A stretch of DNA of 64,000 nt, from contig JAGYJL010000001.1 of assembly GCA_018402015.1 (NCBI GenBank), forward strand, positions 50,166-114,165, in the 5' to 3' direction. Shown one piece after another: positions 1 through 64,000 of this stretch. Each line of letters opens with the position of its first letter. The first letter of the stretch is position 1. The notes under the pieces are model-generated. The model saw nothing but the letters and a program-made list of their open reading frames with translations. It had not been told where the DNA came from and searched no databases. Position numbers and translations under genes: made by a program. The stretch is from Flavobacteriales bacterium. Lineage in GTDB: Bacteria; Bacteroidota; Bacteroidia; UBA10329.

Positions 1-53
1 AGCGGTCTCGCACAGAGATTCACCAAACCGATGAATGACGTATCTTTGAGAGT

Positions 54-290
54 ATGAAAGTCACGCTCGATATTGATACCAGCAGTCTGGACGCCATTGC
101 CCTACTGAACTACATCCGCTCTTTGAAGTATGTGAACATTCTGGAAGAAGGGACGGAAGAGCTGACCGTGGTACAGAAAGCTGCTATTGACAAAGGCTTG
201 AAAAGCCTGGAAAAAGGTGCTTTGAGCCATGATGAGGCCATGAACTCCGCCCGTTCTCGCTTCCCACATCTCTTCGAAAAACGGGCATGA
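54..290 (+). CDS. putative antitoxin partner of the downstream RelE/ParE toxin (78 aa)
   Basis: Small ORF whose stop overlaps the toxin start (ATGA at 287-290). No family motif recognised, so the call rests on position and size only. Confidence 0.5.
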   Translation: MKVTLDIDTSSLDAIALLNYIRSLKYVNILEEGTEELTVVQKAAIDKGLKSLEKGALSHDEAMNSARSRFPHLFEKRA

Positions 291-577
291 TCGTTTGGTC
301 GCCTAAGGCCTCTGAAGACTATGAGGAGAATATCGACTTCCTCCTACACCGTTGGACGGAGAAAGAAGCGCTTCATTTCATTGAAGTGACGGACTCCGTT
401 CTGAAGATCATTGATCAAGCACCCGCTACTTTCCGTTCCACCGGCTATAAAGACATTCGAGCAGTTGTCATCGTTTCGCAGATAACCCTATATTATCACC
501 CATTGAAAAATGGTGACGTGGCGCTTATCCGATTTTGGAACAACCATCAGGATCCGTCAAAACTCAAAATCGGTTGA
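287..577 (+). CDS. type II toxin, RelE/ParE family (96 aa)
   Basis: 96 aa. The N-terminus (WSPKASEDYEENIDFL) and C-terminus (ITLYYHPLKNGDVALIRFWNNHQDP) fit the ParE/RelE 'plasmid stabilisation' fold pattern. Translationally coupled to the upstream small ORF. Confidence 0.75.
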   Translation: MIVWSPKASEDYEENIDFLLHRWTEKEALHFIEVTDSVLKIIDQAPATFRSTGYKDIRAVVIVSQITLYYHPLKNGDVALIRFWNNHQDPSKLKIG

Positions 578-716
578 TGTTTACAAAAGTCGAAACGTGT
601 ACGATAGTTGGTTCGTTTTCCGCCACTGTACACTGAGCGCACTTCCACGGACTTGAGAAATTCGTTAAGCACAAAAAAGAACGTTTTTGCCATGTTGGGT
701 TTTCGCCATTTATCCA

Positions 717-1094
717 CCGATTGCGCACGCTTGCAACACGCGCCTTGCCACAGGCCACATGGCACCGTGCAATCCTAGCAAATAACCTTACGGATATCAC
801 TTGTAAGCCTACAAGTACCTGCCCTATGGCTAACTCCACTGCTTGTAAGACTGCAATTGGTACACTTACACGTAGGTGTATGCCTTGCAGCAATACAAAT
901 TAAGTACCCACATGTAGGTCTATCGGTTGTAGCCTTACAACTGGCTCACAGAACGTTATCTGTATGAGTTGTAAGCTTACAATTGATACAGATAAGCGTA
1001 GGTCTGATGGTTGCATGCTTACAACCGATATCCGTAGATCTAGGTTGGTCTTTCTGCACCTTACAATTGATATGAATATGAATTGAGCGCTCTT
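717..1094. repeat. tandem array of 42-bp units, each carrying a 14-nt palindrome TTGTAAGCYTACAA (7 strong and about 2 degenerate copies)
   Basis: Boxes start at 801, 843, 885, 927, 969, 1011 and 1053, all exactly 42 bp apart. Weaker copies lie at 759 and 721. A second box, GTAGGT, recurs in the same register at 872, 914 and 998, with CTAGGT at 1040. Confidence 0.85.
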
Positions 1095-1233
1095 ACCGCA
1101 AGCGCTGTATGCCAATGGCAGCAAGGGATACAGCGATTTTGTTAAAATTTATCAATGCATATAATACGAGGGGCTGTTGCGCGGTTATCAGTTTATATAC
1201 ACCATTTATGTTTAACCTAAAAACTTCAAGATC

Positions 1234-2205
1234 ATGGAATGGCATTATTCGAACAACCAGTTTGACAACGCAACCAAGAACAGCAACTTGCAGATGGTTA
1301 TCGTTACCAACGACCACAACGCCAAGTTGATAGAACAACAGGCCGACCCCGACATTCTGAACCTGCTTACCCGCACCACCCCCGTGCACGAGGATTTTCT
1401 TAAGAGGTACAATGATGCTAAAAGTGCCATTGCTTTCCGTAAATCGGGCACGCAGGCCGTTACCGATAAATTGGGGCTATTGCGTAGCACTTCGCTACGT
1501 AAGTGGGATGCTCAGGTGCAGGTTAACTACTTGAGTGGCAGTGTAGAATACACAGCCGTTTTTCCGAATGGGCTTACAGCTTTTCATACCAGCACCATAG
1601 ACCAAACAGTGGTCATGCTGAAGGGTTTGGCCGACCGAATGGGCAGCTTTGCCCCACTGTCCGCGGTAGCCGCAGAGGTAAACACGTTCTACACCGAACT
1701 GAAGGACCTACGGGATGCGCAGCAGGGCAAGGAACAATTGGTTGGACAAACGGCTACATTGCTTGAAGAGTCTCGTAAAAAACTGGCCGCCATGATGTAC
1801 GGTAACCTGGGCCTGTTAATGGACAAGTATGCTACTGCACCAGACAATATTGCCAACTTTTGGGAAGTACAATTGCTGCAGCGTGGAGCCACTAAGGGCA
1901 AGGATGAACCCGAGCCCGAAGAATTCAGCGGCACGGTGGCGGCCAATTCTACCGTAAATATTACTTCTAATATTGCGGCCGATTCTACGGTGATTCTCTC
2001 CAATACAGGGTCGGTAACATTGGTATTCTGTACAGCTGCAGATGGCACGATAGCATGTGGTGTAGAGGGGCTGTCTCTTGCCCCCGGGCAAGTTTTACAG
2101 GCCAGCGGGGCAGAACTGAACGGTGGTGGCTCCTTTTTAAATGTTACCAATAACGACCCTGCCACTGAGGGTGCTTACAACATAGAGATTCAGTTGGTCC
2201 AGTAA
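1234..2205 (+). CDS. hypothetical protein (323 aa), no signal peptide, helical N-half and beta-rich C-half
   Basis: Long clean ORF with no family recognised. Visibly GC-richer than its neighbours: two 60-nt samples I counted were 57% GC versus 43% in the next gene. Confidence 0.6.
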   Translation: MEWHYSNNQFDNATKNSNLQMVIVTNDHNAKLIEQQADPDILNLLTRTTPVHEDFLKRYNDAKSAIAFRKSGTQAVTDKLGLLRSTSLRKWDAQVQVNYLSGSVEYTAVFPNGLTAFHTSTIDQTVVMLKGLADRMGSFAPLSAVAAEVNTFYTELKDLRDAQQGKEQLVGQTATLLEESRKKLAAMMYGNLGLLMDKYATAPDNIANFWEVQLLQRGATKGKDEPEPEEFSGTVAANSTVNITSNIAADSTVILSNTGSVTLVFCTAADGTIACGVEGLSLAPGQVLQASGAELNGGGSFLNVTNNDPATEGAYNIEIQLVQ

Positions 2206-2229
2206 GCTTCTTTGGCCATAAAAGGCATG

Positions 2230-3699
2230 TTACTTGGTCTTTGTGGCCAATTTCCGCTCCAACCAACCATTATAATTCACCAACTCGGCATCTTCACCAC
2301 GTGGAGATGTCGTTTTTGTAAACAGCTTAATGCGATCTTTCATCTCCTCACTTCGTAGCGACATTCCTTTTAGGAACATATCAGAAATAAGGTTGAGCAG
2401 CATGGCCTCACGTACGTTTTCCTGGTTATCCAACTGTTCTTTAAAGTCTTTACGGATCTGTTTCATGCGGTAATCCAAGAAATCGGTATCGCCCAATTCC
2501 AAACGGATAAGGACCTCCAAAATGGCAATACGGAATTTGAGCGGAACGGCTGTATTCTCGAATCTTTCATGCAGATACAGTTGATTCAACCGTTTGATGG
2601 ACTCTCGGTGGTTTCCCATATCAAAATGGAAAATGGCCAAGTTCAGATACACAAAAACGATATAGAAAGGCGTTTTCTTCAGTTTCTCGTTGTGTTCCAA
2701 TGCTTCGAGTGTGGCAACGGCCTTTTCCATATCAACCTTGGAATAATTGATAACCAACGAATTGTAGTAGAAGAACAGGAACCGGTCGTAATGCAACCCG
2801 TCAAACTCCTCCATTCCCGCTTTCAGTTTTTCAGCCCAAACCAGCGATTCTTCCGTTTTATTGTTCTTGAAAAGTGCATTCACCATGTAGGTGAGCATCT
2901 GCAATTTGGTCTGATGATTAGACTTATTGAACAGTTTTTCACGCTCAAAATCGCCATAGGTCACTCGCAAGTAGTCTTCTAGATTAGGGTAATCGTGTTG
3001 CTGCAACAGGATCTGGCTTACGGCCTGATAGATCTTGAATCGCAACGCAGAGCTTCCCTTCAGTTCTTTGCTATCCGTCAATCGTTGAACCGTTTCCTGA
3101 AGCATGTCCACCACCGGATTATCGACCGGAGAGAAATTCTGAGTGATCTTCAGCTTGTACTTCACTGTGGCCAGAATATCATCTATTTGACGGATGGACT
3201 TTAGTCTGGCCTCATTTTCCTGACGCTTGAGAATGTAAGTTTCTGGGTTGATGTTGAGCATTTCCTGCGACAATCTGATGTACTCCGTGTAAATAAGGTC
3301 GAGCAACTCTAGATTCTCAAGAGCAAGTGCGCGTTTTTCTGCCTTTCCTAAAAAATGCTCGGCCAAAGAGAATAGGTTCTTAGCCATGTAATGCCTGGCC
3401 AGATTGTACAGGTTGATGGCCTGCGTCACATCCTCATCCTCAAAATGCTGCACCATCAAACTCTTACTCACATCGGATTTCAACCGATTCTTTAACCTGT
3501 AATAGGGATTCTTATTTCCATCAGGATAAAGTTTGGTACAAGCAGCATCCTCATTGAACTGTTCGCGTTCTTTCCTTATCAGGTCAAAGAGTTCAATGTC
3601 TTTACGGGGCTGATTGCTGGCTATACGAGAGGAATAAACCTTGTAAAATCGGATCTCTTCCTTATTGAGTCCTAGAATCATTTGATTGAGAGTGTCCAT
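2230..3699 (-). CDS. hypothetical helical-repeat (TPR-like) protein, 489 aa
   Basis: Clean 489-aa ORF with all-helical, Leu/Tyr/Asn-rich repeats typical of TPR-like scaffolds. No catalytic motif seen. Confidence 0.6.
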   Translation of the reverse strand: MDTLNQMILGLNKEEIRFYKVYSSRIASNQPRKDIELFDLIRKEREQFNEDAACTKLYPDGNKNPYYRLKNRLKSDVSKSLMVQHFEDEDVTQAINLYNLARHYMAKNLFSLAEHFLGKAEKRALALENLELLDLIYTEYIRLSQEMLNINPETYILKRQENEARLKSIRQIDDILATVKYKLKITQNFSPVDNPVVDMLQETVQRLTDSKELKGSSALRFKIYQAVSQILLQQHDYPNLEDYLRVTYGDFEREKLFNKSNHQTKLQMLTYMVNALFKNNKTEESLVWAEKLKAGMEEFDGLHYDRFLFFYYNSLVINYSKVDMEKAVATLEALEHNEKLKKTPFYIVFVYLNLAIFHFDMGNHRESIKRLNQLYLHERFENTAVPLKFRIAILEVLIRLELGDTDFLDYRMKQIRKDFKEQLDNQENVREAMLLNLISDMFLKGMSLRSEEMKDRIKLFTKTTSPRGEDAELVNYNGWLERKLATKTK

Positions 3700-3752
3700 T
3701 TGAGCGCGTAAGAAATATTGAAATTATGAAACGATATGTATAATCATCCAAT

Positions 3753-3760
3753 TACATTTG
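3753..3760 (+). promoter_or_regulatory. candidate Bacteroidota sigma-A -7 box (TACATTTG)
   Basis: Perfect match to TAnnTTTG, 5 nt before ATG 3766. This suggests the real start is M5 at 3778 (MKVIQKF...). No good -33 TTG seen. Confidence 0.4.
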
Positions 3761-3765
3761 AGTAA

Positions 3766-4470
3766 ATGATGCTACAGATGAAGGTTATTCAAAAATTCTT
3801 GCTTGCATTCCTGATCGGATACGTGGGTATCGTTAAGACACAAGCGCAGACCTACGAGTTGCAAATTGACAGCTTGGTTGGTATACCGGATACGATTTAC
3901 GATGGGCAAACAGTCATATTTTTCATGACCGTTTCTATGAACACACCGTTATTCTACCAAGGTGATATGTTCATTGAACTGGAATACGGTGGCAATTTGT
4001 ATCAAGTAGATTCAACGGTAGCTGCAAACCAATTCATCGGTCCGAATTCACCAAATACAATTCAAGCGTTTCATCGTTTTTCAACAGAAAACGACCTTCA
4101 GATAGGCGATAATGTGGTGGTGGTGTGGCCACGTATTGGAGACGGTGAGAATCCGATCCAGACGGTTCTGAACCCGATAACTACAACAATAACATTGGCA
4201 GAGCCAGCAGGCATTGAACAGCATACGAATTCGCGCGTATTCAAGCCTTTTATCCGTCCAAACCCAGCAATTGACCACATTCAATTCGGTCTGCACGAAA
4301 ACACGAATGTGGAGCAGTCAATTCTATACGATATGACAGGGAAGATTCTCAGCAGATCGGGAACAGAGAAACGTTTAGATGTATCTGGTCTTCCAGCCGG
4401 AATCTCTTTTTTAGATGTAATAACACGTGACGGAACCGTCTATTCTGACAAGTTGCTGATTACACACTGA
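3766..4470 (+). CDS. T9SS type A sorting-domain secreted protein (234 aa)
   Basis: N-terminal signal peptide (FLIGYVGIVKTQAQ). C-terminal roughly 80 aa reads RPNPAIDHIQF...ILYDMTGKIL...LPAGISFLDV, the Por/T9SS CTD pattern. Confidence 0.75.
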   Translation: MMLQMKVIQKFLLAFLIGYVGIVKTQAQTYELQIDSLVGIPDTIYDGQTVIFFMTVSMNTPLFYQGDMFIELEYGGNLYQVDSTVAANQFIGPNSPNTIQAFHRFSTENDLQIGDNVVVVWPRIGDGENPIQTVLNPITTTITLAEPAGIEQHTNSRVFKPFIRPNPAIDHIQFGLHENTNVEQSILYDMTGKILSRSGTEKRLDVSGLPAGISFLDVITRDGTVYSDKLLITH

Positions 4471-4488
4471 CTTCGATTTCCGATCGGT

Positions 4489-4496
4489 TAACTTTG
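4489..4496 (+). promoter_or_regulatory. candidate -7 box (TAACTTTG) upstream of ispG
   Basis: Perfect TAnnTTTG match 15 nt before ATG 4512. It overlaps the TTG start used by the ORF track at 4494, which argues for the 4512 start. Confidence 0.4.
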
Positions 4497-4511
4497 CGCC
4501 AAACTTTGGCA

Positions 4512-6449
4512 ATGAGTTATCGCAAATACTGCAACAGCCTTACAGAATACAAGCGCTTCCGAACCAGAGAAGTACGTGTTGGAAACATTGGGATAGGTGG
4601 TGATAACCCTATTCGAGTGCAATCCATGACCACTACCGATACCATGGATACCGAAGCCACGGTGGCGCAAAGTATCCGAATGATACAGGCCGGTTGCGAA
4701 CTGATACGCATCACGGCTCCAAGCATAAAAGAAGCTGAGAATCTGGCCAATATAAAAGCCGAACTAAAAAGGCGCGGATACGATATTCCGATATGCGCAG
4801 ATATTCACTTTACGCCCAATGCTGCAGAAATAGCGGCAACCATTGTGGAAAAGGTGCGGGTGAATCCGGGTAATTACGCAGACAGAAAAAAGTTTGAAAC
4901 CATTGATTATACCGATGAATCGTACACAGCAGAGCTGAAGCGTATTCGCGAAAGGTTCATTCCATTGGTGGAAATCTGTAAGAAGCACGGTACTGCAATG
5001 CGCATCGGCACCAATCACGGTTCGCTTTCTGATCGGATTCTGAGTAGATACGGAGACACACCCCTTGGAATGGTGGAATCGGCCATGGAGTTCCTTCGAA
5101 TTTGCCGTGATCTCGATTTCCACGACATCGTTCTATCCATGAAAGCGAGTAATACGCAAGTAATGGTTCAAGCATACCGATTACTGGTAGCAACCATGCT
5201 TGAGAACGATATGAACTATCCGCTACACTTGGGCGTAACAGAAGCCGGAGAAGGTGAGGATGGTAGGATCAAATCGGCCGTTGGTATTGGAACTCTTTTG
5301 GAGGATGGTTTAGGTGATACGGTTAGGGTTTCTCTTACAGAAGAACCAGAATTCGAAATCCCAGTAGCTCAGGAGCTTGTGGCTCGGTACACGAAGCGTA
5401 CACAGCTTCAGAAGCCCATTCCGGCTTTCAACGGCTCCTACCCTATAGATCCGTTTCAATTCTTTAAAAGAGGAACCAATACAGTGGTGAATATTGGCGG
5501 AGAAAATGTTCCGCGCGTTGTTGCCGACCTTTCTGACAAGGAAGTTGTTACTCCTGCTAATCTTTTTGCTTTCGGATACAACTATTCGGTAGAATTAGAC
5601 AAATGGAACATAACCGACCTTGCTTGCGATTACCTCTTTATTGGAGACAAACAGTTGGAATTTGAAATTCCAGGTACGTTGGGAATCATCCAAAACCTTA
5701 ACTGTTGGAACGCTGAGCGAGAACGTCACTATCCATTATTCACGGCTGCCGAATTTCTTCTATCGGACACGGTTTCCGACTCATTGAACTTTATCAGCGT
5801 TCGTATTAACGACCTTAATGAGGCGCTGATCAACCGAATTTCTAATGGAGAAAACACTGTTCTGGTATTGGAAAGTTCCAATGCACATGCGCTGTCAGAA
5901 CTACGAAGGGCCATTTGTATTCTTACAGAGAACAATAGTTCCATTCCGGTAATTGTGAGACGGAACTATGACCTCGATGAGAACGCCTTTCAACTTTACG
6001 CTTCTACAGATGTAGGAGGACTTCTGGTTGATGGTTTGAGTGATGGTTGCTGGATAACAGACCCTAACGTTCCGAATAAGGTATTGAATAGCACGTCTTT
6101 CGGGATTTTGCAAGCCGCCAGAGCCAGAACATCAAAAACAGAATACATCTCCTGCCCTAGTTGTGGCAGAACCTTATTCGACCTTCAGGAAACTACCGCC
6201 AAGATCCGTAACCGAACTGACCATTTGAAAGGTGTAAAGATCGGGATCATGGGATGCATTGTAAATGGACCAGGTGAAATGGCAGATGCAGACTACGGAT
6301 ATGTTGGTACCGGAAAGGGTAAAATAACGCTTTACAAAGGGCAGGAAGTCGTTAGAAGGAATCTTCCTTCAGAAGAGGCGCTTGAAGCGTTAGAAGAGCT
6401 TATAAAAGAGCACGGTGATTGGGTAGAGCGGCCGCAGATCGCGGAATAA
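4512..6449 (+). CDS. ispG: 4-hydroxy-3-methylbut-2-enyl diphosphate synthase, long three-domain form
   Basis: Motifs IGGDNPIRVQSMTTTDT, RITAPS, HLGVTEAGEG and the C-terminal Fe-S motif CPSCGRT...GCIVNGPGE. A roughly 270-aa insert lies between the TIM-barrel and Fe-S domains, as in the Bacteroidota/plant type. Confidence 0.93.
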   Translation: MSYRKYCNSLTEYKRFRTREVRVGNIGIGGDNPIRVQSMTTTDTMDTEATVAQSIRMIQAGCELIRITAPSIKEAENLANIKAELKRRGYDIPICADIHFTPNAAEIAATIVEKVRVNPGNYADRKKFETIDYTDESYTAELKRIRERFIPLVEICKKHGTAMRIGTNHGSLSDRILSRYGDTPLGMVESAMEFLRICRDLDFHDIVLSMKASNTQVMVQAYRLLVATMLENDMNYPLHLGVTEAGEGEDGRIKSAVGIGTLLEDGLGDTVRVSLTEEPEFEIPVAQELVARYTKRTQLQKPIPAFNGSYPIDPFQFFKRGTNTVVNIGGENVPRVVADLSDKEVVTPANLFAFGYNYSVELDKWNITDLACDYLFIGDKQLEFEIPGTLGIIQNLNCWNAERERHYPLFTAAEFLLSDTVSDSLNFISVRINDLNEALINRISNGENTVLVLESSNAHALSELRRAICILTENNSSIPVIVRRNYDLDENAFQLYASTDVGGLLVDGLSDGCWITDPNVPNKVLNSTSFGILQAARARTSKTEYISCPSCGRTLFDLQETTAKIRNRTDHLKGVKIGIMGCIVNGPGEMADADYGYVGTGKGKITLYKGQEVVRRNLPSEEALEALEELIKEHGDWVERPQIAE

Positions 6450-6451
6450 AA

Positions 6452-6479
6452 AACCCGAACAATTCAAATTGTTCGGGTT
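6452..6479. terminator. bidirectional rho-independent terminator
   Basis: AACCCGAACAAT-tcaa-ATTGTTCGGGTT: a 12-bp perfect stem with A-run and T-run flanks, between the convergent ispG and the 95-aa gene. Confidence 0.65.
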
Positions 6480-6501
6480 TCACTTTATCGCCTTGTGTAG
6501 C

Positions 6502-6789
6502 TTATTCTTCCTCTTTCCACTTCTCTCCAGAAACAGACTCCCACTTTAGTTTCATTTCAGCAAGACGGGCTTTCTCCGCTTCATAATCCATTTTCGGATT
6601 GTCCTTATTGGCTTCCACTTTAATGGTGTACTTCTCAATTCGAGCCTTAATAGCATCCGCTTCTTTCTGAATATTCTCAGCAGAGCGCTTTTCTGTGCTT
6701 TGAGTAGTTGTCTGAGCTTTATCCTGAGCAACTACGTTCAACGTACCAAATGCAAATAATGCAGCAAGAATAAATGTTGTCTTTTTCAT
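6502..6789 (-). CDS. small secreted Lys/Glu-rich protein (95 aa)
   Basis: Signal peptide (FILAALFAFGTLNVVAQ) followed by a charged helical low-complexity region. No family recognised. Confidence 0.55.
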   Translation of the reverse strand: MKKTTFILAALFAFGTLNVVAQDKAQTTTQSTEKRSAENIQKEADAIKARIEKYTIKVEANKDNPKMDYEAEKARLAEMKLKWESVSGEKWKEEE

Positions 6790-6827
6790 GTTCTAAATTA
6801 TTACGGTTTAAAAATAAACATAAAAAA

Positions 6828-6854
6828 AGAGCCGCGCCCTAAGGACACGGCTCT
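6828..6854 (-). terminator. rho-independent terminator after the 1508-aa gene
   Basis: On the minus strand: AGAGCCG...CGGCTCT stem followed by T7. Confidence 0.6.
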
Positions 6855-6874
6855 CATTTTCACATCATCAATTA

Positions 6875-9800
6875 TCAGTGAATCTGAATCTTACGAGTAA
6901 CCAACCCTTCTAGAGTTGCAACCTGTAGGAAGTAAGTTCCACTTGCTACGTCAAGGTTAAGATCCTTACGGAAGCTGTTGTTCAATGTAACTCCTTCGTT
7001 GTAAACCTGACGGCCTGCAACATCTAGAACCACGATCTGAACGTCTGCTTCAACACCAGCTACCTCAACCACAAACTGACCGTTTGATGGGTTAGGGTAT
7101 ACTTCCATTCCTCTCTCAACTGCCTCGGCAATTGTTGTTGGGATGTCTGTGACCTGGATGGCTTCACAGTACTCCGAAGTACATCCATTCTCATCAGTAA
7201 CAGTTAAACAAACAGTATAAGGACCATCCAATGCATAAACATTTGTCGGGTCTGCAATATCAGCAGTGTTTCCATCACCGAAATCCCAAGCCCACTCTAC
7301 GATAGTGCTTGATGTAGTACTAGCATCTGTAAACGCTACAGAAAGACCAGTAGCAGCATACGTGAAGCCTGCATCTACAGTCGTTTCTGTCAAGGTAACC
7401 GTTGCATCACCTTCTTCGCCATCATAACCATCAACCTGAACAAAGTATGTTTCTCCCGGTGTCAATCCGCAAAGAACAACCTCACTGGTCAATGTTGATC
7501 CAAGAGCATCTGGGTTATCATCGTTTGCACCTTCAAGAACTGCTGTTCCTGAAACTAGATCCTGACAGCTGACCGCAGAATAAACTGCCAATTGTGTATC
7601 AAAATCAGAACCATCTGTAGATACGATCACATTACCAGAAGCTGGAGCTACAAATGAGAACCAGATCGTGTTTTCAAGTGTAAGCGAGAAGCTACACCAT
7701 CCGTCTTGAGATTGACAAGAACCGCTTACGCCTGTTCCTCCACCTGGAATAACCTCTGTACCACCTTCAACTGTTGCACCAACATTGGTGAACGGTCCGT
7801 TTGCTCCAAGAGCAAGTGGCTCAGCAGAACATGCATCATCATTCGATGGCGCTGGAGGTGGAGGCGTACATGTGATTGACAGATCGAATGTTCCTTCGTT
7901 TCCTCCTGGGCCTACGTCTGAACCGAAGTAGTCACCCACATAGATGTAGTAGTCTGTACCGACCTCCGTATCAAACGTCACCTGTGAGGTGTTACCTGTA
8001 CAGTTGGTGAAGTCATCATCGTTGTTGGCCAAGTAAGTAAGGTTACCGCAGCTTCCGGTTGCAATTACGATCTCTGTATCGAAATCGGCTGCATCGCAAG
8101 TTGAAGCGGTTACCTCATCGCCTGTTCCTGCCAGCACGTACCATACACCCTCTGACACATAAGCGGTTCCGAATGGTGCATCGTCTGCTGTTGACCCAAC
8201 CGTAGTTCCTGAAGTTGTGCTACCACAAGTTACGGCTATTGCCCCAGAACACAGGTCATTTGCTGGTCCGCAAAGCTCAACCGTAATCGGAGCTCCAGCA
8301 GCATCAAGATTTGCACAGATGCTTCCACCTCCTTGTACAAGAGAAGGAAGGACATCCAACGCACTGGTAGTACCCAATACAACACCACTCAAATCAAGTG
8401 TGGCAGGATTGTAAACCAACGTGTGGATGATGTAATCACCTTCAGCAGTAACTGTGAAATCTGGTGTTGCTGCTACTTGCTCAATAATCAAACCTGGGTT
8501 TGATGTAAGAACATATAGAACAGAATAACCAGCAGGAACTACCGGAGCAGCATTCTCTGTTGCAGAAATATCAGCAGAACCAGCATCTAGACAAACTGGG
8601 CTTGCATCTGCAGTAAGCGTTCCTGCATCAGGTGCTTCTACAGTGACAAGTCCTGTTCCTGCTACATCAAGAGATGCACAGATCGCGCCTGAACCGATTA
8701 ATCCAGCAACTCCTACTCCTGTGGTCTCTCCAAGGATAGTTGCGCCATCTGCCGGATTGAATACCAATGTATGGATGATGTAGTTACCGCCTGCTGTAAC
8801 ATCAAACGATGCAACTGCGGCCGGTGGTAGAACAACATCCAGGATATCCAAGTTCGGTGAATCGCCATCTGTCAATACATAGGCAATCTCGTATCCTGCT
8901 GGTACAGTTGGAGCAGTTCCTACTGTGGCAGAAATTGTTGCAGTTCCTCCAGTTAAACATACTGGGGTGGCATCGGCTGTTAGCGTTCCTGCATCAACAG
9001 TTGGGCAAGCACACGTAACAGAAAGCTCAAACTCACCAAACGGCACAGATGCAAACTCATCATCGAAATTACTTACGTAAATGTTATAAGTAACACCCGG
9101 CTCTCCGTAGAAGGTAACCGTAGATTGTAACCCACATTCATCATCGTTAGCAATAAGACAGGTTTGATTGGCACAATCTCCTGTGGTTACAACTAATTCA
9201 GTATCGAAGTTTGTACCTGCACCACATGTAGAAACAGTTACATCTTCTCCAGTTCCAACAAACGAATACCACACTCCGTTTCCGGCATTAAGCTCTGCGC
9301 AGTTTTCGTCAACACTTACAGTAGAGTTGTAGTTGTTTCCGAAAACAACATCTCCACAAGCAATTGGAAGAGCATCTGCACACAAATCGTTTGCTGGTGT
9401 TGCACAAGTAATGGTAAGGTCGAAATCGCCAGTTGCGGAAGAGAATCCTGTAACCCAAATTGAGTACGTTGTGCCTAAAGTACTTGTCCAAGTAAGTTCA
9501 GACTGAAGACCACAAGCATCATCATTACCACCAACACAAGTAAGTGAGCCACAAGCACCTTCATAAACAAATAACTTGGTATCGTAGCTGGATCCGCAAA
9601 GGCTAGCGGTAATATCCAGTCCTGTTCCTACTACTGTGTACCAAACACCAGGTGCTGTTGCACTGGTTGTTCCACAGAAAACTCCAGAAACCTCAGAATC
9701 TGCTGTTGCAAAAGAAGTTGATCCGGAAACTACGTCTCCACAAGCAAGGGCAATTGCATTTGCGCAATCATCGTTTGTAGGTGCTTCGCATGCAGAAGAA

Positions 9801-11401
9801 GTAATAGACAATTCGAAAGAACCACCCCCATTAAATAAATCACCAGCATTGATGTAGTAAGTAGTTCCAATCGTTGTTGCAAATCCAGAGATAAGTGAAT
9901 TTAGACCATTCGCGTCATCATTAAAATCTTCGCAAGTTGCGAGTGGAGTACAAGATGTGGTAATAGCTAAAACAGGGTCGAGATCCGAAGAAGTCATCGA
10001 AATATCATAAGCAGTACCATCACCTACAAATGAGTACCAAAGGCCATTAATTGAAGTATTGTAGTTGGCAAAGCAATCAGATTGACCAGCATCGGTAGCT
10101 GCAGAAGTTGCACCGGTTACTACGTCTCCACAAGCAAGAGCAATTGCTCCACCACAAACATCGTTGGCAGGTGCAGCGCAGGTAACATTCAACTCGTAAT
10201 TTCCTGTTCCAGAGCTAAAACCATGTACCAAAATGTAATAGGTAGTACCCGGAATAGAAGAGAAAGTCACTTCACCATCAGCGGTTCCACAACCATCATC
10301 AACACCTGTTACACACGTAAAACTTCCACAAGATCCTGTGTAAACAGAAAGCTTACTATCGTAGTCTGTGTTAGCGCACAGGCTGGCGGTAACTTCAGAG
10401 CCGTCTCCAGCAAATGAGTACCAAACGCCTGGGGCTGTGTTAGTAGTAACACACGTTCCGGCATTATCAACAGTAGCATTAACAGTAGAACCTGTTGCGG
10501 TACCACCGCATGCAATAGGAGTTGCATTTGCGCAATCATCGTTTGCAGGTGGGGTACAAGCAGAAGAAGAAAGTGCTAAATCAAACAGCATTTCATTAAA
10601 GAAATTATCTAAAACATAGACGTAGTAAGTTGCGCCAATAGTAGTAGCCGTGACTGTGGCAGAAACAGAACCAGTTCCGACTTCTAAAACATCACAAGCG
10701 CCACCGCAACTTGAAGTTACCACAATGACTGGATCAAAACCAGGAGCAGTTACATCGATAATATAATCAGTGCCATCTCCAACAAATGAATACCAAACAC
10801 CAGGAGACGCTCCAGTTAAACACGTTGGCTGGCCTGTAGCATCTGCGTTAACCGTAGTACCAGAAACCGCATCACCACAGCTTAATGCTTGTGCATCAGC
10901 ACAAAGATTATTTGCTGGTGGAGGGCAAGTAACGTTCAACTCGAAGTTACCTGTACCAGAGCTAAAGCCATGCACTAAAATGTAGTATGTAGTAGCATCA
11001 ACTGAGGTGAACGACACTTCAGATTGTGCACCACACGCATCATCGTTTCCTGTGACACAAACGAATGCACCACAAGAACCTGTGTAAACAGATAGTTTAG
11101 AGTCGTAATTCGTTCCAGTACACAAGCTTGCTGTTACATTACCACCGTTTCCTACAAATGTGTACCAAACACCAGGTGCAGTATTAGATGTAGTACAAGT
11201 TCCAGCATTATCAAGGGTTGCACCAACTGTTGTGCCTGTAGCAGTTCCGCCACACGCAATTGCAATTGCATTGGCGCAATCATCGTTTGCTGGCCCTCCT
11301 CCACCTGGTGCTGGCTGTGCTGTTACAGACCCTACTGCGGACAGACAGACAATTGCCATCCCAAGAGCCCACGTTTTTGTTTTTGAATATAATGTTTTCA
11401 T
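6875..11401 (-). CDS. giant T9SS cargo protein: eight Cys-rich 'ANDxC' modules, two roughly 120-aa repeats, a PKD domain and a type A CTD (1508 aa)
   Basis: Has a signal peptide. Repeated motif is PANDxCxxA..CG...GVWY.F.G.G....C....D..L.V..G.CG...C...NDD.CG...Y.I.V.GF....G.F.L...C. PKD motif WDFGDGNTA. CTD reads VYPNPSNGQFVVEV...GTYFLQV. Confidence 0.85.
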   Translation of the reverse strand: MKTLYSKTKTWALGMAIVCLSAVGSVTAQPAPGGGGPANDDCANAIAIACGGTATGTTVGATLDNAGTCTTSNTAPGVWYTFVGNGGNVTASLCTGTNYDSKLSVYTGSCGAFVCVTGNDDACGAQSEVSFTSVDATTYYILVHGFSSGTGNFELNVTCPPPANNLCADAQALSCGDAVSGTTVNADATGQPTCLTGASPGVWYSFVGDGTDYIIDVTAPGFDPVIVVTSSCGGACDVLEVGTGSVSATVTATTIGATYYVYVLDNFFNEMLFDLALSSSACTPPANDDCANATPIACGGTATGSTVNATVDNAGTCVTTNTAPGVWYSFAGDGSEVTASLCANTDYDSKLSVYTGSCGSFTCVTGVDDGCGTADGEVTFSSIPGTTYYILVHGFSSGTGNYELNVTCAAPANDVCGGAIALACGDVVTGATSAATDAGQSDCFANYNTSINGLWYSFVGDGTAYDISMTSSDLDPVLAITTSCTPLATCEDFNDDANGLNSLISGFATTIGTTYYINAGDLFNGGGSFELSITSSACEAPTNDDCANAIALACGDVVSGSTSFATADSEVSGVFCGTTSATAPGVWYTVVGTGLDITASLCGSSYDTKLFVYEGACGSLTCVGGNDDACGLQSELTWTSTLGTTYSIWVTGFSSATGDFDLTITCATPANDLCADALPIACGDVVFGNNYNSTVSVDENCAELNAGNGVWYSFVGTGEDVTVSTCGAGTNFDTELVVTTGDCANQTCLIANDDECGLQSTVTFYGEPGVTYNIYVSNFDDEFASVPFGEFELSVTCACPTVDAGTLTADATPVCLTGGTATISATVGTAPTVPAGYEIAYVLTDGDSPNLDILDVVLPPAAVASFDVTAGGNYIIHTLVFNPADGATILGETTGVGVAGLIGSGAICASLDVAGTGLVTVEAPDAGTLTADASPVCLDAGSADISATENAAPVVPAGYSVLYVLTSNPGLIIEQVAATPDFTVTAEGDYIIHTLVYNPATLDLSGVVLGTTSALDVLPSLVQGGGSICANLDAAGAPITVELCGPANDLCSGAIAVTCGSTTSGTTVGSTADDAPFGTAYVSEGVWYVLAGTGDEVTASTCDAADFDTEIVIATGSCGNLTYLANNDDDFTNCTGNTSQVTFDTEVGTDYYIYVGDYFGSDVGPGGNEGTFDLSITCTPPPPAPSNDDACSAEPLALGANGPFTNVGATVEGGTEVIPGGGTGVSGSCQSQDGWCSFSLTLENTIWFSFVAPASGNVIVSTDGSDFDTQLAVYSAVSCQDLVSGTAVLEGANDDNPDALGSTLTSEVVLCGLTPGETYFVQVDGYDGEEGDATVTLTETTVDAGFTYAATGLSVAFTDASTTSSTIVEWAWDFGDGNTADIADPTNVYALDGPYTVCLTVTDENGCTSEYCEAIQVTDIPTTIAEAVERGMEVYPNPSNGQFVVEVAGVEADVQIVVLDVAGRQVYNEGVTLNNSFRKDLNLDVASGTYFLQVATLEGLVTRKIQIH

Positions 11402-11420
11402 TTTTCTCTTTTAGTAGGTT

Positions 11421-12092
11421 TTACTTGTTGTTTAAGCCTGAGTTCAATTGCTTGTACTCCTTTGGGTTGGCTTTAATCCAAGCAGCTTTTTCTGCTTCAG
11501 AAGAAAAACGCTCTGCAGTTGGAAGAACTTTAGTTACTCTAGGAGCAATTTCCAACTTACGGCTTTCCTCTAGCATAGCTTTGTGCTCTGCAGGATGGCT
11601 ATTTACCCATGCACGGTACTCTTCCAGAGAGTTCCATTGTAATTTTTCACCAGTCATCTCGCGATAAGCTTCTGGGTTTGCTTCAGTCCAAGCTTGCTTC
11701 TCTGCATCAGATGCAAAACGCTCAGCTTTTACAGTGCTATGTGTTGCTTTGGCCGTAGTAGGCTTTTGGTTTGCCTTCATTGCCTCATACTCAGCAGGGT
11801 TAGCTTTGATCCAAGCTCGCTTTTCTTCAATTGAGTTGAATTGCTTTGACTCAGTGGAGTTAGCTTTGATCCACGCTTGCTTTTCTGCTTCGTTTGCAAA
11901 ACGCTCGTTACTCCTAACATTAGGATCCTGGCGCTTTACTTCTTGTTTCTGATTCAATTCCGGATGCGCTTTAATCCAAGCCGCTTTTTCGGCTTCCGAC
12001 TTGAAGGTCGGGATACTGTTGCTCTGCGCCATTCCCACATGGTAGGAACCTATTAACAGACCAACAGCCACTAATCGTCTAAGTGTTTTCAT
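11421..12092 (-). CDS. secreted repeat protein with six copies of a 15-aa [FW]x[SN]x[AE]E[KY]xAW[IV]KANP motif (223 aa)
   Basis: Signal peptide, then motif copies at aa 30, 65, 85, 126, 153 and 196 (for example FKSEAEKAAWIKAHP, FSSEAEKAAWIKANP). No family recognised. Confidence 0.7.
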   Translation of the reverse strand: MKTLRRLVAVGLLIGSYHVGMAQSNSIPTFKSEAEKAAWIKAHPELNQKQEVKRQDPNVRSNERFANEAEKQAWIKANSTESKQFNSIEEKRAWIKANPAEYEAMKANQKPTTAKATHSTVKAERFASDAEKQAWTEANPEAYREMTGEKLQWNSLEEYRAWVNSHPAEHKAMLEESRKLEIAPRVTKVLPTAERFSSEAEKAAWIKANPKEYKQLNSGLNNK

Positions 12093-12276
12093 GTTGATTG
12101 TAGATTAATTTAAGGTTTGATTTTTATTCAGTCGTAAGTGGCACAAGGTAAGCATTTCACATAAGTACACAACATAATTCGCATTGAGAGTTGTCAGCGG
12201 CTCATTCGTTTCCGAACCAGATTTCGGGAAACCAATGGCCAAACAGGCCGAAAAACGTACAACATAATTAAAAACA

Positions 12277-12304
12277 GAAAGCCCTGCCAAATGGCAGGGC
12301 TTTC
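12277..12304 (-). terminator. rho-independent terminator after the 707-aa gene
   Basis: GAAAGCCCTGCC-aaat-GGCAGGGCTTTC: a 12-bp perfect stem followed by a T-rich run on the minus strand. Confidence 0.65.
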
Positions 12305-12331
12305 ATAATTAGTTATACTATCTCATGAGAT

Positions 12332-14455
12332 TTATCTCACCTCCAATTTTTGGATGAGATTGTGCTTGTCTGAAGCTACATTCAAAATGTAAGATCCAGC
12401 ACTAAGGTTCAGGTCAAGCCCTTTTCTGAAATCGTTGGTAAGAACCACCGCTTCTGAATAGACCACCTTACCTACCATATCGGTAACCGTAAGCTGAGCA
12501 GCGCCTTCGGCACCGTTCATCTCTACTGTAAAAGTTCCGTTAGATGGGTTTGGATAAACCATAACTGAAGCATCGCTCAAGGTACCATCTTCAATTCCAG
12601 TGATTGGGTCACAGGTCAAAGTCAGGTCAAAATCGATTGTTGCTGGAGCACCTGATGCTGCGGTTACAAATACGTAATAGGTTACACCTACTGTAGTGGT
12701 AAACTCGTAAAACACGCTTGCAGCAGACCCACAGGCCGGGTCTGCGATTGCTACACTACCTTGACCTTCACACGTTAATTGAGCACACGTGGGGCCAGAA
12801 TAAACAGCAAACCATGGCTGTTCTGCCGAGCCAGCGGTGGTTGGTCCGCAAGTAGAAATCTTTACACCGCCTCCGGTGCCCGTGAAAGTGTACCAAACTC
12901 CTAGGTCGGTTGCCAATGCGTCACATGAGTTAGGGCTACCAGCAGCTGTAGCACCAACCGTTGTTCCAACCGTAGACACATCACATTGAAGTGGCTCGGC
13001 ATTAACACAAAGGTCATTTGCAGGAGCAGCACAATAAGTAATGGTTACATCATAATCGTTGGCTCCAGAACCACATGGGTAACCTTCAAAACCTGTAGGT
13101 ACAAGGGCAAAAATGTACGTTCCAGGTGCGGCTGAATAAGTCAAACTTCCAGTACCACAGGCCGTGCTTGTTGCTTCTCCCAGCAGCGTAAAGTCCGTAC
13201 AGTTATCAATAAGAACTGCATTGATCGGCATAGCTCCGCTGTAGTCAACCACAATGTTCGTGTTCTCCGTGACAACTAACTCAAACCAATCAGTATCACG
13301 GTTTCCTCCATTAGCCCAAAGTGTTCCAGAAATGGATTGTCCGCATGTAATAGGCTCATACGTTTCCGGACTTGGGTCGTTGTTACAACCACCGTTAAGA
13401 TCAGTTCCACAGGCCTCAGACTCTGCCGGATTGCCTTGAGACGCGTAAGTACAAGGACACTGAAGGCTGAAGGTCTGAGTTTGCTGATCAATGAATTCAG
13501 CATCCACAAGAATGTAGTATTGGGTGCCTGCAGTCAGATTCAATCCACCATAATTCCCTGCTTCTATAACGTCAGACACGCAAGTCCAACCCAAGGTATC
13601 GCAACCAGTGGAAACTGGTTTGTACATGTAGTCGAAGAAGTTGGTCTCTGTTGATGAGGTAACCTCGATAGTATATACACCGGAAACGCTTGGCGTAAAA
13701 CTGTAAAGTTGCTCTGGACCGAATGTGGTAAAGCCACAGCCGGTTACGAACTCCCAATCAAGTGTTCCAACGCCACCCAACGTTACCGTTTGAGGTGAGT
13801 TACATCCTGCAATGGCAATAACATCATCGCATGGGTTATTGTAGCCTCCAACGATTACATTATCAATGGCAAAACCCGAACCCCATACACCAGCATCTGA
13901 ATGGATGAAACCGATCATCATCTGGTCGTTGAAGCTGTAAGTATTGCCTCCTACTACAATATCGCTCGGAAGAAGGAACCCGTCTTCCGCCCAAACCGCG
14001 CTATCATTAATAGGAATATTGAGCCAGTTAGCACCCGCATCATAACTGATGAGCCAGTATGCCTCAGCATCCCATAAGCCATCGTAAAACACATCGAACA
14101 AGAACACGGCAGAATCGAAAGTTGAGAGGTCCATTACAGGGCTCATCAACAGGTCTTCCAATCTATTCTGGTCTGCTGCATCGTCATTTGAAATGGCGAA
14201 CGGACTTCCATCGATAGATGCAGGAACTGTCCAAAATGTAGATGTGTACGGGCCTTGACCAAATACCCAGCCGCCCGATGGGGTTGTGGAAGAAATTCCA
14301 GTAGGGAAGGTTTGCTCTGTAGTTTGTGTCCAACCTACCGGAGTGGTGGTAAGGTCGAAATCCTCAAATAGCACAATCCCGAAATTCTGCGCATATGCTG
14401 AACCTGAAATGGCCAAGATGGAGGTAAATAGAATTAAAGAGTAGAGTTTTTTCAT
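12332..14455 (-). CDS. T9SS type A cargo protein with an N-terminal beta-sandwich (MAM / choice-of-anchor-J-like, weak call) and 'ANDxC'-type modules (707 aa)
   Basis: Has a signal peptide. The module AAPANDLCVNAEPLQCD...GVWYTFTGTGG...YYVFV...DFDLTLTC matches those of the 1508-aa protein. CTD reads VYPNPSNGTFTVEM...GSYILNV. Confidence 0.8.
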   Translation of the reverse strand: MKKLYSLILFTSILAISGSAYAQNFGIVLFEDFDLTTTPVGWTQTTEQTFPTGISSTTPSGGWVFGQGPYTSTFWTVPASIDGSPFAISNDDAADQNRLEDLLMSPVMDLSTFDSAVFLFDVFYDGLWDAEAYWLISYDAGANWLNIPINDSAVWAEDGFLLPSDIVVGGNTYSFNDQMMIGFIHSDAGVWGSGFAIDNVIVGGYNNPCDDVIAIAGCNSPQTVTLGGVGTLDWEFVTGCGFTTFGPEQLYSFTPSVSGVYTIEVTSSTETNFFDYMYKPVSTGCDTLGWTCVSDVIEAGNYGGLNLTAGTQYYILVDAEFIDQQTQTFSLQCPCTYASQGNPAESEACGTDLNGGCNNDPSPETYEPITCGQSISGTLWANGGNRDTDWFELVVTENTNIVVDYSGAMPINAVLIDNCTDFTLLGEATSTACGTGSLTYSAAPGTYIFALVPTGFEGYPCGSGANDYDVTITYCAAPANDLCVNAEPLQCDVSTVGTTVGATAAGSPNSCDALATDLGVWYTFTGTGGGVKISTCGPTTAGSAEQPWFAVYSGPTCAQLTCEGQGSVAIADPACGSAASVFYEFTTTVGVTYYVFVTAASGAPATIDFDLTLTCDPITGIEDGTLSDASVMVYPNPSNGTFTVEMNGAEGAAQLTVTDMVGKVVYSEAVVLTNDFRKGLDLNLSAGSYILNVASDKHNLIQKLEVR

Positions 14456-14487
14456 GGTGAAATGGTTGAATATTCAGTGGTGATGAA

Positions 14488-14778
14488 TTACTGATTGTCT
14501 GTTTTGGTTTTGCTGTCTGTTGACTGTGTTTTTTTACGCTCTTCCTTGTAGGCGTTCAATTGTTGCTGGTTCATCATTTGCTCACCAGTTACACGCTTTA
14601 CATTGGCACTTTTCTTCAGAACTGCCTGCTTTTGCGCCTCTGTAGCAGCAGGAGTAGCCTTTTGCAACGCAGCTTTAGATTCAACTTTTTTGATGGGTGT
14701 TGCAGCGGTCTTGTCCTGTGCATTTGCAGCAGCTGTGGAGAAGACAACCAACGCAACCAAGGTTACTAGGTTTTTCAT
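14488..14778 (-). CDS. small secreted Lys/Gln/Ala-rich protein (96 aa)
   Basis: Signal peptide (LVALVVFSTAAANAQ) followed by a low-complexity charged tail. Same style as the ORF at 6502-6789. Confidence 0.55.
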   Translation of the reverse strand: MKNLVTLVALVVFSTAAANAQDKTAATPIKKVESKAALQKATPAATEAQKQAVLKKSANVKRVTGEQMMNQQQLNAYKEERKKTQSTDSKTKTDNQ

Positions 14779-14851
14779 AGGTGTTAAGATTTGGTTAATG
14801 TTTGTACAAATCTAGCAATCGTCTGTTTTGCTTTAACATTTGCCAGGATTT

Positions 14852-16075
14852 TCACAATGGAGAACGAACGTTCTGAGAAAGTGAATCGCAACGCATTTTA
14901 ACTTTCAAGAACTCGGAAGTAGAAGCCGAGGATATCGGATTTGATGCAGGCAATTCTTCTCTCCTATGATCTACTTGCTTTCCGTTCTTCCAGAAACGGA
15001 AACAGACATGTGGTCCAGTGGCCAATCCAGTAGACCCTACATAACCAATAACATCTCCCTGACTCACTCTGACACCAGGCTTTATGCCTTTCGCAATTTT
15101 AGACATATGAAGGTACTGCGTTGAATAAACACTATTGTGCTTCATTTTTACGTAGTTGCCATTGTTGGCCTTGTATCGGGCTTCTGTTATTACGCCATCG
15201 CCAACCGCTACGATCGGTGTTCCTGTAGGAGCTGCATAATCTGTTCCGAGATGTGCCTTGAAGCGCTTTTGTACAGGATGAAACCGTTTCATCGAGTATC
15301 CAGAACTGATTCTGGAGAACTTGACCGGTGCTTTGAGGAACGCTTTCTTGAGGTTGTTGCCTTCTTCATCAAAGTATCCTTTGTCATTCTCCCCTTCAAA
15401 ATAATAGGCTTTTATGGGTTTGCCGTAACTCGTGAATGTAGATGCCAGGATGCGGTCTACACCTATCGACTTTCCATCTACGTAATTCTCGGTGTACAGC
15501 ACTTCAAACTCATCTCCTTTCTGAATCCGATAAAAGTCAATGGTCCAGGCATAGATCTCTGACAACTCAATTGCCAGAAGCGGATCTGCATTCACTTTTT
15601 TAAGGTCTACGTACAACGATGAATTGACCACACCTTTCACGAATTTGGTGCGTTTTTCAATATCCTTCTGCCCCACATATACGTGCAAACTGTCTTGCAA
15701 ATTGAAGACAACGTACTCCGTTGCGTTAGGCTCGTAAACGAAGCACATGGCAACACCAGAGGAATCTTTTCTACAGAAGATGGTGTATGGTTTACCGGCT
15801 GCGAGTTTCCTCACATCGAATACTTCCCTAGAAGCTTTTGCAATGGCATCGATGGTACTGTAAGGCACACCATATGGAAGTAGTAGGGTTGAAAGGTTTT
15901 GGTCGCGCTTGACCTTGTCTTTTATGATGATGAGGGAATCTGTTACAATCCCATACTCCTCATTCCTTTCTTGAACGATTTCCTCCTTTGAGGTCTCTTC
16001 TTGTGAACCGCTCGGTCCACAGGCAATAAAACTGAGAATGGATCCCCATAAAATCAACTTCACTAAATCTCTCAT
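14852..16075 (-). CDS. M23 family metallopeptidase (lipoprotein-like N-terminus)
   Basis: HLGTDYAAPTGTPIVAVGDG...YLHMSKI...GDVIGYVGSTGLATGPHVCFRF matches the M23 HxxxD / HxH signature. N-terminus reads LSFIACG. Confidence 0.88.
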   Translation of the reverse strand: MRDLVKLILWGSILSFIACGPSGSQEETSKEEIVQERNEEYGIVTDSLIIIKDKVKRDQNLSTLLLPYGVPYSTIDAIAKASREVFDVRKLAAGKPYTIFCRKDSSGVAMCFVYEPNATEYVVFNLQDSLHVYVGQKDIEKRTKFVKGVVNSSLYVDLKKVNADPLLAIELSEIYAWTIDFYRIQKGDEFEVLYTENYVDGKSIGVDRILASTFTSYGKPIKAYYFEGENDKGYFDEEGNNLKKAFLKAPVKFSRISSGYSMKRFHPVQKRFKAHLGTDYAAPTGTPIVAVGDGVITEARYKANNGNYVKMKHNSVYSTQYLHMSKIAKGIKPGVRVSQGDVIGYVGSTGLATGPHVCFRFWKNGKQVDHRREELPASNPISSASTSEFLKVKMRCDSLSQNVRSPL

Positions 16076-16095
16076 CCCGTTGGGTATTCTCTTCG

Positions 16096-17799
16096 CTATC
16101 TTAATAGAGTAACGGTTCCTTGCTCAGAGAAATTATCGCCATTAACACCTTTTAGATTCAGAATATAATAATATGTTCCGGCTGCAGCCTTAGCACCTCC
16201 ATTTATGGTTCCGTCCCAACCCCATAGATCAACTGGTGGAACGGCCCCATCAAAACTGAATACAGGACGTCCCCATCGGTTATAGATCTTCATGGTGGCT
16301 TGGGTCATTGCATAGGTTTCGGGTTGAAAGCGTTCGTTGAATTCATCGCCATTAGGCGTGAAAACATTTGGTAATTCGTATTCAGGAAGTCCTTCTACAT
16401 ATATTGAATAGATAGCCGTATCCATGCATCCGTTTGCATTGGTAACCACAAGGGCTACATCGTACCAGCCACTGTCTGGAAACGTGTAATTCAATTCGCC
16501 AAGTGTATTGTAAGCCGTATCGAGAATAACCCAGTAAGCTTCTTCATCCTGACCTAGTTCGGTTGTGAACGTTGCGTCCAAGCTGTTGGATTCGAACGAA
16601 CCATCTGCTACCGGATTATCAAACACCGTTACGGCCGCGGTGGCTGAATCAACACATCCTGCAGCCGTTGAAACCACAAGTTGAACGTCATACGAACCGG
16701 CTTCTTCGTACACTACGGACGCACTGCTGCCGAAATCGGTGGTTCCATTTCCGAGGTCCCAGTCCCAATCGTTCACCGTGCCATTGGCAACCGTTGATTG
16801 ATCGACAAGGTCCATTTCACCGCCTTGGCAAACATCCGTGGATGTAAAATCTGCAACCGGATTTGGGTTGACCGTTATTTCCAGACTATCGGAAGCATCA
16901 CAATTCTCAGCGTCTACTATGGTTTGTGTTACCCAATACGTACCTGGTGTTTCGAAGGTAATATCGCCCGGAGTTTGTACCGATGAAACCTGCCCGTTAT
17001 TGAAGTTCCATTCCCAACTCACCACTTCCCCTAGCGCGCTATAGGAATCATCTTCAAACAGCACAGATTCTCCAGCGCAGATATCGTTGTCATCGGCCGT
17101 TAATCCTGGAGTTATCGAAAAACAGAACTCTTGTCTATTGTTCAGCCCTCCAGTTGCAGCTGTAAATCCCCAATAAACCAATGGATCGCCTCCAAAAATG
17201 TTGGTGATGATATCGCCAGTATACGTGGTTCTCAGCGAGCCATCCATATAAAAGTTGATGATGGTGGTTGTTGGATCCCAGCTAACGCGCATTACGTGCC
17301 ACAGACCGTCTTCAATATTGGCGCCACTTACCAATGCAATTTCTGGCCCAGCCAAGTTGTCTGCAGAGTTATGAAAGACAGACCCATTTGCCATGATAGC
17401 AACATGATCCTGAACAAGATCGCCCTGCGTTGGTCCATTATCATAGGTATCTATAGACATGGCAAGAGAAGGAGAGATACCCGCATAGCCCATTCCGCCA
17501 CCAGTGTTGCCCACGTTTGTTCCTATTGGCTGAAGCACAAATGCAATACCATCAGCACCGCCAGGAATGTCTCCAAGATAGACATCGAAGGTATAATCGA
17601 AGGCATTTTCTAAGCTGATCTTATCATTGCTCCAAACAAAACCTCCTTGATTATTGATGGCTTCTGTCAATCTATAGCAATTACAAGAAAGCTGTACTGC
17701 GTTACCATAAGCTCCTTGCGCCTTAGCCGAATAAGATGCAAGGGATAAAAGCAAAACAATGCCTATCGATATTGATTTTGAAACAGTGGTGGAAAACAT
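16096..17799 (-). CDS. lectin-like (ConA/legume-lectin fold) plus 2x PKD protein with a T9SS type B (gliding-motility CHU_C) sorting domain
   Basis: N-terminus GGADGIAFVLQP...; PKD motifs WEWNFNNG and WDWDLGNG; C-terminus LPNVFTPNGDEFNERF...IYNRWGRPVF...WDGT...GTYYYIL. Confidence 0.85.
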   Translation of the reverse strand: MFSTTVSKSISIGIVLLLSLASYSAKAQGAYGNAVQLSCNCYRLTEAINNQGGFVWSNDKISLENAFDYTFDVYLGDIPGGADGIAFVLQPIGTNVGNTGGGMGYAGISPSLAMSIDTYDNGPTQGDLVQDHVAIMANGSVFHNSADNLAGPEIALVSGANIEDGLWHVMRVSWDPTTTIINFYMDGSLRTTYTGDIITNIFGGDPLVYWGFTAATGGLNNRQEFCFSITPGLTADDNDICAGESVLFEDDSYSALGEVVSWEWNFNNGQVSSVQTPGDITFETPGTYWVTQTIVDAENCDASDSLEITVNPNPVADFTSTDVCQGGEMDLVDQSTVANGTVNDWDWDLGNGTTDFGSSASVVYEEAGSYDVQLVVSTAAGCVDSATAAVTVFDNPVADGSFESNSLDATFTTELGQDEEAYWVILDTAYNTLGELNYTFPDSGWYDVALVVTNANGCMDTAIYSIYVEGLPEYELPNVFTPNGDEFNERFQPETYAMTQATMKIYNRWGRPVFSFDGAVPPVDLWGWDGTINGGAKAAAGTYYYILNLKGVNGDNFSEQGTVTLLR

Positions 17800-17900
17800 T
17801 TTCAGAACTGATTAAGGTTTTAGTCGAAAGCGCACACAATCACGCGTGCTCTTCAAAAGACGAAAATAACCTTATCGGTTGCTGAAATCAATTAGAAAGC

Positions 17901-18908
17901 CTACTTGTTTTGCACAAGGTCATCAACCCATGCTTTACCCCAGTTCTCCTTTTCTTCTGCCGACCACAGTTTTGGAAAGAAAATGCGTTTCATAAAACGT
18001 GGCGGCAGATACTTCTGCCAATTGGTTCCGCCAGTAGCTGGAACACCGTCTTCATCTTTAAGCAGGTAACGAGCAGCCGTTTTGTAATGCTGGAGCGGCC
18101 AGTTTACATTCACATTAAGGTCAAGTTTCTTCAGTTCGGCAATAAGGCCTTCATCATTCCTTTCGTTTTCCGGTAACGCCAGATACTTAGCCCACAGATT
18201 GGTTTGGGAATATCGCAAGGCAAGGCGTATGAGTTGTTCGGAATACTTGTCTTCAAACTGTTTTAGTGTCAGCGTTTTTTTTCCCGTTTCCAGTTCTGTT
18301 GCGCCCGTCTTCCAATAAATGAATTGGAACATTTCGCGAATTCCTGCCTCATCCGAACGTGTATCGGCAAACTTATCTCTATGATCCACATGAACCAGAT
18401 TGTTCAAAGCAGTTGAGCAAATCTCAATCTTACGATATTGAGCACTTTGAAAACCACTGGCCGGCAATAGCGCCATTCTGAAACGGAGAAACTGCTCTTT
18501 TTCCATACCATGTTCCATTACACCATAACTGGTGGTAAGCGCATGGAAATAGGCATTGATTCTTCTAACTCTTTCTTTAAAATATCCAGGCTCCATTTGG
18601 GTTCTCCAACCTTTGTCTTCGCCATTTGGAAGAACATTGCGACCGTTATTGGCAATCTGCTCATACTCGTGCAAAGCCAATCTGAAATACAACTCGGTTA
18701 TCTGATGATAAATGATAAAAATGAGTTCATCAGGAAAATCTGTCCGTGGTTTTTGAAGCGTCATCAACGTATCTACGCCTGTATATTCCCAATACGGCAG
18801 ATAGTTGGAAAGCAGTAATCCATCCAAATAGGAGTTCATGTCTTGCCCCATGTTCTCGTACTTGCTGCGTAATTTTTCTAGTTGATCCTGTAAGAGCTGA
18901 TTATCCAT
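17901..18908 (-). CDS. kynA: tryptophan 2,3-dioxygenase
   Basis: 335 aa. Reads YLDGLLLSNYLPYWEYTGVDTLMTLQ...DELIFIIYHQITELYFRL...GFQSAQYR, typical of the bacterial TDO family. Confidence 0.8.
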   Translation of the reverse strand: MDNQLLQDQLEKLRSKYENMGQDMNSYLDGLLLSNYLPYWEYTGVDTLMTLQKPRTDFPDELIFIIYHQITELYFRLALHEYEQIANNGRNVLPNGEDKGWRTQMEPGYFKERVRRINAYFHALTTSYGVMEHGMEKEQFLRFRMALLPASGFQSAQYRKIEICSTALNNLVHVDHRDKFADTRSDEAGIREMFQFIYWKTGATELETGKKTLTLKQFEDKYSEQLIRLALRYSQTNLWAKYLALPENERNDEGLIAELKKLDLNVNVNWPLQHYKTAARYLLKDEDGVPATGGTNWQKYLPPRFMKRIFFPKLWSAEEKENWGKAWVDDLVQNK

Positions 18909-19018
18909 CTATTTGATTTATCGAGTCCGAAAATAGGCAAATCGAACCCCCGAATAATGATCATGGTCATGAACTCTGGCTGCTACGAATGGTTAATTTG
19001 GCAACCAGATTTGTTGTA

Positions 19019-20359
19019 ATGGAGAAGAAGCAGATAATAATAGGTGCTGGATTGGTGGGTTCGCTACACGCTGTGTACCTAGCAAAACGGGGGGTAAAAG
19101 TGGAGGTTTACGAACGTAGACCCGATATGCGTGCAATCGACATCAGTGCAGGACGTTCCATCAACTTGGCCATTTCTCACCGAGGTTTGAAAGCCCTTGA
19201 CCGTGTTGGATTGAAAGAAAAAGTGCTGGAAATGGTTATTCCAATGCCAGGACGAATGATCCACGATGTGGAAGGCAATACCAATTTTCAGCCGTACGGA
19301 AAAAATGGACAGCATATCAATTCTGTATCCAGAGGAGGATTGAACGCATTACTTATGACCGAGGCCGAAAAAGCGGGGGTAAAAATCCACTTTAACCAGC
19401 GATGCCTTAAAATGAATCTGGAAACTGGAAAAGCTTCTTTCAGAGATGAAAAGTCTGGCGAAACGCAAGACGTTATTGCAGACCATATATATGGTACCGA
19501 TGGTGCTTTCAGCGAAGTGCGTCATGCCATGATGATGACAGACCGGTTCGATTATTCGCAAACCTACCTTAAGCATGGCTACAAGGAACTATCCATTCCG
19601 CCAGCCGAAGATGGTGGTTACCGTATAGAGAAAAACGCCCTGCACATTTGGCCGCGCGGGGGTTACATGCTTATTGCGTTGCCAAACCTCGATGGTAGTT
19701 TCACGGTTACCTTATTTCTTGCTTTTGAAGGAAAATACGCTTTCGAAAAACTGAACACCGAACAAGAGGTGCTCCATTTCTTCAATGAGGTTTTTCCAGA
19801 TGTAGTTCCACATATGCCCACGTTGGTAGAGGATTTCTTCAGTAATCCTACGTCATCGCTTTGTACAGTGCGTTGTTTCCCATGGAAATACAAAGACAAG
19901 GCCGTGATCTTTGGCGATGCATCGCACGCAATTGTTCCGTTTTACGGACAAGGAATGGTTTCCGGATTTGAAGATTGTTACGTTTTCGACCAACTTGCTG
20001 ACGAGTTTTGGAACGATAAGGAAGCATTATTCGATAAGTTCCAACATTCGCGAAAGCCTGATGCAGATGCTATTGCCGATCTGGCATTACGCAACTTCAT
20101 TGAAATGCGCGATCTGGTTGCAGATCCTAAATTCTTACTTCGAAAAAAGATCGAAAAAGCACTTAGCGCAAAGCACCCAGAAAAATGGACACCTCTTTAT
20201 GAAATGGTCACATTCTCAGAAATGCGCTATTCGGAGGCACTTGCACGCGGTAAGGAGCAAGACGGAATCATGGAAGAGGTTCTTTCCTGGAAGGATATTG
20301 AAGACAACTGGGAATCCCCAGCTGTCTTCAGTAAAATCGAAGCGGTTGCTTTGGCCTAA
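19019..20359 (+). CDS. kmo: kynurenine 3-monooxygenase (FAD-dependent)
   Basis: Rossmann motif IIIGAGLVGS, then RSINLAISHRGLKAL...GDASHAIVPFYGQGM. Start taken at MEKKQ (19019) rather than the ORF-track start at 18989. Confidence 0.85.
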   Translation: MEKKQIIIGAGLVGSLHAVYLAKRGVKVEVYERRPDMRAIDISAGRSINLAISHRGLKALDRVGLKEKVLEMVIPMPGRMIHDVEGNTNFQPYGKNGQHINSVSRGGLNALLMTEAEKAGVKIHFNQRCLKMNLETGKASFRDEKSGETQDVIADHIYGTDGAFSEVRHAMMMTDRFDYSQTYLKHGYKELSIPPAEDGGYRIEKNALHIWPRGGYMLIALPNLDGSFTVTLFLAFEGKYAFEKLNTEQEVLHFFNEVFPDVVPHMPTLVEDFFSNPTSSLCTVRCFPWKYKDKAVIFGDASHAIVPFYGQGMVSGFEDCYVFDQLADEFWNDKEALFDKFQHSRKPDADAIADLALRNFIEMRDLVADPKFLLRKKIEKALSAKHPEKWTPLYEMVTFSEMRYSEALARGKEQDGIMEEVLSWKDIEDNWESPAVFSKIEAVALA

Positions 20360-21120
20360 TCTCCGCTGATAATATTTCCGAGCAGGTCGCCACCAAGGCC
20401 AGCAGCGCCTTTACGCTCTCCTTTTCGTTGGAAACGTGCTGCGGCAGAAATTCTATCTGCCAATCTGCTGAATGGTAGACTTTGTAGATACACGGTGCCC
20501 GGCCCGGTAAGGTTTGCGGTAAATAAACCTTCGCCACCGAAAAGCGAATTTCGGAATCCACCAATGAATTGAATGTCATAATCTACGGTTGGAGCAAAGG
20601 CCACCAAGCACCCCGTATCCACCCGAAGCGTTTCTCCGGCTTTAAGATCCTTTTTAATGATGGTACCACCAGCATGGATAAATGCAAGGCCATCGCCTTC
20701 CAAGCGTTGCAGTATGAAACCTTCGCCACCGAACAATCCAGCACCGATTCGCTTCGTGAAAGCCACCTCAATCTCAACGCCTTGGGCAGCACATAGAAAA
20801 CCGTCTTTTTGGCAATAGAACTGTCCGCCTAATTCCTTCAGGTCCAGAGGAATGATCTTGCCCGGATATGGAGCTGCAAACGCCACATGACTTTTGCCTG
20901 CACCGGTATGTAAAAAGGTGGTGATGAAAAAACTCTCGCCCGTTATCAAACGCTTGAATCCTTTGAAAATTCCACCACCCGTGTTGGTCTGCATCTGTAT
21001 GCCGTTTTCCATGTAAAGCATAGCACCAGCTTCTGCCCTTACCGCTTCATTTGGATCGAGTTCAACCTCCACGGCTTGCATATCATCGCCATATATCTTG
21101 TAATCAATTACGTCTGCCAT
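20356..21120 (-). CDS. AIM24 / TIGR00266 family protein
   Basis: Reads YKIYGDDMQAVEVELDPNEAVRAEAGAMLYM...GGEGLF...GPGTVYLQSLP, characteristic of DUF124/AIM24. Confidence 0.85.
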   Translation of the reverse strand: MADVIDYKIYGDDMQAVEVELDPNEAVRAEAGAMLYMENGIQMQTNTGGGIFKGFKRLITGESFFITTFLHTGAGKSHVAFAAPYPGKIIPLDLKELGGQFYCQKDGFLCAAQGVEIEVAFTKRIGAGLFGGEGFILQRLEGDGLAFIHAGGTIIKKDLKAGETLRVDTGCLVAFAPTVDYDIQFIGGFRNSLFGGEGLFTANLTGPGTVYLQSLPFSRLADRISAAARFQRKGERKGAAGLGGDLLGNIISGD

Positions 21121-21206
21121 TATTTCTCTTTTTGGTTTTCGTCAAAGAAAAAGGAGAAAATGAAAAATGAAAAACCTTAGTGCGAGTTTTCACAAACGTT
21201 CACAAT

Positions 21207-21214
21207 TACATTTG
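21207..21214 (+). promoter_or_regulatory. candidate -7 box (TACATTTG) upstream of kdsB
   Basis: Perfect TAnnTTTG match 4 nt before ATG 21219. The same 11-mer AATTACATTTG occurs at 3750-3760. Supports the 21219 start. Confidence 0.4.
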
Positions 21215-21218
21215 CCTT

Positions 21219-21929
21219 ATGACCAACATTGTCGGCATCATTCCTTCGCGTTACGCAAGCACGAGGTTTCCTGCAAAACCATTAGTGGATATTGCTGGGA
21301 AAAGCATGATACAACGGGTTTACGAGCAGGCATCAAAAGCTTCTTCAATCAGTGATGTTATTGTTGCAACAGACGACCAGCGCATTTTCGATCATGTGGA
21401 GGGTTTTGGTGGAACGGTGATAATGACATCATCGGAACATCAGTCGGGCACAGATCGCTGTGCCGAGGTGCTTTCCAAACTGAACAACATAGATGTGGTG
21501 ATCAATATTCAGGGCGATGAGCCATTCATTGAGCCAGAGCAGATCGATCAACTATCGGCATGTTTCGAAAATCCCAACACTCAGATCGCCACACTCATTA
21601 AAAAGATTGAAAACGAAGAAGACCTTTTGAGCGACACAGTAGTGAAGGTGAATCGGACAGATTCGAATGGGGCCATCTATTTCAGCAGAAAACCATTTCA
21701 CGCTTTGAATGAATCTTACAAGCACATCGGCATCTACGCGTACCGTGCGAAGACGCTGAAAATCATTTCCCAACTTCCGCAATCAGCAAACGAATTGGCA
21801 GAAAGATTGGAACAATTACGGTGGTTAGACAATGGTTTCAAGATACAACTTGCTGAAACAGAACACGAAAGCAATTCTGTAGATACCCCCGAAGATCTGC
21901 AGCGACTTTTACGCTCGAGAAACCTATAA
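21219..21929 (+). CDS. kdsB: 3-deoxy-manno-octulosonate cytidylyltransferase (CMP-KDO synthetase)
   Basis: Reads IIPSRYASTRFPAKPL..IAGKSMIQRVYE...GTDR...NIQGDEPFI...VDTPEDL. Confidence 0.9.
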   Translation: MTNIVGIIPSRYASTRFPAKPLVDIAGKSMIQRVYEQASKASSISDVIVATDDQRIFDHVEGFGGTVIMTSSEHQSGTDRCAEVLSKLNNIDVVINIQGDEPFIEPEQIDQLSACFENPNTQIATLIKKIENEEDLLSDTVVKVNRTDSNGAIYFSRKPFHALNESYKHIGIYAYRAKTLKIISQLPQSANELAERLEQLRWLDNGFKIQLAETEHESNSVDTPEDLQRLLRSRNL

Positions 21930-21940
21930 TTTCCCGTACT

Positions 21941-23029
21941 TTGCTGCGTTCCAATTTCATGTTATCTAACCAACTCGGACATATCATTATTGAGCAACTG
22001 CGCGAGCAACCATTGGTTGTTGTGCCTGGCTTCGGTGGCTTTGTAAAAGACCATCTTGGTGCTGAGTTGGATGATATGCGCAATCGCATTTATCCGCCAA
22101 AAAACACGGTTGTTTTCAACTCGCGCCTTTCGCACAACGATGGAATGTTGATTGCGGCTTTTGCCCAGTCGAATGAAGTGGCCTATTCCGATGCAGACAA
22201 GCAACTGACAGATGCCGTTTCAGAACTTCGGTTTAGACTGAATAATGGCGAAACCATTGTTTGGGAAGGACTTGGCGAACTGAAAAAGACAACAGAAGGT
22301 AATATCGAGTTCCGTGCTGTTGCAGTTCCGCAGATTCAGGACGAATTCTTCGGATTGAAGCCAATTGCACTTCGTCAGGTTGAAAAAGACAACGTAGATA
22401 AAGCACGCCAATTGGTAGCGGCCGATGGACCTGTTGTAACGAAGATTCGCACACTTCCGATAAAGCGTATTGCAAGCTATGCTGCTGCAGCTGTTACTGT
22501 TGGTTTTTTGATGTGGATGCCGATACAGAATGGAGCACTGAACAATGGGAAGATGTTAGCGCATCAGTTCAATCCATTTGCTACAACCACAGAATCTGCT
22601 TATGCTTCGCGTCAGTTCAATGAAAATTGGATCGATAAAGGATTTGAACGCAAGGATGTGCTTTCAGAGAAGTATTCTCAGGAGTACATTTCGCTTTATG
22701 TTACCAACAATTCTGACAATGCCATTGTGGTGCGCACAGACGCAGTTCCTTCTACAGAAGTGAATATCGAATCAGTAACACCGGCTAATTCTGCAAAGGA
22801 GACTGCTTCTTCTTACAAAGTGATTGCGGCAACGTTCAAAACCAGATCAGAAGCTGCAGATTACGTTGCAAAAATGATCAAGCGCGGGTTTGGTGCCGAA
22901 TATGCCGGTCAGGCAGCTGAAGGGCATTTGGTGGCTTACGGAACTTACGTTTCGTTGGCAGATGCAAAGAAGATGTTGTCTTCGGTAAGCCTTTCCAATA
23001 AAGAAGCAAGAATCGTTTCAGGAAACTGA
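21941..23029 (+). CDS. SPOR-domain protein with an N-terminal HU-like (CCDC81_bac) domain
   Basis: N-terminus LVVVPGFGGFV; central TM segment; C-terminus YKVIAATFKTRSEAADYVAKMIKRGF...LVAYGTYVSLADAKKML resembles a SPOR domain. Confidence 0.7.
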   Translation: MLRSNFMLSNQLGHIIIEQLREQPLVVVPGFGGFVKDHLGAELDDMRNRIYPPKNTVVFNSRLSHNDGMLIAAFAQSNEVAYSDADKQLTDAVSELRFRLNNGETIVWEGLGELKKTTEGNIEFRAVAVPQIQDEFFGLKPIALRQVEKDNVDKARQLVAADGPVVTKIRTLPIKRIASYAAAAVTVGFLMWMPIQNGALNNGKMLAHQFNPFATTTESAYASRQFNENWIDKGFERKDVLSEKYSQEYISLYVTNNSDNAIVVRTDAVPSTEVNIESVTPANSAKETASSYKVIAATFKTRSEAADYVAKMIKRGFGAEYAGQAAEGHLVAYGTYVSLADAKKMLSSVSLSNKEARIVSGN

Positions 23030-23614
23030 TTCGTCTTTCTTCTCCTCTTCCAGTACTTCATTCTTTTTGCGTGCCTTGCCGTACAACTTAACGGCCAGCA
23101 TCATAACAACCGAAAGCATAATGAGGCTGCCTAGGCCCCAGATCCAAGTAACGGAGTTTTTCATAACCACCACAAACACAATTCCGAACAGGAAAAGCGT
23201 AGCAACTTCGTTCCAGATACGCAGTTTAGTGGAACCCCAGGTTTCCTGATCGTTCTGAAATTTCCGAAATATCTTGTGGCAGTAGAGTTGGTAGAAAAAG
23301 AGACCGCCAACCATCGCAAACTTTACATGCATCCATGGTTGCAACCAATAATTGAACTCGTAAACCAACCAAAAACCGAAAACGAATGTGATAATGGCAG
23401 ATGGCCATGTGATGATGTACCACAAGCGCCATTCCATCAACTTGTACTGCTTTTCTAAGATGCTACGCGCAGGTTCTTGCTTACCTCTTGCCTCGGCATG
23501 GTAGATGAACAAACGCACAATGTAGAACAGACCGGCAAACCATGTGGTAACGAAAATGATGTGCAGCGCCTTTATATAAAGGATGTTGAATTCGAGGTTC
23601 GATAAAAATTCCAT
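23018..23614 (-). CDS. hemJ: protoporphyrinogen IX oxidase HemJ (CopD-like, TIGR00701)
   Basis: Reads IKALHIIFVTTWFAGLFYIVRLFIYH, with four TM helices in about 198 aa. Confidence 0.78.
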   Translation of the reverse strand: MEFLSNLEFNILYIKALHIIFVTTWFAGLFYIVRLFIYHAEARGKQEPARSILEKQYKLMEWRLWYIITWPSAIITFVFGFWLVYEFNYWLQPWMHVKFAMVGGLFFYQLYCHKIFRKFQNDQETWGSTKLRIWNEVATLFLFGIVFVVVMKNSVTWIWGLGSLIMLSVVMMLAVKLYGKARKKNEVLEEEKKDESVS

Positions 23615-23626
23615 GTGGTAAATGTA

Positions 23627-24679
23627 TCAATCGTGCTTGGCTCCTTCTCTGTTATGGCGCCTTATTTCGGCACGTATTTCAGAGAATGATGCGTAAGGCA
23701 CGCCATTTTCATGATTAGCAATGCTGATATCGGCAATACGTTTCCAATGTTTGAACAGATCGCGCCAAGCAAGAAAAATAGAACGGCCAGGATGGAATAT
23801 ATGGCACGGTTCGGAGTTAACACCATTCACTTCAATCACCTTGAATCGTCCTTGCTTAAGCGCATCGATAGACGCTGTTCGAAGGTCGAAACGACCAATG
23901 TGAAACCCTGGAATACGTTTGGATAGGTTATCAAAAACGGTTTCCAGATCAGCAGATATAAGGTGATTTCCATTCAAAAACGTGGTTCCCAGCATGTGGT
24001 TACCAATGTTCACAATCCGAAGTTTCTCACCAACTGCAAGCACATCATTCAGTCTGCCAGCAAACCGTTTAACATGAATCTTATAACTGAATCGGGTTCG
24101 TTGATTGGCAAGTATCAGTTCAAGCAAGGTACTTTTTCCATCTCCTGTTACCGAAGGAAAATCTTTAAGAACTATTGAGGTGATCCTTCCTTTCTGCTCA
24201 TTAGGATGTCGGCTATACATTACGCCAAGTTCCATTGGCAGGTCTTCGTAAACCTGAAGTAGCATCCGCTCTTTTGCCGTATCCACCGATTGCGTCAACT
24301 CATCTTCGGTTCTTAAGATCTTTACGCCTTTTCCGCGTTCTCCCATATCGGGTTTAATAATGAGCGGGAACTGCATTTCCATGTTCTTGACCTTGGCAAT
24401 AATTTCTGAGGATGAATCGCTCACCTCCACAAATACGGTCTTAGGCAAATACTCATCCGGAACTAGTTTAGTGACATCTGTTTTGGAATAGGCGACCAGA
24501 CCACCGAAGCGCATGCAAGGATTGGCAGCGCTGAAAAAGACCCAACCGCGCGCCCTGATTGCCAAAAAGAACCATAAAACTGCTACTGGAACATAAACGA
24601 TTTGCCAGGGCCAAAACTCCCAGCGTACCAAGCGCTGCAACCAGATGTGCAATCGCTTAAGGGTAGGCACCGCGTTCAT
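23627..24679 (-). CDS. membrane-anchored ATP-grasp domain protein
   Basis: N-terminal TM helix, then FPLIIKPDMGERGKGV...EVNG, an ATP-grasp-like core. Substrate unknown. Confidence 0.6.
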   Translation of the reverse strand: MNAVPTLKRLHIWLQRLVRWEFWPWQIVYVPVAVLWFFLAIRARGWVFFSAANPCMRFGGLVAYSKTDVTKLVPDEYLPKTVFVEVSDSSSEIIAKVKNMEMQFPLIIKPDMGERGKGVKILRTEDELTQSVDTAKERMLLQVYEDLPMELGVMYSRHPNEQKGRITSIVLKDFPSVTGDGKSTLLELILANQRTRFSYKIHVKRFAGRLNDVLAVGEKLRIVNIGNHMLGTTFLNGNHLISADLETVFDNLSKRIPGFHIGRFDLRTASIDALKQGRFKVIEVNGVNSEPCHIFHPGRSIFLAWRDLFKHWKRIADISIANHENGVPYASFSEIRAEIRRHNREGAKHD

Positions 24680-24694
24680 AACTAAGTAATTGAA

Positions 24695-25204
24695 CTACTG
24701 ATCTCGGTAGGCAAGAGTAGAATACGCAACTCCGAAAGCTTCTTCCAAATGGAAGGCCTCATCGACATCCTTGACAAGGACACGAACAAGTGCCATGTGA
24801 TGAATGGCATGCTCGAGCACGTAGAAAAGTTCGCGAAGCAAAGAAGACGGCAAATTAACCGTGCCCATTTCGGAAGGTACTTCTGCCCTCAGCAAAAGCT
24901 CGCGATCGGTGCTAAACATTCTTAATTGATCAGAAATAGCTGCAATTACCACACGGGCATGATCAGCACTTGACTCGATAAGAATATCTCGCTTTCGTTG
25001 GTCATAATCAACAACATCTGTTGCTGCAAATAAACACTGATAGAACTCTAAGGTGTGCCGTACGTGCTGACCAACAGATGCTTTTGCTTTATGGTTGTGG
25101 TGCGTGTAAAGTTTTTGATCGATGCGCGATAGCACATCGTCCAAACGGCCAAGGGTTTCTAAATTGAGCCGAAGTAACGGTTGTATACTACCAGCAGTTA
25201 CCAT
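24695..25204 (-). CDS. DinB-like four-helix metalloprotein (weak call)
   Basis: His motifs VGQHVRHTLEFY and EHAIHHMAL are spaced as in the DinB_2 family. 169 aa. Confidence 0.5.
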   Translation of the reverse strand: MVTAGSIQPLLRLNLETLGRLDDVLSRIDQKLYTHHNHKAKASVGQHVRHTLEFYQCLFAATDVVDYDQRKRDILIESSADHARVVIAAISDQLRMFSTDRELLLRAEVPSEMGTVNLPSSLLRELFYVLEHAIHHMALVRVLVKDVDEAFHLEEAFGVAYSTLAYRDQ

Positions 25205-26073
25205 TCGTAAGCAACACCCAAGTTATAGCTCGGAGTTGCGGCTACCATTCTGCCCATTCCGAAGTAAACGGCTGCATTCAAATGCACTTTCTTGATCTTC
25301 TGAATGAATTTCAACCCGTATCCCACATATTGCTGATTGTTCGGGTAAAGCGAAGTGTGAAGATCTCTTCCGTTAGGATGAAATGGAGTGACATTGTTGT
25401 CCAACGAACCCTCACCAACGGTAAATCTACCGGCAACATTGGCAATGAAATATGTTTTCTGATTCCAAGAGAAACCTAGCTCAAAGTTGAAATCTATCTC
25501 ATCGCTGTAGTCTTTCAACCTTACACGGTAACCTGCATCAAGCAGTGTATAGAATTTCCCTTGATAGAACGTGGTTCCTGTACTTAGATATGGGTGAATA
25601 ACAAACGTGCTTGGGCCAGTTCGCAGCGTTGTTAAAGAATCGAATTTGGCCACATTGGCTTCGGCATTCAATCCAGCACTGAACAGTACTCGTTTGTTAA
25701 TGATGTTGTACTTGAAGCCAAGCATAACGTTATTCAATCCGAAAAGGCTGCCAGATGGAACCGTATCGGTAAAATAAGAAGTGTCTGCGCTGGCAATAGC
25801 CGAACTGGTAGAAACGTATTTGAACGGTAAATTGGCTGTCATTGTAAGCCTATCGGTAAGTCCAAAATCAATATACAGTTGCGAAGTGAAATCAGTCACA
25901 TTCCTTCTTAGGTCAACTACTTTTCCTTCGTGATTGAAAAGTTTGTTATAGCCAACGTAAGTGAAGCCAAGCTGTGCGTAACCGCTATTTTTCTTACGAG
26001 GCCACGGTCCGCCTGCAAAGGCAGACTGAAATAAGGAAGTAAATAGGAGAACGAGCGTTAATGATCTTATCAT
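25198..26073 (-). CDS. outer-membrane beta-barrel protein, hypothetical
   Basis: Signal peptide, alternating aromatic/hydrophobic beta-strand pattern, C-terminus ...LGVAYEW. Confidence 0.55.
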   Translation of the reverse strand: MIRSLTLVLLFTSLFQSAFAGGPWPRKKNSGYAQLGFTYVGYNKLFNHEGKVVDLRRNVTDFTSQLYIDFGLTDRLTMTANLPFKYVSTSSAIASADTSYFTDTVPSGSLFGLNNVMLGFKYNIINKRVLFSAGLNAEANVAKFDSLTTLRTGPSTFVIHPYLSTGTTFYQGKFYTLLDAGYRVRLKDYSDEIDFNFELGFSWNQKTYFIANVAGRFTVGEGSLDNNVTPFHPNGRDLHTSLYPNNQQYVGYGLKFIQKIKKVHLNAAVYFGMGRMVAATPSYNLGVAYEW

Positions 26074-26145
26074 ACTGCTGGTTTAACAGATGTAACAAAT
26101 GTAGGAAACCCAATTTTTGTACGAGCCGCCCGTACGACAATAATA

Positions 26146-26739
26146 CTACTTGAAGTTCTGAAACTTGCTCATCTTATTCATGTGGATGAGTTTTCCGAAG
26201 TAATTACCCATGTTAACAGCCAAAGAAAGGCAATGGGTGTTGTAGCCATTTCCTTGCAGACTGTAGTGAAACATGTACCGAATGGTTAGACTTCCTTTGA
26301 AGAACCAGGTGCGTGCCGAAACAGTGGAAACAAAGCCAGTACCGACCCTGCTACCATTTACCTGAGCGCCATATCCTGCTCCAAGAGACATACCAATGTT
26401 GGATCGGAAATCGCGTGTGGAATAATGACCCAGATTTGCTTCTAGCACGGCCGGAATGTGCCCGTAAAAAAATGTTTCTTCAATCCATGAGTCTTTAATG
26501 TGCACGCCCAGAGTAACGGGCATTGTGGCTGCCAACGAAAAATCTGCATACTTGTTAATGATGTTTACCTGCGGATTATAAAATAGCCCGAATGCCGGAC
26601 TTACATTCTCGTTTACATGCAAGAGATGCACCGAAGCTCCTATGGAATTTCTCCAACGGTCTTTAAAGGTCCACTTCTTTTGAGCAAATGAAACGGAAGG
26701 CAGTAAAACCACTGCTATGAAGAATAACGTGCGATTCAA
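26146..26739 (-). CDS. hypothetical exported (beta-barrel-like) protein
   Basis: Signal peptide (LLPSVSFAQ). 197 aa, Gly/aromatic rich. Confidence 0.5.
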   Translation of the reverse strand: MNRTLFFIAVVLLPSVSFAQKKWTFKDRWRNSIGASVHLLHVNENVSPAFGLFYNPQVNIINKYADFSLAATMPVTLGVHIKDSWIEETFFYGHIPAVLEANLGHYSTRDFRSNIGMSLGAGYGAQVNGSRVGTGFVSTVSARTWFFKGSLTIRYMFHYSLQGNGYNTHCLSLAVNMGNYFGKLIHMNKMSKFQNFK

Positions 26740-26785
26740 GGTTTAGGCTTTAGTCGTTGCCTACAACGAAAGCTACAGGGAATTG

Positions 26786-27772
26786 TTACCTATTCCGCTC
26801 TGCCAATGGGTTCTTCGATGAACTACCTAGCCAGGTTCTGAGCAGATTCCTGAACGGATTTACGAGGTTCTTTACCACCGAATCGTAGTCTTTAACCTCC
26901 TCTTTCCCTATTCCGAACTGAACCGAATCTACATTTTCTGACCTTACCAAGGTACCGAACATCCAATCCCAGATGGCCAACTTTGAACCCATGTTGGTGT
27001 TGAAGTGATCCTCCTTGTCGCTATGATGGATCTGATGCTGAAACGGACTGATGAAGATATACTCCACCCAATTGTAATAGCGAAGCGGGATATGTGAATG
27101 ACGCAGATTAGAGCCAAAGAAAAGAAAGGCGAAACTCAACACGTTAGCTCCGATCAGCGTAACTTCTTCTATGGGATGAGCGGACATGTATCTGAACACA
27201 CCGGTTACCAAACCAAGAATAAGTGTTGCTTTTGCATTATTGATAACCAGCTCTACCGGGTGAATTCGGTACTGAGTTACCGGATTGAGCTGAGTAGCCG
27301 AATGATGAACCTTATGGAACTCCCACAGTGCAGGCACACGATGCATCAGGAAATGAATAATATACGTGCTCAGATCCATCATTATGGTAAGTACAATTGT
27401 ATACAACACGATGGTTGCTGTAGATGAAAGACCCTGGGACGGGTAACCGAACCACTGCGGTAAAAGTGCTTCTAGTTGATAGGACAGATAGAAGCCGAAA
27501 ACCAGATAAGGCCCAATTAGAAACACTTTAAAGAACGAATTAAAGAAGACCAGACCGTAATCGACAAATGCAGAACGGCTTAGCCAAACTTCTTTCTTGA
27601 ATACATAGGCGAAGAATGATTCTTTGAAATTCGCTCTTCTATAAACGAAATAAGCCAACCCGAATGATGAAAATAGATACAGTAAATGCAACCGACTATT
27701 TGAATCGACAAACATTTGAATAGGCATGCGCAAAGCCTCAACAACTCCTTGATATGCCTGAATCAGTGTCAT
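26786..27772 (-). CDS. fatty acid hydroxylase / sterol desaturase family protein
   Basis: Multi-TM protein with His boxes HFLMHR, HKVHHS and HQIHHSD. Confidence 0.8.
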   Translation of the reverse strand: MTLIQAYQGVVEALRMPIQMFVDSNSRLHLLYLFSSFGLAYFVYRRANFKESFFAYVFKKEVWLSRSAFVDYGLVFFNSFFKVFLIGPYLVFGFYLSYQLEALLPQWFGYPSQGLSSTATIVLYTIVLTIMMDLSTYIIHFLMHRVPALWEFHKVHHSATQLNPVTQYRIHPVELVINNAKATLILGLVTGVFRYMSAHPIEEVTLIGANVLSFAFLFFGSNLRHSHIPLRYYNWVEYIFISPFQHQIHHSDKEDHFNTNMGSKLAIWDWMFGTLVRSENVDSVQFGIGKEEVKDYDSVVKNLVNPFRNLLRTWLGSSSKNPLAERNR

Positions 27773-28591
27773 TTATCTCTTGATATGAAGATCGCGTTGC
27801 GGGAACGGAATAGTGATGCCATTCTCACGGAAAGCCTTGTCGATGGCAAACCGAATGTCGCTCTTTACGAACTCTATACGGAATACGGAACGTGAGAAGA
27901 ACTGCAAAGTGAAGGTGAGTTGAGAGTCAGCAAAATCCGAGAAGAAAACGAATGGTTCGGGATTCTTAACCACTTGCGGGTGTTGCTTGGCGCATTCCAC
28001 CAACACATCGCGTACTTTCTCAACATCCGAACCATATGCAACACCTACAACAACGGAGAAACGGGTTAGTTTATGGTTGTGCGTCCAGTTAACTACATTT
28101 CCAGTGATAAATCTAGAATTGGGAACGATCATGATGATCCCTTCGCGGGTCTCCATCTCTGAAGCGCGAAGTCGAATTTCCGTAACCCGCCCAACCTTTC
28201 CTTCCACTTCAATGATATCGGAAACACGAATGGTACCATCGAAAAGCAGAATGATACCACTCACAAAATCCTTGAACACTTCTTGAAGTCCAAGCCCAAT
28301 ACCCACCAATAAGGCTGCAGAACCGGCAAGCAGCACCGTTATCTGAAAACCCATCGACTCCATACCAAGTAGTATGGCTATTACCCAAAGCACATATTGA
28401 AGGAGTTTGTAGACTGAAAGTCGTCTGCCTTTCTCTAATTCTGTGATGTTATTGCGATTGACGACAATCTTTTTCAGCACCCAAGCAAAACTCCAAGTGA
28501 ACAAGAGTATGAGTACAAGCAATACGATCTGAAGCATGCTCAGATGGTAATCGCCTACACTGATCAATTCGCGCTGAAGGAATTCTTTCAT
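27773..28591 (-). CDS. mechanosensitive ion channel (MscS family)
   Basis: Three TM helices, then DGTIRVSDIIEVEGKVGRVTEIRLRASEMETREGIIMIVPNS. Confidence 0.85.
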   Translation of the reverse strand: MKEFLQRELISVGDYHLSMLQIVLLVLILLFTWSFAWVLKKIVVNRNNITELEKGRRLSVYKLLQYVLWVIAILLGMESMGFQITVLLAGSAALLVGIGLGLQEVFKDFVSGIILLFDGTIRVSDIIEVEGKVGRVTEIRLRASEMETREGIIMIVPNSRFITGNVVNWTHNHKLTRFSVVVGVAYGSDVEKVRDVLVECAKQHPQVVKNPEPFVFFSDFADSQLTFTLQFFSRSVFRIEFVKSDIRFAIDKAFRENGITIPFPQRDLHIKR

Positions 28592-28783
28592 ACAGAAGTA
28601 TTTATTACAAAGCTAAGACAAGCACAACTTGCATCGACCCAAATACCCGATATGAGGTATCAAGCTTATTGAAACGCGAAGATCGACATTTCAATGATGA
28701 CTAATTGATGTCTTTTTATTGACAAGTATGAAAATCTTTGTAATCTTGGTACACCTTAAATTAACGTTAACCAACCCTACCGC

Positions 28784-31636
28784 ATGAGAAAACTCTCTAC
28801 GCTCCTACTTGTTTTCGTTCTTTTCTCTGTTTATTCAATTGCCCAGAATACTACTGTAACTGGGGTGATCAAGGATAAAAAGAGTGGCGAGACATTGATT
28901 TCCGCATCTGTAATTATTAAAGGTACAACTACTGGTGTACAAACAGATGTGAATGGCAAGTTCTCTATCGAGCTGGACCTTACCGAACCCAAAACACTCC
29001 TCATATCCTACCTCGGTTATCAGGATTACGAAGTTGTGGTTGATAAAAACAACACCAAGGTTACCGTTGATATGGAAACGGTGAACATGATTGGTCAAGA
29101 GGTTGTTGTTTCCGGATCACGCGTATCAGAAACAATTTTGGAGTCTTCGGCTTCCATACAGAAAATGAACACAAAAGAGATCAACGAGATAGCCTCTGGA
29201 GATTTCTACACAGGCCTGAGCACGCTGCAAGGAGTAGATGTTACCACCTCCAGCTTAGGTTTTCAGGTTATCAACATGCGTGGTTTCAACACCACCGCTC
29301 CTGTGCGTATCGTTCAATTTGTTGATGGAATGGACAACCAAGCACCAGGTCTCAATTTCCCTGTTGGAAACCTCGTTGGAGCAAACGACCTGGACCTTGA
29401 AAATGTTGAGGTGATAAGCGGACCTGCATCGGCACTGTACGGACCAAATGCATTTCAAGGTGTTGTAAGCATGACCACTAAGAACCCGTACGATTATCCT
29501 GGGCTGTCCGTAAAAGTGCAAGGCGGCATGCGCGATTATGCAGACATCCAAGCAAGATACGCGCAAACTGTAGGAAAGGAGAAACGATTCGCTTTCAAGA
29601 TCACGGGGCAATACAAGCGAGCCTTAGATTGGAGAGCTGATGATACGGATTACAGACCTTTATATGACGATGCTACGGACAGCATTGCTCCAAACCTGTA
29701 TGGCGACATTGAAGCAGACATCGACCTATCAGCCATTATTGAGCAGGCACAGACCGATGAAGATCTTTCTCAGCAGGAACGGGACGATTTTATAGCACTG
29801 AATAACTGGTTGGGATTGGTTTCTCCCAACGCCTACCCCGGAACCATTACGGTAAAAGCCCCAGGCTATGCCGAAAAAGACCTTGCGGATAACACAACAT
29901 TCACAGGAAAACTGGCTACATCGCTCCACTACCGATTCAAAGGTGGTATTGAGGCTTCGCTCGATTACAAATATGGACAAGGGACTGCTATTTACCAGGC
30001 ATCAAATCGATACAGCATCAACAACATCCGTTTTCAGCAGGTTAAGGCAGAAGTGGCCGGCAGAAACTGGAATATAAAAGCGTATTCAACATTTGAAGAT
30101 GCTGGCGACTCATACGATATCGTTTTTACAGGCATCAATATCTCCAAAGAAGGAATTGCTGATTACGTTGGAGAATATCTTGGTGCATACTTCGATACAC
30201 TGAAGATCATGACCGGAGATTTTGACGATGATGCAACCACAGAAGAGGTTGCCATTGCGCATCAGCACGCGCAGCAAATGGCCGAAGCAAATGGTTGGAT
30301 TCCTGCTGGTTCTGCCAAGTTCGATTCTCTTCGAAACGAGATCATCAACAACGCTGACCTTCAAACAGGTTCCAAATTCACAGATAGATCAAACCTTCAG
30401 CATGTTGAAGGGCAATACAATTTCGATTGGCCTTGGCTAGACGTGCTTGTCGGTGCAAGTTTCAGGCGATACGACCCTCAATCCTTCGGAACCATTTTCT
30501 CTGATACGTTGGTGAACGCAGGCGATACCTTGGCGAATGGCTCTGCCGATTTGAACGCAGAGTTCGTGGATCTTTCTGTTTGGGAAGTGGGAGGATATCT
30601 TCAGTTGAGCAAGAAATTCTTCAAGGATAGATTCAAGGTTATGGCTTCTGTACGAGCAGATAAGCACAAGAATTTCAATGTTCAGTTCTCTCCGCGCGTA
30701 TCACTCATGTACAACCTGAACGGTCATGTGTTGCGCGTGTCTGGCCAGAGCGCCTTTAGAACTCCAACGCTGCAAAACCAGTTTATCCGTTTGGATGTTG
30801 GGCCACTTACTATTGCCGGAAACTTGAATGGTTGGGATAATCTGTATACCCTCGAGTCAGTAACCGATTTTGAGAATTTCCTTGATAGTGTTCAAACGCA
30901 GGGAGTTTGGTACGACTCAGTATATGACGATGCAGCAGGTAAACTGAAGAGATTCTCTGCCAATAAACTTCGACCAGAGCAGGTTAGAACAATTGAAGTA
31001 GGATATCGTGGAGTCGTTTTCAAAAAACTCTACATCGATGCCAATTTCTACTACAATTGGTACACCGATTTCATTGGAGAGATTCGGGTAGTACAACCTG
31101 AAAATGCTTCGGTTGACGACCAAAGTGGTGTGGATCAATTACTTTCTTACTCTGCAAGCAACGAAAGCTACACGCGATATCAGATTCCGGTAAATGCCGA
31201 GCAGCAGGTTCGATCTATGGGAGCAACCATTGGATTGGCTTACTACCTGAATGACAAGTACTCCATGTCTCTTAACTATAACTGGGCTAAACTGGTAGAT
31301 GATGATCTGGACGACCCGATCATTCCCGGTTTCAACACACCTGAGCACAAGATCAACGTGGGTGTTAAAGGCAGAAGAGTGTGGAAAGGCCTTGGCTTCT
31401 CTGCTAATTTCCAATGGGTAGACAAATTTCTATGGAGAAGCACTTTTGGTGATGGGATCGTACCTTCCTACTCATTCCTCGATCTTCAATTGAGCTACGA
31501 AATTCCAAAATGGTATTCCACATTACGTTTGGGAGTCTCAAACGCTTATAATTTAAAACGTCAGGAAGCCTTTGGTGCCCCAACTATCGGCACCATGGTT
31601 TACGGATCCATCGTATTTGACATTACAAAACTCTAA
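28784..31636 (+). CDS. TonB-dependent receptor with N-terminal CarboxypepD_reg domain (950 aa)
   Basis: Reads TVTGVIKDKKSGETLISASVIIKGTTTGVQTDVNGKFS, with plug motifs (VISGPASALYGPNAFQGV) and a long barrel. Paralog of 43195-46128. Confidence 0.9.
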   Translation: MRKLSTLLLVFVLFSVYSIAQNTTVTGVIKDKKSGETLISASVIIKGTTTGVQTDVNGKFSIELDLTEPKTLLISYLGYQDYEVVVDKNNTKVTVDMETVNMIGQEVVVSGSRVSETILESSASIQKMNTKEINEIASGDFYTGLSTLQGVDVTTSSLGFQVINMRGFNTTAPVRIVQFVDGMDNQAPGLNFPVGNLVGANDLDLENVEVISGPASALYGPNAFQGVVSMTTKNPYDYPGLSVKVQGGMRDYADIQARYAQTVGKEKRFAFKITGQYKRALDWRADDTDYRPLYDDATDSIAPNLYGDIEADIDLSAIIEQAQTDEDLSQQERDDFIALNNWLGLVSPNAYPGTITVKAPGYAEKDLADNTTFTGKLATSLHYRFKGGIEASLDYKYGQGTAIYQASNRYSINNIRFQQVKAEVAGRNWNIKAYSTFEDAGDSYDIVFTGINISKEGIADYVGEYLGAYFDTLKIMTGDFDDDATTEEVAIAHQHAQQMAEANGWIPAGSAKFDSLRNEIINNADLQTGSKFTDRSNLQHVEGQYNFDWPWLDVLVGASFRRYDPQSFGTIFSDTLVNAGDTLANGSADLNAEFVDLSVWEVGGYLQLSKKFFKDRFKVMASVRADKHKNFNVQFSPRVSLMYNLNGHVLRVSGQSAFRTPTLQNQFIRLDVGPLTIAGNLNGWDNLYTLESVTDFENFLDSVQTQGVWYDSVYDDAAGKLKRFSANKLRPEQVRTIEVGYRGVVFKKLYIDANFYYNWYTDFIGEIRVVQPENASVDDQSGVDQLLSYSASNESYTRYQIPVNAEQQVRSMGATIGLAYYLNDKYSMSLNYNWAKLVDDDLDDPIIPGFNTPEHKINVGVKGRRVWKGLGFSANFQWVDKFLWRSTFGDGIVPSYSFLDLQLSYEIPKWYSTLRLGVSNAYNLKRQEAFGAPTIGTMVYGSIVFDITKL

Positions 31637-31648
31637 CCCCAAATTACC

Positions 31649-34600
31649 ATGAAAAGAGTTCTCTTATCTCTCGCAATCATCGGAAGCCTTTTCAGTGCTT
31701 CTAAAGCCCAGGATGTTATTCTGAATGGAAAGATTGACAACCTGTTGGAATTCTGCACGCCATACTCGGAAGAATTCGTGATGTCTGACAGCGTAAAGTT
31801 GATGACTGACATTTACCTACCCGTAATGCGGGATTGTCTGATCGTACCGATCAGCTTGGAACTTCCAGCAGAACTGCAGGCCATTTTCGGAAGCGAGCCG
31901 ATTGCTTATGACCTTGAATTGATCCCACGAGGAACGCAGTACGTTATCTACGATTCGCTGAACGGTCAACCGAACCCGAATCCGTTCAAGCTCCCACTTG
32001 TGCTTACTAGAACGCCTTACGACAAAGGCGATCAGAACGCAGGAGAAGCTCCGATCATGAATCTCCTAGGTTATGCTTTTGCCAAACAGGATCAACGCGG
32101 TAGATACGCGTCTGAGGGCGTTTACTTGCCACTTACAAGCGATGGCTGGGACAAAGGTGTTTACCACCCGAACTTCCAGCACGTTTTAGACGCAACAGAC
32201 CCTAACGACCCGAAGAATGGTAATCGACACGAAGATGGGTATGACACCAAAGAATACATTAAAAACCGCTTGATGCGTGAATACGACCTTGATGGTGATG
32301 GCATAACAGATACCACCGACTTACTTTACACCGGTCGTTATGCCATGTTCGGGGCATCTGCATTAGGATACAATCAGTATCAGGCAGCCGCTGCTCACAT
32401 GATAGATGAGAATGAGCCTGGATTGAAGTGCATTATGCCAATTGTAGCACCGGCCGACTTCTACAAAGGCGTTGGTTATCCGAACGGTGTTCTTCGCGAC
32501 AGATTGGTAACAGGATGGCTTAAAGGTCAGATCTTCTCTGGCACAGATGACGACCTGATTCCGATAGATAATGACATGCAGAACAACATTCACAGTTCTG
32601 CCGACTACAATCTTCCACAGACCATTACTGTCAATTCGGTAGAGAAGACTTTTCAGCAGAACAAATTCGATGCGGCCAACTTGGCCATCGATCACTTTGT
32701 ATCAGTGCAGTACGAAGATCCTCTGACAGGAAACCGCACTTGTGGTTATTACCCGAATTTTGTTGGTCGTGCAGAGATAGACGTAAGCCGCGCAGTAACT
32801 GACGAATTTGGCGAGGGCGCCATTGATGGTCAGTACAACCGTTTCAGAAATATGGAGGTTCCAGGCTATCACCTCTGCGGGTGGTGGGACATTTTCGTGG
32901 ATTCTCAAACAGAGAGCTGGGCAAATATGAGACGCCATTTGAGCAACAATAAGTTCAACCGACCAGGGGTAACCAATCGCGAACTTCAAAAACTTGTTCT
33001 TGGTCCATGGGCGCACCAGACCATTGGCTCAACAACCACTGGCGATAGAACGTATCCAGAAAATGTAAATGACCTCTTAGGAATCAATTTCGATGATTTC
33101 AGTGAAACGAATATTCCAATTGACAAGGCGCTTAATTCGGAGGTTATAGGTTGGTTCCGTTACAACCTGAATTACCATCCAGATGAGTTTATCGGTGAGC
33201 CAAAGTTCATTCTACCAGAGTCAGATAACCTATACAACGTTACCGAAATTGACCTTTTTGGTCTTGGAACAGCAACCATTGATATTCGCGTTCCATCGGC
33301 AGACATCAAATTGCCATACACGCAATTGATCTCTGTACTTACAGGCGTTCAGCCATTAAGCGGAATACCTGCCGAACTTGTTTACAGTTCGCCTCTTGGT
33401 AGCGGAACCATTCCGATCACACTACCAGACATTCCGCTCAGCGATGTGATTCCGGGACTCAGCGCACAAGATGTAAGACCTATTCCTTACAGAGATTTTG
33501 CCGACCCGAACGAGATTCCTAACGTCCGTCTGTACGTGATAGGACCGAACAACGACACCGAGCCGCAGAACGTTGGGCTATCGAACTATTGGTTAGGTGT
33601 TGATACATTCCCGCTACCGGAAGGTAGACCTTGGGACGCCATTCAGCGCGAAACCTTCTATATGCACCAAGATGGCACATTAGACAATAACGCGCCAACC
33701 ACAGATGAAGGATTTAAAATGTACGTACATGATCCGGATGACCCGATCAGAACAGTGGGCGGTGCCAACATGATCGTAAAAACACCAGATGGTGAGCGAG
33801 ATGCGCAAGGACAGTTCAATTTGAAAGACCCACGCTACGAGCCATTTACAATGAACCGCCCTGGTGTTATTTCTTTTGAAAGCGCAGCTGTAGAAGACTC
33901 GCTTTGTATCGTAGGATTCCCACGGGTAAAACTCTACGCAAAGAGTAACATTGGCGGCCTCAGTGAAGGCCCAACAGATACCGACTTTCATGTAAGAATT
34001 GTAGATGTATACCCAGATGGACGGGAGTATTTCGTTCAGGATGGTTGTGTTAACGCAAGGGCCAGAGATTATGTACGTATGCTGGTAGAAGAGCCTTGGA
34101 AAGATTACACCATTCCATTCCCTGGAGATGATATCCCATTCACCAACATCAACATTGGCGAGATCTATGAGTACCATTTTGATATGCTACCCATTGCGTA
34201 CACATTCGGTGATGGACATAAGATCAAAATCCTGATCAGCAGCAGTAACTACAACCGCTTCCAGGTAAATCCGAATGTGCCTATCATGCCAAATGAATTC
34301 TTTAGGAGAAAGCCGGGCGATGGGCAGACCTACATTTTCGAGGGCGAAGAGTATTCGCCTCGCGTAGCCATTCAGCGCGTTCACTTCTCTCCAGATCATC
34401 CAACACAGATCAGTCTTCCGATCTACACCAAAGAATACACTGGCATTGAAGATCCTGAAGCAGAAAACGCTGGCCCCAAAATGCTATTGTATCCTAACCC
34501 AACTACCGATATGGTTAGCATTTACCTAAGCAATGGAAACGAGTACAACGTGAACATTCTTGACATAGAAGGTTCGCTTATTCGTACCGAGAGTGTTTTC

Positions 34601-34711
34601 AGAGATAATACTACTATCGATGTTTCCGGTCTGAGTGAAGGCATATACTTCATAGAATTGACAGACGTTCTGACAAAAGAGCGTTTCGTGGAGAAATTGA
34701 CCAAGCTGTGA
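31649..34711 (+). CDS. CocE/NonD (S15 X-Pro dipeptidyl-peptidase-like) hydrolase with T9SS type A CTD (1020 aa)
   Basis: Reads LTRTPYDKG and GASALGYNQ (nucleophile-elbow-like). C-terminus reads LLYPNPTTDMVSIYL...GIYFIEL. Lies 12 bp after the receptor gene. Confidence 0.75.
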   Translation: MKRVLLSLAIIGSLFSASKAQDVILNGKIDNLLEFCTPYSEEFVMSDSVKLMTDIYLPVMRDCLIVPISLELPAELQAIFGSEPIAYDLELIPRGTQYVIYDSLNGQPNPNPFKLPLVLTRTPYDKGDQNAGEAPIMNLLGYAFAKQDQRGRYASEGVYLPLTSDGWDKGVYHPNFQHVLDATDPNDPKNGNRHEDGYDTKEYIKNRLMREYDLDGDGITDTTDLLYTGRYAMFGASALGYNQYQAAAAHMIDENEPGLKCIMPIVAPADFYKGVGYPNGVLRDRLVTGWLKGQIFSGTDDDLIPIDNDMQNNIHSSADYNLPQTITVNSVEKTFQQNKFDAANLAIDHFVSVQYEDPLTGNRTCGYYPNFVGRAEIDVSRAVTDEFGEGAIDGQYNRFRNMEVPGYHLCGWWDIFVDSQTESWANMRRHLSNNKFNRPGVTNRELQKLVLGPWAHQTIGSTTTGDRTYPENVNDLLGINFDDFSETNIPIDKALNSEVIGWFRYNLNYHPDEFIGEPKFILPESDNLYNVTEIDLFGLGTATIDIRVPSADIKLPYTQLISVLTGVQPLSGIPAELVYSSPLGSGTIPITLPDIPLSDVIPGLSAQDVRPIPYRDFADPNEIPNVRLYVIGPNNDTEPQNVGLSNYWLGVDTFPLPEGRPWDAIQRETFYMHQDGTLDNNAPTTDEGFKMYVHDPDDPIRTVGGANMIVKTPDGERDAQGQFNLKDPRYEPFTMNRPGVISFESAAVEDSLCIVGFPRVKLYAKSNIGGLSEGPTDTDFHVRIVDVYPDGREYFVQDGCVNARARDYVRMLVEEPWKDYTIPFPGDDIPFTNINIGEIYEYHFDMLPIAYTFGDGHKIKILISSSNYNRFQVNPNVPIMPNEFFRRKPGDGQTYIFEGEEYSPRVAIQRVHFSPDHPTQISLPIYTKEYTGIEDPEAENAGPKMLLYPNPTTDMVSIYLSNGNEYNVNILDIEGSLIRTESVFRDNTTIDVSGLSEGIYFIELTDVLTKERFVEKLTKL

Positions 34712-34730
34712 TATAAGCTTCCGTGCTGTG

Positions 34731-34762
34731 AAGCCCCGATTCCGCTAGCGGAATCGGGGCTT
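34731..34762 (+). terminator. rho-independent terminator
   Basis: AAGCCCCGATTCCG-ctag-CGGAATCGGGGCTT followed by TTATTTT. Confidence 0.7.
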
Positions 34763-34810
34763 TTATTTTCAATTGGAATACGCTTAACCATGGTGGTTCG
34801 GCATGCGTTC

Positions 34811-34818
34811 TATCTTTG
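34811..34818 (+). promoter_or_regulatory. candidate -7 box (TATCTTTG)
   Basis: Perfect TAnnTTTG match inside the ORF-track N-terminus. This argues the thioesterase starts at ATG 34836 (MSEKRTPE). Confidence 0.4.
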
Positions 34819-34835
34819 CGCCAAACAACCACAGG

Positions 34836-35351
34836 ATGTCAGAAAAACGCACACCAGAATCTACACTGGCCATTAACACCGAAATTGTTCTACCGAACGA
34901 CACCAACACCTTAGGCAACCTAATGGGTGGAAAACTACTGCATTGGATGGACGTGATTGCGGCCATATCGGCTCATAGACTTTGCAAACGGGTGTGTGTT
35001 ACAGCGTCCGTTAATAACGTTACGTTTCCAAAGCCGATAAAATTGGGCGATATCGTTACGCTTAAGTCCAAGGTTTCCCGCTCTTTCAGTAGCAGCATGG
35101 AGATCTTCATAGACGTATTTGTGGAAGACCGATCGACCTCCGACCAGATAAAGGTGAACGAGGCCATTTACACCTTTGTGGCGGTAGACCAATTGGGCAA
35201 CCCGATAAGTGTTCCGGCCATTGAGCCCGTTACAGAAGAAGAAAAAGCACGTTTTGAAGGCGCACTACGCAGAAAACAACTCAGTCTTATTCTGGCCGGT
35301 AAGATGAAACCAAGCGATGCTACGGAATTGAAGGCTTTGTTTGAGAGCTAA
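34836..35351 (+). CDS. acyl-CoA thioesterase (hotdog fold)
   Basis: Reads VLPNDTNTLGNLMGGKLLHWMDVIAAISA...ASVNNVTFPKPIKLGDIV. Confidence 0.85.
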   Translation: MSEKRTPESTLAINTEIVLPNDTNTLGNLMGGKLLHWMDVIAAISAHRLCKRVCVTASVNNVTFPKPIKLGDIVTLKSKVSRSFSSSMEIFIDVFVEDRSTSDQIKVNEAIYTFVAVDQLGNPISVPAIEPVTEEEKARFEGALRRKQLSLILAGKMKPSDATELKALFES

Positions 35352-35354
35352 AAA

Positions 35355-35759
35355 TCACCCCAACTTCTTATCCAACGATAGCTTTCCAGGACCAGCTAAG
35401 AATAAAGTAAGGTAAGGCACTAGGTACAGCAAACCGAATTCCTGTTTAGAAAAGGGGTCGTCTGCATGAATAACGAACACAGCCACCAACATGGTTATGA
35501 TAAGCGGTACCAGAGCAGCACGCGTCAATAACCCCAAGGCAACAAGAATACCGCAAACGAATTCGGCAAATACCGTTAGAACCAGCGATGCTTCTTCTCC
35601 CATCCCTATCGGGTCGGCAAAGCTCATATCGCCACCAAGCATTTTCTGCAATTTGCCCCATCCGTGGCTGTAGGCCATAATACCTCCAGAGGCCAGTCGA
35701 AGAAAAAGCAATCCCAGGTCGGTTGCAATGGGTCTGTTTGAAAAGAGAATGTTTTTCAT
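35355..35759 (-). CDS. DoxX family membrane protein
   Basis: Reads LGLLFLRLASGGIMAYSHGWGKL. Start taken at MKNILF, which gives a 4-nt overlap with the upstream gene's stop. Confidence 0.8.
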   Translation of the reverse strand: MKNILFSNRPIATDLGLLFLRLASGGIMAYSHGWGKLQKMLGGDMSFADPIGMGEEASLVLTVFAEFVCGILVALGLLTRAALVPLIITMLVAVFVIHADDPFSKQEFGLLYLVPYLTLFLAGPGKLSLDKKLG

Positions 35760-36805
35760 GATTGAATGTATTTGATGGTTTGTTGAATGATTGCGTCTAG
35801 ATCTTGTTGTTCCATGCAATTGAAATGTTCTTTCGGACAGGCATCGAACCCGATTTTACTGCAAGGTCTACAATCAAGTCCGTTTACTTCTGATATGAAT
35901 CCTGCTTTGCCCTGTGGCAAGTAAGGGGTCATTCCAAAAGCAGGAACAGTATTGCCCCAAACAGAGATGATCTTCTTGTTAAAGGCTGCTGCAATGTGCA
36001 TCATGCCGGTATCGTGCGTTACAACTACTTGGGCCTGCTGAACGAACCATGCAGATTGCAACAAGGAATAGCTACCGCAACCGTTCATCACATTGGCAGC
36101 GCACTTCTGCTGAATGGCATGGCCTAGATCGGCATCTTCCTTACCACCAATTAAGAGGATAGGCTGATTGATTCCCTTACACAAGGCCAACAGTTTATGT
36201 TCTGGCAACTGCTTCGTACGGAACTTGGCCCCCACAACAACAGCAACATACCCGTTTTTCAGCTCATTAGGAATAATAGGAGGCACAAACTCTTTCGGAA
36301 AAAAGAAATCCAAGCCTTTATTATCGTTCTCGGCACCAAGCCCTTTCAATGTTTCAAGATACCGTTCAACGATGTGTACATCGGGCAGTTTATCCAACTT
36401 CATGTTCACCATCAACCACTTTTCAATATTGAGTTTATTGAATGAGCGCCACGTTCCACCGATAATAGTTCGAAGAATGCGGGTTCTCAGGTTATGATGA
36501 AGATCGATCACCAGCTCTGGGTTGAACGTTTTCAGTTCCTTGGCCAAGGTATTCAAACTGTCTTTCAGGTAGAATTGTCCGCTTAAGTAAGGATTCGACT
36601 CTACCAGTTCTCTGTATTGCCGCTTGGTTACAAAGCGGATATCCGCATCAGGAAATCTGTTCCGCAAAATCCTAATAACCGGACTGGTAAGAACGATATC
36701 GCCAATAGAACTGAAACGGATAATGAGAATGCGTTGCACGGAAACAAATGTAGAAAGCCGAAGTGCTAATTTTGGTCCCATGCCACATTTGGTAGACACA
36801 CACAC
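35756..36805 (-). CDS. glycosyltransferase family 9 (heptosyltransferase-like)
   Basis: Reads ILIIRFSSIGDIVLTSPVIR...THDTGMMHIAAAF. Start uncertain: ATG at 36781 or GTG at 36739 is more likely than 36805. Confidence 0.78.
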   Translation of the reverse strand: MCVSTKCGMGPKLALRLSTFVSVQRILIIRFSSIGDIVLTSPVIRILRNRFPDADIRFVTKRQYRELVESNPYLSGQFYLKDSLNTLAKELKTFNPELVIDLHHNLRTRILRTIIGGTWRSFNKLNIEKWLMVNMKLDKLPDVHIVERYLETLKGLGAENDNKGLDFFFPKEFVPPIIPNELKNGYVAVVVGAKFRTKQLPEHKLLALCKGINQPILLIGGKEDADLGHAIQQKCAANVMNGCGSYSLLQSAWFVQQAQVVVTHDTGMMHIAAAFNKKIISVWGNTVPAFGMTPYLPQGKAGFISEVNGLDCRPCSKIGFDACPKEHFNCMEQQDLDAIIQQTIKYIQS

Positions 36806-37550
36806 ACATTTATACTCCTCTCAGTTCGATTCTGATAGAAGCGAAGCAATAGAACGGGCCATTTCAAATGGCATTGATAAAATGTTGCTGCCCAATATCG
36901 ATAGTTCTAGCACTTCACAACTGTGGCAAGTGGTAAATGCCTTCCCGAACAATTGTTTTCCGATGATGGGCCTGCATCCGTGTTCTGTGAACGAATTGTA
37001 CAAGGCAGAGTTGAAACATGTGGAAGAGGAATTAGCAACAGGCCGCTACATTGCCGTTGGCGAAATAGGCATCGACCTTTATTGGGACAAGACACATGTA
37101 AACGAGCAGATTGCAGCATTTGAGCAGCAGTTGGAATGGGCCAAGGAGTTGAGTCTGCCAGTTGCCATCCATTGCCGGAATTCTTTTGATGAAATTTTCT
37201 CCTCGGTAGAAAAGCTACAAGACGGTAGATTGCAGGGTGTACTTCACTGCTTTACGGGAAATGCAGAACAGGCTCAAAAATGCATAGACCTAGGCTTGCA
37301 TCTGGGTCTAGGCGGTGTACTCACATTCAAGAAAAGTGGCGTTGACGAAGCGATCAGAGAAATTCCTTTAGATCGGCTTGTTCTAGAAACCGACTCACCT
37401 TACCTCGCCCCTACTCCGCATCGAGGAAAGCGAAACGAAAGCGCATACACCTTACTGATAGCAGAAAAGTTGGCAGAAGTGAAGGGGCTAAGCGTTGAAG
37501 AGGTGGCTTCCATTACCTCTAATAATGCCCAACAACTATTTAAACTCTAA
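36780..37550 (+). CDS. TatD family hydrolase
   Basis: Reads MPHLVDTHTHLY...IGEIGIDLYW...HCR...ETDSPYLAP. Confidence 0.88.
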   Translation: MPHLVDTHTHLYSSQFDSDRSEAIERAISNGIDKMLLPNIDSSSTSQLWQVVNAFPNNCFPMMGLHPCSVNELYKAELKHVEEELATGRYIAVGEIGIDLYWDKTHVNEQIAAFEQQLEWAKELSLPVAIHCRNSFDEIFSSVEKLQDGRLQGVLHCFTGNAEQAQKCIDLGLHLGLGGVLTFKKSGVDEAIREIPLDRLVLETDSPYLAPTPHRGKRNESAYTLLIAEKLAEVKGLSVEEVASITSNNAQQLFKL

Positions 37551-37554
37551 GTCG

Positions 37555-38580
37555 ATGCAGCCAAAAGTCCTCATCATATACACTGGTGGCACCATCGGAA
37601 TGATCCGTGATGAAAAGAACGGTACGCTCAAGCCGTTCCGCCTGAGCAGAGTTATCAAATCCATTCCATCCATCTTGGAATTGGGTATTGAAATTCATGC
37701 CTTGGAATTGGATGAGATCATCGACTCATCGAACATGACACCAGATATCTGGATAGAATTGGCAGGTATAATTGGAGAACAGTATGATAAATTCGATGGA
37801 TTCGTGGTGCTTCACGGGTCAGACACCATGGCGCATAGCGCCTCCGCGTTGAGTTTCCTTCTGGAAAATCTGGCAAAGCCCGTAATTCTTACGGGAAGCC
37901 AACTTCCCATCGGTCTGCCCAGAACCGATGCTCGAGAAAATCTGATTACTGCGTTGGAGATCGCAGCCATGAAGAATGCTGATGGTAATTCGCTCATTCC
38001 GGAAGTATGCATCTATTTTGAAGACCAATTGTACCGAGGAAACAGAACGCACAAGTTCAATTCCGAGAATTTCGATGCTTTCCTATCGCTCAATTATCCG
38101 ATTCTTGCCGAAGCGGGTGTTAAAATAGAAGTGTTCGAGCATAGACTTCTGGAACGGCCTACAAAGAAGCTTGTCGTGCATCAAAAACTGGAAAGGAATA
38201 TTGCGGTCATTAAACTTTATCCCGGCCTTAACTTCCGTATTTACGCAGAAATGTTTCTGAAGAACAACATCGAACTGGTTATTCTTGAAAGCTACGGATC
38301 GGGCAACAGCCCCACCGACAAACAATTTATGGAAGACATAAAAGAGCTGCTACAGAATAATGTGATCGTATATAACGTTACGCAGTGCAGAGAAGGACAT
38401 GTGGAAATGGGTAAATACGAATCGAGTTCTGAACTGGCCACCTTAGGCGTAATTAGTGGTGCTGACGTTACCATTGAGACCGCCATTGCCAAGGGAATGT
38501 TCGTTTTGGCAGCAACCACAGATGTTGAGCAGCGCAAACAATTACTTCAAATATCTCTTAGAGGAGAAATCACGACATAA
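37555..38580 (+). CDS. ansA: L-asparaginase, type I
   Basis: Reads VLIIYTGGTIGM...VVLHGSDTMAHSASALSF...TGSQLP. Confidence 0.85.
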   Translation: MQPKVLIIYTGGTIGMIRDEKNGTLKPFRLSRVIKSIPSILELGIEIHALELDEIIDSSNMTPDIWIELAGIIGEQYDKFDGFVVLHGSDTMAHSASALSFLLENLAKPVILTGSQLPIGLPRTDARENLITALEIAAMKNADGNSLIPEVCIYFEDQLYRGNRTHKFNSENFDAFLSLNYPILAEAGVKIEVFEHRLLERPTKKLVVHQKLERNIAVIKLYPGLNFRIYAEMFLKNNIELVILESYGSGNSPTDKQFMEDIKELLQNNVIVYNVTQCREGHVEMGKYESSSELATLGVISGADVTIETAIAKGMFVLAATTDVEQRKQLLQISLRGEITT

Positions 38581-38650
38581 TTTTTGACCTCATGACGAAT
38601 AACATTTTTTGTATTTTGCGCGCCAATTTGGGGCGTATGCCTTTTTGAAA

Positions 38651-38738
38651 GGAGAGGTGGCCGAGTGGTCGAAGGCGCACGCCTGGAAAGTGTGTAAACC
38701 CCACAAGGGTTTCGAGGGTTCGAATCCCTCCCTCTCCG
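38651..38738 (+). tRNA. tRNA-Ser (anticodon GGA)
   Basis: 88 nt. Acceptor stem GGAGAGG/CCTCTCC, anticodon loop CTGGAAA, long variable arm, T-arm GAGGG-TTCGAAT-CCCTC. Confidence 0.9.
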
Positions 38739-38814
38739 CAGAGGAATGAATTTTTGAAATAGTAAATTGTTAACCATTAAATAAATAGTTGAAAAACTAA
38801 CCACTAACTGAATC

Positions 38815-39654
38815 ATGAAAAAGTTGTTTGCTCTATTAACCGTTGCTGCAGTTCTTAACTTCAGCTACCTACCAATGGTAAATGCACAAGAAGATGCCAC
38901 TGGTGAATCCACAGAACAGGTAGTTGATGAGGCTCCTGCAGAAGAAGTTGCTGCACCCGAAGTTGAGGAACCCGCTGCGCCAGCAGAGGCTCCTGCTGCA
39001 GTGGAAGAAGCTGAAGAAGCTCCAGTAGGATTCCATCAAACATTGAAGACCAAATTCATCGAAGGTGGTGCTGGTTTCATGGGCGTTGTTCTATTGGTAT
39101 TGATCCTAGGTCTTGCTCTTTGTATCGAGCGAATCATCTATTTGAGCTTGGCTACTGGAAACTCAGATAAACTTCTAGGAGAAATTGAAAGCAGCTTGAA
39201 TTCAGGTGGTGTTGAAGCAGCTAAAGAAGTTTGCAGAAACACAAAAGGTCCTGTTGCAAGTATCTTCTACCAAGGTTTGAGCAGAAAAGATGAAGGTCTT
39301 GACATGGTTGAGAAGTCGATCGTTTCTTACGGATCCGTTCAAATGGGTCTATTGGAAAAAGGTCTTTCTTGGATCTCACTTTGTATCGCACTTGCTCCAA
39401 TGCTTGGTTTCATGGGTACTGTAATCGGTATGATCGGTGCATTTGACGCTATTGAGGCTGCGGGAGACATTTCTCCATCATTGGTTGCTGGAGGTATCAA
39501 GGTTGCACTTTTGACCACTGTATTCGGTCTCATCGTTGCAATGATCCTTCAAGTATTCTACAACTATATTATTGCTAAGGTTGACAGCTTGGTAAATGAC
39601 ATGGAGAATGCGTCCATCACTTTCATGGACATCCTTGTAAAAAGCAGCAAATAA
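38815..39654 (+). CDS. exbB: MotA/TolQ/ExbB proton-channel protein with an acidic Ala/Glu/Pro-rich N-terminal extension
   Basis: Signal-like N-terminus, then an EAPAEEVAAPEVEEPAAPAEAPAAVEEAEEAP tract, then the three-TM ExbB core (LAPMLGFMGTVIGMI). Confidence 0.85.
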   Translation: MKKLFALLTVAAVLNFSYLPMVNAQEDATGESTEQVVDEAPAEEVAAPEVEEPAAPAEAPAAVEEAEEAPVGFHQTLKTKFIEGGAGFMGVVLLVLILGLALCIERIIYLSLATGNSDKLLGEIESSLNSGGVEAAKEVCRNTKGPVASIFYQGLSRKDEGLDMVEKSIVSYGSVQMGLLEKGLSWISLCIALAPMLGFMGTVIGMIGAFDAIEAAGDISPSLVAGGIKVALLTTVFGLIVAMILQVFYNYIIAKVDSLVNDMENASITFMDILVKSSK

Positions 39655-39688
39655 TAACTGTTAGTAATAACCGTTTAAAGAAATAATC

Positions 39689-40009
39689 ATGGGAGATTTC
39701 ATGGCAAACTACGGCATCATTATCTGTTACATCCTTTTGGCTGTTGCGGTATTGGCGGCCGTAGTATTCCCAATAATCCAGCTTGCTCAAAACCCTAAGA
39801 ATGCAAAAGGTGCATTAGTGGGAATCTTAGCACTGGTAGTAGTGGTAGGCATTTCGTATGTGCTTGCTTCTGACAATAATCCGAGCAACATGGAAATTAG
39901 TGCTGAAGGAGCAAAGCAGGTCGGAACTGGTCTGTACGCTTTCTACATTCTATCACTTGTTGCGATCGTTGCACTCGTTTATTCTGAAGTAGCTAAACTG
40001 TTCAAGTAA
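39689..40009 (+). CDS. small membrane protein (3 TM), hypothetical
   Basis: Hydrophobic 106-aa ORF between exbB and exbD. Its stop overlaps the exbD start (TAATG). Confidence 0.55.
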   Translation: MGDFMANYGIIICYILLAVAVLAAVVFPIIQLAQNPKNAKGALVGILALVVVVGISYVLASDNNPSNMEISAEGAKQVGTGLYAFYILSLVAIVALVYSEVAKLFK

Positions 40010-40644
40010 TGGCCAGATCTAAAAGAGAAATACAAGAAATCAATGCCGGCTCTATGGCCGACATCGCTTTCCTGTTGCTGATCTTCTTTCTGGTTACTAC
40101 CACCATGGATGTGGATACTGGTCTCATGCGCGTTCTTCCTCCGTATGTTGAAGAACCACCAGAGGATCAGCCAGATGTAATCAAGCGTAACGTATTCGTG
40201 GTTCTTGCCAACTCTGCTGATAATCTTCTTGTTGAAGATGAGTACATGCAAGTTGAAGACCTGAAAGACGCAGCAAAGGAGTTCATCTTAGGAAAACCGA
40301 ATGACCCAACGGACATGGCATTTCCAGAATTTGAACCTGCCAGCAACAAACCTGAGAGCTATGATCTGGTCATCAAATATTGGGGAGCTAACAAGTTGGT
40401 TTCAAAGCAGATCATTTCGCTTCAGAACGACCGTGGTACATCCTACGAATTGTATATAGCCATTCAAGATGCCTTGGCCAGTGCTTACCAAGAGGTAAGA
40501 GACGAAGTTGCTAAAGAAAGATTCGGTAAGAAGTATGATGACCTAGCAAATGGAAATGAGCAGGAACAAGAACAGGCGAAAGCTGTTAAGAAACTAGTTC
40601 CTCAACGTATTTCTGAAGCAGAACCTAAAGACATCGGACAGTAA
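40009..40644 (+). CDS. exbD: ExbD/TolR family biopolymer transport protein
   Basis: Reads INAGSMADIAFLLLIFFLVTTTM, with a long periplasmic tail. Confidence 0.85.
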   Translation: MARSKREIQEINAGSMADIAFLLLIFFLVTTTMDVDTGLMRVLPPYVEEPPEDQPDVIKRNVFVVLANSADNLLVEDEYMQVEDLKDAAKEFILGKPNDPTDMAFPEFEPASNKPESYDLVIKYWGANKLVSKQIISLQNDRGTSYELYIAIQDALASAYQEVRDEVAKERFGKKYDDLANGNEQEQEQAKAVKKLVPQRISEAEPKDIGQ

Positions 40645-41123
40645 TGCAGATCAGGAAAAAAAAGCAGAAAAGCGTTCCACCGGTATCTACAGCATCATTG
40701 CCAGATATCGTTTTCATGCTGTTGTTCTTTTTCATGGTAACAACAGTAATGCGCGAAACCTCATTGAAGGTGGTACACATTATTCCTAAGGCAAAAGAAG
40801 TTGCCAAGTTGGAGCGTAAGTCGTTGGTGGCCTACATTCACATTGGTCCTCCGTTGAAGCCTTTGCAATCAATTTACGGAACAGAGCCTCGTATCCAACT
40901 GGATGATGCTTTTGCAACACCAAAAGATATTCCAACGTTTGTTGAATCAGTAAAAGCAGCTACTAGCGAACCTGAAATTCCATTACTTACCTATTCTCTT
41001 AAAGTGGATAGAGAAACTAAAATGGGTATTGTGGTAGACGTGAAGCAAGAGTTGAGAAAAGCGCAAGCTTTGAAAATCAATTACTCAACCAGTAAGATCG
41101 TTGACAAGGAAGCGTTACAGTAA
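40644..41123 (+). CDS. exbD: ExbD/TolR family biopolymer transport protein (second copy)
   Basis: Reads STASLPDIVFMLLFFFMVTT. Its start overlaps the previous stop (TAATG). Confidence 0.85.
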   Translation: MQIRKKKQKSVPPVSTASLPDIVFMLLFFFMVTTVMRETSLKVVHIIPKAKEVAKLERKSLVAYIHIGPPLKPLQSIYGTEPRIQLDDAFATPKDIPTFVESVKAATSEPEIPLLTYSLKVDRETKMGIVVDVKQELRKAQALKINYSTSKIVDKEALQ

Positions 41124-41150
41124 GCTTCGACTTTTGTAAAATTCATATTG

Positions 41151-41177
41151 AAAAAGGAGGCCAGTGGTCTCCTTTTT
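41151..41177. terminator. bidirectional hairpin between convergent exbD and the CPBP gene
   Basis: AAAAAGGAGGCC-agt-GGTCTCCTTTTT, 11 of 12 bp paired. Confidence 0.55.
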
Positions 41178-42091
41178 CATTTCACAAGGGTCGCTTCCTG
41201 TTGCTGTTTGAACAGATACAATAGCATCAAACAGAACATCAACGAAAAACCAACCAACGCTGGGTTGCCTAGCCCAGCAGATTCAATGTCTTTTTCTATC
41301 AAACCATGCTGTAGTCCATACGAGAGCATGACCGAAAGGGCATTATTGGTAAAATGAGCAATGATCGGATACCACAGATTTCCGCTCCAAAAAAACAGGT
41401 ACCCCATGGCAACGCCCATCAGCAAACGAGGAACAAAACCGAAAAACTGCAAGTGAATAGCACTGAAAAGCACGGCAGCTAACCAAATAGCAAGATGAGG
41501 GTTCCGTGTTTGCTTGAAAAACCCTTGCTGAATAATTCCTCTGAATATCAACTCTTCACCAACAGCTGGTAACAGCGCAATCATAAATAGATTGAATACC
41601 AACAATAACACACTTGGCATATTGAGGAAGGTCTCGGTAAGAGTTCCCGCCTGGGCCTCTTTACCTTGCATCCAATCCCCTATCCATGTCGGAATTTCAA
41701 CGTTTGAATTCCAATCGGCCAAATAATTCACAAAAGGAAATGCTACCATGAAGAAGACAATGCTGATAAGCACAGGTTGTCGTGTAGGAATCGCCAGCAT
41801 ACCTTTCACCATCTCCGCAGATGAAGAGATCCATAGATACACCGCGGAAGGGATAATTAACATACCTATTGCCTGTAAGACTTGCATCAACCGTAACGCT
41901 GGCAATAGTTCAGGATCGCTATAATCATCCAAAAGACCAGGATTAGAAAGTAGTGGTATATCTAAGAATAACTCAGAAATAGCGAAACCTAAGAACGAAA
42001 AAATGGATGCTCCGGTAAATACAAAGAGCAACATCAACAATACCCCATTCAAAGGCGAACGTTGTATATAGGATTGTAGAGATTCCTTCAA
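41177..42091 (-). CDS. CPBP family intramembrane glutamic endopeptidase (CAAX protease-like)
   Basis: Multi-TM protein with motifs GEELIFRG, FSAIH and HFTNN. Confidence 0.85.
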   Translation of the reverse strand: MKESLQSYIQRSPLNGVLLMLLFVFTGASIFSFLGFAISELFLDIPLLSNPGLLDDYSDPELLPALRLMQVLQAIGMLIIPSAVYLWISSSAEMVKGMLAIPTRQPVLISIVFFMVAFPFVNYLADWNSNVEIPTWIGDWMQGKEAQAGTLTETFLNMPSVLLLVFNLFMIALLPAVGEELIFRGIIQQGFFKQTRNPHLAIWLAAVLFSAIHLQFFGFVPRLLMGVAMGYLFFWSGNLWYPIIAHFTNNALSVMLSYGLQHGLIEKDIESAGLGNPALVGFSLMFCLMLLYLFKQQQEATLVK

Positions 42092-42097
42092 ACTGAT

Positions 42098-43123
42098 TTG
42101 AGTAACTTTGAACTCGAAAAACGCGTGGTAAAGATAGGCGATATAGAGGTCGGGGAATTCCCGTTATTGCTTGCTCCGATGGAGGATGTGAGCGATCCAC
42201 CATTCCGTGCGGTATGCAAGGATAATGGAGCTGATGTTATGTTCACGGAATTCATATCCTCTGAGGGTCTTATTCGAGATGCGGCCAAAAGTGTTCAAAA
42301 ACTGGATATTTTCGAATATGAGAGGCCAATCGGGATTCAGATTTTTGGAGGAGATATTGATGCCATGCGAGAATCGACTGAAATCGCTACGGCAGCAAAG
42401 CCAGACATTATCGACATTAATTACGGATGCCCAGTAAAGAAAGTGACCTGCAAAGGCGCTGGAGCTGGAATTCTGCAAGACATACCGAAGATGGTTGCAA
42501 TGACGGCTGAGATCGTAAAAAGCACACATCTTCCGGTTACAGTGAAAACCCGGCTAGGCTGGGATTCTGAATCCATGTACATACAAGAAGTGGCCGAGCG
42601 GCTTCAGGATGTGGGTATCAAGGCCATCAGTATACATGGCAGAACACGCGTTCAGATGTACAAAGGCGAAGCAGACTGGACCTTGATAGGAAACATCAAA
42701 GACAATCCTCGCATTACAATTCCTGTATTTGGCAATGGTGACGTTGATAGCCCTGAAAAAGCTAAGCAGATGCGCGATAACTATGGCGTTGACGGAATTA
42801 TGATAGGAAGAGCCAGTATCGGTTACCCATGGATTTTCAATGAGATAAAGAGTTATTTGAACACCGGGCAACATCTGCCTCCACCAACCATAGACCAACG
42901 CGTAGATACCTGCCTTAAACATTTCGACTTTTCAGTAAAATGGAAGGGAGATCGCGTAGGAAACGTTGAAATGAGAAGGCACTACGCGAATTACTTCCGC
43001 GGCTTCCGCGATTTCAAACAATTCAGAATGCAGTTGGTAACTCTCAATGAGAACGAGCAGATAAGGCAAGTTCTTGAAGATGTTCGAAACTACTATTCGC
43101 GCATGGAAGAGCCTGCGGTATAA
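42098..43123 (+). CDS. dusB: tRNA-dihydrouridine synthase B
   Basis: Reads LLLAPMEDVSDPPFR...INYGCPVKKV...HGRTR. True start is possibly GTG at 42125. Confidence 0.9.
   Translation: MSNFELEKRVVKIGDIEVGEFPLLLAPMEDVSDPPFRAVCKDNGADVMFTEFISSEGLIRDAAKSVQKLDIFEYERPIGIQIFGGDIDAMRESTEIATAAKPDIIDINYGCPVKKVTCKGAGAGILQDIPKMVAMTAEIVKSTHLPVTVKTRLGWDSESMYIQEVAERLQDVGIKAISIHGRTRVQMYKGEADWTLIGNIKDNPRITIPVFGNGDVDSPEKAKQMRDNYGVDGIMIGRASIGYPWIFNEIKSYLNTGQHLPPPTIDQRVDTCLKHFDFSVKWKGDRVGNVEMRRHYANYFRGFRDFKQFRMQLVTLNENEQIRQVLEDVRNYYSRMEEPAV
42103..42110 (+). promoter_or_regulatory. candidate -7 box (TAACTTTG) upstream of dusB
   Basis: Perfect TAnnTTTG match lying inside the ORF-track N-terminus (TTG start at 42098). 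Suggests a GTG start at 42125 (VVKIGDIEV). Confidence 0.35.
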
Positions 43124-43164
43124 TTACGTTCCGCAAACTTTCAGCGTGCTAAGCATTCCTTCGG

Positions 43165-43172
43165 TATATTTG
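43165..43172 (+). promoter_or_regulatory. candidate -7 box (TATATTTG) upstream of the second TonB-dependent receptor
   Basis: Perfect TAnnTTTG match 22 nt before ATG 43195. Confidence 0.4.
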
Positions 43173-43194
43173 GCATTCTTGAAAAACCGCTCGT

Positions 43195-46128
43195 ATGAAG
43201 AGAATGATACGATTACAGTTACATTTTAAGTTTACCTCTTTGGTATTCCTTTTCTTGTTGCTTAGCACAGTAATTAAAGCACAGGAGTTATCAGGCACCA
43301 TTACCGATTCCGATTCTGGAGAACCATTGTTCGGTGCCAGCGTGGTAATTACCGGAACAGCGGTGGGCGCAACTACAGATTTTGACGGAAAGTTCAAATT
43401 CAATGTAGGCAAAAAGCCTCCATTTCAGATCAGCGTTTCGTACATCGGCTATCTCAAGCAAGACATCGAAGTAAAATCATTGGCTCCGCTTGATATCAAG
43501 TTGGCAACCGATGCCGTTATGCTCGAAGGTGTAGTAGTAACAGACGTTCGGGTTTCAGAGAAGCAAAAGGAATCTGCGCTTACAGTGGAGAGTATGGACA
43601 TCATTGCCATTAAAGAAACTCCCGCAGCCAACTTCTATGATGGTCTTGGAAACCTGAAAGGAGTTGACCTCACAGCTGCTAGTATTGGCTTCAAGGTAAT
43701 CAACACACGCGGTTTCAATAGCACTTCTCCTGTTCGTTCTCTTCAGGTAATTGACGGTGTGGATAATCAGTCACCTGGTCTGAACTTCAGCCTTGGAAAC
43801 TTTCTTGGAGCATCGGAATTAGATGTATTGAAAGTAGACATTATACAAGGTGCAAGCTCTGCATTCTACGGGCCGAACGCCTTCAATGGTGTAATTGATA
43901 TGAAGACCAAGAGTCCGTTCATCAAGCCAGGTTTGGAGGCACAGGTTAAGATCGGAGAACGAAACTTGGCAGAAGCAGCTGTCCGTTGGGCACAGGTTTT
44001 CAAAAACAAAGACGGAGTGGACAAATTCGCCTACAAGGTCAACCTGTTTTACCTGCAGGCCAACGATTGGGAAGCAGATAATCTAGACCCGATCTACGAC
44101 CTCGGAACCCCAGCAAACAACCCTGGGGGTTACGATGCGGTAAATAGATACGGAGACGAAGACCTTGCAGGAGGAAACGATTTCCGTGAGCAGATAGCCA
44201 ATTATCCTGGCCTTGGTATTTTTTACCGAAGAGGCTACATGGAAAGAGACCTGGTCGACTACAACACGAGGAATTTCAAAGCCAATCTTGCTGCTCATTA
44301 TAGAGTCAAGGAAGATATTGAACTTATCTATTCATTCAATTTTGGTACAGGAACAACCGTTTATCAAGGAGAGAATCGATTCTCATTGAAAGACATGCTC
44401 TTCTTTCAGAACAGAATTGAATTAGCCAAGAAAGACAAATGGTTTGTCAGAGCTTATTCTACCAATGAGGATGCGGGTAAATCGTATGACGCGGTTGTAA
44501 CTGCATTCAAACTTTTGAATAACCAGCGGACGTTAGAAGACTACAACACGGCCTATGCAAATTATTGGTTGCAAACTGTACGGCCACAAGTTCGTTCGCT
44601 GTTGGCAGATAATGGCGTTACATTCGGTGGAATTGGAGTTGGTTGGGATACAGATGCTATAACTCAGGTGCTTTCTCAATTTCCAGATACTCTAACGTAC
44701 TGGCATCAGCAAACCACGAATGCACTTTCGTCCAACCCTTTGCTAGGATATCCAGAGCCTGGCACAGAGCGATTTAACGAATTGTTCAATCAAATAAGCA
44801 CAACTATCTACACGGATAACAGCATTGAGGGTGGTGGTTCAAGATTCTATGATAAATCAGCGTTATATCACCTTCATGGTGAATACAAACTAGAACCAGA
44901 AGTAAAAGGAACCAATATTGGACTGTTCACTTTTGGAGCCAATGGTCGTTTATACGCTCCTAATTCTCGAGGAACGATTTTCGATGAAATGGTTATTGAC
45001 CGGCAGAATGTCGAAGTACCAGACCCACTTGGTGGTGTTCGCGATTCCGCGGTCTTCGATACCTCATTCAGAAAGATCTTCAATTGGGAAATGGGCGTGT
45101 ACGTGGGTTGGGAGCGCAAGTTCTTTAACGAGAAATTGAAGGTGAGTTTTGCTGCCCGTTTGGACAAGAATCAGAACTTCCCGTTTGTTGCTTCTCCTGC
45201 ATTCTCGCTTGTGTATCTTCCAACCAAAGACCACACAATTCGTGGTGGATTTTCGTCTGCCATTCGTAATCCTACTTTGGCAGATCAATACTTGTACTAC
45301 GATGTGGGTAGAGCTATACTTATTGGAAACCTAAATGGCTTCAACGACCTGATCACAACAGAATCATTTGTGGATTACCTGAACGGTGGTCTGCAAGACA
45401 CAATTCTAAATTACTTTGATGTAGCTCCAATAGTTCCAGAAAAAGTGAAGACCGTGGAATTAGGATACCGCGGGTTCTTCTTCGGTAAACTCTATGTTGA
45501 CGCATCCTATTACCTGAGTTTCTATGACGATTTCATCGGTTTTCAGCTCGGTGTCGAGTCTGATTTCGACACTATTCTAGGCTTGCCATTCAACACCCAG
45601 GTATACCGGGTTTCGGCCAACAGTTCAAATCAGGTGATCACTCAAGGAGCATCAATTGGTCTGAGTTACTACTTCCAGAACAAGTATTCGCTTACTGGTA
45701 ACTATTCTTGGAACAAACTGCAAAAAACAAATGCAGACGACCCGATCATACCAGCATTCAACACACCTGAGCACAAATTCAATCTAGGATTCTCGGGCCG
45801 AGATCTGGGTAAAGCCAAGCTTGGTCATTTCGGATTCAGTATGAATTACAAATGGGTTCAAGGCTTCTTGTTTGAAGGCTCTCCACAATTCACCGGAATT
45901 GTTCCAACCTACGACATGTTCGATGCACAGGTGAGCTATCGGATACCAAGCGACAAAATCACCTTCAAAGTAGGTGTGTCTAACTTATTCGGGGTTCAGC
46001 CTTTCTTCCAAGAAGGCAGCGTTGGAGACCGATTTGAAAACGCCTTCAACAACTTGAATGCTCAAGTGTACGGTGGTCCACGTGTTGGTCGTATGGCCTA
46101 CTTCTCCATCCTATTTGAATGGAATTGA
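43195..46128 (+). CDS. TonB-dependent receptor with CarboxypepD_reg domain (977 aa), paralog of 28784-31636
   Basis: Reads LSGTITDSDSGEPLFGASVVITGTAVGATTDFDGKF. Motifs shared with the paralog include IQGASSAFYGPNAFNGV and DPIIPAFNTPEHKFNLG (versus DPIIPGFNTPEHKINVG). Confidence 0.9.
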   Translation: MKRMIRLQLHFKFTSLVFLFLLLSTVIKAQELSGTITDSDSGEPLFGASVVITGTAVGATTDFDGKFKFNVGKKPPFQISVSYIGYLKQDIEVKSLAPLDIKLATDAVMLEGVVVTDVRVSEKQKESALTVESMDIIAIKETPAANFYDGLGNLKGVDLTAASIGFKVINTRGFNSTSPVRSLQVIDGVDNQSPGLNFSLGNFLGASELDVLKVDIIQGASSAFYGPNAFNGVIDMKTKSPFIKPGLEAQVKIGERNLAEAAVRWAQVFKNKDGVDKFAYKVNLFYLQANDWEADNLDPIYDLGTPANNPGGYDAVNRYGDEDLAGGNDFREQIANYPGLGIFYRRGYMERDLVDYNTRNFKANLAAHYRVKEDIELIYSFNFGTGTTVYQGENRFSLKDMLFFQNRIELAKKDKWFVRAYSTNEDAGKSYDAVVTAFKLLNNQRTLEDYNTAYANYWLQTVRPQVRSLLADNGVTFGGIGVGWDTDAITQVLSQFPDTLTYWHQQTTNALSSNPLLGYPEPGTERFNELFNQISTTIYTDNSIEGGGSRFYDKSALYHLHGEYKLEPEVKGTNIGLFTFGANGRLYAPNSRGTIFDEMVIDRQNVEVPDPLGGVRDSAVFDTSFRKIFNWEMGVYVGWERKFFNEKLKVSFAARLDKNQNFPFVASPAFSLVYLPTKDHTIRGGFSSAIRNPTLADQYLYYDVGRAILIGNLNGFNDLITTESFVDYLNGGLQDTILNYFDVAPIVPEKVKTVELGYRGFFFGKLYVDASYYLSFYDDFIGFQLGVESDFDTILGLPFNTQVYRVSANSSNQVITQGASIGLSYYFQNKYSLTGNYSWNKLQKTNADDPIIPAFNTPEHKFNLGFSGRDLGKAKLGHFGFSMNYKWVQGFLFEGSPQFTGIVPTYDMFDAQVSYRIPSDKITFKVGVSNLFGVQPFFQEGSVGDRFENAFNNLNAQVYGGPRVGRMAYFSILFEWN

Positions 46129-46178
46129 TATTGAACTTTTAGTACCTTTAAACCTTAATACTCGATAAATCTAAAATC

Positions 46179-47774
46179 ATGAAAAAACTATTACTCTCAG
46201 TCTTTTCCTTAGGACTTGCTGTTGGTGTTGCCAATGCACAAGAACGTTATTTGGATGAGATCTTCACAGACGTAGATGTGACTGCGCAGGTTCAGTACGG
46301 AACAAACTTCAACTTCTTGTTGGGTTCTCCTACTCCGAACTTCCCGTTGAACACAGATGTTTATGCACCTAATGGCGACAATGAAACCAATAGAGCCGCG
46401 GTGATCCTACTTCACACAGGTAACTTTCTACCGAAGTATTTGAACCAAAGCCCAACTGGAGATAACAAAGACAGTTCGTTGGTTGTGTCTGCAGAGATGT
46501 TCGCAAAGCGTGGATATGTTGCGTTTGCTCCGAACTATCGTTTGGGTTGGGACGCTACTACTACTGACCCAACTTATGGACCAGATATTAGAAGAGGGAC
46601 GCTCCTAACTGCAGTTTACAGAGCTATTAACGACACCAAATCATTGGTTCGTTACCTGAAAAAATCGGTAGCTGAGGATGGAAACCCTTACGGAATCAAT
46701 CCAGACAGAATCATCGTTTATGGTCATGGTTCAGGAGGTTATGTAGCATTGGCTTACGGTTCTCTAGACAGAATTGAGGAACTTGAAAACGAAGCAAGTG
46801 GAAAATGGTTGAGCTCAACTACAGTTCCGGGGACTTCAATTGTAGAAAATCAACTTTATTTCAGTACCGATCTGGTTGGTGGTATTGATGGTTTCGGAGG
46901 TCTTTACAACGACACGAACCACTTCGGTTACACCAACGATGTTGTAGCTTGTATCAACGTTGGTGGTGCTTTGGGAGATTCTGCATGGATGGAAGTTGGC
47001 GAACCGCCATTGATTTCATTCCACTGCCCTAACGATGGTTTTGCACCGTTCACTCAAGGATTGGTAATTGTACCAACAACTCAAGAGGTTGTTGTTGACG
47101 TTGTGGGTAGCCGTTGGGCTATCGGACAGGCCAATGCTTTGGGTAACAACGATGTGCTTTACGGATCGACTCCTTACAACGATCCTTACACGATAGCTGC
47201 AGAAACAGCATTACAGTCAAACCACCCAGACCTTGGTTTGAATCCTGCAGATTACAGAGGATTGTTCCCATTCAACAGACCAACAATTCAGTGGCCATTC
47301 CAAGAATCCAGCCCATGGGATTTCTGGGAGGAGAATTCATTGATAGCAGCTGCAAGCCCATTGGTTGGCGGTACTGCTGCACAAGCAATTCATGACAATG
47401 GTGTTAGTGGTAGCCCAAGCATGTCTCCTGCACTTGGAAAAGCTTACTTGGATTCTATCCACGGATTCCTTGCTCCAAGACTGCATCATTTGATCAACTC
47501 AGATGTGAGTGTAAAGGAAAGTGAATTCCTTAATGAGAACACGTTCGTTTATCCTAATCCGGCTCACGATTACCTAGTTGTGAAGACGAAAGAAGGAATC
47601 AGAATCACTGATGTTGAGATCTATGATGTAACTGGTGCTCTTGTAAGAACTGAGAATGGTTTGAACAAGTTGAGCCATCAGATCAATGCAATCAACAATT
47701 TCCCAGCTGGTCTTTACCTGATCAAGGTAACTACCGACCGTGGAGTTGTTACTCGCAGAGCGCTGGTTCAGTAA
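46179..47774 (+). CDS. alpha/beta hydrolase (esterase/lipase-like) with T9SS type A CTD
   Basis: Has a signal peptide. Reads VILLHTGNF...IIVYGHGSGGYVAL (GxSxG-like). C-terminus reads FVYPNPAHDYLVVKT...GLYLIKV. Confidence 0.72.
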   Translation: MKKLLLSVFSLGLAVGVANAQERYLDEIFTDVDVTAQVQYGTNFNFLLGSPTPNFPLNTDVYAPNGDNETNRAAVILLHTGNFLPKYLNQSPTGDNKDSSLVVSAEMFAKRGYVAFAPNYRLGWDATTTDPTYGPDIRRGTLLTAVYRAINDTKSLVRYLKKSVAEDGNPYGINPDRIIVYGHGSGGYVALAYGSLDRIEELENEASGKWLSSTTVPGTSIVENQLYFSTDLVGGIDGFGGLYNDTNHFGYTNDVVACINVGGALGDSAWMEVGEPPLISFHCPNDGFAPFTQGLVIVPTTQEVVVDVVGSRWAIGQANALGNNDVLYGSTPYNDPYTIAAETALQSNHPDLGLNPADYRGLFPFNRPTIQWPFQESSPWDFWEENSLIAAASPLVGGTAAQAIHDNGVSGSPSMSPALGKAYLDSIHGFLAPRLHHLINSDVSVKESEFLNENTFVYPNPAHDYLVVKTKEGIRITDVEIYDVTGALVRTENGLNKLSHQINAINNFPAGLYLIKVTTDRGVVTRRALVQ

Positions 47775-47793
47775 TCACAATACAATAATTAGA

Positions 47794-47832
47794 GAACCCC
47801 ATTCGTGTTACGCGAATGGGGTTTTTTATTTT
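47794..47832 (+). terminator. rho-independent terminator
   Basis: GAACCCCATTCG-tgttacg-CGAATGGGGTT followed by TTTTTATTTTT. Confidence 0.7.
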
Positions 47833-47842
47833 TCCGCCCGAA

Positions 47843-49447
47843 ATGAATCTGCTTCGAAAATTTCAGTCTTACTGGCCTTACATGGCAATCGCCATTGTGT
47901 ATGCAACAGGTTCCCGTTTAGACATTATGGAAGTAGATGCGGCCCAATACGCCAGTATTTCACTCGAAATGCTGAAATCGGGCAATTGGCTTGAGGTTCT
48001 TGACCGTAATGTCGATTACCTGGATAAACCTCCGCTACTGTTTTGGCTTTCTGCACTAAGTATGAAGTTATTCGGAATTGGAAGTTGGCAATATAAGTTG
48101 CCATCTATCCTATTCAGCTTCTTGGGTATTTACAGCACATTTCGTTTAGGCAAAAAGCTTTATGGAGCAACGGTTGGTCACTTTGCCGCTATGATGCTGG
48201 GCAGTTCGTTGGCTTTGACAATGATCAATAACGACATTAAAACAGATACGATACTCGTGGCCTCCATTGTCTATTCCATTTGGATGTTGGTTGAAGTGAT
48301 TGAAACAGGAAAGTGGAACTATGTTCTTGGTGCTTCTTTGGGAATTTCTGCTGCAATGCTCACAAAAGGCCCGATAGGTTTGATGATGCCATTGCTTGCA
48401 GTTGGTGGCCATGTCTTTTTGAAACGCGATTGGAGCATTGTTTTCAACCCGAAATGGTTGGTGGTTGCGGCAATCGTTGCGGTTTGCCTTATTCCGATGT
48501 GTGTCGGTCTTTACGAGCAGTATGGTGCCAAAGGACTGAAGTTCTATTTCTGGACGCAAAGCTTCGGCAGAATTACAGGAGAAAATGAATGGCGCAATGA
48601 CACAACTCCACTCTACTTCTTTCATGTTTTCGGGTGGTCATTTTTACCGTGGACACTACTTGGTCTTGCAGGTATCTACAAAGAAATTCGCGGTATTAGA
48701 AACTCCATTGAAGATGCTGACGCTGAACTTTTTCTAATAAGCGGAATCGTGCTGGTTTGGACAGCACTTTCTTTCTCAAAGTTCAAATTGCCACATTATA
48801 TATTCGTTGTTTATCCGCTCATTGCAATCTTAGCTGCTAAGCATGTTATGCAACTTAAGAAACACAGTACGTGGGCTTGGACGCAGCTCATTCTTACCTC
48901 ACTTAGTGTTGGCCTGCTAGCTATTGTCCTTGTTTACGCTTTTCCAAATGGTGGTTGGGTTCTTCCTTTGCTGCTGTCTTTGTCAGTGGTTGTTGCAATC
49001 TTACTTTTCGTCAATCATTATCAATCTGAACAGACCATTCTTCCCGCGTTTGTAATGAGTATCGCGATAGGCCTTGGCCTTAACCTACATTTTTACCCGC
49101 AACTACTCCCCTATCAGGCCAATGCTTCCGTAGGAAAATGGGTGGTAGAAAATGAGATTCAAGATGGTCGTTTCTTCGGGTTCGCTACTGGTGGAAGAGC
49201 CCTCGATTTCTATGCGCAGCGTATCATTCCTTGGTTGGATGATGCTGCCTCGACCATTAACGTAATTGAACCTGGTGTAGTGATTTACGCTAACGAAGCA
49301 TGTTACAAAGATCTTATTGCGCGAGGCTATTCACCAGAACGGGAACTTGTTCTGGAAAACTTTGAGGTACAGCGACTCTCCATCAAATTCCTGAATCCAA
49401 AAACGCGCAATGAAGCCACGCGAAAGAACTACTTGATGTTCTATTGA
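47843..49447 (+). CDS. glycosyltransferase family 39 (ArnT/PMT-like) membrane protein
   Basis: Reads DAAQYASISLEML.SGNWL...YLDKPPLLFWL, with at least 10 TM segments. Start taken after the terminator (MNLLRKF). Confidence 0.8.
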   Translation: MNLLRKFQSYWPYMAIAIVYATGSRLDIMEVDAAQYASISLEMLKSGNWLEVLDRNVDYLDKPPLLFWLSALSMKLFGIGSWQYKLPSILFSFLGIYSTFRLGKKLYGATVGHFAAMMLGSSLALTMINNDIKTDTILVASIVYSIWMLVEVIETGKWNYVLGASLGISAAMLTKGPIGLMMPLLAVGGHVFLKRDWSIVFNPKWLVVAAIVAVCLIPMCVGLYEQYGAKGLKFYFWTQSFGRITGENEWRNDTTPLYFFHVFGWSFLPWTLLGLAGIYKEIRGIRNSIEDADAELFLISGIVLVWTALSFSKFKLPHYIFVVYPLIAILAAKHVMQLKKHSTWAWTQLILTSLSVGLLAIVLVYAFPNGGWVLPLLLSLSVVVAILLFVNHYQSEQTILPAFVMSIAIGLGLNLHFYPQLLPYQANASVGKWVVENEIQDGRFFGFATGGRALDFYAQRIIPWLDDAASTINVIEPGVVIYANEACYKDLIARGYSPERELVLENFEVQRLSIKFLNPKTRNEATRKNYLMFY

Positions 49448-50628
49448 TCGGTAAGTTGCTTGTAAGCGATGTAGGCCATAAGGCCTGTTCCGACCTCCAA
49501 GCACCGCTCATCCACATTGAATGTTGGTGTGTGCAGACCTGATACGATACCCGCTTCTTTGTTTCCAACTCCTAAACGATAGAAACAACCTGGCATATGG
49601 TGCGTGTAGTAACTGAAATCCTCTCCGGTCATACGCATATCCAATTCCACTACATTTTCCTCTCCCAGATAGGCCTTGGCGGCTTGGCGAGAGAACTCCG
49701 TTAGCGCTTCATCATTATACACATGCGGATAGCCTACATCTACACGGAAATCACACGAACCTCCCATTGAAATGGCCAATTCCTCCGCCAATTTTTTCAT
49801 GATCTTATGCGCTTCCTTCCTCCACTCTTCATCCATGGTTCGGAATGTTCCCTGAACATGAACCTCGTTAGGAATGATATTAGTGGCCCCGTTAGCTTCA
49901 ACCTTTCCGAAAGACAAAACACATGGAACGCCTGGTTTGGTCCGTCTTCTAACAATCTGCTGTAGCGCAACAATGATATGCGAAGTAATTAGAACAGGAT
50001 CAATCGTGTAATGTGGTAAGGCCGCATGACCACCTTTTCCTTTAACCGTAAAATGAACCTCATCGGCAGAGGCCATATACATACCCGAACGGAATCCTAC
50101 TTTGCCAACCTCCAGTTCCGGTAAAACGTGCTGTCCTACTATTGAGCTCGCCTTCGGGTTGTCCAAAGCTCCTTCCTTTATCATCAGCGAAGCGCCACCA
50201 GGTAATATTTCCTCACCAGGCTGAAAAATGATCTTCACCGTTCCTTCGAACTCATCGCGCAGGTCATGAAGGGTTTTAGCAACACCCATCACGCACGAAG
50301 TATGCACATCGTGTCCACAAGCATGCATCACTCCTACGTTTGTAGAACGATAGGATACATCGTTGGCTTCCACAATCGGTAGTGCATCCATATCGCCACG
50401 TAAGGCAATAACCTTAGATGTGGGATTCTTCCCTTCGATATGCGCAACAATACCTGTATCTACGTAGCCACGTTTATACGAAACACCCCACTCGTCTAAC
50501 TTGGATGTGACAAACTTGCTGGTCTCATACTCTTTGAACGAGAGTTCAGGGTTTGCATGCAAATGCCTTCTTATGCTCAGAATTTCCGCAGCACTCTGGG
50601 CCACAAGATGCTTTATTCTTTCTTCCAT
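49441..50628 (-). CDS. M20 family amidohydrolase (N-acyl-amino-acid amidohydrolase / hippuricase-like)
   Basis: Reads IRRHLHANPELSFKEYETSKFV...MHACGHDVH...GEEILPGGA. Confidence 0.88.
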   Translation of the reverse strand: MEERIKHLVAQSAAEILSIRRHLHANPELSFKEYETSKFVTSKLDEWGVSYKRGYVDTGIVAHIEGKNPTSKVIALRGDMDALPIVEANDVSYRSTNVGVMHACGHDVHTSCVMGVAKTLHDLRDEFEGTVKIIFQPGEEILPGGASLMIKEGALDNPKASSIVGQHVLPELEVGKVGFRSGMYMASADEVHFTVKGKGGHAALPHYTIDPVLITSHIIVALQQIVRRRTKPGVPCVLSFGKVEANGATNIIPNEVHVQGTFRTMDEEWRKEAHKIMKKLAEELAISMGGSCDFRVDVGYPHVYNDEALTEFSRQAAKAYLGEENVVELDMRMTGEDFSYYTHHMPGCFYRLGVGNKEAGIVSGLHTPTFNVDERCLEVGTGLMAYIAYKQLTDQ

Positions 50629-51020
50629 TACTTACTGAATAGAAGTTTGGCTGCTGCAAGCATCATTACGCCTCCGAATATCTTTTTGACCAAGCGTTGA
50701 TCCATGGAAATGGAGATCTTACTACCGAAATATGCTCCTAAAATGAAGGCCGCAGCTATAACCAGTGCTGCCGTAATGTTGGTGTTTCCACTCTTGTAAT
50801 AGTTGTAAAAACCGAGAAGTCCAATTGGTGGTAACATCATGGTAAGACTTGTGCCCTGGGCCATGTGTTGTGTGTATCCAAGGAAGAACACCAACGCAGG
50901 AACGATGATGATTCCACCACCAACGCCAACGAACCCGCTAGCAAATCCGGCAGCAGCACCGATCAATAGTAGCACTAGAATTGTAGTAATGCTCATATTA
51001 GACTTGTTTAGTTCAACCAT
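50628..51020 (-). CDS. TauE/SafE (TSUP) family transporter, half-size (130 aa)
   Basis: Four TM helices with GFVGVGGGIIIVP. Its stop overlaps the M20 start by 1 nt. Confidence 0.72.
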   Translation of the reverse strand: MVELNKSNMSITTILVLLLIGAAAGFASGFVGVGGGIIIVPALVFFLGYTQHMAQGTSLTMMLPPIGLLGFYNYYKSGNTNITAALVIAAAFILGAYFGSKISISMDQRLVKKIFGGVMMLAAAKLLFSK

Positions 51021-51021
51021 A

Positions 51022-54000
51022 TCAGAAATCCATGCTTAACGAGACGTACCAGAAACCATCATTCAGCTTCCTGTTCTCCACTCCCCAAGCATAATCTACT
51101 CGAATAAAATAGCCAAGGAATTTTGTTCTTGCACCAACGCCAAAACCACCAACAATAGGTTCGCGCCTGTTATTGACCGTTATCAGAACCGAGCCTTGAG
51201 GAATAACCTCTCTGTTCAGTGAATTCTCATCGGAAAACGGGTGAGCACCTGTCCAAGCAGTACCTATATCTCCAAATCCAACAATCTGGAAGTTGTAAAT
51301 GAAGTTCGATTTGATCGGACGATTGATGAGATATCGGAAAATAGGCCATCGTAACTCACTGTTGATCACCGCAAAGCTGTTACCATTCCTGATGTTCTGC
51401 GGATGACCACGCATGTTGGTGGCCAAGGCCTGAAACGCATAATTCTGGCTGAAATCAACAGGGATATCGTTGTTGTAGGTAGGTACGATCCATTGGTCAA
51501 CACCGCCTAAGAAATAGGCCAATTTCTGTCTCCCGAAAGATGTACTTGCCGCTAATCGATTGGCCCAGATCAATTCGCGGTGAACCTTGATGTAATTACG
51601 GGCATCAACACCTACAACAAACAATTGCTTGGCTTCTTTATCTATTTCCTGGTAGTACTCTGCAAAGATCTTCAGTCTTGTCCCACGGTAAAGGTTCAAA
51701 CCCATGGGTAGTGTATTATCGAATACGTATTCCAATTTGAAACCTCCGGTCCATTGCCAATCATCGGGTCGTTCAAGATTTCGGTCTGAAGTGCTCTTGA
51801 ACACCGTTCTATCGTTTCTTCCGAGTACGTTTCCACGCAGCGCAGAGAAATCGCTGAATGGCCAGTTCATTTTCCAGGTAAGCGTATAGGTATAAACCTG
51901 AGCTACGGTTGAATTGGAGATCACATCTTCTATGGATTGACGATGGAAAACCAACTGCTTGTCCAGTCGTCTTTTGAAATTCTGTGCTGAAATGAATACT
52001 TCATTCGTATTCAGGTTTCCTGTAATACGGAAACCGCCCACCACTTTGTAGTCATCTAATATGTCCGTTATTCCGGTCTTGAAAAAACCGTTGAGACCCG
52101 GATTATTGAAAGATCCACCTCCAGTAAATGTCTGATAAGTGCTGTTCACAAAAGCATTGTCCAATTGTGTTACAACATACTCGCTCTTAAAAGCTACATC
52201 GTAGTTCCGTTGTGGAGGCAATTGCATTTCCAACGGCATTCCTTGCATGGCTTCCAAAGCGGCATGGAGACTGTCTATTCTTGCTAAAACCTTGTCTCGT
52301 TTCTTATCTCTCTTGGACTTTGATGGCTCGTCTGATAGGATTGTTGGAGATGGTTCGCTCGTTGGCTCCTGTTCGTACGAATCAACATTCACATCAAACT
52401 GATAATCGTAAATATCAATATCACCCGGATTGCGTGGTTTAGATGGTTTGGCGGGTTGCTCTGTAACGATAGGTTCAGCCGACTTGATAGGTTTCTCGTC
52501 TTCTGTAAGAATGGAAGTTCGTTTACGCTGTTTCTTTGGAGGCTCGGCAGCCTTGTTCTTAAAGCCTGAATGATTGATCTCGGTAAGGGCCGCGGCCTTT
52601 TCAGAATCGCGGTCTTTTACTGTAAGTCGATAGTTTCCTTTGGCAAAGATCACCTCCGTTATCTTACCGTTTGTAGTATCCACATCATACTCAAGAATAT
52701 TTCGCGGATACTGCGTTAGTGGTCTTGACCGAGTAAAGTAGGAATAGTGAATCGAAGTATCGATGTAAGCGATATTACTATCGAGTTTTGCCAAATATCG
52801 GTTAAGGATTCCTTTCTCATCGCTGAGATATGACAGGCTGCTACCATCGTATTCCATTGGTGCCAGTTCATTCACAAACGGTGTATTGGTTACTCGCCTT
52901 AGCACGGGCTCGTCAGACTTTCGATCGTAAATGAAAATATCGTGCGAAAGATTTGGAGGAAGCAGATTCATGTCGAACTGCTTAATGGTATCGTTATTTC
53001 TATCTGAACTGAAAATGACCTTGCGAGACCGATCAATGAATCGGGCATCCACATCTGTGAATTTATCGTCCGTCAGTTTCTCATAGACGTTAGAAATGAT
53101 GTTGTAGATGTACACATCTGATCTTCCATTCTGCACTGCGGTAAACACGAATTCTCTACCATCATCAGAATAATCTACAGATAGGATCTTCTCGAAATAG
53201 AACAATTCTCGCCACGTGCGCTTTTTGGTGGTAAGGTCATACTGCACCAATTTGATCTTGCCTTTGTGCTCGGTGATCATGGAGATGAGCTTTCCGCTGG
53301 GATGCCAAGCAACAATCGGATAACTATGATCTTGCGTTGTGTACGCACGGTAACCTTGTTTGTAAATGTTCTTCTTCTTTTTGGAGCCTACGTTTTGCAA
53401 CTTGACCTTGATCTTACCCATGTCGTTCCAAACGTAAACCAATTGCTGACCGTTAGGGCTAAGCCTTGGGTGTTCCACTGCACAATAGGGCTGAGCACGC
53501 TTTCGAACACGATTCAGCGGTTTTTCGGCAGGCAAGGCAAGCTTTTCCTCTTGCTTATAGTACATGTTATCGTAGTAGTGAAGCCACTCTGCAGCCAGAT
53601 TCTTTAGCGAAACACCCAACACGAACAGGAATCCATTATCAGCATTTCTGCTTACCCGAGTCATGTACAGGATATTGCTGATAACCGATTTTCCATAGCT
53701 CTCTACAACATACTTCCAGATGGAATGGCCTCCGTATCGGGCATCTTTTCCGGTAAGTTGACTGAACTTCTCCCAACGACCAGACATTACCGCATCTTTC
53801 ACCTCATTGTTCACTTCGGCATTCCAATCAGTGCTTAGGTAAGAGATCAATCCTTCCACGTACCATTCTGGCAGATTAAGTAAGGTGTTGTTGCGAATCA
53901 CATCCTTAAAACTGCCTCCATACATCATCTGATCAAGCATTACACGGGCCAGTCCTGCACGCAGTTGCTCTTCGTAATTCTTGTAATCTCCATCAAAATA

Positions 54001-54408
54001 GAGAATCAACTTGGTGCCAACAATAGTGGTTACACCACCAGTGTTATACTGCTCATCGGTACTAAGGCCAATGTTGCTTTGCTTCTGCTCAGAAAGTTTG
54101 TTGTAGATGATTACCTGAAAACGCTTATCCATCGTAAAGTCGAAGGTCTTCTCAAGATCGCGAAGAGCACGGTCGCTGGCTCGCATGGTGTACTCGGCCA
54201 ACTCGTTACCGCCCAAGTAGAAATAAACATCAAAACGGTCGAATCTGTAGAAGAACCAGTCGGTTTTCTCGTACTGAACGCGGTTCTTGCCGAACTCCAT
54301 CTGGGAGCCGTTGTAGAACTGTGCGAAAACGGAACCAACGGGTAAAACCGTAAGCACCATTAGCCAAAGCCACACATTTCTACAAATCTGTCTGTACAAC
54401 TGCCTCAT
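51022..54408 (-). CDS. large envelope protein: PD40/TolB-like beta-propeller repeats, a Lys-rich disordered linker and an Omp85-like C-terminal barrel
   Basis: Start taken at MRQLYRQ... with signal peptide (ORF track extends to 54534). PD40-like repeats (LSPNGQQLVYVWND, DGREFVFTAVQNGRSDVYIYN). C-terminus ...VDYAWG...YVSLSMDF. Confidence 0.68.
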   Translation of the reverse strand: MRQLYRQICRNVWLWLMVLTVLPVGSVFAQFYNGSQMEFGKNRVQYEKTDWFFYRFDRFDVYFYLGGNELAEYTMRASDRALRDLEKTFDFTMDKRFQVIIYNKLSEQKQSNIGLSTDEQYNTGGVTTIVGTKLILYFDGDYKNYEEQLRAGLARVMLDQMMYGGSFKDVIRNNTLLNLPEWYVEGLISYLSTDWNAEVNNEVKDAVMSGRWEKFSQLTGKDARYGGHSIWKYVVESYGKSVISNILYMTRVSRNADNGFLFVLGVSLKNLAAEWLHYYDNMYYKQEEKLALPAEKPLNRVRKRAQPYCAVEHPRLSPNGQQLVYVWNDMGKIKVKLQNVGSKKKKNIYKQGYRAYTTQDHSYPIVAWHPSGKLISMITEHKGKIKLVQYDLTTKKRTWRELFYFEKILSVDYSDDGREFVFTAVQNGRSDVYIYNIISNVYEKLTDDKFTDVDARFIDRSRKVIFSSDRNNDTIKQFDMNLLPPNLSHDIFIYDRKSDEPVLRRVTNTPFVNELAPMEYDGSSLSYLSDEKGILNRYLAKLDSNIAYIDTSIHYSYFTRSRPLTQYPRNILEYDVDTTNGKITEVIFAKGNYRLTVKDRDSEKAAALTEINHSGFKNKAAEPPKKQRKRTSILTEDEKPIKSAEPIVTEQPAKPSKPRNPGDIDIYDYQFDVNVDSYEQEPTSEPSPTILSDEPSKSKRDKKRDKVLARIDSLHAALEAMQGMPLEMQLPPQRNYDVAFKSEYVVTQLDNAFVNSTYQTFTGGGSFNNPGLNGFFKTGITDILDDYKVVGGFRITGNLNTNEVFISAQNFKRRLDKQLVFHRQSIEDVISNSTVAQVYTYTLTWKMNWPFSDFSALRGNVLGRNDRTVFKSTSDRNLERPDDWQWTGGFKLEYVFDNTLPMGLNLYRGTRLKIFAEYYQEIDKEAKQLFVVGVDARNYIKVHRELIWANRLAASTSFGRQKLAYFLGGVDQWIVPTYNNDIPVDFSQNYAFQALATNMRGHPQNIRNGNSFAVINSELRWPIFRYLINRPIKSNFIYNFQIVGFGDIGTAWTGAHPFSDENSLNREVIPQGSVLITVNNRREPIVGGFGVGARTKFLGYFIRVDYAWGVENRKLNDGFWYVSLSMDF

Positions 54409-54483
54409 TCTTTTGAAGAAACGCAAAGATACGGTTAATGTATCCGAACGATCTTGATGAAAACCCACGGAAACGGGAAATAG

Positions 54484-54491
54484 TATTTTTG
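54484..54491 (+). promoter_or_regulatory. candidate -7 box (TATTTTTG)
   Basis: Perfect TAnnTTTG match 17 nt before ATG 54509. Confidence 0.4.
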
Positions 54492-54508
54492 CCGCAATCG
54501 TAACAGCC

Positions 54509-55144
54509 ATGCACCTAAAAAAGTTTGTTTTCAACCCGTTTCAAGAGAATACTTACCTCATTTGGGATGAGGAGAAAAACTGCGCCATAATTGACCCTGG
54601 ATGTTCGGATGAATACGAACGAAACGAATTGGTCGAATTTATTGAGCAAAACGAGCTCAAACCCGTGAAACTATTGAACACGCACTGCCATGTAGACCAC
54701 GTACTTGGCAACAAATACTTGGCGGAGAAATACCACCTGAAGTTGGAAATGCATCAGGGTGATGTACCTGTGCTGAATGCGGTTCCAAATTATGGTGCGT
54801 CTTATGGCTTTGTAACAGGCGAAATGGTTGAACCTGAAGTTTTTCTGGAGCATGGGGATGTGGTGAAAGTCGGTTCAATTGAATTAAGTGTCATACACAC
54901 CCCAGGACATTCTCCGGGTGGAATCTGCTTTTATCATGCACCAACGAAACAAATTATTGTAGGTGACGCTCTTTTCTACGGAAGTATTGGTAGAACCGAC
55001 CTGCCAGGCGGAAACCATGCCCAGCTGATCACTGCCATCAAGAACGAGTTACTCACACTTCCAGAGGATGTGCAAGTGCATTCCGGTCATGGTCCTGCCA
55101 CCAACATCGGATTCGAAAAAGCGCGAAACCCCTTTCTTCAATGA
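54509..55144 (+). CDS. MBL-fold metallo-hydrolase (glyoxalase II-like)
   Basis: Reads NTHCHVDHVLGN...HTPGHSPGG...GDALFYGSIGRTD. Confidence 0.88.
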   Translation: MHLKKFVFNPFQENTYLIWDEEKNCAIIDPGCSDEYERNELVEFIEQNELKPVKLLNTHCHVDHVLGNKYLAEKYHLKLEMHQGDVPVLNAVPNYGASYGFVTGEMVEPEVFLEHGDVVKVGSIELSVIHTPGHSPGGICFYHAPTKQIIVGDALFYGSIGRTDLPGGNHAQLITAIKNELLTLPEDVQVHSGHGPATNIGFEKARNPFLQ

Positions 55145-56036
55145 GAGGATTTCTTTTTTTGATGACATTCGTTTTGCTCTTATCTGAAGCAAAATCTCAG
55201 GATGTTCGGCCCATCAAAGTGCTTACTTGGAACATCTATATGCGGCCGCATTCCGTCACATTCGATGGACAATTCAGACGAGCCAAAGCCATTGGCGAAG
55301 TGCTGAAAACGGAAGACTATGACATCATTCTGTTTCAAGAAGCATTCGGTAAAACGAGTCGCAGGAAACTTCGTAAAGCATTGGAAGGAGCGTATCCTTA
55401 CGAAATTGAACCTAAAAACAAAAAAAAGACGGTTAACAGCGGGCTTTGGATTCTGAGCAAGCATGAGATCAGCAATGCCGAGTTCATCTTTTTCGAAAGT
55501 TGTTTGGTGAGTGATTGCCAAGCATCAAAAGGTGCTGTTCTTATTACTCTCGATATCAATGGACAAACGTATCAGTTCATAAACACACACGTGCAAGCAG
55601 AAGATGGCAAGGAGTTTGCGTTAATAAGGCAAGATCAGTTTGACATGATACGCGAGTTATTGGACAGCAGCCTACTAAGCAAGACACCACAGTTTGTACT
55701 TGGCGACCTCAATACTGCTAAAAGCCAAACAGACGAATATTCGGTGATGTTGGAAAAGTTGAGACACAACAGACGGAACGGTTGCTATCCTAAGAAGAAA
55801 CAACACTAAGTTCTGCAGAACCAGCTACATGGGGTTGTGCCAATAACGACCTCATCAAAAATAAGTGGAAAGGAATGACGTACTTATTGGATTACGCCCT
55901 GCAGCGCGAAATCGGGTTCTTATTCAAACTCAGACGCAGACTGAAAACATATACGAAACAATGGTCGAAAAACGAACATCTGTCAATCATTCGCCATATC
56001 ACTAACCATACTTCCCTTAATTTCGAACCGCAATAA
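55141..56036 (+). pseudogene. endonuclease/exonuclease/phosphatase (sphingomyelinase-like) family protein with a frame-disrupted 3' end
   Basis: Clean to about 55765 (LTWNIYMRP, LFQEAF, INTHVQA, LGDLNT). The rest (..AEPATWGCANN..LLDYALQRE..WSK..HLS..) continues in other frames down to TAA at 56034-56036. Confidence 0.7.
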
Positions 56037-56043
56037 AAAAACC

Positions 56044-56883
56044 ATGATCGGGAATATTTGTAACCATCCTTAGTGCACTGATATTTCAGCACTACTATCA
56101 CAGCTCAAGAAGTTGACAAACATGAAATGTTCAAGAAAATGATGGCCACAATTGATGGTATCAAAACCTTGACCTTCAGGCTAGACAAGACGAGAGCGTA
56201 TAAATGGTAAGATGATGCCTGGCTCGCAAGATGTCAAGTTGAACGTAACACCCCACCAATGCTATTTACTGATCATGTACCCAACAAAGGAGCAGAGGTC
56301 ACTTTATCGGGAAGAGAGCGAGAACAAGGGGAACTGCCGCGTGAGCCCGAACGCATTCCCCTATATGACCCTCAATCTTGATCAAGATGGAGATATCCTC
56401 GAAAGATCGACACCACAGCGTAAAGGAATTAGGTTTCAAATACACGGGCGATGTATTGAATTTCGTTTACAACAAGTACAGAAGCAAGATGGATGAATAC
56501 GTCACCATCAATGGTGAATTGGTTCACGATGGACGTAAGTGCTGGGGCGTGACCTTGGAAAACAAAGTATAAGATTGAGAACTACACCGTGTTGGATGGG
56601 AAAATATCTTGAAAATTGCGAGGAAACTACGTTTGGATGAATACTCACTGCTAGAGTTGAATGGAATCAAAGTTTGACGCAGTAAAGACCGGACAAGTGA
56701 TCGAGTTCCAAACTCCATGTGCAAAAAGATAGAGATGTACGTAGACCAGGCCACATGCCTGCCGCTTACCAGAAAATGTATGACGAAGAGGGTTGATGGC
56801 CAGTTATACATACACCAACCTTCAAATAAACCCAACCTTTAAAAGGCGAATTGACCGAAGATTTTGAAGGATACAATTTCTGA
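56044..56883 (+). pseudogene. conserved Bacteroidota hypothetical (DUF1571-like, tentative), multiply frameshifted
   Basis: One protein can be followed across three frames: MFKKMMATIDGIKTLTF / INGKMMPGSQDVKLNVTPHQCYLLIM / VSPNAFPYMTLNLD / RHHSVKELGFKYTGDVLNFVYNKYRSKMDEYVTINGELVHDGRKCWGVTLENK / ELTEDFEGYNF*. Confidence 0.55.
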
Positions 56884-56937
56884 TGCTTTGAACTCTTAGC
56901 GATAGTATCTACCTTCGCAACTCGTTCTTTAATTTAT

Positions 56938-57037
56938 TCTTATCAAGAAAGACGGAGGATAAGGCCCTACGAAGTCTTGGCAGCCCCTTTTTAGGAAGGT
57001 GCCAAATCCTATCCGCCTAAGGCGGAAGGATAAGCAG
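56938..57037 (+). promoter_or_regulatory. SAM-I (S-box) riboswitch
   Basis: TTCTTATCAAGAAAGACGGAGGATAAGGCCCTACGAAGTCTTGGCAGCC...AAGGTGCCAAATCC...CCGCCTAAGGCGG..GGATAAG matches the SAM-I core: P1 CTTATC/GATAAG, GGAGG, GGCCC, GCAxCC, GGTGCCAAxTCC. Confidence 0.85.
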
Positions 57038-57070
57038 AATGTGAGAACATTTTAAACTGAACACACAGGG

Positions 57071-57100
57071 CCTTCAACGAGCAATCGTTGGAGGCTTTTA
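57071..57100 (+). terminator. riboswitch expression-platform terminator
   Basis: GCCTTCAACGA-gcaa-TCGTTGGAGGC (11 bp with one G-T pair) followed by TTTT, 12 nt before the metH ATG. Confidence 0.7.
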
Positions 57101-57111
57101 TTGACATGAAA

Positions 57112-58124
57112 TGAGCAATAAAACCGAATTATTAAGAAGGCCATCAAGGAAAGAATCCTGGTGCTAGATGGCTGGGAAATGGGCACACCATAGTCAACGA
57201 CATACCTTGGAGGAAGATGACTTCCGAGGCAAGTATTTCAAGGATGCCAAGAAGCCGCTGAGAAGAGCAACGACCTGCTTTCCATCCCACTCGTCCCGAT
57301 ATCATCAAAGACATTCATCGTCCAGTATTATGAGGCGGGGGCGAACGTACCGAAACCAACACCTTTAGCGGAACGACCATCGCGCAAGCCGACTATGGGT
57401 TGGAAGCAGCTGTGTACGACATCAACTTTCAGTCGGCAAAGATGCAGCCCGCGAAGTAGCAGACGAATTCACCGCAAAGGAGCCGAACAAACCTCGCTTT
57501 GTAGCTGGATTCCATGGGGCCAACGAACAGAACGGCTTCGCTTTCTCAGATGTGAATGATCATGGTTTCCAGAGCTGTGACCTTCGACCAATTACGCATC
57601 GCCTACATCGCGAGCAGGCACAAGCGTTGATAGATGGTGGTGTGGACATTCTTTTAGTTGAAACTGTTTTCGATACCCTTAACGCCAAGGCTGCGCTTTT
57701 CGCCATTGATGGTGTTCGAGGGAACTCGGCTACCGATTACCGGTCGTAGTTTCGGGAACGATTTACGGATGCCAGCGGCAGAACACTCTCAGGCCGGCAG
57801 CCGAGGCTTTTCTCATCTCGGTTTCACACATTCCGTTATTGTCTGTTGGATTCAATTGTGCATTGGGTGCTTCGCAACTCAGACCACATCTTCAGGTGTT
57901 GGCCGCAAATCGCCTTACGAATCAGCGCTCATCCGAATGCTGGATTGCCAAGCGAATTCGGGGGTATGACGAAACTCGAAAATGATGGCAGCACAGATCG
58001 AAGAGTTCCTCAAGAAAATCTGGTAAACGTGATCGGTGGGTGTTGTGGCACGACTCCCCCGCATATTAAGGCAATTGCGGAGGTGGCTGCGAAATTTACG
58101 CTCCGCGTCAGATATCAGATTTGA
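57112..58124 (+). pseudogene. metH: methionine synthase, homocysteine-binding (S-methyltransferase) module, heavily frameshifted in this sequence
   Basis: Fragments in alternating frames: MSNKTELLR, QRHTLEEDDFRGKYFKDAKKPL, IDGGVDILLVETVFDTLNAKAALFAIDG, ISAHPNAGLPSEFGG, VNVIGGCCGTTPPHIKAIAEVAAKF. Confidence 0.85.
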
Positions 58125-58150
58125 GACGTGAGACTTCAGAGGCTCTGTAA

Positions 58151-58509
58151 ATGCACAACGTAGAACAGCTTAGGTCTGGCAACTGGCGATGGAAATCGCT
58201 AGGAAATCCTATGTCGTGACCAGCGATTTTCCTTCGGAGGAGAGATTTGGATTGACTTCTCAAATAAGACGAGCAGCCGTTTCAGTGCATCAAATATTGC
58301 AGAGGTGCTGGAAGAAACTCAGACAAGGAATTTGTTCAGTTTTTAGCAATTGCATATGGCTCTTCGTACGAACTCAAAACACAACTATTCATTTGCGTTG
58401 ACCGGAATTTATCCGCGAAGTAGACGCGACAAGCCTCATTGCCTGATCTTGAAGAAATAAAATGATGCAGGGTCTTCAACAATCCATCAAGAAGCGACTA
58501 GGCTCTTAA
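58151..58509 (+). pseudogene. four-helix-bundle protein (TIGR02436 / '23S rRNA intervening-sequence protein' family), frameshifted
   Basis: Reads [78 protein letters not shown]. The frame is restored by 1-nt homopolymer extensions at 58173, 58288, 58304 and 58404. Confidence 0.75.
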
Positions 58510-58543
58510 CTCAATACTCATATCTCTACTCAATTACTACTTT

Positions 58544-61272
58544 GTGTCTGAAATCTCAAATATTCCCCCATTACAACTCTCCGGCCTCGAACCGCTAACA
58601 ATATTTCCAGGTTCCAATTTTATTAATGTTGGCAGAGGACCAATGTGACAGGCTCGCGGATGTTCCTTCGGCTGATAAAGAGGAAAAGTACGGATGAGGC
58701 TTTGGCCGTTGCCCGAGACAAGTGGAAGGCGGTGCGCAGGTGCTTGATGTGAATATGGATGAAGGCATGATGCGATGGCAAAAGAGGCCATGGGTCAAGT
58801 TCCCTAAACTTATTGGCGGCCGAACCTGATATTTCGCGCATTCCGATCGTGTGATGCGATAGCTCTAAATGGGAGATGCGTCGAAGCAGGATTGCAATGC
58901 GTGCAAGGAAAATCGGTGGTGAACTCCATCAGCCTGAAGAAGGCGAAGCGCAATTCGTATTGACTACGCTAAGAAAATCAAGCGTTATGGTGCAGCCACG
59001 GTTGTTATGGCATTTGATGAGAACGGACAGGCCGACAGCTACGAGCGCAGAATAGAGATGCGCAAACGCTCGTGACGTACTCATCAATAAGGTCGGTTTT
59101 TCCGCCACAGGACATCATTTTCGACCCGAACATATTCCCTGTGGCAACGGGTATGGAAAGGCACAACAATAACGCGCTCGACTTTTTCCGTGCGACCAAA
59201 TGGATAAGGAAAACCTGCCTGGAGCAAAGGTTTCTGGAGGTGTAAGTAACGTTTCGTTCTCGTTCCGAGGAATAACAGTGCGCGAAGCAATGCATTCCCG
59301 GCATTCCTGTATCATGCCATTCAGCATGGAATGGACATGGGAATTGAACCCGACCATGTTGGAGGTTTGATGAGATTCGAAGGAACTGTTGGTGAAAGGT
59401 GGAAGACGTGCTTCTGAACCGCAATGAGAATGCAACGGAAGCCCTTTTGGAGTTGCCCCCGGAAACCTTCGTTGGAACCACCAAAGAAAAGAGTAGAAGA
59501 CCTTGCTTGGCGCGATGCTCCTGTCGAAGAACGTTTATCTCACGCCTTGGTCAAAGGCCTTACCGGTCATCGAAGTGGATGTGGAAGAAGCAAGGCTGAA
59601 AGCCCGAAAAACCGCTTCACGTGATTGAAGGCCCGCTTATGGCTGGCATGAACATCGTTGGCGACCTTTTCCGGGCTGGAAAGATGTTCCTGCCTCAAGT
59701 GGTGAAAGCGCCCGAAGTAATGAAGAAAGCCGTTGCTTATCTCCTGCCGTACATGGAACAGGAAGCAGACGGTTCAGCATCGAAATCACAAGGAAGTTCT
59801 TCTTGCAACGGTTAAAGGTGACGTTCACGACATTGGTAAAAATATCGTTGGGGTGGTTTGGCCTGCAACAATTACCAAGTAATTAACCTTAGCGTAATGG
59901 TTCTACAGAGAGATCGCTAGCAGAAGCAAAAGCACAGAACGTGGATGTGATCGGGCTGGTGGACTGATCGCCCCTTCATTGGACGAATGGTCCATCTCGC
60001 CAAGAGATGGAACACGATGGAGTTCGACATTCCCTTGTTGATCGGTGGAGCGACCACATCACGGGGTTTCACACAGCCGTGAAGATCGAGGAAGTACAAG
60101 CGCGGACAGGCCGTTCACGTGCTGGATGCATCGGAGCCGTGACGGTAGTTGAAAGTCTGCTCGGTAGCCGAAAGAAGGCCTTTAGCAGGCATCAAGAGGA
60201 AGAGTATGCGAACATGCGCGAGATGCATGCCCGCAAACGTGCCGATAAGGAAGTGGTGACACTCGCAGAAGCACGTGCCAACAAGTTCCAAATTGAATGG
60301 AAGCCGAAGACGCCAAACCGAACAAGTTGGGGATTACCGAATTCAAAGATTTCCATAAGCGAATTGATCGGCTTCATTGATTGGACGCCATTTTTTCCAA
60401 ACTTGAACTAGCCGGTCGTTACCCGAAGATGCTTGGAGGACGAAGTGGTTGGTGAAGCAGCCACAAAGTCTTCCCGATGCCCAAGCAATGCTAAAGAGAT
60501 TGTGAATTGAGAAATGGCTTAGCGCCAGTGGCGTTGTCCGGACTTTGGCCTGCGAATGCGTTGGCGATGATGTGGAACTCTACACGGACGAAGCCGCAAA
60601 GAGGTTCTTTCAACCGTTCATTCATTGCGTCAGCAATCCAAAAGCTGACAGCGTGGCCAACTTGGCGCTGAGCGATTTTGTGGCACCAAAGAAACAGGTT
60701 TGCAAGATCGTATGGGTGGATTTGCTGTTACCGCTGGCCCTAGGCATCGAAAGCAAACTGGAGGAATTCATAAAGACCATGACGATTACAGCAACATCAT
60801 GCTCAAAGCCTTGGCCGACCGATTAGCGGAAGCATTCGCGAAAGCTTCACAGCATCGTGCGAAAAAGAAACCTGGGGCTACGAACCGAATGAGACGCTTT
60901 CAAACGGGAGCCTCATCCGCGAAAGTACCGTGGCATCCGTCCAGCACCAGGTTACCCTGCCTGTCCAGACCACAGAAAAACCTGAGCTGTTCAAGCTATT
61001 GAATGCGACTTCCATCACAGGGGATGACCCTTACCCCGAAAGCTTGGCCATGATGCCAGCGGCCTCTGTCTTGGTTGGTATTTCGCCCATCCCCAAAGCA
61101 AATACTTCGGATTGGGTAAGATTGAGAAAGACCAGGTGGAGGATTACCGCAGTAAGGAAAGAAAATGAAAGTAACGGAAATAGAGCGTTGGCTAAGTCCT
61201 AACCTGAATTACGACAGCACCGCTTTCATTCCTCTGATAATTTCAGTAAACAGGATATTTAGTCGTATTTGA
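58544..61272 (+). pseudogene. metH: methionine synthase, pterin-binding, B12-binding and AdoMet-activation modules, heavily frameshifted in this sequence
   Basis: Fragments: [159 protein letters not shown]. The 3' end is uncertain. Confidence 0.85.
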
Positions 61273-61842
61273 TAGTAAGGAGAATTGAAATTTTCCTTCA
61301 CCTGTTTATTGCCTTTGAGCATTACTCGGTATCGAGGCCAACTCCAAACCCTATCCAGTTAGCAAAGAGATAATCTACCGCAATACCCGCTTCCATAGGT
61401 ACTACCAACCCGTTGGCAAACCGATTGTTACTCTCCGATACATAGAAGGACTCGCCTACTCCTATCTGTACCGGAACGGATAACGTCAATCATCACTTCT
61501 CGTAGAAAGCTATAGTCTATGTAGCCAGTAGCCTTAACGCATTTTTGGTTGTGCAGTCAGGTCTGTTTGTCCGTGGTCTGATGGTTTATAAAGTTTCGAA
61601 TCTAGATTGGTAAGCATCCAATAGTAACCTACACCACAACGGATTGGAAACTTGAACTCAAATCCAGCTCTGACACCTAAGAATGTTGCATGATGTGTCT
61701 GAACAAAGGTATTCCGTGTTTCAACCTTTGCTAAGAACTTAATCTTTTCATTCTCCCGTTGTTGAGCGCAAGATGAAGCTATCATCGTACTAAGAGTAGC
61801 GATAACTAGGATCCAGCAACGTATTTGTAAGATGAATTTCAC
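61209..61842 (-). pseudogene. hypothetical exported beta-barrel-like protein with a frameshifted 3' half
   Basis: The clean 102-aa ORF at 61534-61842 has a lipoprotein-like N-terminus (ASSCAQ). Downstream the reading continues in other frames (..GYIDYSF.., ..NGLVVPMEAGIAVDYLFANW.., ..NFNSPYYQIRLNILFTEII..) to a stop at 61209. Confidence 0.5.
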
Positions 61843-61898
61843 GGCAAAAAAAATGTCCTTAATTACTTAAGGACATTTCCTGTTCAAATATTGCATTC

Positions 61899-63692
61899 TC
61901 AGTGAACTTCTTCTTCACCTTCCTTTAGTGGGACCGTTTGTGGAATGAAATCTTCATTTGCCCCAGGCTTACTATAGTCGTATGCCCAACGATACACTGT
62001 TGGAATAGGCCCTTCCCAGTTTCCATGACCTGGATTTACTTCGGTGGTCCACTCCAATGCATTAGAATGCCATGGATTCTTGGTCGCCTTCGTTCCGCGG
62101 AAAATACTGTAGAAGAAATTCACAAAGAAAATAACCTGAGCAATTCCTCCAAGAAAAGCAAACAAACTAATGCTAACATTAATGTCCTGAAGGGCATCAA
62201 ATAGCGGGAATGCTTCGTTGGAGTAGTAACGTCTTGGAACGCCAGAAAGACCTATAAAGTGCATTGGGAAAAAGACCCCGTAAACGGACACAACAGTCAA
62301 CCAGAAGTGAGCATAGCCCATCTTCTTGTTCATCATCTTTCCGTACATTTTTGGGAACCAGTGGTACACTCCAGCGAACATCCCAAAAATTGCTGAAGCA
62401 CCCATTACGATATGGAAGTGAGCAACCACGAAATAGGTATCATGTACGTTAATATCCAAAGCCGAATCGCCCAAGATAATACCAGTAAGACCACCAGTGA
62501 TGAAAGTTGAAACCATACCGATGGCAAACATCATCGCAGGAGAATAAACGATATTCCCTTTCCAAAGAGTAGTTAGATAGTTGAAGACCTTAACTGCTGA
62601 TGGAATTGCGACCAACAATGTTGTGAACGTAAACACAGAACCCAAGAAAGGATTCATACCAGTCACGAACATGTGGTGTCCCCAAACAATGAACGAAAGG
62701 AATGCGATTGCCAACATGGAAAGAACCATTGCCTTGTATCCAAAGATTGGCTTACGACTCATGGTTGAGATGACCTCAGATGTGATACCCAAAGCAGGCA
62801 ACAAAATGATGTAAACTTCTGGGTGACCCAAGAACCAGAAAAGGTGCTCATACAGAATTGGACTTCCTCCTGTGTGCTCTAACGCCTGACCTCCGATGAA
62901 TATATCAGACAGGTAAAAACTCGTCCCGAAACTTCTATCGAAAATGAGAAGTAACGCAGCTGAAAGAAGCACTGGGAACGAAAGAAGACCTAGAATAGCT
63001 GTAATGAAAATAGCCCACATGGTCAGCGGCATGCGATCCATCGACATACCTTTTGTACGAAGATTGATTATCGTAACTATGTAGTTAATCCCACCAAGAA
63101 GTGAAGAAACAATAAATAAAGCGATACTCACCAACCACAAAGTCATACCCAAACCTGAACCAGGAATTGCCTCAGGAAGTGCACTAAGCGGTGGATAAAT
63201 GGTCCATCCTGCAGATGCTGGTCCCGTTTCAATGAACAAGGATCCAACCATTATCACTGATGATGCTAAAAAGAACCAATAAGACAGCATGTTCATAAAA
63301 CCAGACGCCATGTCTCTCGCTCCAACCTGCAATGGAATAAGTAGGTTGGCAAAAGTACCTGTAAGTCCACCCGTCAATACCATGAATACAATAATGGTTC
63401 CGTGAATAGTAACAAGAGCCAAGTACATATTTGGATCAAGGACACCACCTTCGGCCCATTTTCCAAGAACCGTTTCAAGAATTCCGAAAGACTCTCCTGG
63501 CCAACCAAGTTGCAATCGGAATAGCATAGACAATGCCATGCCAATAAAACCCATAATAATAGCAGTTATCAGAAACTGCTTAGAAATCATTTTATGATCC
63601 TGACTGAACACATAGTGCGTCCAAAAATCAGGCTTACCATGATGATGGTGATGTGCGTGGTCTTCGTGTGCTGCGTGATCTGACATCTTCAA
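61899..63692 (-). CDS. ctaD: cytochrome c oxidase subunit I
   Basis: 12-TM heme-copper oxidase core: WFFGHPEVYI-like LFWFLGHPEVYIILLPALG, and HHMFVTG...VVAHFHIVM. His-rich N-terminus. Confidence 0.93.
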   Translation of the reverse strand: MKMSDHAAHEDHAHHHHHGKPDFWTHYVFSQDHKMISKQFLITAIIMGFIGMALSMLFRLQLGWPGESFGILETVLGKWAEGGVLDPNMYLALVTIHGTIIVFMVLTGGLTGTFANLLIPLQVGARDMASGFMNMLSYWFFLASSVIMVGSLFIETGPASAGWTIYPPLSALPEAIPGSGLGMTLWLVSIALFIVSSLLGGINYIVTIINLRTKGMSMDRMPLTMWAIFITAILGLLSFPVLLSAALLLIFDRSFGTSFYLSDIFIGGQALEHTGGSPILYEHLFWFLGHPEVYIILLPALGITSEVISTMSRKPIFGYKAMVLSMLAIAFLSFIVWGHHMFVTGMNPFLGSVFTFTTLLVAIPSAVKVFNYLTTLWKGNIVYSPAMMFAIGMVSTFITGGLTGIILGDSALDINVHDTYFVVAHFHIVMGASAIFGMFAGVYHWFPKMYGKMMNKKMGYAHFWLTVVSVYGVFFPMHFIGLSGVPRRYYSNEAFPLFDALQDINVSISLFAFLGGIAQVIFFVNFFYSIFRGTKATKNPWHSNALEWTTEVNPGHGNWEGPIPTVYRWAYDYSKPGANEDFIPQTVPLKEGEEEVH

Positions 63693-63704
63693 ACTTTATA
63701 AATC

Positions 63705-64000
63705 TTAGTGACCAGCTGGTGCTGTTTCTTCTGTTTCTACAACGGCACCGTCCTCAACTGAAACTTCTTCGGCACCTTCTTCCAATACTTCTGTCTGAAC
63801 AGCCTCAGCAACTTCCACAACAGGAGCTGCTCCCATGCTTTCAGCAAAGGTCTTCTTATCTGCTAGCCAAGCGGCATAGTCCTCTTCAGATTCAACGATT
63901 ATGTTCATCTGCATGTTATAGTGAGCACCACCACAGATCTTGTTGCAAAGCAATAAGTAGTCAAACTCATCATTTCCAGTAATCTGACGCATTTCCTTTG
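63705..64000 (-). CDS. ctaC: cytochrome c oxidase subunit II, C-terminal part (gene runs off the window)
   Basis: CuA site CNKICGGAHYNM (C..C..H..M). The frame stays open to the window end. Confidence 0.8.
   Translation of the reverse strand, partial: KEMRQITGNDEFDYLLLCNKICGGAHYNMQMNIIVESEEDYAAWLADKKTFAESMGAAPVVEVAEAVQTEVLEEGAEEVSVEDGAVVETEETAPAGH

Follow-up and report, generated by a model that had tools for sequence, protein, structure and literature searches.

A 41/42-bp-phased tandem array and the gene for an acidic coiled-coil protein form an apparently undescribed two-part module in Bacteroidota

The tandem array at positions 717-1094 of the window (the whole 64-kb stretch of DNA analysed) and the 323-aa protein gene at 1234-2205 are apparently the two parts of an undescribed module that is widespread in Bacteroidota and also occurs once in a bin labelled Ignavibacteriae. 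Among 48 non-redundant loci encoding relatives of the 323-aa protein, 44 possess an array upstream of the family gene, with the best upstream self-match at lag 42 in 36 loci and at lag 41 in eight. Between lineages, the consensus sequences of the units bear no relation to one another (median best identity 43%), and paralogues within a single genome carry different units. Conservation of the period despite this sequence turnover is strong evidence of function and of an unusual kind. A literature search on repeats of 42 bp or 42 nt in Bacteroidetes yielded no pertinent report.

The array in the window

The array is composed of nine 42-bp registers and is built around a dyad box of the form TTGYA-N4-TRCAA, with a second box offset by 29 nt from the box start. 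Its elements, none of which is assigned a strand, are:

717-1094, no strand: tandem array, nine 42-bp registers (717, 759, 801, and so on to 1053), units about 50% alike
721-736, no strand: weak outlying copy TTGCGCACGCTTGCAA, 16 nt, 4 nt off register
759-772, no strand: degenerate box ATGGCACCGTGCAA, in register, three mismatches
801-814, no strand: dyad box TTGTAAGCCTACAA, exact match to TTGYA-N4-TRCAA
843-856, no strand: dyad box TTGTAAGACTGCAA, exact pattern match
885-898, no strand: dyad box TTGCAGCAATACAA, exact pattern match
927-940, no strand: dyad box TTGTAGCCTTACAA, exact pattern match
969-982, no strand: dyad box TTGTAAGCTTACAA, perfect 14-nt palindrome
1011-1024, no strand: dyad box TTGCATGCTTACAA, exact pattern match
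1053-1066, no strand: degenerate final box TCTGCACCTTACAA, right arm intact
872-877, no strand: second box GTAGGT, offset 29 nt from box start
914-919, no strand: second box GTAGGT, offset 29 nt from box start
998-1003, no strand: second box GTAGGT, offset 29 nt from box start
1040-1045, no strand: second-box variant CTAGGT, offset 29 nt from box start

The pattern TTGYA-N4-TRCAA (TTGYANNNNTRCAA) has six exact matches in the 64-kb window, all of which lie within 801-1024 at 42-bp intervals; in 100 shuffled sequences the mean is 0.51 matches and the count never exceeds 3. A self-match comparison, as proposed alongside the sequence-only reading of this DNA, gives its highest value anywhere in the window (all lags 30-60, all positions) at lag 42 near position 842, where the self-match is 0.55-0.57 against a background mean of 0.27 and standard deviation of 0.038 (lags 30-60). 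Tandem Repeats Finder does not detect the array because its units are only about 50% alike. The 42-bp-phased palindrome array described in the sequence-only reading is real and agrees with the sequence at every position, as do the in-register second boxes, whose sequence is kept across clade A genomes as (GATC)TAGGTG.

Two known repeat systems of similar appearance were rejected. A CRISPR array does not fit, given that the box is 14 nt long, the putative spacers share an in-register GTAGGT, and no cas genes are present among the scanned ORFs. In TIGR-Tas systems, a single gene for a coiled-coil protein lies beside tandemly repeated units, some 36-42 nt long, whose variable segments are consistently palindromic (PMC12045711; bioRxiv 10.64898/2026.09.09.750476), and the module resembles them in unit size, palindromic variable segments, its single coiled-coil partner and poor conservation of the array sequence. 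TIGR-Tas hosts are viruses or CPR bacteria, however, whereas the hosts here are Bacteroidota. The module also lacks a Nop domain, with no Pfam match in 88 family members and no Nop5 or Tas match by Foldseek, and it lacks box C/D enrichment: RTGATGA occurs 0 times on the plus strand and 5 times on the minus strand, against 1.1-1.5 expected, and CTGA is not enriched. Most module arrays are also free of spacers, because their units are near-identical.

Linkage of the array to one gene family

Linkage of the array to the family gene persists down to 23-26% protein identity. The array lies 5' of the gene in every locus with an upstream array, ends about 60-350 bp before the ATG, and sits upstream of a conserved promoter-like leader. 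Within most arrays the units are 85-98% identical, and the arrays span 26%-68% G+C. The only array-sized periods seen are 41, 42 and multiples of these. Upstream regions also contain a small number of short repeats (13-31 bp), and small orphan 42-bp arrays occur without the family gene.

No other gene is conserved near the family gene among the 26 loci compared. This comparison backs the fallback idea of the sequence-only reading, in which the array is paired with the orphan gene at 1234, and lends no support to its suggestion of a block comprising a toxin-antitoxin (TA) pair, the array and the gene, given that upstream neighbours differ among relatives and that the TA pair at 54-577 is absent from all other loci. 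Genes with the T9SS C-terminal sorting domain make up 16 of the 63 nearest neighbours, compared with 19 of the 108 genes farther away and 5 of the 37 ORFs of the window; a link to T9SS cargo genes was rejected, as the enrichment is weak at best.

The distribution of the period bears on whether the array is a neutral satellite, either a functionless by-product of slippage or unequal crossover or what is left of a translated repeat of 14 aa. Ongoing unequal exchange is evident from higher-order repeats (84, 126 and 168 bp), the array changes between two strains at approximately the rate of silent sites (1.85%, against 0.62% in the gene), and one reading frame contains a single stop over 721-1086. 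A neutral satellite is nevertheless very unlikely, as the same period is found in 44 of the 48 loci despite total sequence turnover and protein identity down to 23%, and degenerate arrays retain their boxes and register. The translated repeat, which the sequence-only reading had itself raised against its proposal, was rejected: stops are present in all six frames in the five clade A loci tested, and a coding repeat is excluded because 41-bp periods exist, in eight loci.

The partner protein

The protein family comprises 1,465 clusters at 50% identity, and its members are acidic proteins of about 320 aa with a pI of 4.4-5.0. The model of the 323-aa protein consists of a long helical hairpin domain followed by a C-terminal beta-sandwich. 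Exact-sequence database look-ups with the window's own proteins were empty, and the family has no match in Pfam, NCBIfam or PADLOC and no significant fold match when searched with Foldseek in the PDB (entries up to April 2026). Three individual matches were judged spurious: a PHROG 'virion structural protein' (E = 0.007) and CAMP_factor, each matched by a single member only, and EspA in the PDB (E = 0.008), which reflects weak coiled-coil similarity.

No conserved catalytic-type residues are present in an alignment of 88 family sequences, and no HTH, RHH, ParB or Rep-like domain was found in the 323-aa protein. The sequence-only reading had expected a dimeric DNA-binding protein on the array, a part of that reading which gains no support here: in the adjacent protein, the only one linked to the array, no known DNA-binding domain or fold was recognised. 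The most conserved part of the family protein is the N-terminus, which is unlike the expectation for a specificity determinant that changes with the repeat.

Elements between the array and the gene

Three elements separate the array from the gene in the window, and are listed here with the gene itself:

1103-1135, plus strand: inverted repeat GCGCTGTAT...ATACAGCG, -16 to -18 kcal/mol, z = -0.8
1140-1168, plus strand: AT-rich block TGTTAAAATTT...ATAAT, conserved and found in clade A relatives
1207-1224, plus strand: conserved leader TATGTTTAACCTAAAAAC, 10-27 nt upstream of the ATG
1234-2205, plus strand: gene for the 323-aa acidic protein, the array's sole conserved partner

Both arms of the inverted repeat are invariant across four clade A loci, and the element may be a terminator-like structure or a binding site. 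The leader agrees with TAnnTTTG, the -7 box of Bacteroidetes, at seven of its eight positions and contains a ATGTTTnAnnTAAAA-like motif that recurs across clades, suggesting that it is the promoter of the gene. A scan for sigma-70 promoters and terminators gave nothing informative. The possibility that each unit of the array is itself a Bacteroidetes promoter was rejected, as no consistent TAnnTTTG box is present on either strand. Upstream dyad sites in helical phase, the arrangement of a multi-operator autoregulatory region, are present, with the promoter position inferred from the -7-like leader.

Signatures of a possible double-stranded DNA element

Information content per unit column in clade A peaks at columns 2.5, 13, 23.5 and 34, and its 10.5-bp Fourier term is significant (p = 0.007); per-column information content also bears out the earlier claim that conservation is focused on the dyad-symmetric box. 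In a sample of 23 further arrays, which constitute 18 independent groups, the fourth harmonic (about 10.5 bp) of per-column variability is alone in excess (mean z = 1.03, t = 3.95), and the remaining nine harmonics all have |t| < 1.7. Together with the 41/42-bp period in 44 of 48 loci and the enrichment of dyads, this periodicity upholds the claim that the sites are phased on one helical face.

Clade A has strong dyad symmetry: its arm positions are complementary in 68% of cases in register and in 19-30% with a shifted partner. Across the family, the mean length of the longest inverted repeat is 5.24 bp, a value not attained by any of 300 shuffled replicates, whose average is 4.39 bp. An inverted repeat of more than 4 bp is missing in about a third of arrays, so the palindromic box of the sequence-only reading stands for clade A and fails as a universal feature of the family. 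Several genomes have their own arms at the same unit position: TTGTA/TACAA (window, L034 and L074), TTTGA/TCAAA (L002), CTTGCA/TGCAAG (L005), TCGGA/TCCGA (L009 and L075) and TTCCGA/TCGGAA (L076). In the genomes with TTGYA, positions 4 and 11 vary independently (T-A 6, C-G 5, T.G 2, C.A 6; Fisher p = 0.63), and independent variation of this kind is, judged from these sequences, half-site behaviour.

The type III toxin-antitoxin systems (ToxIN, CptIN, TenpIN and AbiQ) offer a contrasting interpretation of the same arms. In these systems, tandem repeats lie directly upstream of a single gene and keep their unit length as their sequence diverges (PMC8860590). The RNA of the repeats is cut into units there and keeps the toxin inactive. 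The module shares this layout, including same-genome paralogues with different units and no other conserved gene, and is likewise self-contained and found in varied contexts. The array could be transcribed into a repetitive structured RNA, with one hairpin and a constant single-stranded segment for each unit of about 42 nt, that binds, titrates or scaffolds the adjacent protein, as a type III-like or other ribonucleoprotein module, an alternative that is possible but somewhat less probable than a DNA element. Covariation of the arms between genomes favours an RNA, as do the hairpin-like elements between array and gene and a conserved block of about 230 nt with -7-like boxes upstream of the arrays of the Bacteroidales clade. 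The array of L068 contains two unit types with the same constant part and different stems (6-bp stem, 8-nt loop), and the stem of L023 shifts from AAAGG/CCTTT to AAAGC/GCTTT. These compensated changes suggest base pairing within one strand rather than half-site reading.

Other features of the arrays and of the protein argue against an RNA. In two independent lineages, homologous units run in the opposite direction with respect to the gene (L042 compared with L010 and L013; L047 compared with L026 and L030), and array orientation is thus independent of the gene, unlike in type III systems. The strand signature of an RNA is also absent, as the stems show no asymmetry between G:T (35) and A:C (30), and folding MFE z-scores are alike on the two strands (-3.2 and -3.0). 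The centre gap is 0-2 nt in 8 of the 22 strongest inverted repeats, indicating true palindromes rather than looped hairpins, and a constraint with a period of about 10.5 bp likewise counts against an RNA. The module protein is approximately twice the size of type III toxins, is acidic and has neither an RNase-like fold nor a conserved catalytic set; the family protein has no PADLOC or Pfam match to the ToxN/AbiQ, CptN or TenpN endoribonuclease families. Rfam has no match in positions 1-4000 of the window (E of 1 or below) or in 11 loci. A double-stranded DNA element is therefore the favoured form in which the array would act, given the four-turn period, the variability at about 10.5 bp, the dyads, the lack of strand bias and the two inverted lineages.

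A double-stranded array need not have a dedicated binder, since small bends in phase could produce a curved, wrapping or cruciform-prone element that tunes the promoter or attracts nucleoid proteins. Such structural DNA accounts for a strict period with free sequence, for orientation independence and for the upstream position. It is improbable all the same, as old degenerate arrays conserve specific boxes, the arrays range from 26% to 68% in G+C, and the constant company of one protein family is left unexplained. The units also lack a 10.5-bp periodicity of A/T or WW content, and curvature by phased A-tracts was rejected on these grounds.

Comparison with centromeres and iterons

The sequence-only reading had likened the array to a plasmid-type centromere or an iteron origin. 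The sopC centromere of the F plasmid has 12 units of 43 bp, and SopB binds the 16-bp inverted repeat that each of them contains (PMC3177203). The array in the window resembles sopC in having direct repeats of about four helical turns (42 bp compared with 43 bp), each with an inverted repeat, and in adjoining the gene of the presumed binder (PMC3177203), and a near-consensus DnaA box, TTATCCACC, is present at 709-717. Unlike the type Ia ParABS system of sopC and SopB, however, the module is chromosomal and has no ParA, ParB or plasmid, and its protein comprises an acidic coiled coil and a beta-sandwich with no HTH. Its units turn over fully while the period stays, and the array, where present, is always 5' of the gene.

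Iterons with their Rep proteins (R6K, P1 and pPS10) and the EBNA1 family of repeats have periods of about 22 or 30 bp. They share with the module helically phased direct repeats beside a cognate gene, specificity to a lineage or paralogue and, in some cases, dyad sites, whereas the module has a period of 41/42 bp and lacks a Rep-like winged-helix protein, DnaA-box enrichment and a replicon.

The genomic context of the loci points the same way. A Pfam scan of the first 22 kb, covering ORFs of 150 aa or more, found no ParA/ParB, Rep or integrase, and the loci have housekeeping genes as neighbours on chromosomal contigs that reach 738 kb. A tblastn search was empty in 72,556 plasmids and 50,697 phages, and IMG/VR contains no relative; the window array has no match in phage genomes, and phased-motif matches in IMG/VR are single pairs only, at roughly the chance level. 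DnaA-box-like 9-mers occur at 0.51 per kb near arrays and 0.37 per kb in controls, and are thus not enriched. Among the 26 loci compared, conservation is limited to the family gene. The centromere or iteron reading is largely refuted, with no partition or replication gene in the 22 kb scanned, no plasmid or phage homologue by tblastn and no DnaA-box enrichment, and it retains scarcely any probability.

Proposed mechanism

The array would be the cis-acting half of a self-contained module, the other half being the gene for the protein of about 320 aa. Each unit would provide sequence-specific, largely dyad-symmetric contact points, and all units would face one side of the helix because the period equals four helical turns. 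A lineage-specific factor could load cooperatively onto the array, immediately 5' of the promoter that belongs to the gene, and in this state control or organise the locus. The product of the adjacent gene, as a dimer or oligomer, is the most economical candidate for this factor. A module with a double-stranded DNA array, cooperatively bound by a lineage-specific factor, is put forward tentatively, with somewhat less than even confidence. The data show the physical linkage, the rule of the period, the turnover of sequence, the dyads, the helical periodicity of constraint and the freedom of orientation; from there we infer that a protein binds the array, that the binder is the neighbouring protein and that the outcome is regulation or architecture of the locus.

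A bolder proposal, which is possible but held with less assurance, is that the module constitutes a widespread, hitherto undescribed two-component system of Bacteroidota, in which a satellite-like array of free sequence and orientation, with its period fixed at 41/42 bp, co-evolves with a non-enzymatic coiled-coil and beta-sandwich protein. The protein would polymerise on the array, or on the RNA transcribed from it, with one protein unit to each repeat, giving a nucleoprotein filament of defined length. Such a filament might act in defence, insulate the locus, organise the chromosome or make expression switch-like, and would be unrelated to ParABS, Rep-iteron, type III TA and TIGR-Tas systems.

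Significance

The rule that emerges is that any sequence, repeated every 41-42 bp beside one protein family, has been kept in more than forty lineages. Degenerate arrays escape repeat finders tuned to high unit identity, and the module may have been overlooked partly because such arrays are missed and partly because assemblies often break inside arrays. The array is the first experimental handle on a protein family that is otherwise without matches. If the array acts alone, it would be a clean natural example of helical phasing as a regulatory principle. If the protein binds the array, it would represent a new DNA- or RNA-recognition fold with naturally diversified cognate sites, which would be useful for the study of specificity evolution and possibly as a source of orthogonal binding pairs.

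The array and its partner gene

The array and its surroundings in the window comprise the following features.

54-290 and 287-577: overlapping ORFs (78 and 96 aa) 5' of the array, a probable ParE-like toxin with antitoxin
709-717: TTATCCACC, directly 5' of the array, an 8/9 match to a DnaA box
717-1094: the array
801, 843, 885, 927, 969, 1011: starts of TTGYA-N4-TRCAA boxes
759 and 1053: degenerate box copies, with a further copy at 721 out of register
872, 914, 998, 1040: GTAGGT or CTAGGT, 29 nt past four box starts
1207-1224: leader ATGTTTnAnnTAAAA
1234-2205 (+): family gene, 323-aa protein
2230-3699 (-): 489-aa ORF

The box coordinates, 42-bp spacing and GTAGGT register claimed in an earlier sequence-only reading are all present in the sequence. 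In the 64-kb window all six exact matches to TTGYA-N4-TRCAA lie within the array, compared with a shuffle mean of 0.51 and no shuffle of 100 reaching six. The self-match at lag 42 (0.55) is the window-wide maximum over lags 30-60, about 7 sd over the mean; Tandem Repeats Finder (TRF) reported nothing for this array because its units are only about half alike. Compared with a near-identical strain, the array has seven substitutions, all of them outside the six exact boxes, a difference that is not significant. TTGCATTTGCGCAA-like 14-mers at 9754, 10522 and 11266 (~750-bp spacing) lie within a 1,508-aa T9SS cargo gene (6875-11401) and are probably an internal protein-domain repeat, unrelated to the array.

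Loci of relatives of the 323-aa protein, whose contigs carry L handles below, were gathered from individual homologue look-ups, 24 genome loci and 30 metagenome loci, and viral contigs yielded none. Among 48 non-redundant loci, scanned at lags 20-70 over 700 bp upstream of the family gene, the best self-match lag is 42 in 36 and 41 in eight, and the 41/42 lag is absent or weak in four. TRF finds 2-10 copies there, higher-order repeats (84, 126 or 168 bp) being common, and the linkage extends to proteins only 23-26% identical to that of the window. Between distant loci the unit sequences show no relationship (median best circular identity 43%), two modules that differ in their units coexist in some genomes, and no other conserved gene was found across 26 loci compared. 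Conservation extends to the gene, to the period and to the array's placement on the 5' side, not to the unit sequence, and the constant partner of the array, by these comparisons, is the gene at 1234-2205. The fallback proposal of the sequence-only reading, which tied the array to this gene, is thereby upheld, and a neutral satellite is effectively excluded.

The upstream ORFs are a probable type II toxin-antitoxin pair, the 96-aa ORF scoring 22.7 bits against ParE_toxin, just under the Pfam cut-off of 23. This pair is absent from all other loci, where the upstream neighbours are instead T9SS cargo proteins, guanylate cyclase or peptidases, so the suggestion that pair, array and gene move as a block did not hold. 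The 489-aa ORF has no match in Pfam or NCBIfam, and its place beside the module is conserved in just one other contig, L001, from the same species. Over 41 loci, a T9SS C-terminal sorting domain occurs in 16/63 nearest neighbours, compared with 19/108 farther genes and 5/37 window ORFs; enrichment beside the module is weak at most, since the domain is also common farther off and window-wide.

Many metagenome contigs end ~160-600 bp upstream of the gene, in or at the array (L001, L004, L006, L007, L017, L019, L062-L067, L069, L072, L073). Assemblers break at the array, which probably leads to undercounted copies and to under-representation of the module in assemblies. Orphan 42-bp arrays, with units related to those of the local module and no family gene beside them by tblastn, occur at L026 8092-8226, L056 3862-4204 and L028 11042-11232; two of the three sit at the 3' ends of convergent genes, and they may be remnants or mobile copies. 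In a Sphingobacteriales genome, dispersed 84/126/168-bp repeats (L029 1-493 and 5042-5342; L056 near 4204) join a hairpin with a 14-bp stem (AATAGGATAGGGTT..AACCCTATC) to parts of the array unit (GGCAAAAAATGTTTTTTG), which relates that unit to a REP- or MITE-like repeat family.

The 323-aa protein family

A word-indexed search returned 21 homologues of the protein, and an exhaustive HMMER search returned 1,465 cluster representatives (50% identity) at E <=1e-3, 559 of them at <=1e-30. The family is unmatched in Pfam, NCBIfam and PADLOC except for isolated below-threshold hits in single members, PHROGs gave only chance-level hits, each in a single member, and PDB sequence searches gave nothing significant. 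Confident AlphaFold models (pLDDT 87 for the whole protein, 90 for residues 1-225) predict a hairpin of two ~60-residue helices with packed shorter helices, followed by an eight-strand beta-sandwich. Foldseek matched the beta-sandwich alone, and weakly, to Ena pilins, PirA, cupins and small phage proteins; the helical domain matched nothing (best E-value 0.18). Some members lack the C-terminal domain or have it swapped for a PKD-like domain. Isoelectric points are acidic (4.4-5.0) in each of 21 proteins examined. Residues N8, L32, T73, W91, Y106, F117, G120, L142, Q163, R181, G193, N257 and N306 are invariant or near-invariant in an 88-sequence alignment, and do not look like a catalytic set.

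Double-stranded DNA or RNA

Clade A, to which the window belongs (the window, L001, L034, L002, L005, L009, L074, L075 and L076; protein identity 54-100%), has old, degenerate arrays in which two boxes are nevertheless held in register. One is dyad-symmetric with a genome-specific sequence; the other, (GATC)TAGGTG, lies ~13 nt upstream of it and is conserved in sequence across the clade A genomes.

Dyad boxes of clade A arrays
TTGYA..TRCAA: window, L034, L074
TTTGA..TCAAA: L002
CTTGCA..TGCAAG: L005
TCGGA..TCCGA: L009, L075
TTCCGA..TCGGAA: L076

Across 48 clade A units, the dyad arms are complementary at 68% of positions in register, compared with 19-30% when the partner is shifted, and four of five arm pairs show two or three Watson-Crick types. 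In the TTGYA genomes, positions 4 and 11 are independent (T-A 6, C-G 5, T.G 2, C.A 6; Fisher p = 0.63), which is the behaviour of degenerate half-sites and not of a stem. Translation into a 14-aa repeat, which the sequence-only reading had named as a refutation, is ruled out because the arrays of all five clade A loci tested have stops in each of the six frames and because 41-bp periods exist.

The only periods are 41 and 42 bp, equal to four turns of 10.25-10.5 bp. In tests on modest numbers of partly related arrays, mean information content per unit column peaks every 10.5 columns in clade A (p = 0.007, pre-specified harmonic), and in a phase-free test of 23 other arrays (18 independent groups) the fourth harmonic alone is in excess for per-column variability (mean z = 1.03, t = 3.95; other nine |t| < 1.7). 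Stems show no strand asymmetry (G:T 35 vs A:C 30), both strands fold about equally, and the centre gap is 0-2 nt in 8/22 strongest inverted repeats. In L042 (vs L010/L013) and in L047 (vs L026/L030), homologous units point the other way with respect to the gene and linker, which are otherwise collinear. The period, 10.5 periodicity, lack of strand asymmetry, small centre gaps and inversions together argue for double-stranded DNA. Centre gaps of the strongest inverted repeats are even in 20/22 arrays (~54% expected), placing the dyad axis between two base pairs. Dyad symmetry is significantly enriched family-wide (longest inverted repeat 5.24 vs 4.39 bp in shuffles; observed mean reached in 0/300 replicates), with arms of at least 6 bp in 12/33 units against 3.9 expected; it is missing from about a third of arrays, so the period and not the symmetry is the defining feature.

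An RNA partner, with the array acting as a single-stranded structure, is rather unlikely. It would fit the two unit types of L068, which carry different stems (6-bp stem, 8-nt loop) on one constant segment, a compensated stem change within the L023 array, hairpins between array and gene in several clades, and a ~230-nt conserved block with promoter-like boxes upstream of the array in a Bacteroidales clade. The module is also laid out like a type III toxin-antitoxin locus (PMC8860590), but protein type and fixed orientation are not shared; Rfam gave no family match. The Bacteroidales block (L024-L027 and L030) is non-coding and highly conserved, and contains a covarying direct repeat (ATCGA/ATCGG) as well as three TTTTTG boxes at intervals of ~85-90 nt. 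One hairpin, (GC)AGACCGTAA-ATAGG-TTACGGTCT(GC), is conserved between array and gene in L010-L013 and L040-L042; three loci have G.U pairs in its + strand, and in L023 it lies inverted on the far, upstream side of the array. A purely structural DNA element is improbable, given that compositional periodicity is absent from the units and that the linkage is specific to one gene family.

Relation to known systems

Closest to the array in architecture is sopC, where SopB binds a 16-bp inverted repeat in each of 12 units of 43 bp (PMC3177203), but every further defining feature of a partition locus fails. The first 22 kb of the window holds chromosomal housekeeping and T9SS cargo genes, tblastn searches of plasmid and phage collections returned no relative, and DnaA boxes are not enriched near arrays (33 loci), so that the match at 709-717 is probably chance. 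The centromere or iteron initially favoured is effectively excluded. IMG/VR phage contigs carry TTGCA-N4-TGCAA palindromes every 21 bp, or two helical turns (L078 7039-7094; L086 2882-2937; L096 1227-1282), which look operator- or iteron-like and are unrelated to the module. TIGR-Tas likewise has tandem, variably palindromic units beside a coiled-coil protein, but requires a Nop-domain protein, box C/D motifs and variable spacers (PMC12045711; bioRxiv 10.64898/2026.09.09.750476); the module has none of the three and was rejected as TIGR-Tas.

All readings come from sequence comparison of mostly uncultured genomes. The best-supported, held tentatively, is that the array would be a helically phased, multi-site double-stranded DNA platform for a lineage-specific factor. 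Since nothing else accompanies the array, the adjacent 323-aa protein would be the most economical choice for this factor, although its acidity and lack of a known DNA-binding fold count against it. Located 10-27 nt ahead of the ATG, the conserved leader ATGTTTnAnnTAAAA agrees with the Bacteroidetes -7 box at 7/8 positions. This consensus match suggests that a promoter of the family gene's own lies between array and gene; the array would in that case occupy roughly 120-500 bp upstream of the -7 box. As the partition, type III toxin-antitoxin and TIGR-Tas comparisons each fail in part, the module is placed among phased repeat arrays coupled to a cognate gene; there is a fair chance that it is instead a system of its own kind.
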